DNA of 36,256 nucleotides, taken from assembly GCA_963736115.1 (NCBI GenBank), contig CAVTNR010000026.1, positions 1 to 36,256 of the forward strand. Direction: 5' to 3'. Positions 1 to 36,256 of the stretch are shown here, piece after piece. The DNA comes from an uncultured bacterium (GTDB taxonomy: Bacteria; Zhuqueibacterota; QNDG01; DTFT01). Position 1 is the first letter of the stretch. Every line of letters starts with the position of its first letter. The notes beneath the pieces were generated by a model, which made no database searches, was not told where the DNA came from, and worked only from the letters and a program-made list of their open reading frames with translations. The position numbers and the translations under genes were made by a program.

Positions 1-232
1 AGTGGATCAGATCTTTTGAATGCCAGATCAGCAGGCCGGGATAATACTCGAAAGAGGAGTGAACGATAAAATAATCGTCGCCGTCGCGTAAAAGGCTGGG
101 GTCCGGATAGTCGCCTGAGAAGACGGGGTTCAGAAAAAAGCCGCTTCCCCTGCCGCTGGGTTGCGTCTGGAACTGGGCATTCGCGGTCATGTTCATCTGG
201 ATGAGGAATGCGATTAATAAAATCTTCCGCAT
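1..232 (-). CDS. Glycoside hydrolase family 43 (beta-xylosidase/arabinofuranosidase), N-terminal part, runs off the window
   Basis: Not in the ORF track. Manual translation from ATG at 232: MRKILLIAFLIQMNMTANAQ...LNPVFSGDYPDPSLLRDGDDYFIVHSSFEYYPGLLIWHSKDLIH. Signal peptide plus the typical GH43 NP..G.YPDPS and SSF...PGL....S.DL motifs. Confidence 0.9.
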   Translation of the reverse strand, partial: MRKILLIAFLIQMNMTANAQFQTQPSGRGSGFFLNPVFSGDYPDPSLLRDGDDYFIVHSSFEYYPGLLIWHSKDLIH

Positions 233-393
233 ATTCCACCCGATTTTTTATAAACGCCGATATGCCCAGCAATGGAGGATGGCTGGGAGATGCCCGCCTG
301 AGGAAGGCGGGTATGAAAATATGCATTCACCGATCACACTCAACGATCGGGGCAGAGCCCCGACTGTGTCTGCGCGCCGGAGGTTATTCTACG

Positions 394-684
394 TCAGTTA
401 TTCTCTATGAAAAACGCCCTCGATTTTGTGCTGTTTTCCCTCAAATGCGCGATCTTGCCGTATTCCTCGGAAGAGAAGCACTTCCGCGCCTCATCCATGG
501 AATCAAAAGCAATGACAATCGCCCTCTTCGGGGCGTCTCCTGAAAACGGGACTATTTTCTCGCTTCTCGCGACATACACTCCCTTGTACGACCGGATGAC
601 AACCGCGACCTGCCGGACGTAATCCGAGTACATTCCCGCGTCGAGCACTTCGTCGACCAATACGACAAATATGACTTTTTTCAT
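394..684 (-). CDS. DUF1330 family protein
   Basis: 96 aa with the Y..Y.......Y.G.Y.AR, VIAFDSMDEA..CF.SEEY...R pattern of DUF1330. Confidence 0.85.
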   Translation of the reverse strand: MKKVIFVVLVDEVLDAGMYSDYVRQVAVVIRSYKGVYVARSEKIVPFSGDAPKRAIVIAFDSMDEARKCFSSEEYGKIAHLRENSTKSRAFFIENN

Positions 685-700
685 TCCAGCCTTTCTGGTA

Positions 701-1093
701 TTATAGGGTCTGCCTGCATTTCGGATTCCCGCACCTGCACTTCAGCTTTCCGTCGTGATGCGTCTCTCCGTAATCGCAGGTGATCTCCTCGCCTGCCCGG
801 ATGCGCCGGAGCGAGTAAACCTCGATGCGGTTTCTGAAAATACGGATGTATGCATTCGGACCGCAGGAATGGTTCAAATAACGGAACATATTCTCCGGGC
901 CCGAGCCGTCAATCGCACGCCTGTGGTCGATTTCCACGATGGAAATGCGCTTTTTCATCACGGCCCGTCTGCGGGCCTCACGCGTGGAAATCGGTTCGCC
1001 GATGAATTCGCCTATCTTTTTTCTGGCCGGTATGGCCCTGGCCGCGAACAATCCTTTTCCTTCAATGGGACTGCGCTGGATCGTGAAAGTCAT
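701..1093 (-). CDS. SET-domain protein-lysine methyltransferase with post-SET zinc site
   Basis: SPIEGKGLFA, RYLNHSCGPN, GEEITCDY and C-terminal CRCGNPKCR motifs. Start placed at MTFTIQRS (1093). Confidence 0.92.
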   Translation of the reverse strand: MTFTIQRSPIEGKGLFAARAIPARKKIGEFIGEPISTREARRRAVMKKRISIVEIDHRRAIDGSGPENMFRYLNHSCGPNAYIRIFRNRIEVYSLRRIRAGEEITCDYGETHHDGKLKCRCGNPKCRQTL

Positions 1094-1306
1094 AAATCCT
1101 TTATAATTTGACCTATGGGTAGAATTACTGATTATTATAACAAATGGCATTGAAAAATCAAGGGAAATCTCTGAAAATCAAAAGAAAAGTCGAAAAAAAT
1201 GAGCCTTCCAGGGGTTTTCAGCAATCCTCGGAATTTACATCTTGCCTTCCTGAGGCAGTCGCCAGGGCCTTCAACCCCTTTTAAAATAATAGATTGGTTC
1301 AAAGAA

Positions 1307-1380
1307 AGACCCCAGAGTCCAAAGGACTCCGGGGTCTGACGTGATCCCAGCGACCCCGGGATCCGAAGACCCCTGGGTCT
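1307..1380. repeat. Pair of GACCCC...GGGGTC hairpins (REP-like, possible terminator of the GH operon)
   Basis: AGACCCCAGAGTCC-AAA-GGACTCCGGGGTCT (1307-1337) and GACCCCGGGATCCGAAGACCCCTGGGTCT (1352-1380), just past the GH43 stop. Similar palindrome at 24933-24962. Confidence 0.6.
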
Positions 1381-1388
1381 TTTGTATA

Positions 1389-3014
1389 TTATTCCAATCC
1401 AATTCGATCACTGATGCGAAAGTAATCGAAATCCACGGTTCCGCCCGCGGACCGGGTGGCGAAGTTGAACAGCCCGAACCTGTAGCCCATGAAATGCGGC
1501 AAAGTGTACGCCATCTGCAGAACCGGGCCGATGCGATTCCAGGTCTTGCCGTCCAGGCTATAGTAAAAATATGCCTTGTCCGTACGCTCCCTGAAATCGC
1601 ATTCGATCTTAAAGTGCACGGTCGTTTGCGACAGCGGGACAGCCTCGATCTCCTCGATCCGATCGGACGGCCTGCCTCTCCGGGTCGGATCGGGCGGATC
1701 CGTTTGGACGCGGACCATGACGATACGCTTCTTTCCGTCTTCCATCCGTACGGCCGCGAAGCCGTATATCCTCTGCAGCGCGATCAGGCCCGCGCAGTCG
1801 CCGTCCTTCATGTTCGAAACGTCGATTTTCGTGACTCCGGAGCACACGGGCCCGAAGGTCCGCTGGGTCAGCATGTTGCGCGCCTCGAGCACCGTGCTGT
1901 CCACCCGGCCGGCGGTCAGGCGCAGGAATCCCTTGCGTTCGCCGATCGACCAGAAACGGGGGTCGGGATTGTGGTTCCACTGCCAGGCCAATGGCAGGAC
2001 CTTCGCCGGTTTGCGGTTGAATTCGTCCGAGCCCACAATATTGGCCGGCCCTTTGCCGTTGTCCGTGATATCGAGAGTGTCCGGCGCTTTTCCGCCGATT
2101 CCCAGTACGGGCCAGCCGTCCTCCCAGCGAACCGGCACCAGCCAGGGACTGCGGCCGACAGCGCCGTTGTCCTGGAACAGCATCGCGAACCACCGGCCGT
2201 CCTGCGTGTCGATCAGGCACCCCTGCGCGATTCCCTTGTCCTGCAGAACGACCCTGCCCTCATAAGGGCCGGTGATTTTTTCCGCCCGGTGAATGATCTG
2301 CGTGCGCATGCCGCCGCGCGGCCAGGTGATGTTCATGACATAGTACCTGCCGTTGATCTTGCGCAACTGCGAACCCTCTGCGCGAAGCATGATGTCTCCG
2401 CCTGCAACCGCGCTGGCGTTCGGTATGACCACGTCGTTGAATCCGCCTTCCTTGATGCCCGACAGGTCCGGCTCCAACTCCACCAGCTGGAGGTCTCCGA
2501 CGCCGTACAGCATGTACACGCGCCCGTCATCGTCGAAGAACAGGGAATTATCGTGCAGGGACGGTTCGAACGAGTTCGCCTTCCAGTCGCCCTTTTCGAT
2601 ATCCCTGGTTCTGAAGACGTGGGTTCTGCCGCTGGTGGCGGAAAACGTGGTCACATAATACATGCCGCCATGATACCGCAGGCTGCTCGCCCAGGAACCG
2701 CGGCCGTATGTGCTTTTGCCGTTTTGGAGGTTCATAGCGTCGTTTTCAACCAGCCGGTCATAGGCGTAATTGATGATTTTCCAGTTCACCAGGTTTCTGG
2801 ATTTCATGATCGGCAGGCCCGGGCTCATGTGCATGGTCGTACTGCTCATATAGTACGTGTCGCCCACGCGGATCACGGACGGGTCCGGCACATCAGCCCA
2901 GATCACGGGATTGGCCGCCGGTTCGGCCCGAAGAACAGCTGGAAGTAAAAGACCGGTCAACAGCGCATGGATGGCAAACCGGTTTATTCTCATCGCACGG
3001 ACGGATTTTCGCAT
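1389..3014 (-). CDS. GH43 beta-xylosidase/arabinofuranosidase with C-terminal concanavalin-like domain
   Basis: Signal peptide; NPVIWADVPDPSVIRVGDTYYMSSTT, WASSLRYH, HDNSLFFDDDG, AEGSQ; C-terminal SDEF...WQWNHNPD...LTQRT...F.GYRFGLF. Confidence 0.95.
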   Translation of the reverse strand: MRKSVRAMRINRFAIHALLTGLLLPAVLRAEPAANPVIWADVPDPSVIRVGDTYYMSSTTMHMSPGLPIMKSRNLVNWKIINYAYDRLVENDAMNLQNGKSTYGRGSWASSLRYHGGMYYVTTFSATSGRTHVFRTRDIEKGDWKANSFEPSLHDNSLFFDDDGRVYMLYGVGDLQLVELEPDLSGIKEGGFNDVVIPNASAVAGGDIMLRAEGSQLRKINGRYYVMNITWPRGGMRTQIIHRAEKITGPYEGRVVLQDKGIAQGCLIDTQDGRWFAMLFQDNGAVGRSPWLVPVRWEDGWPVLGIGGKAPDTLDITDNGKGPANIVGSDEFNRKPAKVLPLAWQWNHNPDPRFWSIGERKGFLRLTAGRVDSTVLEARNMLTQRTFGPVCSGVTKIDVSNMKDGDCAGLIALQRIYGFAAVRMEDGKKRIVMVRVQTDPPDPTRRGRPSDRIEEIEAVPLSQTTVHFKIECDFRERTDKAYFYYSLDGKTWNRIGPVLQMAYTLPHFMGYRFGLFNFATRSAGGTVDFDYFRISDRIGLE

Positions 3015-3038
3015 GAAAAACCCCTTCTCCCTTTCACT

Positions 3039-6000
3039 TCAGATGACTGTCTTGAACCGGATGACCGTGACGGAATGCCCCGGGAAGGTGTGCGTCCAAT
3101 TGGGGCCCGCGTCCGTGACGACGAAACGCCTGGGCGCGGTCCGCAACGGGCTCTCCACGGAATTGACGTCTTCGAGCCCGCCCGTCATGACTTCTCCGGA
3201 AGCAGTGGGATGGATTTTCGCGCCAGCCAGGTCCACGGTCAGGGTCTGATCCGTGTCAAAAATATTGACGACCTTCAGAATGATGTCGCCGGAAGCGTCT
3301 TCCCTGCTGGCGGCCGCGAAGATCGGCTCTTCCGGATTCGGGGAGTCACCGCCGCTTTTCGACCACGCGCCCGGGGCCGGTACCGTCTGCGGGACGACTT
3401 TGCCCACAGGGAGGACCCGGTCGCCTTTCGCGTTGAAGAACATCTTCTGCACATAGTACGAGGGCGAACCGAAGCTGGCCAGCGTGTTGTACCCGATCAG
3501 GTCGGTGCTCCACTGACTGCCGCCCGGATCCACGCGTGTGAGCAGAGGGGCATAGCAGGTCATGATCACGATATCGGCGTTACGCTCCAGACCGGTCAGA
3601 AACGCCGCGTCGGACAGGGCGCACCGGAAGGAGGGGGTCAGGCCGCGAAGCACGCCGCGTTCCTGCGAGGCCCATTCGCCTTCGAAAATCTTCGGCCCCT
3701 TGCGGTCCGAGTTGTCGTACAAATGGGCATTGCGTATGGCGTCGCCCGGCGACATGTAGTGGTGGTTGTCGATCACGTCATGCGGCACGCCCGGATCGAC
3801 TGTGGCGATGACCTGAAGATGGGGATACTTGGCCTTGATCGCGTTGTTAAACATGGCAAAGCGGCCTTCCGGGCCGCGGTAACTGGCCGCGCCGTTGTTG
3901 AGAAAATCCTCATTGCCGATCTCGACATACGTCAGCTTGAATGGTGCAGGATGCCCGTCCCGGGCCCTGCGGCTGCCCCACTCGGTCGACGCATCGCCGG
4001 TGATGTATTCGATTTCATCCAGCGCCTCCTGAATGAACGGCTTCAGGGCTTCGCCTGTGATGACGTCATGGCCGCCGTTGAGGTGCAGGCCGGCATAAAC
4101 GCCCAGCACCGGCTCCATGTTCAGCTCTTCGCACCATTCGAGAAATTCCAGCAGACCCAGACCATCCGATGACCGGTAGCCCCAGGGGCTCATGTGGCCT
4201 GGCCGGTCTTCCCAGGGTCCGATCATCTCTTTCCAGTTGAAACGATTCTCGAAATTCAATCCCTCGACATAATTTCCGCCCGGAAAGCGGAGGAACGCGG
4301 GGCGCATGTCGTCCAGCAGCCGCATGAGATCCGGCCTGAAACCCGTGACCGGACGGCTTCCGAGTGCCGCGCTCGTCCGTTCCGTGAACACGGGCGGGAA
4401 CAATGATACGAGAGTGAAACGGACCGTGCCCTTCGAACCCGCGGCTATCACGAAACGGGTTTCGGCCGTGGCCGCTACTTTACCGGTTTTCAGCATCACC
4501 GTGTGACGTTTCCATTCACCGGAAACGGCCGGGACAGTCGCGGACGCGTAAACGGTTGCGCCGTCATTGGATTCGATGGAAACAGTCAGGGGACCGGAGA
4601 AGCCGCCTGAGGCTTTGGCGTAAAAGGAACATGTGTAGGACCAGTCGGGTTTGACCGGAATGCCCCAGTACCCGTCATTCGCGACGCCCACGCGGCCGCC
4701 TGCGGGCACTTTGGATACCGTGAGCTTCAGGCTGTTCTTCAATGCGCCGGAGTTGACAGGATCGCCGGCATCCACGACCGCTGTGCCTTCAGCGCCTTTC
4801 GAGGCGACCCAGAACCAGTGAGGCGCGTCCCGAATCCAGTCGACCGGAGCCGTCACGAGCGGGCCATGATCGACCGTACTGCCTCCCTCGAATCCCATTT
4901 CCGGCTGCCAGACCCGGCCTTTCGAATCCGTGAACGGTTCGGACTGGCCGGCCCTCATCCGCAGGACCGCTTTAGAGGGCGCATTCTGCTGAACGATCTC
5001 GATCGCCTTGATGGCCGGATTCTCGTTCCGGGGCGTGAAAGTCACGCGGAACTCTCCGCCGGTCACATCGACGGGCACGGTTTCGATATAGGCGCGGTTG
5101 AAGCCCCCGGCCCTGACCCAGATATCGAAATCCTTGAATTCATGCCCCTGCACGTTCAAGGTAAAGACGCGCTGTCCCGGGCCTGCGATGCCCGAATACG
5201 TCTCCGCGAAATAGAGCTTTGCCAGATATTTTCCGTTTGGAATTTTGCAGGAGAAAGCGGCCATCGAATAATGCTCGCTTCTGAACAGGCCGGGCTCGTC
5301 GGTCCCCGCGGCCGGGGGGAGCATACCGCCTCCCGGCGGATCCGCGAAAATGCGGTTCCGGATCAATTCCCCGTAGAGTCCGCCTTCGTAGGAGTAGTTG
5401 ATTTCCTCGGTCATCAGGCCGTAGAAAAGGGGATTGATTTCAGCCCCGGGTTTGTCGGCCTGAACGATAATTCTGCCGGGACCGGCCGCCGCCGGGTCCG
5501 CGACCGCGACGCCCAGCAGGGAAAGCATCTCCACGGCGTACCGTTTCCCGAGCTCCCGATAGCCCGCTGGGGTGAAGTGCAGACGATCCGGACCGGCTTT
5601 GCAGCCACTGGAGGAAACGACGCGTGCATTGGGAATCGTCTCCGGGAGCTTCGCGATGATTTCATTCATGGCCGCGCAAACGCCTCCCTGATCTGCGTTC
5701 ACCACCTCGCCCGCGAGCAGAGGCGTTTCTTCGGGCTTGAGATGCAGATCCCTGACCAGGTTGTCATAAACCCCTTTGACCTTGCCGGGCCATTCCGGGT
5801 CGCCGGTGTTGGATTCTCCCTGGTGCAGAAGAATCCCCTTGATGACCCCGTCCTTCTGTGCCAGCCGGGCCGCCTGTATCAGGGCCTCGTAGGGATTCCC
5901 GTCGTACTGTTTGATGATGCCGGTCATCCACGACGGAGCGGCCGCGGCGTATTCCTGATACCGATCCTTCTGGAACAGTTCAATTTTACATCCCGCGACC

Positions 6001-6347
6001 GACACGTTGATCACGCCGACGCGTATCGTTTCCGGCAGGTTGTCCGCCATCGTTCTGCCGAAATAATCGGCAGGGCCGAGTCCCGTGTTGCCCCGGCACA
6101 AGGGGGGCACGGCCCTGTACCACTGACCCGTTTTTCTCTTCTGGCCCGGGAAATCGACTGCAGCCAGCATCTGAAAGCGGTCATCCACGCCGGTCGTGTC
6201 CCGGCCTTCGATGAACGGCGGGCCCTCCATGTTGGACTGGCCGAAGCACAGGAACACGTAAAAATTGGGATCCGGGGCCGCTGAAAAGGCCCGGGGGATA
6301 GAGAGCAGGGCCGCCAGCAAAAACAGCAATCCTGATTTCATTTTCAT
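3039..6347 (-). CDS. Fusion of CE6/SASA acetyl esterase, malectin-like insert and GH51 alpha-L-arabinofuranosidase
   Basis: FGQSNMEG, LHQGESN and D.LHF (SASA/CE6); YGLMTEEINYSYEGGLYGELIRNR, FLRFPGGNYVEG, VEIGNED, IFEGEWA, GLERNAD (GH51); LYFAE...GQRVF..FDI..AGG (malectin). Confidence 0.93.
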   Translation of the reverse strand: MKMKSGLLFLLAALLSIPRAFSAAPDPNFYVFLCFGQSNMEGPPFIEGRDTTGVDDRFQMLAAVDFPGQKRKTGQWYRAVPPLCRGNTGLGPADYFGRTMADNLPETIRVGVINVSVAGCKIELFQKDRYQEYAAAAPSWMTGIIKQYDGNPYEALIQAARLAQKDGVIKGILLHQGESNTGDPEWPGKVKGVYDNLVRDLHLKPEETPLLAGEVVNADQGGVCAAMNEIIAKLPETIPNARVVSSSGCKAGPDRLHFTPAGYRELGKRYAVEMLSLLGVAVADPAAAGPGRIIVQADKPGAEINPLFYGLMTEEINYSYEGGLYGELIRNRIFADPPGGGMLPPAAGTDEPGLFRSEHYSMAAFSCKIPNGKYLAKLYFAETYSGIAGPGQRVFTLNVQGHEFKDFDIWVRAGGFNRAYIETVPVDVTGGEFRVTFTPRNENPAIKAIEIVQQNAPSKAVLRMRAGQSEPFTDSKGRVWQPEMGFEGGSTVDHGPLVTAPVDWIRDAPHWFWVASKGAEGTAVVDAGDPVNSGALKNSLKLTVSKVPAGGRVGVANDGYWGIPVKPDWSYTCSFYAKASGGFSGPLTVSIESNDGATVYASATVPAVSGEWKRHTVMLKTGKVAATAETRFVIAAGSKGTVRFTLVSLFPPVFTERTSAALGSRPVTGFRPDLMRLLDDMRPAFLRFPGGNYVEGLNFENRFNWKEMIGPWEDRPGHMSPWGYRSSDGLGLLEFLEWCEELNMEPVLGVYAGLHLNGGHDVITGEALKPFIQEALDEIEYITGDASTEWGSRRARDGHPAPFKLTYVEIGNEDFLNNGAASYRGPEGRFAMFNNAIKAKYPHLQVIATVDPGVPHDVIDNHHYMSPGDAIRNAHLYDNSDRKGPKIFEGEWASQERGVLRGLTPSFRCALSDAAFLTGLERNADIVIMTCYAPLLTRVDPGGSQWSTDLIGYNTLASFGSPSYYVQKMFFNAKGDRVLPVGKVVPQTVPAPGAWSKSGGDSPNPEEPIFAAASREDASGDIILKVVNIFDTDQTLTVDLAGAKIHPTASGEVMTGGLEDVNSVESPLRTAPRRFVVTDAGPNWTHTFPGHSVTVIRFKTVI

Positions 6348-6386
6348 GGCAGGGTTCTCCTCTTTGGACTCAAACCGTTGTTATTG

Positions 6387-7943
6387 TCATTTCGCCCAGG
6401 CTTCGCCTTCCGGGGACCGGCGCCACTTGAAATAGGCGTCGAGAACCTTGAGCGATTCCAGGCTGGGAACCGGCCCGACATGCGGAGTCTGTCCGAAAAC
6501 CATGACGCCCGGGATTTGATCGTTGAAAGCCGGCCATTCGGGGACTCTTTCGTCGTTGGGATCTCCGGTCTTGGCGAAATTCGTCCAATACGTCGCCATG
6601 GCCTCCGAGATCGCCAGATCGGATTCCGTCGTCTGCGGATTGGATGGGTCGAGCGTCTTGAAGACGTACGCCACATCCTGGCCGTGCGGCGAGCCATAAC
6701 CGTATTGGGGAGAGCCTTCCGGATGATCCGGGTGCTGGTCGAAATAATACAGGTAGGCGGCCGATTTCCCCATTTTCGCCTGGAGCCGCACCCAGCTCCA
6801 CGTCTGCCACCCGAACGCGGCGTCCCGCGCCAGATCGCGGGCCGTCTTTGGGACCGAATTTTCGCCTACTGGATACGCCTTGAGCAGGTCGCCCGCGAAC
6901 CGGCCGTAGCGCGCCTCGACCCCGGCGATGAATTCCTTCGGATCCTTTTCGCGGGAGAAGCTGGCTCCCTCGTCCGAATTGTAACCCGCGAGAACGGGCG
7001 TGTCATTGAACCGGCCCGCCTCATAGAGCTTGTACTGGTCGTCGGGAATCACGGTTCCGTCGATGATCGGCCAAGCCAGCCCGCGAACAGCGGGGAGCTT
7101 CGCCGGTTCGATTTTTCTCAACTCGGCGATGGAGGAGGCGCCCGCGCTTTTCATGTAATCAAGCCCGCCCTTTTCCGCGTCCGCGAGGCGCTTCATGTTT
7201 TCGCCCGGATAGGTCGTGGGACGGGGAGGGCCGAACGAACCGCCGCTCTGCGAAATCGCGCCGTGGAAGAGTCCCTTCGCCAGGGGCGAGGCGCACAGCA
7301 TGCTGACCGCGATTCCCCCGGCGGATTCGCCGAATATCGTCACTTTGCCGGGGTCGCCGCCGAACGCGGCGATGTTTTTCTTCACCCATTGAAGACCCGC
7401 GATCATGTCGAGAAGGCCGTAATTTCCGGACACGCGATTGGGACTCTCTGCGCTCAGTTCAGGGTGCGCCATGAATCCGAGCATGCCAACGCGGTAGGCG
7501 ATGCTGACCAGGACGACGCCCTTACGGGCCAGGTGCTGGCCGTCATAATAGGAGGTTGCCCCTCCGTTGAATCCGCCGCCGTAAATCCAGACCATCACGG
7601 GAATGCGGTCATCCGCGGATTCGGCCGGCGTCCAGACGTTCAGATAAAGACAATCCTCACTCTGTTTTTCCCGGTTTCCCCATCCCTGAATCGGATCAGG
7701 GCCGAAACGGCCGGCCTGGAGAACCGTGTCCCATGGAACGACCGGGCGGGGCGCCTTCCAGCGCATGTCGCCGGCAGGCGGCGCGGCGAAGGGGATGCAC
7801 TTGAAAACCATGAGTCCGCCTTCAACGGTTCCCTGCACCCGCCCGCCCTCGACCTGCACGAGGGATGGCTGGGGCTGACCGGCGTTGCCGCATCCGGCGG
7901 CTGACGCCACCAACAGCGCGATCAAGAAAATCGTGTTTCTCAT
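6387..7943 (-). CDS. Type-B carboxylesterase, probable lipoprotein
   Basis: IPFAAPP.G..RW, SEDCLYLNVWTP, WIYGGGF, nucleophile motif FGESAGG; lipobox-like AAGC. Confidence 0.95.
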   Translation of the reverse strand: MRNTIFLIALLVASAAGCGNAGQPQPSLVQVEGGRVQGTVEGGLMVFKCIPFAAPPAGDMRWKAPRPVVPWDTVLQAGRFGPDPIQGWGNREKQSEDCLYLNVWTPAESADDRIPVMVWIYGGGFNGGATSYYDGQHLARKGVVLVSIAYRVGMLGFMAHPELSAESPNRVSGNYGLLDMIAGLQWVKKNIAAFGGDPGKVTIFGESAGGIAVSMLCASPLAKGLFHGAISQSGGSFGPPRPTTYPGENMKRLADAEKGGLDYMKSAGASSIAELRKIEPAKLPAVRGLAWPIIDGTVIPDDQYKLYEAGRFNDTPVLAGYNSDEGASFSREKDPKEFIAGVEARYGRFAGDLLKAYPVGENSVPKTARDLARDAAFGWQTWSWVRLQAKMGKSAAYLYYFDQHPDHPEGSPQYGYGSPHGQDVAYVFKTLDPSNPQTTESDLAISEAMATYWTNFAKTGDPNDERVPEWPAFNDQIPGVMVFGQTPHVGPVPSLESLKVLDAYFKWRRSPEGEAWAK

Positions 7944-7987
7944 GGATTGTTCCCTCTGGTTTAAATTATGAGTGTCCGGTTAAAATT

Positions 7988-8071
7988 GAGATTGCCTCAC
8001 CCCGCGGAGTTTACCCCGGACTTGATCCGGGGCCTGTCCCCGACTTGATCGGGGACGGGGCTCGCAATGAC
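7988..8071. repeat. Nested REP-like palindromic element
   Basis: Outer GAGATTGCC...GCTCGCAATGAC unit enclosing CCCCGGACTTGATCCGGGG (8014-8032) and GTCCCCGACTTGATCGGGGAC (8036-8056). Confidence 0.75.
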
Positions 8072-8137
8072 ACATTCTCTTTCTTGGCTCGTAAAAATAT
8101 TCTTTCCCTTTAACTGGACACTTTCTGGTTTGGATGT

Positions 8138-10387
8138 TTATTCGCTTTTGCCTGCGTCCGGCTCATTCTCCGCCAGCAGGCGGTACAAGGCCGGATCGAG
8201 TTCCTCGATGCCGGTGATGCTGTGGAGATGGTTGACTGAAACCCACGGCAGCCAGAACCGGTGCCCCCCGACGCCGCGGCCGGACCGGCCCGGCCCCATG
8301 CGCCAGCCTTCCTGCTGCCAGCCGGCGCCTTTCATGCCATGCAGGCGCCCCGGAAGCGCGACCATTGATTTGGTGGCGTGCAGAAGAATCCTCGCCACAT
8401 CGAGGTAATGCGGGTCATTCGTGTAGCGATACAATTTCGCGTACGAGGGCGCGGACCAGTCCAGATACTCGTCCACACTGCCCGTGTTGAGGGCCGTGAT
8501 TCCCTGGACCCCGATAGTCGGCACTCCTTTTTTATAATGGAGACGGCCGTTGTCCGCGTCGAGCGGCATGGGCAGGTTCCAGATCCAGATCCAGGTTTCG
8601 GTGTAATCCGCGGCCGCTTTCGCGGCCTCCAGCCATGCGGCGTCCCGGGTCGATTCATAGAGGCTCAAAAAGGCCTCCAGGCTCAGCATGCCGGCTTCCT
8701 TGTCGGTGATATTCGGATTGTCGCTGGCGCCTCCGACGTAAAATCCCCGTTTCCCGAAGTTTTCCCATATATATTCCGCGGCGCGGACGGCTGATTGCGC
8801 ATACCGGGGATCACCTGTTTCTTCGGTCATCAGAACGAGCATCGGCACAGGGCAGTAACTCGCAGTTCCAGTCGGTTCCGCAACCTCGTCGCTTCCGGAT
8901 TTCCACAGCCTGGGAAAAGAACCGTCCTCCCTCTGCTGCAGGATGAGCCAATCCGCGTATTGCTTGACCCAGTTCAACCATTCCGGATGCTCCCGTCCCT
9001 GGCCGCGCTCCCTTCGGTACGCGCGCATCAGCACGGCCATGTCTTCCGTCGCGTTCCTGAGCCAGGGGGCGAGCCATTCCCCACGTTCGCCCGTCCAGGG
9101 TTTGCCCGTGGCCAGATCATAACCGGTCGCATGAAGCGGCACGGTCGGGAGAGCCCGGATCATGGACGCAATAATGGACAGCCCGATTTGACGCATCTTT
9201 TGCCCGCGGCCGGAGTTGTCGCGATCGCCTTCACGCAAAAGCTGATCAGCGCACTCGATGTTCTTGCTCACGAAGCCCATCGCGGCCATGGTCCAGTTCC
9301 ACTGGGGCGCGGCCGTGTCGAATGTGGCGACCGCGAACGGAATGGCGGTGCGTCCATCGATCGTCGCGGCCTGATCGGCCAGGTGATCGATCAGAACTCG
9401 GCGCATTTGTTCGACATCGATGGGAATGACCGCGGGCTTCAGCGTGTTCCAAGCCCATCGCCAGGCGTTCCGCGTCAGATCGCGGAACGATTCGTCCCGC
9501 CCGAATCGGAAGCGCACCTCATAACCGTGCGGTACGCCGGGTTCGATGGGATGAAACCGCCGTATCCATCGTTCCGGAGCGCCGGGGCCGAACGCGTACA
9601 GGTTCATCGTGCCGGGGAATCGGAACCCGAACTCGATGGGATGATCGTCTGTTTGCCGCGCCCCCATGGACCCGAATTGAAATCGGGCGTCGGTCATGAC
9701 GTTTTTCACGAGTTTCGTCTCTTCGACGGTCGATTCGCACCGCGGCGAGGGATCGAGCATGGCCACGGAGAACCCGTTGCTGAAAAGGAGCGCGAACAGA
9801 GGCGCGGGAAGAATGTCCTCGCGCATCAGGAACCGCCGGTTTGCATGGTTCATCGTGCCGCCCGGAGAGCGTTCCCCGTTGAAGGCGGGGTCCCCGTACA
9901 ACGCGCCCGGCGCCAGTGCATTCACGTCGGACCATCGGACGGACGAATCGGTCTCGAACACGACCGCCGTGTTGAAACCGCCCGGCGCAGCGCCCGTCAC
10001 TTCAACCTGCCGGAGCACCGTCAAAATCTCGTCTTTCAGGCTCCAGGAGTCCCGCACGTGAAATACGGCGTTCTCCCCGCACGCGATTTCAGCATCCGCA
10101 TCGATTCCGGATCGCGTTTTCCGTACCGTTGCGTATCCGGCCAGAATTTCGCGAATATCGTCCTCCGCGCCCAGGACTTCAATCCGTACGGGCTTTGCCT
10201 GCGTCAGGCGCGGCACTCCGCCTCCTGAGATTTCAATGCCCCATTCCCTGGAGTCAGCCTGCACGAACCTCACGGACGCACCGCCGGCAAGTTTTCCCAG
10301 CGTCACGCTATCGGCCGCCTGCCCGGCGACTGCACTGGAACCGATCACCAGCCCGATCACGAGACTGAACGATCGAACTCCGCTCAT
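8138..10387 (-). CDS. Secreted uncharacterised protein with probable (alpha/alpha)6-barrel, glycosidase-like C-terminal half
   Basis: AGGAG RBS before MSGVRSF (10387), signal peptide. Helical repeats such as WLILQQREDGSF, EETGDPRY..SA.RAA.Y, LYESTRDAAWLEAA, LYRYTNDPHYLD. Lies inside the CAZyme operon. Confidence 0.75.
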   Translation of the reverse strand: MSGVRSFSLVIGLVIGSSAVAGQAADSVTLGKLAGGASVRFVQADSREWGIEISGGGVPRLTQAKPVRIEVLGAEDDIREILAGYATVRKTRSGIDADAEIACGENAVFHVRDSWSLKDEILTVLRQVEVTGAAPGGFNTAVVFETDSSVRWSDVNALAPGALYGDPAFNGERSPGGTMNHANRRFLMREDILPAPLFALLFSNGFSVAMLDPSPRCESTVEETKLVKNVMTDARFQFGSMGARQTDDHPIEFGFRFPGTMNLYAFGPGAPERWIRRFHPIEPGVPHGYEVRFRFGRDESFRDLTRNAWRWAWNTLKPAVIPIDVEQMRRVLIDHLADQAATIDGRTAIPFAVATFDTAAPQWNWTMAAMGFVSKNIECADQLLREGDRDNSGRGQKMRQIGLSIIASMIRALPTVPLHATGYDLATGKPWTGERGEWLAPWLRNATEDMAVLMRAYRRERGQGREHPEWLNWVKQYADWLILQQREDGSFPRLWKSGSDEVAEPTGTASYCPVPMLVLMTEETGDPRYAQSAVRAAEYIWENFGKRGFYVGGASDNPNITDKEAGMLSLEAFLSLYESTRDAAWLEAAKAAADYTETWIWIWNLPMPLDADNGRLHYKKGVPTIGVQGITALNTGSVDEYLDWSAPSYAKLYRYTNDPHYLDVARILLHATKSMVALPGRLHGMKGAGWQQEGWRMGPGRSGRGVGGHRFWLPWVSVNHLHSITGIEELDPALYRLLAENEPDAGKSE

Positions 10388-10542
10388 GGCATGGACTCCT
10401 TTGTGATCAAGGAGAAAGGGGGAACGGAAGGCCCCGCGGCGTCGCCTTTGACCGGCAGGACGCGGAGCCTTCATCATTGTAATCGAGGACCGCTTCGGCA
10501 CCCGTCTGCCGGGTTCCATTCCACGGTTACCCCATATGGGGC

Positions 10543-13500
10543 TTAACGGTAATACCGGTTCGGGCCGCCCGGCGTGGGAACGCCGTTGGCCACCGGAGCC
10601 CCGCTTTCATGCTCCCGTGTCAGGGAGGTCCGGAGCGTGATGCCGCTTCCGGAAACCTGCGCTCCAACCGCATGACTGAAGGCAAGCGGCGTGCCGAAGG
10701 TGATTGTCGCGTCGATTGCCTTATTGTTGCCGAATGCGCGGCGTCCGCGGGTGACTGAGGCGATAACCGCAGTCTCACGGTTCGCTCCCGCGTCGATCAC
10801 GACCGTCTGGCCGGCCGTGAAACCTTCCACGCCCGCGACCGTGAGTACGGTCGCGCCCGCGTCAGCGGCTGCGGCCACTGAGGTGCCCCCGGCCGTTCCG
10901 ACCTCGGCGATGACCGCGGTCTCGCGGTTTTCGCCCGCGTCGATCACGATCGTCTGGCCCGCGGCGAAACGCTCCACTCCCGTGACTTTGATATTGTCCG
11001 CGCCTGCTCCCGCGGGTACTGCCAGGGAGGCGGAAGCGTGCACCAGAAAATCCGAGCAGTTGCTGTCCGTGTCGAGACCGTCCGGGAACCGGCCCGCGCT
11101 GACATGGGGATCACCGGCAGTGGGCATGCCCATCCCGAAAAAGCCGAATCGGGCCCTGCCCGCAACGGGAGCGGGCGCGAAACAGCCGTTCGCATCGGCC
11201 CCGGAAACGGCCTGATACCCCTCCGCGGCCCAGGGATCGACGAGACCGCCGTAGTTCTGGCTGTCGACCACCCGGCCGGCTGCGTCGACCAGCACCATGA
11301 CGCCGGCCCTGACGCCGAGCGCGGGCCCGCCGAACCACTGGTCCGGCGCCGGAGTTCCCTGGTACCCCGCGGTCGTGACCTTAACGTCACGGAACACAGC
11401 ATGGATGTCGTGGCCCCAAGCCAGGGGTTGATCGAGTGTGATGACTGTGCCGAGCGCCAGTACTGGCTCATTGCTCGAATGGTCAAATGCCGTCGCCGGC
11501 TCGAACTGGATTCCCGTCCCGCGTACGCTGAAAGGCATGTTGGATGCATGGTTGAATTTCAGCGGTTCCGCCAGATCGAGCCCAGTTCCCGGATCGTCCT
11601 TTTCCGTCAAGGGACCGTCGAATGTGCTGCGGGACGACTGCGTGCCCACGGCCTTGACCGTGACGGTCTCGATACCGTGCCCCTCGCTGTCGATGTCCAA
11701 GCGGATCCTGTCGCCGACCGAGATATTTTCAACGGAAGAGACCTTGATGTTCGAGTCGCCTGCTTTCGCGTCCATTGAAAGCCAGGCCTGGGTGCCCGGC
11801 TTGCCGACCTGCGTGATCGTGACCACTTCGTATTTCTCGATGGTTTGCGATACTGTGGGGTAGGTCGCGCCATACCCGATGGCCATCTTCTGACCGGCCT
11901 CAAAACCAGCAACACTCGTGACCGGCACGCAGGTCGAACCTGCGGGGATCGCGATCACCGGACCGTCCGGAAGAGGCTGCCACACAGTCGTCTGACCGCG
12001 GACTTCACCGCGTCTGCTGAAACCGCCGCGGCCCGGGGCGCTTGCATCCGCAGGCGGATTCCGGATACCTGCGATGGTCCGCTTTTCCGATGAGGAACCC
12101 GAGCCGATTTCGATCGGATCACCTATCGACATGCCGGCCGTGCTCCGGACATAGACGACGGATTCGCCTTTTTCCGCGGGCACCGCCAGCCCGGAGTTGG
12201 AAAGGCCGAGCAGGTAGAAGCCCCGAGGCCCGAGTTTTGTCCCGGCCGGGATCCGGATCGATGAAAATACCGCTTCCTGCGTCGGATGATGGGTCAGGCT
12301 CCATCCGGACAGGTCGACGGTCTCTATGCCGGCATTGTGGAGTTCGATGAACGAATTCGTCGTATTGCCGGGGGATCCGTCGCTGATGCGGAATTCGTTG
12401 ATCTTGACCGGGCTGACATTGCGCACTTTTTCAACGGTTGTCTCGGATTGCTTACGGCCGTCCTCCGGGTTCTTCCACGAGGCCTTGCCGACCAGATCGC
12501 CGTTGAAGGGTTCCGGTCCGGAGGTCACTTTGAAGGTGGCGTCCACGGTCACGCCCGGCGCGATCGGATCAGCGAACTTCCGGATATCGTCCTTGGAGTC
12601 TATGACCGCGGATCTCCATCCCTTGGGCGCGGCGACGCTCAAGGCGAGGCCGCTCACGGCCGCGCCCGTGGTATTCGTAAAAGTCACGGTGATGTTCTTC
12701 GAAGATCGCGGAGAGAATGTCTGGAGCCCCGGCGGAGCGTCAACAGCCGAGGCCGGCGCCATGCGCAACCGCCGCACATCGTACCGTGCGGCTACAATGT
12801 TGGCCTGCACCTTTTGGTTGGTTTCCTGCGTCGGGAAAGTGCCCGGTGCCGTCATGGCGGCTTCGTAGAAGGTGCCCTGCGAACCGTTGCTGTTGTCGCC
12901 GCCGTTGCCCAGGAGTATGGCGCCCTGCTTGCGCATCGGGTCATAACTGCTCCTGTCATTGATGACGCGCGGTCCGTCGAACATCACCTGCAGGCCGCCC
13001 TTCTGGCCGTCTCCCCCCATGGATCTCCAGTGGTGCGGTTCTCCGTCGGCAGTCGCGGTCACAAAGCGCCAGGGGATGCTCGGCAGGTCCGGGCAGTATT
13101 TGTCATTGGGAGAGGGGTTGACGCATCCGACCAGATTGTTCTCCTGATCGGTCATGATCCACGGGCCCGGAGCCTGGCCGTGATACCACCAGGACGCGTT
13201 TCCGAAATAGGTGGTTTCCATGGTGCCGTCGCCGTCGTCTCGGCTGTCCGTCTCCGCGTTGCCGTAGTCAAAGCAGCAACCGGAGTTATAATGCAAGCCG
13301 TCCACGACCCAGTACTGCCCTTCGGCCTGGTCGTCGACCGCGGTGCCCCGGGCGTCGTTCCAGCGAAGCCCCATGCCCGGTTCGATGAACACGCCGTAGG
13401 CCTTGCGGCCCATGATCGTGATCGGCGCCATATCCGCGAGCGGAATGTTGTTGAATCCGCCCATAGCCGGGCCGCTGAACCCGCCGCGGGGCGCCTGCAC

Positions 13501-13884
13501 GAGATGGTTAGCCTTGCCGGACTGGTCGTACACGGTGGTGATCCAGCACACCGTGTTGGCGCAGAACGCGTCCTGACGCGCCGCGTCCGCGTAACCGCCC
13601 GCATCCCCTTCGGAAGGCTGGACGACGCCGATGTCCAGGGTCCTGCCGTCCGACTGACGCATGACCTGATACAACGGGCCGTTGTATGAGGCGTACAGAC
13701 TGCGCGTGGTGCTGTGGGCTGCCACGCAGGGGCAGCCGTCCGCGGCATAGACGTCACAGGGGCCTTCCGGCCTGGGAGGGACCGGATTGGATCCCGCTCG
13801 GGACGGCGCCGACCCCGTCAGCAGGACAGCGGGCATCAGGAACGCCAGCGTTAATAATGCCGACAGACCGCGTTTCTTTTTCAT
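10543..13884 (-). CDS. GH54 alpha-L-arabinofuranosidase B catalytic domain + NEW3-like Ig domain + lamin-tail domain with inserted repeats
   Basis: GPCDVY...PCVAAHSTTRSLY, SGCCFDYGNAE, DQENNL, KQGAILLGNGGDNS.GSQGTFYE (GH54); VKINEF...FIELHN...VDLSGWSL...PTPG.PN (LTD). AAGGAG RBS before MKKKRGL (13884). Confidence 0.92.
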   Translation of the reverse strand: MKKKRGLSALLTLAFLMPAVLLTGSAPSRAGSNPVPPRPEGPCDVYAADGCPCVAAHSTTRSLYASYNGPLYQVMRQSDGRTLDIGVVQPSEGDAGGYADAARQDAFCANTVCWITTVYDQSGKANHLVQAPRGGFSGPAMGGFNNIPLADMAPITIMGRKAYGVFIEPGMGLRWNDARGTAVDDQAEGQYWVVDGLHYNSGCCFDYGNAETDSRDDGDGTMETTYFGNASWWYHGQAPGPWIMTDQENNLVGCVNPSPNDKYCPDLPSIPWRFVTATADGEPHHWRSMGGDGQKGGLQVMFDGPRVINDRSSYDPMRKQGAILLGNGGDNSNGSQGTFYEAAMTAPGTFPTQETNQKVQANIVAARYDVRRLRMAPASAVDAPPGLQTFSPRSSKNITVTFTNTTGAAVSGLALSVAAPKGWRSAVIDSKDDIRKFADPIAPGVTVDATFKVTSGPEPFNGDLVGKASWKNPEDGRKQSETTVEKVRNVSPVKINEFRISDGSPGNTTNSFIELHNAGIETVDLSGWSLTHHPTQEAVFSSIRIPAGTKLGPRGFYLLGLSNSGLAVPAEKGESVVYVRSTAGMSIGDPIEIGSGSSSEKRTIAGIRNPPADASAPGRGGFSRRGEVRGQTTVWQPLPDGPVIAIPAGSTCVPVTSVAGFEAGQKMAIGYGATYPTVSQTIEKYEVVTITQVGKPGTQAWLSMDAKAGDSNIKVSSVENISVGDRIRLDIDSEGHGIETVTVKAVGTQSSRSTFDGPLTEKDDPGTGLDLAEPLKFNHASNMPFSVRGTGIQFEPATAFDHSSNEPVLALGTVITLDQPLAWGHDIHAVFRDVKVTTAGYQGTPAPDQWFGGPALGVRAGVMVLVDAAGRVVDSQNYGGLVDPWAAEGYQAVSGADANGCFAPAPVAGRARFGFFGMGMPTAGDPHVSAGRFPDGLDTDSNCSDFLVHASASLAVPAGAGADNIKVTGVERFAAGQTIVIDAGENRETAVIAEVGTAGGTSVAAAADAGATVLTVAGVEGFTAGQTVVIDAGANRETAVIASVTRGRRAFGNNKAIDATITFGTPLAFSHAVGAQVSGSGITLRTSLTREHESGAPVANGVPTPGGPNRYYR

Positions 13885-14412
13885 GTGGATTCTCCTTATT
13901 ATAAGTAACGCTTCGGTCCGCCGACCCTGCGGGATTCGGGGTCCTATTTTCCATGAAGGCCGGAGATTGGATGAAAATCCATTGAATGTCATTTACGATC
14001 GGTTTATCGACAGCAGAAAAATTAGCGTTGTCCGGGGAAAGCGATCCGATGAAGAAAATCCGGAACCGCGGGGTCGGAGAAAACCGGAAGCTCGATACGA
14101 ATATCCGGGCGATTGAATATCTCCACAGTCCCGCGAGCGGTAACTATATATAAATATAACCGTATTTTCTGATAAATAAAACAGGTATGACAAAATATTA
14201 CGAACTGTTAAGTAAGCGACTGACCGATCATCTTCCGCCGGCCTTCAGACCCGTATGATTTTCATCAAAAGGACACCGGGGTCCGCGGTGTGAGCTTCAC
14301 CACCGATCCCGATAGCCCCGGGGTTGCCCCCGGGGCGTAGTGCGGAAATCCTCCCGTTTTATCCGTGAAAATCCGTCCCATCCGCGCCTTCGGCGTACGT
14401 GTGCCATTTCTC

Positions 14413-17400
14413 CTACGCCCCCAGCATCCGCATCCTCCCGGCATGACCTTCGAGCACGGGCTGGCCCTTGCGCCGGGTATCGAGAAAGGCCATCTCCTCC
14501 ACGTGCAAAGTGTAACTGCCGAACTCCTCCCCCACCTTGCCGGTCAAGATGTACGGCCGGGTCTGGGTCCAGGTCGCGCAGAATTTCCGGAACGGCTCGG
14601 GGAACACCACGGTCTCGTACAGAGCCGTCGTGTCCTCGAAACTGATGAAAGACATCGGCTCTTCGCTCCGCGTGTACACCATCTTGTTCGTCACCCACCA
14701 TCCGATCATGGTCACGCGTCTGCCCGCGTATTTCCTCATGTCCTTCGCGGGAACATAGTTCAGCCCGGCCAGGCAGTCTCGGTACAGTTCGAGCGGGTGC
14801 ACGGAAAGCGGGAACCCCAGCACCTCCACTTCGTGGAACAGCAGGGTCCGGAAATCGTAGTCCCCCAGCCTGGGGATGACCAGTGCCTCGTCGTCGGAGA
14901 GGTCGAGCTCGGACTGGCAATAGGACGGCCGGCTCTGAGGCTCGGTTCCTGAACCAGCATCGGAGGGCAGAGCCCCGCGTGTATTACGACCCAGGGCAGA
15001 GACCTGGGTCGATCGGGATCTGCCATTGGACCGGGGCGATACCGGCCTCCCCCTCTCCTGCATCGCGCCCGCGACCATCTGCCACAGCAGTTCCGCCCGG
15101 CTCCTTCCCCGCGTGATGGAATCGAAGCACCCGGCCTTGATCAGAATGCGGCCGTCCGAGGGGTCGAGCCGCACCCTGCGGAGAAAATCCTCGAAAGACC
15201 TGAACGGCCCGCCGCTCTCCCTGACGGCCAGGACGGTGTCGAGCGCCTTCCCCTTCAAACCGACGAGCTGCATCAGCCCGACGCGCAGATCGCGGCCCGA
15301 TCCCGTGTAATGCGCCTCGCTGGCATTGATGTCGGGCGGCAGGACGCGGATGCCCATGCGCCGCGCCTCGGAGAGGTACGCGAAAGCGGAGTAATACCCG
15401 CCCTGGTTCGAGATCACGGCCGCCATGAACTCGGCCGGGTAATGCGCGCGCAGATAAGCGGACTGAAAGGACACCAGCGCGTAGGACGCGGAATGCGGCT
15501 TGCAGAAGCTGTAGCCCGAAAAACTCAGTATCATCTCCCAGACTTTTTCGATCACCTCGGCGGACACGCCTTTTTCCGATGCGCCGGCCGCGAAAGCCCC
15601 GCGGTACTCGGCCATGCGTTTCGCGTTCCGCTTCTTGGACAGGGTTTTGCGCAGGCCGTCGCCCTCCTCGGCCGAAAACCCGGCCAGCTCCATGGCGACC
15701 TTGGTCACGTCCTCCTGGTACACCATGATGCCGTAGGTTTCGCCGAGCACGCGTCCGAGCACCGGGTGGAGCGGCTCATACGGCTCGCCCCGGAGCCTGC
15801 GGATGTATTCGTTGATGAACGTGTTCGCTGCAGGCCTTATGATCGAGCTGTGGATCACGAGGTGTTCGTAGTCGCCCTTTCCCGTCTTTTTCTGCAGCTG
15901 GCGCATGGCCGGGGATTCGATGTAAAAAACGCCCAGCGTGTCGCCCCTCGCGATCAGATCCAGGGTTTCCGGATCGTCGATGGGCGAGAAGGTCTCGTAC
16001 GCGATGAGCCGGCCGGTGTTCCGGCGCACGGCAGCCAATGCGTCTCGGATCACGGCCAGGGACCGGTTTCCCAGCAGGTCGATCTTCACCAGGCCCGCGT
16101 CCTCGGTCTGGTCCTTTTCCCACTGCACGATTCGCACACCCTTGGGCGCGTTCTCCACGGCTATGTGTTTCAGAATGCCGTCGGGCGCCACCACCACGCC
16201 GCCGCAGTGCACGGACAGGTGCCGCGGCACGCCCTGGAGCCGCGAGGCGCGGGACAGGATCTCGGGCCAGGGCGGCTGGAGGTCGAGCCCCTTGAACAGC
16301 GGATGCGTGGCGATCACGTCCTCCACGGAATCAACGCCCCAGAACCAGAGATGCGACAGCCGGTCGGTCACGGTCTTGATCTCCGCGTCCGGCAGGCCGT
16401 ACACCTTGGCTGTCTCGCGCACGGCCGCGCGGAGCTGAAACCCCGCGTGGTTCGCCACCATGGCCGAACGCTCCGGCCCGTACTTTTCGAACACGTAGTC
16501 GAGCACGCCGTCCCGCTCGTCCCAGGGAAAGTCCACGTCTATGTCGGGCGGGTCCTTGCGTCCCGGGTTCAGAAAGCGCTCGAAGAAGAGGTTGTGGCGG
16601 ATGGGATCCACCTGGGTGATGCCGAGGCTGTACGACACCAGGCTCGCGGCCGCGGATCCACGGCCGCAGGTGCGCGGCGCGCGCGCCACGATGTCCTCAA
16701 CGATGAGGAAGACCGAGGCGAAGCCCTTGCGGCCGATGATGTCGAGTTCGTAATCGAGCCGCTTCAGGGCCTCTTCCGTCACGCGGCCGTAGCGACGCTT
16801 GAGTCCGGCAAGGCATTTTTCGCGGAGATGCCGGAGAGTTTCATCGGCCGTCATGCCGTCGAACTCCTCCGGGAGCGCGAGGCTGAAATCAGGGCGGAAA
16901 CGGCACGCGTCCGCAAGCACCGCCGCGTTTTCGAGCGCCTCCGGAACGTCGGGGAACAGGCGGGCCATATGCTCCTGCGGCATGAGCCAGGCGGACTCGG
17001 GCGCGACCTCGGCGGCCGGGAGGCGGGAGAATTTGGCGTTCAGATCTATTGCGCGCAGCAGGCGGTGAAAGTCCCGGTCCGCGGGTTCGGCGAAATACAC
17101 GCCCGCAGTCGCGACCGCTTTCACGCCCGCGCCCCTGGCGAATGCCAGCACCGGCCGCCAGGGCCGTCCGGCGGCCAGCTCCGCGTACAGGTGCGGCCTT
17201 CCCTTCAGGCCGGACAGGAGCGGGATGGAGTCGGTCAGCACCGCGAGCCCTTCGGACTTTTCCAGCAGGGCCTTGCGGAGGGTGAATCCCTGCTCCGTGT
17301 GCACAGCGGTCAGAATGCGGCAAAGGTTTTCGTAGCCCTCTTTGGATCGGACGAGAAGCACGGCACGGCCGTCGGTTGCGACCGCCTCCGCGCCGACGAT

Positions 17401-17583
17401 CGGACGTATGCCGGCCTCGTCCGCGGACTGGATGAAGAACACGAGCCCGTACAGGCCGTTCGTGTCCGTGAGCGCCAGGCTGTCCATGCCGGCCGCTTTC
17501 GCCCTGCGGCACAGCTCGTCCGGCCCCGCCGTTCCCCGCATCATGGAAAAATAACTGTGGACGTGCAAGTGGGTGAAAGGCAT
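14413..17583 (-). CDS. dnaE2: Error-prone DNA polymerase III alpha subunit (DnaE2)
   Basis: PHP domain HLHVHS..S, RGSAAASLV, FERFLNP.R.DPPDIDVDF, KIDLLG, F.GYSFCKPHSASYA, C-terminal OB fold. Downstream of lexA and an imuB-like gene. Confidence 0.93.
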   Translation of the reverse strand: MPFTHLHVHSYFSMMRGTAGPDELCRRAKAAGMDSLALTDTNGLYGLVFFIQSADEAGIRPIVGAEAVATDGRAVLLVRSKEGYENLCRILTAVHTEQGFTLRKALLEKSEGLAVLTDSIPLLSGLKGRPHLYAELAAGRPWRPVLAFARGAGVKAVATAGVYFAEPADRDFHRLLRAIDLNAKFSRLPAAEVAPESAWLMPQEHMARLFPDVPEALENAAVLADACRFRPDFSLALPEEFDGMTADETLRHLREKCLAGLKRRYGRVTEEALKRLDYELDIIGRKGFASVFLIVEDIVARAPRTCGRGSAAASLVSYSLGITQVDPIRHNLFFERFLNPGRKDPPDIDVDFPWDERDGVLDYVFEKYGPERSAMVANHAGFQLRAAVRETAKVYGLPDAEIKTVTDRLSHLWFWGVDSVEDVIATHPLFKGLDLQPPWPEILSRASRLQGVPRHLSVHCGGVVVAPDGILKHIAVENAPKGVRIVQWEKDQTEDAGLVKIDLLGNRSLAVIRDALAAVRRNTGRLIAYETFSPIDDPETLDLIARGDTLGVFYIESPAMRQLQKKTGKGDYEHLVIHSSIIRPAANTFINEYIRRLRGEPYEPLHPVLGRVLGETYGIMVYQEDVTKVAMELAGFSAEEGDGLRKTLSKKRNAKRMAEYRGAFAAGASEKGVSAEVIEKVWEMILSFSGYSFCKPHSASYALVSFQSAYLRAHYPAEFMAAVISNQGGYYSAFAYLSEARRMGIRVLPPDINASEAHYTGSGRDLRVGLMQLVGLKGKALDTVLAVRESGGPFRSFEDFLRRVRLDPSDGRILIKAGCFDSITRGRSRAELLWQMVAGAMQERGRPVSPRSNGRSRSTQVSALGRNTRGALPSDAGSGTEPQSRPSYCQSELDLSDDEALVIPRLGDYDFRTLLFHEVEVLGFPLSVHPLELYRDCLAGLNYVPAKDMRKYAGRRVTMIGWWVTNKMVYTRSEEPMSFISFEDTTALYETVVFPEPFRKFCATWTQTRPYILTGKVGEEFGSYTLHVEEMAFLDTRRKGQPVLEGHAGRMRMLGA

Positions 17584-17597
17584 AAAAATTGTTCCAA

Positions 17598-17625
17598 ATT
17601 ATAAATTATGTATAAGGTATGTCAT
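17598..17625 (-). promoter_or_regulatory. Putative sigma70 promoter of dnaE2
   Basis: Minus strand ATGACA (17625-17620), 16 bp, TATAAT (17603-17598). The -35 lies inside the REP-like repeat end. Confidence 0.5.
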
Positions 17626-18075
17626 CCCCGCGAAAGCGGGGATCCAGTGGAAGGGCGGGGACGGGCCTGAGTCACATTGGGCTTTATTCCGATTCCCGGA
17701 TCCACCAACCCCTCATACAAATCCTCCCACTCCGGATTCTCCGCCTCGATCAATTCGACCTTCCATTTCCGTTCCCACTTTTTGAGCTGCTTCTCCCTCG
17801 CGAGCGCGCTCAGGATGTCGTCCGTCTGCTCATGGTAAACCAGACGGTGAACGTGGTATTTTTTGGTGAAACCCTCCACCGCATCCGTCCGGTGCTCGTG
17901 CACCCTGCGGACGAGGTCGTTCGTGATGCCGACATACAGGGTGCCGTACCTTTGGCTGGCCATGATGTAGACGTAATAACTTTTCATGGACTCCTCCCTA
18001 AAAAGGAAAAGACTGGATCCCCGTCCGCTGGCGCGGGTGAAAAAGACTGGATCCCCGCTTGCGCGGGGATGACAT
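17619..18075. mobile_element. GIY-YIG-carrying element bounded by 30-bp inverted REP-like repeats
   Basis: Left ATGTCATCCCCGCGAAAGCGGGGATCCAGT (17619-17648). Right (18046-18075) reverse-complements to ATGTCATCCCCGCGCAAGCGGGGATCCAGT (29/30 identical). Each repeat is itself a hairpin. No clear target-site duplication. Confidence 0.75.
17622..17987 (-). CDS. Small GIY-YIG nuclease family protein
   Basis: YYVYIMAS..YGTLYVGITNDLVRRV.EH...FTKKY.V.RLVYHE...A..REKQLKKW.R.WK..LIE..NP.W.DL; GGAGG RBS. Confidence 0.95.
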   Translation of the reverse strand: MKSYYVYIMASQRYGTLYVGITNDLVRRVHEHRTDAVEGFTKKYHVHRLVYHEQTDDILSALAREKQLKKWERKWKVELIEAENPEWEDLYEGLVDPGIGIKPNVTQARPRPSTGSPLSRG

Positions 18076-18101
18076 TAATAAATAACCGGTCATTAAAAAT
18101 T

Positions 18102-19287
18102 CTAAAATGACTGGGAACCTGTTTTCCCCAGCATCCTCCCGAACCCGAGTGCGGCTCCGCCCTGCCTTTTCCGCACGGCCTCCACCGCGGCCACGAGTCT
18201 CTCCTCGCGCGAATCCGCGGCCGCGTCGAACAGCTCGAGCTGGGCCGTCGGGGCCGCGAGATCGGTCAGGGTGAGCGACAGGTACCGGACGGCCTGGCGC
18301 CTGGCATTGGTCCTGAGAAACAGGGGCTCGAGCAGCCGGAACAGCGCCGGGTCCACGGCCGTGGGCCTTTCGATCGACAGCCTGCGGGTGGCGTCCATGC
18401 CGTCGCTGTACCGGACATGCACCCAGGCCGTGGACGGCAGAAGGTTCCTGGCGCGGAGCTTCAGGCACGCGGCCTCGGTCATGCCGTACAGCACGGACAG
18501 GAGCTTCGCGTCGTCGTTCGTGTCCTCCGCGAGCGTCTCCTCCTCCAGCACAAAGGGCTTGCTCTCCGGGGCGCGGACCGGCGCCTCGTCAATGCCCAAC
18601 GCCTGGCGGTGGAGCACCAGGCCTGTCCTTCCGAATACGGCCGCGAGCTGGGCCTGGGGCACGCCCGCCAGCTGCTGGATGACGCGGATGTTGAATTCCG
18701 ACAGCAGGCTGGCCTCGGCGCGCCGCCGCACCGCGGGCAGGAGCCGCACCCGGAGCGGCGCGAGAAAAGACGCCTCATTTCCGGCCGGCACCCGGCAGAC
18801 GCCCGCCGGCCGGGCGGATGATCCGGCTGGCGACCCCGCTCACCAGCTTGTTCGAGGCCAGGCCCACCGTGCCTTCGAACCGGACGGTTTCCCCGACGTC
18901 GGCCAGGATGCGGCGCGCCGCGTCCGGACCGCCGCCGAACAGCCGGTCCGTTCCCGAAAGGTCCGCGTGGAACCGGCCCCATCAGCCCGGCTCCACGGAC
19001 GGCGAATACCGGCCGAGCACCTTGGCCACTGCTGCCGCGGCCCTGCGGTACAGGGGGTCGTCCGGCGGCAGGATGACAAGCCCGGGACAGCGCTTGAGCG
19101 CCTCGGTGACCGGCAGGCCGTCGTAGACTCCCTCGGCCCGCGCCTCAGCGGACGCGGAGAAGATCACGGACCTGGGCGAGTGCCGCGGGCACACGGCCAC
19201 CGGACGGCGGCGGAGGGAGGGATTCCGGATCCGCTCCACCGCGGCCGGGAAGGCGTCAATGCGGAGATGCAGTATGCTGCGGAGCAT
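18102..19287 (-). pseudogene. imuB: ImuB/DinB-like Y-family polymerase homologue with an in-frame TGA (18982-18984) and a +1 frameshift (~18803)
   Basis: MLRSILHLRIDAFPAAVE...RPVAV...SASAEARAEGV..G.P..EALKRCP; reading continues past the TGA as WGRFHADLSGTDRLFG...VGLASNKLVS, then shifts frame to VPAGNEASFLAPL...QLELFD (clamp-binding motif). DinB catalytic acidic residues are missing. Confidence 0.85.
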
Positions 19288-19358
19288 GGCTGTGCTTGAA
19301 ATGAAACAATGATAGAGGAAGACGTCAAGAAACCAGTGCCCGGCGGGAAGCCGGGCAC

Positions 19359-19417
19359 AAAAAGACTGGATCCACGTTCGCTGACGCGGATGAAAAAGAC
19401 ACTTACGCGGGGAGGAC
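19359..19417. repeat. Degenerate direct copy of the repeat at 18007-18073
   Basis: AAAAGACTGGATCCACGTTCGCTGACGCGGATGAAAAAGAC..CTTACGCGGGGAGGAC versus AAAAGACTGGATCCCCGTCCGCTGGCGCGGGTGAAAAAGAC...CTTGCGCGGGGATGAC. Confidence 0.85.
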
Positions 19418-19469
19418 GTGTATCTCAATCCATCCCGTGCGTCAGCTTAAAGACCCTTGAAAGGTTGAA

Positions 19470-19502
19470 CCCCCGCTCCCGGATCAAACCCGGGAGCGGG
19501 GG
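19470..19502. repeat. GC-rich hairpin between lexA and imuB (REP-like)
   Basis: CCCCCGCTCCCGG-ATCAAAC-CCGGGAGCGGGGG. The loop resembles the reverse complement of the CCGGACTTGATCCGG core at 8014-8032. Confidence 0.6.
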
Positions 19503-19552
19503 ATAACATCTATATCAACCTGCTCTACGGATCGACAAAGTTGTTTTTCCCC

Positions 19553-20152
19553 TCACCGGTAATTCCGCATCAGCCCCACGACAATGCCGCGGATGCGGAA
19601 CTCGCCCTCGTGCACGAATATGGAATCCATGTCCGGGTTCGCGGGCCTGAGCTCGATGCCGTCGGTCCAGCGGTAGTACTTCTTCACCGTGGCGTCTCCG
19701 TCCACCAGCGCGACCACGGTCTGTCCGTTCTCCGCGACCTTCTGGCTCCGCACCACGATGGTGTCGCCGTCGAATATGCCCTCTTCGATCATGGACTGGC
19801 CGGCCACGCGGAGCGCGAAATACTCGCCGGACCCCACCATCTCCTCGGGCACGGCCACGGTCTCGGCCGTTTCCACCGCTTCTATGGGCCGGCCCGCGGC
19901 CACGGTGCCGGACAGGGGCAGAATGACGTTCTTGCCGCCCATTTCCACGAGCGTCAGACTGCGTTTCTGGTTTTTGGCAGGCATGCGCAGGACCCCCTTG
20001 CGTTCGAGCTGTTTCAGGTGCTTCTGCACGGACTGAAAGGACGCGAACCCGAAATACCGCCGGATCTCGTCATAGGACGGGGCCCGGTCGGTGTTTTCCA
20101 TGTACTCCCGGATGAAGGCGTACACGGCCTGCTGTTTTTCGGTAAGGCTCAT
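19553..20152 (-). CDS. lexA: LexA SOS repressor
   Basis: N-terminal LT.KQ....FI.......PS..EI...FG..S...V..HL..LE.KG; cleavage site VAAG.PI; catalytic G.SM and ATVK. Confidence 0.96.
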   Translation of the reverse strand: MSLTEKQQAVYAFIREYMENTDRAPSYDEIRRYFGFASFQSVQKHLKQLERKGVLRMPAKNQKRSLTLVEMGGKNVILPLSGTVAAGRPIEAVETAETVAVPEEMVGSGEYFALRVAGQSMIEEGIFDGDTIVVRSQKVAENGQTVVALVDGDATVKKYYRWTDGIELRPANPDMDSIFVHEGEFRIRGIVVGLMRNYR

Positions 20153-20157
20153 GGCAA

Positions 20158-20186
20158 AATATAGGTATAAATAAGGTATAAGTCAA
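20158..20186 (-). promoter_or_regulatory. lexA promoter with a direct-repeat candidate operator; probably leaderless mRNA
   Basis: Minus strand TTGACT, 17 bp, TATATT, then 5 nt to the ATG with no Shine-Dalgarno. The spacer region reads TATACCT-TATT-TATACCT. Confidence 0.7.
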
Positions 20187-20352
20187 GAGGATTTTCACTC
20201 ATTACAGTCATTCGTTTTCAGACATATGTATTTGTTTTTATTGTGATTCTACAACTCGCAGCTTCATGGCCCCGGGCAATCTAACCCTTTTTGTCCCCGC
20301 TCCGGGAAACGGACGCCGGCATGTGGCCGGCGACAACCGCCTCAATAACCGG

Positions 20353-20381
20353 TTGACAATTTCATTAAAATTCGGTAATTT
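20353..20381 (+). promoter_or_regulatory. Putative sigma70 promoter of the cytochrome gene
   Basis: Perfect TTGACA, 17 bp, TAATTT in an AT-rich patch; GGAGG RBS at 20424-20428. Confidence 0.5.
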
Positions 20382-20432
20382 TTAATATTACCCCGCCCGG
20401 AATTTCATCCGTTACGACAGCCCGGAGGCCCC

Positions 20433-21794
20433 ATGAACACCACGATCATCGCCATCCTCCTCGCCTGGAACGATCTCGGCATGCACTGCGCGAACAAGGA
20501 CTTCCAGAATATGGCGGTCCTGCCGCCCTACAACAACCTGACGGCCCAGGTCATCCTGAAGGGCGACGCTTCGAAAAAGCCCGCCCTGCTGACCGACGGG
20601 GTCCTCGTCACATACGAAATCCCCGGGAACACGTACTCCGTCGGCAAAACCAACTTCTGGAGCTACGAGGACAAACTCTTCGGCGTCAATCTACCCGATA
20701 ATGTCGGTCTCACGGGAAACGGCCTGACCGGCGTCATGTCCTTCAGGGACGGCGCGTTCCGCGCGGAGGGCATTCCGATCACACCGTACACCGACGCCGA
20801 CCTCGCGAACGAGGACCCCTACCAGCAGGCCATGGTTCGGCTCTTCGATTCCGGCGGCGGGGAAGCCGCTTCCACCCGTCCGGTCGTTCCGGTCTCGAAC
20901 GAAATCAACTGCGTGAGCTCGAAGTGCCATTCGTCCGAGATGGACATTCTCAACGAACACGAGAACGAGGATGGATTCAACCCCGCCAACCGGCCCCTGC
21001 TCTGCGCGTCCTGCCACGCCTCCAACGCGCTCGGCACGACCGGAAAGGGCGAGGCGCCGCCCCTGTCGCAGGCCATCCACGGAAAACACGGATCGAAGAC
21101 CGACGATTGTTACCAATGCCATCCCGGCAACAACACCAAATGCCTGCGCGACGTCATGTATTCCCAGGGATTGAGGTGCCAGACGTGCCACGGGAGCGTC
21201 GCGAACGTGGCGGCCACTGTATCTCGGGGCCGCAGGCCTTGGCTGGATGAACCCCGCTGCGGTGAATGCCACGGCTCCGTTTTCTCGGAGGAACCGGCGA
21301 AGCTGTACCGGCAGTCCAAGGGCCACGGGGGACTTTACTGCAGCGCGTGCCACGGCTCGCCCCACGCCATTCAGCCGACGATCATCGAGCGGGACAACAG
21401 CCAGAACATCGCTTTGCAGGGATTCTCGGGTCCGCTCCGCGACTGCACGGTGTGTCACGGCGTGAATCCGCCGGCGGCCGGACCGCACGGACGGATGGCG
21501 AGCGGAGTTTCGGACCGCGACCGCGGGCCCGAAACGGCCGGACTGGAGCAGAATTATCCCAATCCGTTCAATCCTGCCACGACGATCCCTTTCAGAGTCG
21601 TAAAATCCGGCCGCGTCCGTCTCGAGGTTTTCAACGCCCGGGGAGAAAGGACGGCGGTACTGGTGAACGCGGTCCTCTCACCCGGCGAATACAGGGTCCC
21701 GTTCAGCGGAGACGGATTGGCGTCCGGCATCTATTCGTACCGGTTGACCGCGGACGGCGGGACTTTGGTCGGGCGGATGTCCATCGTGAAATGA
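20433..21794 (+). CDS. Multiheme c-type cytochrome with C-terminal T9SS-type/FlgD-Ig sorting domain
   Basis: Six CxxCH motifs (CASCH, CYQCH, CQTCH, CGECH, CSACH, CTVCH) plus CVSSKCH; N-terminal WNDLGMHC...VLPPYN; C-terminal LEQNYPNPFNP.TTI.F...V.L.VFN..G...LASGIY.YRL. Confidence 0.9.
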   Translation: MNTTIIAILLAWNDLGMHCANKDFQNMAVLPPYNNLTAQVILKGDASKKPALLTDGVLVTYEIPGNTYSVGKTNFWSYEDKLFGVNLPDNVGLTGNGLTGVMSFRDGAFRAEGIPITPYTDADLANEDPYQQAMVRLFDSGGGEAASTRPVVPVSNEINCVSSKCHSSEMDILNEHENEDGFNPANRPLLCASCHASNALGTTGKGEAPPLSQAIHGKHGSKTDDCYQCHPGNNTKCLRDVMYSQGLRCQTCHGSVANVAATVSRGRRPWLDEPRCGECHGSVFSEEPAKLYRQSKGHGGLYCSACHGSPHAIQPTIIERDNSQNIALQGFSGPLRDCTVCHGVNPPAAGPHGRMASGVSDRDRGPETAGLEQNYPNPFNPATTIPFRVVKSGRVRLEVFNARGERTAVLVNAVLSPGEYRVPFSGDGLASGIYSYRLTADGGTLVGRMSIVK

Positions 21795-21830
21795 CGGCCT
21801 CCAGGCCCGCGAATAGTAAATTGGACAGAC

Positions 21831-21857
21831 GGCGGGATTCTCATCCCGCCTTTTTTT
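21831..21857 (+). terminator. Rho-independent terminator
   Basis: GGCGGGAT-TCTC-ATCCCGCC followed by T7. Confidence 0.9.
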
Positions 21858-22033
21858 ATTTGGCTTTCAGGAATCTTGACGCCGCCGGACTGATGAAATC
21901 CCGGCTGATCTTCTGATCGCGGATTATCCGTCCGCGGGTTCCGCCGCTTGCTTTTTGTCCGGTTTCTCGTTAATTTATCAAATGAGGCGCGCATCGAGAG
22001 CCGCGCCCGTTTCATCTATTATGGGGAGAAAAA

Positions 22034-24849
22034 ATGAAAAACGTCCTGATTCCGATTCTCCTGACCGGATTGCTGATGTCCGGCTGTACACAGAAAAAGA
22101 CTGAAGTCCGTCCGATCCCGAACGGCGCGGAACTGGGACTGGCCGGCTCCACAGTCCGCGTCCAGTTCTACACGGACAACACCATCCGCGTGACGAAACG
22201 GCCTGCCGGAACCGAGGCCCCGGAACGGCGGAGCTTCTGCGTCGTTCAGGAACCGGCTTCAGGCCTTGACATCCGCACCGAGGATAAGGGCGCATCCATT
22301 GTCCTGCGTTCCGGAGCGGCTTCGGTAACCATATCCAAATCCGATGGAAACGTGGAATTCTCCGGTCCGGACGGACGCGTCCTGATCTCGGAAAAAGGCC
22401 GGCCCAAGTTCGATCCAGCCGTTTACAGCGGCGACTCGGCCTTCCACGTGCGGCAGGACTTCCGCATCTCCAAAAAAGACGGCGTGTACGGGCTGGGACA
22501 GCACCAGGACGGGCTGATGAATTACCGCGGTCATTCCGTGACTTTGGCCCAGTCGAACACCGAGGCGTCGACTCCGGTTTTCGTCTCCACCGGCGGATAC
22601 GGCCTTCTGTGGGACAATGCGTCAAAGACCGTGTTCTCTTTCCCGGGCGGTAAAGTCTCCATTGAATCGGATTTCGGAGACCGCGCGGATTATTACGTGT
22701 TCGTCGCGAAGGACATGGACGGCATCATCGCCGCGTACCGGAATCTCACCGGTCCCGCGCCGATGTACGGCAAATGGGCCTACGGCTACTGGCAGAGCCG
22801 GGAGCATTACGATAACCGCGGCCAGATCATGACCGTCGCCGAGGAGTACCGCAGACGCCGCATTCCCATCGACAATATCATCCAGGACTGGGATTACTGG
22901 AACGGAGCGGCGAACTGGGGCGGCATGTTCTTCGATGCCATGCTCTTCCCCCGGCCGAAGGAAATGGTGGAACGCCTGCACAAGATGAACTATCATATGA
23001 TGATCTCGATATGGCCCGCGCTCGGCCCGGCCACCGCGATCCACAAAGACATGGCCGCGAACGGATTCCTGTACGCGCCGGTCGGGATGGGCGGGATTCA
23101 AGTATTATGACGCCTTCAACCCCGCGGCCAACGACCTTTACTGGAAATATCTGAAGCGAGGGCCTTGTTTCCACGGGCATAGACGCCTGGTGGATCGATT
23201 CCACCGAGCCGGATGTGGTGAACGCATTGACCAAGCCTTCCTCGGAATACGAGTTGAAGAAGATGGGAAGCAATTACGCAGGATCGTGGGCGCGGACCCT
23301 GAACGCCTTTTCGCTCGTCATGACGGACGCGGTTTACACAAAACTGAAGGCGGAAACGGACCGGAAACGGCCCTACATACTCACCCGCTCCACTTTCGCG
23401 GGCCAGCAGCGCAACGCGGCCACCACATGGTCCGGAGACATCGGCGCGAACTGGGATGTGTACCGCAAACAGATTTCCGCGGGCCTGAACCACTGCATGG
23501 CCGGCATCCCCTACTGGACATTCGACATCGGCGCGTTCGTCATCGGCGCGTACGGCGGCGTGTTTCACAAGGGCGGAAAGGACCCGGCCTACCAGGAGCT
23601 CTACACCCGAATGTTTCAGTTCGGCGCGTTCTGCCCCATTTTCCGCTCGCACGGTTCCGAGACGCCGCGCGAGATATGGGAAATGGGCGACTTCGCCGAT
23701 ATCCTCGTCCGGTACGACAACCTTCGCTACCGCCTCCTGCCGTACATTTACTCCATGGCCTGGAAGGTGACGTCGGACGGGTACACGATGATGCGCGGCC
23801 TGGCCATGGACTTCCCGGCAGACGTCCGGACGCACGCGATCGACGACCAGTTCATGTTCGGCCCGGCCTTCATGGCGTGCCCGGTGACGGAATACATGCT
23901 GCACCGGCCGCCTGAGCCGACCGTACCGGTTCCTGCGGATGTCTTCCGGACGCCCGAGGGCAAAAACGGCCTGAAGGCGCAGTACTACAAAGACGCGGAA
24001 TACCGGACGCTCGGAATCGAGACAACGGACCGGAACGTGGACGTGTTCTGGTACACGGGCCGGCCGGATTACGTGACGGACTCGTGTTTCGCGATACGCT
24101 GGACCGGAAAGCTGGTGCCGCAGGAAGAGGGCGTGCACCAGTTCCACCTGAAGAGCTTCGACGCTAAACGCCTCATCATCGACGGCGGCGCGGTGCCGAT
24201 CGCATACACCAGCACGGAGCAATACACCGCACTCGTGGACCTGAAAGCCGGCCGGCGCTACAATTTCGTTCTTGAGACGGAAAACCGCTCAACCGGCGCG
24301 GCGCGCATGCAATTGTTCTGGAAGACACCGAAAATGTTCGGACTGGAATCGGAGACAGAAGAAAGGAAGAAAACCCGGACCGTGTACCTGCCCGCCGGTT
24401 CCGCATGGACGGATTTCTGGACGGGGGAAACGTCCGCGGGCGGCGTTGAAATCGAAACGGACGCGCCGGTCGAAAAAATGCCTGTGTTCGTCAGGGCCGG
24501 ATCCATCGTGCCGATGGGGCCGTTTATACAGTATTCGGACGAGAAGCCCGCGGATCCGCTGGAGATCCGGATCTATCCCGGAGCGGACGGATCCTTTACA
24601 TTATATGAGGACGAGAACGACAACCAGAATTACATCCGGGGCGTGTACGCGACCATCGATTTCGCCTGGGACGACGCTGGCCGGAAGCTGACCGTGTCCG
24701 GCCGTAAGGGATCCTTCCCGGGCATGCTGAAGGAACGGACCTTGCAGGTCGTGCTTGTCGGAAAGGACCACGGGACCGGCGTGGACGTGACGCCCGAACC
24801 GGACCGGACGATTACGTTTGACGGCAAAGAGCAGGTCATTCGGTTATAA
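22034..24849 (+). CDS. GH31 alpha-xylosidase-like lipoprotein with PA14 insert and DUF5110-like C-terminus; split by two +1 frameshifts (~23085, ~23161)
   Basis: Lipobox LMSGC; YGLGQHQ, WAYGYWQSREHY, IPIDNIIQDW; bridging peptide WAGFKYYDAFNPAANDLYWKYL; nucleophile WWIDSTEP, WSGDI, WTFDIG, QFGAFCPIFRSHG. Confidence 0.9.
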
Positions 24850-24863
24850 ACCTCCTGTTTTCC

Positions 24864-24892
24864 GTAGGGGCGAGGCGCCGCCTCGTTCCTAC
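24864..24892. repeat. GTAG-type REP palindrome
   Basis: GTAGGGGCGAGGC-GCC-GCCTCGTTCCTAC directly after the GH31 stop. Confidence 0.7.
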
Positions 24893-24932
24893 GATGAATA
24901 ATCATGCTACCATTTTTATCCCGGGCTGAAAC

Positions 24933-24962
24933 CGACCCCGGGGTCCCTGGACCCCGGGGTCG
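24933..24962. repeat. Perfect palindrome built from two GACCCCGGGGTC units
   Basis: CGACCCCGGGGTCC-CT-GGACCCCGGGGTCG. Confidence 0.75.
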
Positions 24963-25040
24963 TTCCGCTTTCCTTGCATTTCTCCCATGAAAACCGTAAT
25001 TTGATACAGGATAACAGGGGAACTCGCCCCGGGAGAAATC

Positions 25041-28014
25041 GTGAAAAAAATCCTATTACGGACAACCCTGCCGCTGCTCGCGGCATTTCTCTGCCTGCAG
25101 ACCGCAGCGCGGTCCAACGCCGCCTCCATCGTGGATGACCTGAACAGGACCGTGATCGTCACGGGAGCGGACGCATCCGGCCTGCTCGGCAGACCCGTCT
25201 CCGGCATCCGCCTTTACAGGATTCGAAACAGCGTATGGGAACCGGTCCCCTTCCAGATCGACGAGACGGACGGTTCCGGGGACCTCGAGGGTGCAAAAAA
25301 CGGGATATTGGACGCATCGGATGAAATCGTGTTCCTGTCGCGGGACGCTGGAGACGAAGCGTACACGAACGAATGGCCGGACAATGCCGAAGCGCGGGCC
25401 AATCCCAGGTTCCGCCTCGCGGTCACGGACGTCGCAAGGCCCGGATGGCGGGCGGACGTCTATGCTTTTCTCTCATCCACTCTCCCGCTGTCCGGCGTCC
25501 GGTACGTGCGGTACGATCCTGCCCAGGATCTCGTGGAAACGGACCTGTACCAGATCGTCCACGGCTCCAGCCACGGCTTTCAGGAAATCCTGAAAATCCT
25601 GCCCGGGAGCCGGAGGCGACAACATCGATTTTCTCGACAAGCAGAAGCTCCGCCTGAAAATCCACATCGCCCAGGTCAACAAGGACATCATCCTGCGCGA
25701 GATCATGGACCAGGACGTGGAACTGATCAAGGGATTTTCAATACGCGTGAAGGTGGGGAAAAAACGGGCGGCCGCGGTGCAGAACGCGGTGGTGCGCCTG
25801 AACCGTGTTCTCGTGATGGAGATCAAGGCCAGCGGCAGCTTTCTGGGAAACGACGTCGGATTCGAGGACAGCCTCCGGTTCAGGACCGTGTACGAGCCCG
25901 CGGCCTCCTGGCTGCGCATCGGCCCGATCCCGGTGCCGGACGCGGACGAGTTTGATCCTCTGGCCGTCCGTCTGTCCTGCGACTGGAACACCTCGGCTTC
26001 CGGCATGCGGTTCTACAACGCGGTCAACACCGGCGGAATCCTGATCAACGGAAATCCGGACAATCCGGATGCCTCCCTTCCCTGGCCCGGGGAAAACGGG
26101 TATCTCGTCACCGCGGACCCGTCCGGTTCCGGCGCGGTTCGGAACGCATCGGTCGTCGGCATCTGGAGCCTCCGGGGAAACCCGCCGGGAAACTCGCACA
26201 CGATCTATTACAAGGACGACTCGTCTTACGAGAGCAGTGACACAGGCGACAAGCGGTCGTACGGGGACTTCGGCATTCAGGTCTGGCAGGACCCGATGCG
26301 CGACACACTCGACGTGCGCAATACGATGATCTATTTCCCGTCCGCAAAAACGTGGCCCGAAGCGGAGGCCGTAGTCTCGGCGTGGACGCAACCGCCTGTC
26401 GCTGTCGCGTCAATCGAGAAGAGGACTCTGCCGCTGGCTGTCACCGTCGTGCCGGCAGGAGCAGGATCCGTGATCGTGGGGCCGGAGGGCGCGGCATACC
26501 CGGACAGCACCGTGACTTTGACCGCGACGCCCGCGGCTGGATTCGTGTTCGCCAGATGGGAAGGGGATCTCTCGGGAACAGACAATCCCGCATCCCTTCT
26601 GATGGACGGCCCGAAGGCCGTAACCGCCCGGTTCGTCGCGGTCAGACGGATCACCGTATCCACCGATCCTCATGGACTCTCATGCACCGTGGACGGAACG
26701 GTTTTTTCAACACCGGTTGTCTTTGAATGGGTTGAAGGATCCACCCATCATCTCTCCACGGATACCGTGATCCCGACTTTCCAGCGAACTCGGCTACGGT
26801 TCATCGAATGGAATGACGGAAGCGTCAGTGACCGCTCGTACACAGTGGGCGCCTCCGATGACTCCTTGACCGCCCGTTTTAGACAGCAGTATCTCGTGAA
26901 CGTAGGGTTTGAACCCTCTGCCGGAGGGTGGGTATCCGGTGCGCCTTCGTCTCCCTGGCTTGATTCCGGATCGGCCGTCCGGCTCACTGCCGTGCCCGCG
27001 GAAGGCTTCACATTTCTCCGCTGGCGTTTCGATTGGGGAGGTGTCCCTTCCGCTGAAAACCCCATCGACCTGACAGTGGATAGCCCCATATTGATCGTCG
27101 CACAATTCAGCAACCGCCCGCCCGTTGTGCACGCCCCGGATACCTCCTTCGCGGAGGATGAAGCCCTGATTCTGCCGGATCCGCTCATCCGGTCCTGGGC
27201 CTCTGAAGGGAATGATTCTCCGGCCTATCTCGTATTCCGCTTTTATCCGGGCCCGGCGCTTCTCGTGGATACCATTGCCATAGGCCTGCGCATCCGGACC
27301 GCTGTTCCGGACTGGAACGGAACGGAAAAACTGATCATGGTCGCCGGCGATCCGGGCAGAGGCGAGGGACGGGACACCCTCACCATCACCGTCACCCCGG
27401 TTCCGGATCCGCCTTCTGATTTCAATCTGCTCACCCCGGTCGCGGATCATGTGTTCCCGGAAATACCGGACACCCTGCGTTTCGAATGGGAACCCGCCTC
27501 CGACCCGGATGGGGAGGCCGTCTCTTATACGTTCCGGATGGATACGGCCGCGGCTTTCTCGAGCCCGCGCCTTCTGGTCTATCCCCGGCTTTCGGGTTTC
27601 CGATTGGACATCCCCTGGCACAAGGGATGGACCCCGGGCGGCTATCACTGGACCGTCACCGCTTCGGACGGCACCGGCCTGGAAACCACATGCGCAAACA
27701 ACTTTTCTTTCAGTCTGGATTTCATCGAAACACCCGCGTCTTTCGAACTCAGGCAAAATTTCCCGAATCCCTTCAATGCGGGAACAGACGTGGAATTCGG
27801 GCTTCCTACGGCGGGCCGTGCCAAAGTGCAGGTGTTCGACATCCGGGGCAGGCTGGTGCGGACTCTGGCGGACGACTCCTTCACTGAAGGATTCACGACC
27901 GCGCATTGGGACGGATCGGACGACGACGGCAGGCGGCTGGCTTCCGGCTTGTACGTGATCCGCATGACAGCAGGCCGTTTCCACGGCTCCCGCAAAGCGG
28001 TGCTGCTGCCATGA
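25041..28014 (+). CDS. Large secreted protein: unknown N-terminal domain, InlB-B/Ig-like repeats, FlgD-Ig/T9SS-type tail; one +1 frameshift at ~25606
   Basis: Signal peptide; WEPVPFQIDE..DEIVFL; VTLTATPAAGFVFARWEGD and VRLTAVPAEGFTFLRW repeats; ELRQNFPNPFN...GRLVRTL...WDG.DD.G..LASGLY. Removing one G at 25605-25607 joins ORFs 25041 and 25705. Confidence 0.85.
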
Positions 28015-29126
28015 AACCCGGACTGCTCCGAAGGCCGATCGGGATCGCGGCATGCGCAGGCCTGATTATCGGGACCGGACTATCCGCGTCCGCGGGACGG
28101 ACGACGGCGCCTTCCACACCCCCCGCCGGACCAATCGCCGTCGAATACCACGGGCTCTGCGACGCGTCCGCGGCCGCCTGGCTAAGCGATTCGCTTTTCA
28201 TCATTGCCAATGACGAGGACAATACGCTCCGCGTCTTTCGCCTCGGAGAACCGGATCCGGTCCGCTCCATTCCGCTGGGCGCCTTCCTCCGGCCGGACAT
28301 AAAAACGAAAAACCCCGAAGCGGACATCGAGGCAGCGGCTGTACTCGGCGATCTGGTGTTCTGGATCACATCCCACGGCAGGGACAAGGACGGAGACTGG
28401 CGGCAGAACCGACACCGGTTGTTCGCGCTCCGCATGGATCCCGGCCGTCCGGACAAACCCGTACCCGCGGGGTCGGCGTATGACCGTCTTGTCTTCGACC
28501 TGCTCGCGGATCCGGGCCTGTCCGGGTTGGGCCTGCAGGAAGCCGCGTCTCCGTCTGTTCCCCGAAAAAAGAACCTGGCGCCGAAGAAAAAGGGACTGAA
28601 CATCGAGGGCCTGTGCCGCATTTCCGGAACCCGTTCCCTGTGGATCGGCTTTCGCAATCCCGCGCCGGGCGGCAGGGCTTTGCTCATCCCTCTCCTCAAT
28701 CCGGAGGATGTTGTTCTTTCGGGGAGCCCGTGCCGTTTCGGAAAACCGGTTCTGCTCGATCTCGGCGGCCTGTCGATTCGAGACATGATCACAATCGAAA
28801 AAGCCGGGACCGTCTGGATCATCGCAGGCCGGACGGACGGGACTCCGGATTTCAAACTATTCACCTGGAGCGGCAGGCCCGGTGATGCGCCGGTCCAGGC
28901 CATGACCGGACTGGAATGGATGGCCGCGGAATCCTTCACGCCTGAAGCGATACTCGCAGGGCCGGGCGGAAAGGGCGCGCTCCTGCTCAGCGACGACGGA
29001 GAACGGCTGATGACCGATCCGGAAGGATCCGACTGCCCGTGCAAAAAACTGAAGAGGATGACGGACCGCGGATTCCGGGCCGCCTGGCTGCCCTCATTCG
29101 GGACCCAATCAGGAGGAAAACCATGA
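28011..29126 (+). CDS. DUF3616-like secreted beta-propeller protein
   Basis: CDASAA, IANDEDN, DIEAA, WITSHGR, LNIEG, IGFRNP, LLSDDG motifs; ATG overlaps the upstream TGA. Confidence 0.75.
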   Translation: MKPGLLRRPIGIAACAGLIIGTGLSASAGRTTAPSTPPAGPIAVEYHGLCDASAAAWLSDSLFIIANDEDNTLRVFRLGEPDPVRSIPLGAFLRPDIKTKNPEADIEAAAVLGDLVFWITSHGRDKDGDWRQNRHRLFALRMDPGRPDKPVPAGSAYDRLVFDLLADPGLSGLGLQEAASPSVPRKKNLAPKKKGLNIEGLCRISGTRSLWIGFRNPAPGGRALLIPLLNPEDVVLSGSPCRFGKPVLLDLGGLSIRDMITIEKAGTVWIIAGRTDGTPDFKLFTWSGRPGDAPVQAMTGLEWMAAESFTPEAILAGPGGKGALLLSDDGERLMTDPEGSDCPCKKLKRMTDRGFRAAWLPSFGTQSGGKP

Positions 29127-31219
29127 ACTATCGGAAGCTTTTCATCGCGGCCTCGCTCCTGGCGTTCGCCGCTTTCTGGACCGGCTGTACCCAAAAACAG
29201 GGGGCTGATCCCATGACCTTTATCGGCCGGGAATCCATCGAGATAACCGTCACGGATTTGACCGTGGCACACGGAAAGAACCAGGAAACCCGCATCCGCA
29301 CGGGCGTGGAACAGGCGGCGACTTTCTGGCGCTCCGAAGACGGAACTCCGGATGCATTCGCCTCTTTCTGCGCGGAGCACTTCATCTCCGATCCCGCGAT
29401 TCTGGAGAAAACGTTGGCCCGCTTCGAGGGGAATTTCGAGGCCCTGTACGGCCATCTTGCGGAGACCAGCCGCGAGTTGAACGTGCCCATGGACCTGGAC
29501 ATCGGCCCCATGCTGCCGGTCGACTATCTGTTCGCGGAATACGCGCCTTTCGCGCACGTGAACGAGGACCTGTTCAAGACGAAGCTCGCATTTACCGCCC
29601 TCCTGAACTTCCCTCAAACGACTCTGGAGGACAAAATCCGAATGGCCGCGGGATGGTCGCGCCTGGAATGGGCTGAAGCCAGGCTCGCCGACACCTTTGA
29701 CGCGAGGGTCCCGGCCGAAGTCGGACAGGCGCTGAACGCGGCCTATGTATCGGCCAACGATTACATCGCCAATTACAACATCTGGATGCACCATCTGGTC
29801 GATTCGTCCGGCCGCAGACCCTTTCCGGAAGGGCTCAAGCTCATCAGCCACTGGGGCCTGAGGGACGAAATCAAGGCCCTGTACCCGGTCCCGGACGGAC
29901 TCGGCCGACAGCGCCTGATCCGGACCGTGATGGAGCGCATCATCCGCCAGGAAATTCCGAAGGCCGTGATCGACAATCCGGCCGTGGACTGGAATCCGGT
30001 GACGAACGCTGTGGCCGCCTCCCCCGTGCGTGACGCAAACACGCCGGAGTCCGCGAAACCGGCCGCGGAGGCCGTATCGTCCGAAAGCGAGAAAGACGGA
30101 CGCTACGCGACTTGGCTCGCCATCGCGGCCGCTGAGCGCATGGCCGATCCCTATTATCCTTCCGCGCCCACGCTTCCGGACCGCCGCTTCCGTCTGGACC
30201 GCGAGATTCCGGAAGCGGAGGTCGAGCGGATTCTGACGTCCGTCTGCGGTTCGGAGGAATACAAGCGAGCCGGACGGCTGGTCGAAAAGCGGCTCGGCCG
30301 GCCGCTCGAACCCTTTGACATCTGGTACAACGGGTTCAAGCCCAGGCCTTCCGTTCCCGAAGCCGAGCTGGACCGCATCGTCACATCACGGTACCCGACG
30401 ATCGCCGCTTTCGAGGCGGACATCCCCCGGCTTCTGACCCGGCTGGATTTCTCGCCTGCGGACGCTGCCTTCATCGCGTCCCGGATCCAGGTGGATCCGG
30501 CGCGCGGCGCGGGCCACGCCATGGAGCCGGGCCGGCGCGGAGACAGCGCCCGCCTGCGCACTCGGGTTCCCTCGGCCGGCATGAATTACAAGGGATACAA
30601 CATCGCCTGCCACGAGCTCGGCCACAACGTGGAGCAGGTGCTGTCCCTGAATCGCGTGGACCACACCCTTCTGCGCGGCGTTCCGAACACCGCTTTCACC
30701 GAGGCCTTTGCCTTTGTCTTTCAGGCCCGCGACCTGGAATGGCTCGGCCTCGGAAAGCCGGATCCCACAAGCCGTGACCTCGAGGCGCTCGATGCGCTTT
30801 GGGCAACGGCTGAGATCTCGGGCGTGGCTCTGGTGGACATGAAGGTCTGGAGGTGGATCACGGAACATCCGACCGCGTCTCCGGCCGAGCTGAAATCCGC
30901 TGTTCTGGACACGGCCGCGGCCGTGTGGAACACGTATTTCGCGCCTGTGTTCGGCGTCCGTGACGTCATTCTGCTCGGCGTGTATTCGCACATGATCGAC
31001 GCGGGCCTGTACCTTCCGGATTACCCGATGGGGCACGTTATCGCTTTCCAGGTCGAGCGCTATCTGGAGGGGAAAAAGGTGGGTCCGGAGATGGAACGGA
31101 TGTGCAGACTGGGATCGATTCTGCCGGGCGCGTGGATGAAAGCGGCCGTGGACTCTCCGATATCCGCTGAGCCTTTGCTCAAGGCCGCGGCCGCGGGCCT
31201 GGAAGCGCTCGGGGGATAA
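29123..31219 (+). CDS. Lipoprotein, probable gluzincin-type zinc metallopeptidase
   Basis: AGGAGG RBS; lipobox FWTGC; HELGH followed about 20 residues later by PNTAFTEAFA; GAGHA motif. Confidence 0.75.
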   Translation: MNYRKLFIAASLLAFAAFWTGCTQKQGADPMTFIGRESIEITVTDLTVAHGKNQETRIRTGVEQAATFWRSEDGTPDAFASFCAEHFISDPAILEKTLARFEGNFEALYGHLAETSRELNVPMDLDIGPMLPVDYLFAEYAPFAHVNEDLFKTKLAFTALLNFPQTTLEDKIRMAAGWSRLEWAEARLADTFDARVPAEVGQALNAAYVSANDYIANYNIWMHHLVDSSGRRPFPEGLKLISHWGLRDEIKALYPVPDGLGRQRLIRTVMERIIRQEIPKAVIDNPAVDWNPVTNAVAASPVRDANTPESAKPAAEAVSSESEKDGRYATWLAIAAAERMADPYYPSAPTLPDRRFRLDREIPEAEVERILTSVCGSEEYKRAGRLVEKRLGRPLEPFDIWYNGFKPRPSVPEAELDRIVTSRYPTIAAFEADIPRLLTRLDFSPADAAFIASRIQVDPARGAGHAMEPGRRGDSARLRTRVPSAGMNYKGYNIACHELGHNVEQVLSLNRVDHTLLRGVPNTAFTEAFAFVFQARDLEWLGLGKPDPTSRDLEALDALWATAEISGVALVDMKVWRWITEHPTASPAELKSAVLDTAAAVWNTYFAPVFGVRDVILLGVYSHMIDAGLYLPDYPMGHVIAFQVERYLEGKKVGPEMERMCRLGSILPGAWMKAAVDSPISAEPLLKAAAAGLEALGG

Positions 31220-31264
31220 ACAGAAGCGCCAAAACCGGATCAAGTGTTCCGTTGATCGGCTCTG

Positions 31265-31303
31265 AAAAAAAGAAAGCCGGAGGATTCATCCTCCGGCTTT
31301 TTT
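31265..31303. terminator. Bidirectional rho-independent terminator
   Basis: A-tract, AAAGCCGGAGGAT-TC-ATCCTCCGGCTTT, T-tract, between convergent genes. Confidence 0.9.
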
Positions 31304-31366
31304 GATTGCCGCTTGCGCATGGGCAGGAGCCCCTGCGCAGAACCGATTCTGATGACTGCCGCCCGA

Positions 31367-32239
31367 TTACAGGATCAGCCGCCCCTGAATGGTGACGAAA
31401 GTGCCTTCGATTCCCGTGAAATTGGGATAGTAATGTCCGAGAACCCCGATTTCGAACCACATGGAATCCGTCATTTCGAATATGGCGCTCATGCCCACGA
31501 TGTAGCCCAGTGCCACCAGGGGATTCTGTGCAATAAGCTCGTTCCCGACTTTGGTGTATCCCTGTCGATCCGAAATGATCGGATAGCCGATTCCGTATCC
31601 CATGTCCACGGTGAAATTCTTGTCCAGATACTTGCGGCCGAGCACGAGGATGTTCCAGAAATACCAGTCCGGGCTGTCATAGCTGTAGAAAAACCGGGTG
31701 TTGACGTCGAAATTGTTCCTGAACTTGATGCCGATCATGCCGCCGCATCCGAAGCTCGGATCCAGGTATTTCTGCAGTTTACCGACAGGGATCATGATTC
31801 CGGCCGTGGGGCCGAGGTACACGTTCCGGCCGCGGTAAGGGGAATAATCGGGGAATCTGGATGCTGCCGGCCTGTCGATCGGCATGTCGCTCACGCGCGG
31901 CAGATTCTGCGCGGTAAGTCGCACCTTCATGACGAAATCGCCGGGCTTGAAATTAACGAGAGGCGCGCCTTCCACAATCTCGATCCGCGCCAGGTTGTTG
32001 CGGACCTCGGTGATTTTAGCGCGGCTGATTTCCTTCCAGGAGTTGTTCCGCATGCGCATGATGCGCACGGTATCGCCCACGCGCAGGCCGGCGTAACGTC
32101 CGCCGCTGACCACGGCCACGGAACCGTTACTTTCGATGACATGTACGTCCTGGCCGGCCGCTTCCCCCAGAAGAAAAAAGATCAGCGACAAGCACAGCAA
32201 CGGGAATGCCGTCTTACCCCTAAGACCTGTTCCCATCAA
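31367..32239 (-). CDS. Hypothetical protein, probable outer-membrane beta-barrel with N-terminal soluble beta domain
   Basis: Signal peptide; GL.VGD.V.I / A.I.EV / F.PGD.V N-terminal domain; amphipathic aromatic- and Gly-rich strands in the C-terminal half. Confidence 0.6.
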   Translation of the reverse strand: MMGTGLRGKTAFPLLCLSLIFFLLGEAAGQDVHVIESNGSVAVVSGGRYAGLRVGDTVRIMRMRNNSWKEISRAKITEVRNNLARIEIVEGAPLVNFKPGDFVMKVRLTAQNLPRVSDMPIDRPAASRFPDYSPYRGRNVYLGPTAGIMIPVGKLQKYLDPSFGCGGMIGIKFRNNFDVNTRFFYSYDSPDWYFWNILVLGRKYLDKNFTVDMGYGIGYPIISDRQGYTKVGNELIAQNPLVALGYIVGMSAIFEMTDSMWFEIGVLGHYYPNFTGIEGTFVTIQGRLIL

Positions 32240-32453
32240 GTACTCCCTTTAACTATTGCCGGTAAAAATAATATTACAGAATGCAATGTTTTTTACCGCA
32301 AGTGAACGATTTCCGGCCTTTTCAAAAGAGTTATTTCTCATTTTCTAATCTATGCAAATGTTATACCAGATGACAATACGACCCATTTCTACTCTAAGTC
32401 ATTCATTATCAATTAAATGTATCGTTTCTCTGTGGCTTCTTTCCATCCATGTC

Positions 32454-32966
32454 CTAACCTTTTCTTCGTCTTTCCTTGATCACCACGGTTTCAGCAACGC
32501 GGTCGTGCACAGTCTGTCGATTGGGATGCAGGAAATATTGCAGAAAACCGAAACCGAATTCCAGCGAGGAGAGGGCATATCCCAGGGCCCTCTCGATGCA
32601 CTGCCAGAGGGTCAGCCGGTCATGGGACAACGAAACGATGCGCAGTCCGAACACGCGTTTTCCGATCGTACGGCCGTTCCAGAGCCGGGGTAAAAGACCG
32701 AAGTAAAGGGCAATCAATACGATTCCGACGGGATCCTCGAAGAGCTCGATATGAACGGAGCCGGTCTCCCCTTTCGGAGTCAGGGCTCCGGCCCCGAAAA
32801 GGCCCTGGATCGCGGTCACGCCGAACCACAGACCGATGACCGCCGCGATGTCCGTGAACCACGCCGCTGCTCTGGCCCGGAAAGAACCGAGCGGTATTCC
32901 AGCCATGGCCCGAACCCTGTCCGTGCCGGGGGGAGTCAATGTTCTGGACTTCATATCGAATTTCAC
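32454..32966 (-). CDS. RDD family membrane protein
   Basis: R.AA.F.D, YF.......GRTIGKRVFGLRIV, Q.VHDRVAETVV. AGGAGG precedes the GTG at 32966. Confidence 0.9.
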   Translation of the reverse strand: MKFDMKSRTLTPPGTDRVRAMAGIPLGSFRARAAAWFTDIAAVIGLWFGVTAIQGLFGAGALTPKGETGSVHIELFEDPVGIVLIALYFGLLPRLWNGRTIGKRVFGLRIVSLSHDRLTLWQCIERALGYALSSLEFGFGFLQYFLHPNRQTVHDRVAETVVIKERRRKG

Positions 32967-33280
32967 CGGAGGCCTCCTGTGTTTGATACTGATAATATTT
33001 ATAAAATCGTCATTAAAATCAAGTGTTTTCAGACGGCGGGACCCGGCTTCCGGCAACCCTTTCGGCACCGATTCGTATCGTAGGATGACACCGGAACGGA
33101 ATGGATCCGTCGGATCATGCATCGAGACCCCTTCGCGGCTGAAAGGCAATACTTTATGATTTGCAAAGAAATCGGATCATCCGTATATTTCACGGGCCCG
33201 TCGGCCTGCGCGCCGCGTTCCGGTACGCAGCCTCGGACAATGCCCGGCCGGGGAGTCACGGGATCGAAAGGGACTTGGAT

Positions 33281-33928
33281 ATGAGCGAACCGATCGGTAA
33301 AACCATACTGTCAGATCTGCGTCAGAGCGACCTCCTGCACACCCTGCATCGCGACCTGAAGGACATATACGATTTCTACCTGGACCGGGAGACGCGCGAA
33401 CGGCTGTCGCGCATGGGACGCGTCAAGCGCTGGTTCCACATGGCCTGGTGGCTGGTGAAGAGCATGTTCTACAAGCTCACGTCCGTGCGCCGCCTGATGG
33501 TGGTGCTGGCCGTGGTCATCGCCTTTTCCTCCGGCCAGGTCGCGTACAACGGCGAGCATTTCTCCTGGCACAGCGACTTCAAGGGGGTCGGATTCCTGAT
33601 TCTGCTCGTGGTGCTGATGCTCGAACTGAAAGACAAACTGCTGGCCCACGACGAACTGCTGGTGGGACGCAAGGTCCAGGCCGCGCTCATGCCCCTCGAC
33701 AATCCCGTGTTCCGGAACTGGGACATCTGGCTCTACACGCGTTCCGCCAATGAGGTCAGCGGGGATCTCGTGGATTATCTGCGGCTCTCGGAGGACCGGC
33801 TCGGCGTGGCGCTCGGCGACGTGGCCGGCAAAGGTCTGGGCGCGGCCCTGTGCATGGCGAGGGTGCAGGCCACATTGCACGCGATCGCGGCCGATTTCCG
33901 ATCCCTGGCCCGGCTCATGACCCGGATT
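33281..33928 (+). CDS. PP2C/SpoIIE (RsbU-like) phosphatase with two TM helices, truncated at the junction
   Basis: VQ.ALMP, A.EVSGD.VDY, ALGDVAGKGLGAALCMA. The C-terminal half (N.GH, TDG, DD) is missing. Confidence 0.88.
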
Positions 33929-34312
33929 GCGCTTCAGTTCTTCGGAGCAGAATGCGGCCTGGCTAGATGGAAAGCGGCCTTTCCATAAACACAGGTCAAG
34001 GAACGCATTGCCAGTAGGCACAAGCGCAGCAGATGCGCGTTCTATTGCTGCGGCAGACACTCCTTTTTCTGCCCATTTCGTCAGGACGTATTCTTTCTTT
34101 CCGGCGATCTGGCGAGTGAAATCAGCCCTGACGGTGCGAATCGGAAATACCTTGTCGTTCAGGTATTGAACGTACTCATAGGTTATTTCGTGTTCGTTGC
34201 CGGTGTCTGCGAAGACAGCCTGCATGTTGTCAGGCTGGCGCTCGATAGCCAGCAGAAGAAGTGCAGTCGAATCCTTGCCTCCGGATACGCTGATAATGTT
34301 GTGTTCGCTCAT
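33922..34312 (-). CDS. Phage phosphoadenosine phosphosulfate reductase family protein, truncated at the junction
   Basis: IISVSGGKDSTA (PP-loop), VFADTGNEH, KGRFPS....FCSEELK.NP. The remainder of the called ORF is antisense of the phosphatase gene. Confidence 0.85.
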
Positions 34313-34872
34313 ACGAACGCGCCGTCTCGGTAGGTTTTTAGAAGGTGACCATCTGCCGTGCAGATACCGTCAGATACCATCTGCTCGATGCAAGCCTTGA
34401 ACCGGTGGTCACGATCGGCCGCATCGAATATGAAAGCCAGGTGCGCAGCGGTGCGCGGATGAGTAGCCCAGTGCGTGTCGATTCCATCATGGATTTTTCC
34501 GGCGCCGATCGAATCACCGAGGCGCTTCGCCATCACGCGCTGATGCTCGACCTCTTCTGGTGTCTGCTTATGGGTCAGTGATGGAACCTTCGGCCCGATA
34601 CGCTTTGCGACGTCTCTGCATAGATCAGCGAATTGCGGTGCGTTCGGCGGAAAGTCGCGAGGCAAGTTCTTCAAGGCACCAGCGATTGCGTCCAGGTTGT
34701 CCGCAAACCCAGCGAGCTCTTCGGCCCACGCTTCTTTGGCGCCAAGTATTCCGACATCGACGTCGTTTTCGACGCGGCTGAACTTGGCTGTGAATTGGTT
34801 TCCATACGCTCCGAGAAGTCTGTCAAAGATTCTGGCTACAACACGGTCGTTAAGTCGTGGTGTGGTGGTCAT
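34309..34872 (-). CDS. Phage replication protein, lambda-P-like position (putative helicase loader or accessory)
   Basis: RIF.RL...YG..F..., W.EELAGF, PP..PQF.DLCR; directly downstream of the initiator-like gene. Confidence 0.65.
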   Translation of the reverse strand: MTTTPRLNDRVVARIFDRLLGAYGNQFTAKFSRVENDVDVGILGAKEAWAEELAGFADNLDAIAGALKNLPRDFPPNAPQFADLCRDVAKRIGPKVPSLTHKQTPEEVEHQRVMAKRLGDSIGAGKIHDGIDTHWATHPRTAAHLAFIFDAADRDHRFKACIEQMVSDGICTADGHLLKTYRDGAFV

Positions 34873-35612
34873 ACGATTTCCCCTTGGATCAGTTTTTCTG
34901 TGTTCTGCATCGGCGTCCCATAGATTGCCCTCATGGTCGCCTCGCTGTTGCGTTGCTTCTCGCTTTTGAAGCCATTTACCTGCTGCGTCACAGCCTTCTC
35001 ATTCCGCACCCATGTTCGCCAGGTTGCAGACCAATCGACTTTCCTTGCAGCAGCCCCACCCTTGGCACTCCAGTAGTCTCTGAAGTTCTCGACAACCCTG
35101 CTGACTTGCAGTTCTGGCCTCTCGGTTTTGCAGTAGGAAACTTCTGCTTCGCTAGGGCTCCAGTCAGCAGGCAAACGCGTAGCGGTTGCACCTACGCTTT
35201 TGACTTTAGGTTTACTAATGGGTATTGGGTTATGGGTAGCATCGTTTTTTGGTTCGTTCGCATTGCGGTCGGAATGCGTTCGCAATGCGTTCGCATTGTT
35301 TTTCTTCTTGTCCCAACGCGCGTTTGCGCTTTCCCTGGCCCTGGCTGACTTGCCGTAGAACTCGGCTATCACTGCATCGCAGCGTGATTGATGCCACTTT
35401 CCGTCATGCAGGAAAAAGAAATGCTTCAGGATCTGCTCAACGTCTGCGGCATTCGACCCGATCTTGAATGCGATCGCATTGCAATCGGTATCCAATGGCT
35501 GTTCGGTCGCATAGTATTCCCAGATCAGGCGAAGGTAGGCCATACCCTGAGAATCTGTAAGCCTGGCTGTATCCTTGATGAAGTCGCCGATGTGGTGCGG
35601 GTAAAACTTCAT
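34869..35612 (-). CDS. DUF1376/YdaU family phage replication initiator (O-like)
   Basis: MKFYPHHIGDF..DT..L.....AY.RL...YY..E.PL; C-terminal RLPADW.P...FRDYW.......K.DW.ATWR.WVR. Confidence 0.88.
   Translation of the reverse strand: MKFYPHHIGDFIKDTARLTDSQGMAYLRLIWEYYATEQPLDTDCNAIAFKIGSNAADVEQILKHFFFLHDGKWHQSRCDAVIAEFYGKSARARESANARWDKKKNNANALRTHSDRNANEPKNDATHNPIPISKPKVKSVGATATRLPADWSPSEAEVSYCKTERPELQVSRVVENFRDYWSAKGGAAARKVDWSATWRTWVRNEKAVTQQVNGFKSEKQRNSEATMRAIYGTPMQNTEKLIQGEIV
35255..35298. repeat. Four tandem 11-bp repeats, candidate replication-origin iterons
   Basis: CGTTCGCATTG, CGGTCGGAATG, CGTTCGCAATG, CGTTCGCATTG within the linker-coding part of the initiator gene. Confidence 0.75.
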
Positions 35613-35613
35613 T

Positions 35614-35717
35614 GACAAAGTTCCTTTGGTGGTCGCCCCATCCGGTGAGTGTTCCGGTAGGCGGCGACTATTGCTAGTCTGTACGGGCAGACGAGGCGAC
35701 CAACGAAGGAACCTGTC
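35614..35717 (-). ncRNA. Candidate structured cis-regulatory leader RNA of the initiator gene
   Basis: Long closing stem GACAGGTTCCTTCGTTGGTCGCC / GGCGACCACCAAAGGAACTTTGTC enclosing GTCTG-CCCGTA-CAGAC, GACTA-GCAA-TAGTC and CCGG-AACACTCA-CCGG hairpins. Ends 1 nt before the ATG. Confidence 0.6.
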
Positions 35718-35868
35718 CGCACTACTATGCGTCCTCACAACGCCTGATAATTCTAACATCATTTATGGTGAATCGGTACGCATCCTACGACAAACGGAGA
35801 CTCAATATCAACACAATTTTGTAATTTTTCATGGCCAGAAAAAAGATGAAAAATTTTCCTGAAAACTG

Positions 35869-35897
35869 TTGATTTAATCTCTTTGATCAAATAGTAT
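35869..35897 (+). promoter_or_regulatory. Putative phage rightward promoter
   Basis: TTGATT, 17 bp, TAGTAT; GGAGG RBS before 35943. Confidence 0.55.
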
Positions 35898-35942
35898 CGG
35901 CATATCGGATGCGCACAGCATCTGTGTGATGGAGGGAAAACA

Positions 35943-36068
35943 ATGAACAACTACCGCGCCTACGAGATCCTTCAGATGAAGGCCAGGATTCTTCGTATCG
36001 CTGTTGGAGTTGCTGGTGGGTTCTCCCTTCTTGTTCTGATTCTTGGACTCTTAGGAAAACTGAAATGA
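35943..36068 (+). CDS. Small phage membrane protein (41 aa)
   Basis: Not in the ORF track. MNNYRAYEILQMKARILRIAVGVAGGFSLLVLILGLLGKLK, with GGAGG RBS, one TM helix and an ATGA overlap with the next gene. Confidence 0.65.
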   Translation: MNNYRAYEILQMKARILRIAVGVAGGFSLLVLILGLLGKLK

Positions 36069-36247
36069 CCATCGACCACTCCGACCCAAGCTTCAGGGAG
36101 CCAGAACTCTGCAAGACCTGTGGAGAGCACTACGCCTATAAGCGTGGCCAGTGCTACGAGTGCTACGAGGCCGACGAATGCGAACACGCCGACCAGCAGC
36201 GCAAAGAGCGGCAGATTGAAAAACACTTTGGAAAGGAAGAAGAATGA
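36065..36247 (+). CDS. Small phage protein with CxxC...CxxC (putative zinc finger)
   Basis: CKTC...CYEC; ATGA overlaps at both ends. Confidence 0.65.
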   Translation: MTIDHSDPSFREPELCKTCGEHYAYKRGQCYECYEADECEHADQQRKERQIEKHFGKEEE

Positions 36248-36256
36248 GCAACGCAC

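Follow-up and report, generated by a model that had tools for sequence, protein, structure and literature searches.

The replication-initiator gene in the window, the whole 36,256-nucleotide stretch of DNA analysed here, is preceded by an RNA leader that we conclude to be real and conserved and that, on comparative evidence, would control access to the ribosome binding site (RBS) of phage replication initiators, possibly by switching between two folds. That the leader is more than a product of chance is decided by its conservation and by compensatory changes in the 15 distinct leader sequences we could compare. It is best read as the 5' leader of a phage replication operon on the minus strand, extending from 35613 to about 35743-35745 (about 135 nt), and its features are collected in the table below.

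The N-terminal domain of the encoded protein matches DUF1376 (PF07120, E 8.6e-19) and its C-terminal domain gives a weak DnaT-like match that falls under the family cut-off (PF17948, E 6e-4, residues 146-209). PHROG matches were to phrog_3992 'primosomal protein' (E 4e-34) and to a 'replication initiation protein' family, and the following gene encodes a weakly P-like helicase loader. These gene matches bear out the claim of the first-pass annotation that the leader precedes a phage replication initiator, to which the strand has to be added: both gene and RNA lie on the minus strand. The TAGAAT box that had been placed upstream is likewise present and, with its TG, forms an extended -10 promoter. 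A -10 hexamer is found at the same aligned place in all 15 sequences; its second base is always A and its sixth always T, whereas the hexamer as a whole varies (TAGAAT, TATAAT, TACTAT, GATGAT, AATAAT, TAAAGT), and the TG of the extended -10 occurs in 13 of the 15. The -10 box ends 6 nt ahead of the first G of hairpin H1 and this spacing is fixed; the predicted transcript start is probably near 35743, which would make H1 5'-terminal. A promoter scan of L068 found TTGACA-17-GATGAT with TG at the -10 site of the leader, and in L002 a terminator-like hairpin with a T-run stands immediately 5' of the promoter. Further upstream, window positions 35763-35942 form an AT-rich divergent intergenic region with the palindromes TTTTTCATGGCCA/TGGCCAGAAAAAA, AATTTTTCAT/ATGAAAAATT and CTCTTTGAT/ATCAAATAG and a further promoter-like site on the minus strand, TTGATA-18-TAGGAT (35811-35782). 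The palindromes and this second site are candidate operators of both early operons, between which no repressor gene was found.

Table. Features of the leader, its promoter and the gene behind it (window coordinates).
Feature	Coordinates	Strand	Basis or remark
Extended -10 promoter TG-n-TAGAAT	35750..35758	minus	TAGAAT 35750-35755, TG 35757-35758
H1, 5'-terminal hairpin (predicted), GCGT/ACGC stem	35729..35743	minus	loop GTGAG 35734-35738 is the 5' strand of K
A, 5' strand of helix A-A', GTAGTGCGG	35717..35725	minus	covariation, duplex energies
Lower B, 5' strand (anti-Shine-Dalgarno strand)	35702..35716	minus	fold and covariation
Upper B, 5' strand, GGTCGCCTCGTCTG	35688..35701	minus	pairing in 196/196 cells
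D, hairpin GACTA/TAGTC, loop GCAA in the window	35666..35679	minus	covariation
A', 3' strand of helix A-A', CCGCCTAC	35657..35664	minus	covariation, duplex energies
K, 3' strand CTCAC	35645..35649	minus	partner of the H1 loop; immediately adjacent to the 3' strand of B
Upper B, 3' strand, CGGATGGGGCGACC	35631..35644	minus	fold and covariation
Lower B, 3' strand	35616..35630	minus	covariation; holds the Shine-Dalgarno sequence AAGGA, 35622-35626
Replication-initiator gene, 247 aa/codons	34869..35612	minus	ATG at 35610-35612

The most conspicuous element of the leader is an inverted repeat with arms of 23 nt (35620-35642 and 35690-35712) that are 83% complementary and that grow in the RNA fold to a stem of about 26-29 bp, pairing 35616-35644 with 35688-35716. 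The Shine-Dalgarno (SD) sequence AAGGA is contained in the 3' arm of this stem, helix B, 9 nt before the ATG at 35612. The leader stretch is single-copy in the genome. A 126-nt leader RNA has a fold energy of -48.9 kcal/mol, compared to -35.2 +/- 3.8 kcal/mol for 200 shuffled sequences, one of which did as well (z -3.57). The opposite strand folds about equally well (z -3.52), so that fold energy alone cannot choose the strand. The first-pass annotation had confined the element to 35614..35717; the core elements are indeed inside these limits, but A-A', K and H1 lie partly outside them, reaching up to 35743. From A to A' the RNA spans 69 nt in the window.

Relatives of the DUF1376 protein were found by protein search in one genome contig and eight viral contigs. 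The same upstream region was present in four of the eight viral DUF1376 loci and absent from the other four, one of them with 77% protein identity. The proposed tie to DUF1376 was therefore abandoned in favour of a link with initiator genes in general. The leader was better conserved than the gene behind it in L010 (88.9% nucleotide identity over 180 nt vs 31% for the protein) and in L008 (84.2% vs 43%); nucleotide similarity to the window was confined to 35584-35762 in these two loci, and to the leader alone in five more. After protein and short-motif scans the set amounted to 15 distinct leaders and one near-identical copy, L004. Other pattern scans yielded chance matches only, in 4 unrelated contigs, 6 unrelated loci and 19 unrelated loci, the last scoring at most 14.4 bits with R1, a covariance model built from the leader alignment; in one pattern scan 14 of 29 distinct segments were unrelated.

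In the 16 sequences (the 15 and L004), the first gene behind the leader encodes a DUF1376 protein in 9, with the assignment of L002, L070 and L087 resting on a protein match or the N-terminus only, an HTH_36 O-like initiator in 3, a phrog_26426 replication protein in 1, an HNH nuclease in 2 (L066 by N-terminal likeness only) and, in 1, a GTG-start gene to which no family was assigned. In L085 the HNH nuclease is followed by an ORF judged by eye to be DUF1376-like. Judging from these loci, the conserved unit is the segment from the -10 box to the start codon, which travels with replication-initiator genes of any family; no partner gene beyond the initiator co-occurs in the flanks. The initiators of L059, L061, L065 and L083 form one BLAST cluster with the window gene despite their differing N-terminal domains (DUF1376, HTH_36, phrog_26426), and the PHROG families phrog_3992 and phrog_6451 match the L065 protein over residues 103-188 and the L083 protein over residues 124-219. 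Together with the weak DnaT-like match of the window's protein, this suggests that these proteins may have a C-terminal part in common, and it looks like domain shuffling behind a constant leader.

The distribution of the leader is narrow: its 15 distinct sequences are all from uncultured sources. R1 detected it only in G000 among 31 genomes of the order of the window and only in G034 among 151 genomes of the family of the latter, and cultured phages and plasmids gave no blastn match. Parts of the stretch were present in 20 public runs of 18 studies, mainly from freshwater, sediment and wastewater. In four RNA-labelled or possibly RNA runs, contigs cover homologues of the leader, contigs being silent on transcription, ends and strand.

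Covariation was counted in a MAFFT alignment of 14 sequences, to which L133 was added to give the 15 distinct leaders. Its members are closely related (mean column identity 76-79%) and represent few lineages, hence the number of compensatory events is small. The alignment nevertheless supports five pairings, H1, D, B, A-A' and K, as being kept through compensatory changes. H1 was paired in 56/56 cells, with a U-A to C-G change in 2 of the 14 sequences, and D in 70/70 cells, its innermost pair being A-U in 10 sequences and G-C in 4. Helix B (29 pairs) was 90% paired across the 14-sequence alignment. When H1, B and D were counted together, 92.5% of 531 cells were paired, compared to 29-49% in slid registers, and eight pairs had changed on both sides (0 of 500 shuffles). 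The two halves of B were also counted separately. The upper 14 bp were paired in every cell, 40 of which are G.U, with a C-G to U-A change at one pair (5 vs 9 sequences), and L133 adds a change from U.G to C-G. The lower, SD-pairing 15 bp were paired in 80.9% of 209 cells, mismatches occupying the other 19%, with slid registers at 23-55% and five pairs in which both bases had changed, a count reached by 4 of 500 shuffles. The long imperfect stem that the first-pass annotation had described as pairing the SD is thus present and maintained by compensatory changes, and the comparison of upstream regions that it had suggested did reveal such changes, in 15 distinct leader sequences.

Two further pairings reach across the leader. 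Helix A-A', which crosses helix B, occurs in eight distinct sequences among the 15 leaders, and its outer four pairs are formed in 15/15; the first pair is always G-C, and positions 2-4 take 4, 3 and 3 standard pair types. Duplexes of cognate A and A' strands had a mean energy of -12.95 kcal/mol vs -7.24 kcal/mol for non-cognate ones, and none of 10000 permutations was as good. Nested-fold energies with A forced were excluded from the analysis, as they cannot hold the pseudoknot. Pairing K was formed in 74/74 cells, with two pairs changed on both sides and matched one-base insertions on both strands in four sequences; its four variants are GUGAG/CUCAC, GUGGAA/UUCCAC, GUGAGA/UCUCAC and GUGGA/UCCAC. 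The substitution patterns show the SD to be one strand of a helix evidently under selection, and A-A' and K to be under selection as well. Invariant bases are found at the junctions of the leader (CCCG, CGGAAC, CAUAG), and these may reflect recent spread rather than constraint, given that the family is small and closely related.

The smaller elements of the first description fared less well. Its two partly exclusive hairpins are both present and GACTA/TAGTC, our D, covaries, but GTCTG/CAGAC (35677-35692), which overlaps D, is without covariation, and 4 of the 14 sequences lack one of its pairs. The CCGG...CCGG hairpin (35642-35657) is also present in the window; it is invariant and shows no covariation, it overlaps A, K and the top of B, and the 3' strand of K sits in its loop. 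A GNRA loop does not hold as a feature of D: GCAA is found in 10 of 15 sequences only, and the others have loops of 4-8 nt (e.g. TAAC). Two additional candidate pairings that appeared in folds of the nascent RNA, of the linker and the 3' part of A with GTCTGCCC and of GTCGCC (35662-35667) with GGCGAC of the 3' strand of B, were rejected as they were either not kept in one register or indistinguishable from B. A scan of all column pairs returned mostly lineage correlations.

Several observations bear on the strand and the nature of the element. The upper part of B is paired in 196/196 cells on the sense strand vs 156/196 on the antisense strand, where the 40 G.U pairs would be A.C mismatches, and the score of R1 is 130.1 bits on the sense strand vs 27 bits on the other. 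L133 behaves in the same way (114 vs 32 bits), and the asymmetry recurs in G005-G007. Because of these G.U pairs and this asymmetry of scores, we take the functional RNA to be the sense strand of the gene. The same selection for the sense strand goes against an antisense-RNA target, which had been offered as an alternative in the first-pass annotation, as does the result of a consensus scan, which cannot exclude a site and which found no plus-strand promoter- or terminator-like sequence within 35600-35760. In 8 of 14 leaders each of the three frames is interrupted by stops, leader lengths differ by non-multiples of 3, and the variable columns are without codon periodicity (22/18/15). Translational coupling to an upstream ORF was considered for a 37-codon GTG frame of the window that ends in ATGA at the initiator start, and rejected since the frame is not conserved.

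Searches for a known class were negative. Rfam 15 gave no match on the leader when window positions 35000-36256 were scanned with E up to 10 (three chance-level matches fell elsewhere, E 4.3-9.3), and no match to seven other leader members scanned whole with E up to 1, so that the undescribed motif envisaged from the start still stands. ARAGORN detected no tRNA or tmRNA gene in 35400-36000. A search for a second target with an 18-nt pattern and up to 3 mismatches retrieved nothing beyond the leader's own arms, both of them in G000 and G005 and one in G006, and had no match in G007, with similar counts in the controls. R1 found one sense-strand copy per record in G000, G005 (95% complete), G006 and G007; an antitermination site of the HK022 put or lambda nut type, which requires a copy in each early operon, was rejected on this ground. 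Pistol and other ribozyme folds were rejected on their features. Full-text literature searches on DUF1376 leaders and on pseudoknot leaders of phage replication initiators brought up nothing on this element in the portions of the articles that were available. To judge from these searches, no such RNA family has been described and the leader would represent a new one.

How could these pairings control the RBS? We propose that the leader is a two-state translational switch, with a pseudoknotted ON fold in which the SD would be free and an OFF fold in which B would be zipped, a proposal we hold to be evenly balanced between right and wrong. Only 1-3 nt would separate A from the foot of B; A' and K, joined by 7 nt, would be located at the top of B, 29 bp or about 80 Å away. 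Because these linkers are too short, A, K and the whole of B could not coexist; this exclusion is a distance estimate (about 2.8 Å per bp and at most about 6-7 Å per linker nt), and it could loosen if B were sharply bent at its internal loops. The ON fold would contain H1 with K, A, D and the upper 14 bp of B; in it the 15-nt anti-SD strand would provide the linker of an ordinary H-type pseudoknot, with the SD open. In the OFF fold, B would be fully zipped and the SD hidden. New transcripts would start in the ON fold, because A, D and A' are transcribed ahead of the 3' strand of B, and the later balance could be set by refolding over time, by a protein, by a small ligand or by temperature. Synthesis of the replication initiator would thereby be limited or timed. 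Calculated duplex energies are comparable in magnitude for A (-11 to -20 kcal/mol) and for lower B (-11 to -24 kcal/mol). Because lower B is much stronger than A in several members (-22.2 vs -11.5 kcal/mol in L049, -24.1 vs -12.1 kcal/mol in L085), the ON fold may not last long, or may depend on a stabiliser. A translational switch had already been part of the first description; the conserved SD-pairing leader upholds it, but the evidence for switching comes from A-A' and K and their crossing of the stem, which had been missed.

Part of this layout is shared with known regulatory leaders. In the repZ/repA leaders of IncI-alpha and IncB plasmids (ColIb-P9, pMU720), a long structured leader of a replication-initiator gene contains a helix that hides the RBS, and translation depends on a long-range pseudoknot made by the loop of a hairpin further upstream. 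K, too, is made by a hairpin loop, that of H1, but at another place. The plasmid systems further rely on a translated leader peptide and on an antisense Inc RNA; unlike them, our element has no conserved upstream ORF and no antisense promoter found by scan, its K lies about 20 nt upstream of the SD at the top of helix B instead of beside the SD, and it occurs in phages, with no plasmid match and no Rfam match. The lambda cIII mRNA (Rfam Lambda_thermo) and the MS2 maturation leader resemble our proposal in that exclusive folds or the order of folding decide access to the RBS. Their sequence and architecture are unrelated to those of our leader, no model matches, and the competition proposed here would be geometric, opposing a pseudoknot to an extended helix, in place of a competition for shared bases.

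The pseudoknotted fold may alternatively be the aptamer of a riboswitch-like sensor that would free the SD once stabilised by a small molecule or a protein. The layout is typical of an aptamer, with A free in sequence but paired, D carrying a variable loop and the junctions invariant; an SD-pairing expression platform is present, and the tie to one class of gene is steady. Translational ON riboswitches such as the add adenine riboswitch similarly combine a covarying closing helix, a conserved core and an SD-pairing platform, but no riboswitch family matches the leader and the genes regulated here are replication initiators. The narrow distribution and high identity of the family make invariance weak evidence for a binding core, the gene context suggests no ligand and no partner protein co-occurs in the flanks. 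We therefore find this reading doubtful, and equally doubtful the more specific idea of a doubly pseudoknotted sensor that would bind a metabolite, an alarmone or a host protein; if it were true, such a sensor would let phages make the start of their DNA replication depend on the condition of the host cell. A static fold is in our view unlikely. Here the 5' hairpin or pseudoknot would block decay, and helix B would be a putative RNase III site whose cleavage frees or destroys the RBS, much as the N leader of phage lambda is processed by RNase III. It would fit the position of H1 at the predicted 5' end, the 26-29 bp of B, which are enough for RNase III in principle, and the unbroken pairing of the upper 14 bp in 196/196 cells, yet it leaves unexplained why A-A', which crosses B, is kept through eight variants and why the SD in particular is paired.

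The c4 RNAs of P1 and P7 and the CI RNA of P4 also have a leader segment complementary to a downstream RBS and closed by a basal stem, and they are processed with RNase P to a stable RNA of about 77 nt that acts on targets elsewhere (a1/b1, seqA). By analogy, a domain of about 70 nt closed by A could be excised as an immunity RNA whose exposed 29-nt strand would pair in trans with the RBS of the replication gene, be it in the same phage or in a superinfecting one. The 69 nt from A to A' agree with this size and the enclosed strand is complementary to the downstream RBS of its own transcript, the 5' strand of B pairing with the 3' strand that includes the SD. It is quite improbable all the same, as the Rfam C4 and IsrK models give no match, the genome and three phage records hold no second target, K links the H1 loop to bases 3' of A' and so extends the functional unit beyond the basal stem, and the pairing region is the most conserved part instead of being diversified as an immunity determinant would be. 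Very remote is an element acting as DNA, such as an origin, an operator or another protein-binding inverted repeat. The equal fold energy of both strands and the adjoining divergent promoter region with its palindromes would suit it, against which stand the 40 G.U cells of upper B that become A.C mismatches on the other strand, the covariation of A-A' and K as RNA pairs at a distance, and iteron-like repeats that would fit an origin inside the gene instead. We give just as little credence to a self-cleaving ribozyme of a new or divergent class, to which the strand order A, 5' strand of B, hairpin, A', hairpin, 3' strand of B, the P1/P2 order of HDV-like ribozymes, had drawn our attention. In HDV-like ribozymes, P1.1 is formed from a conserved loop L3, the catalytic C that precedes the 3' strand of P2 is invariant, and P1 begins with a G.U pair. 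In our leaders the hairpin loop due to form P1.1, that of D, varies in sequence and length, the place of the catalytic C (J4/2) holds either U or C, helix A opens with G-C in 15/15 sequences in place of G.U, and no Rfam ribozyme model matches.

The repeats just mentioned are located at 35255-35298 within the DUF1376 gene, where three overlapping 22-nt copies make up an 11-bp periodic repeat (CGTTCGCAATG-like). They resemble iterons and may mark an origin of replication located, as in lambda O, within the gene for the initiator; in L007, short repeats of a similar kind are found upstream of the DUF1376 relative. Because of the repeats inside the gene, the DNA origin is probably elsewhere than in the leader.

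The leader belongs to a phage piece at the very end of the window, which otherwise is mostly cellular DNA with genes for glycoside hydrolases (GH43), arabinofuranosidases, a DnaE-like DNA polymerase III alpha subunit and cytochromes. G005, a 62-kb viral record that is 95% complete, is 97% identical over window positions 34305-36251. Its leader operon encodes the initiator, the P-like loader, NinB and a RusA-like resolvase, and its divergent operon RecT, a RecE-like exonuclease, dUTPase and SSB. Similarity to G005 ends at 34305, exactly after the P-like loader gene; beyond this position the window carries a PAPS-reductase-like gene and G005 an 89-aa ORF followed by NinB. Position 34305 is thus a mosaic joint. 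On the plus strand, 35943-36247 contains a hydrophobic 41-aa ORF and a 60-aa ORF with CxxC...CxxC that overlap by ATGA; neither has a Pfam or PHROG match, and the 60-aa ORF is kept in G005, where RecT and the RecE-like exonuclease follow it. At 33900-33990 a plus-strand SpoIIE-like phosphatase gene, whose Pfam match covers only profile positions 2-48 of 192, runs head-on into the minus-strand PAPS-reductase-like phage gene, whose family matches end at about residue 133, and the GC content drops from about 0.61 to 0.52. Either a prophage remnant ends here or the assembly is chimeric, which leaves the host of the phage piece uncertain.

What is known of how phages control their replication initiators concerns mainly transcription (lambda PR, repressors); for plasmids it concerns antisense RNAs. 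The two long-range pairings that cross around an SD-hiding helix, each with compensatory changes of its own, offer a compact and testable model of a conformational switch, and a ligand, if one exists, would define a new class of sensor. The promoter and leader together form a cassette that passes between phages whichever initiator family it serves and that is kept more strictly than the proteins, which suggests a general gate, at the level of RNA, on the onset of replication.
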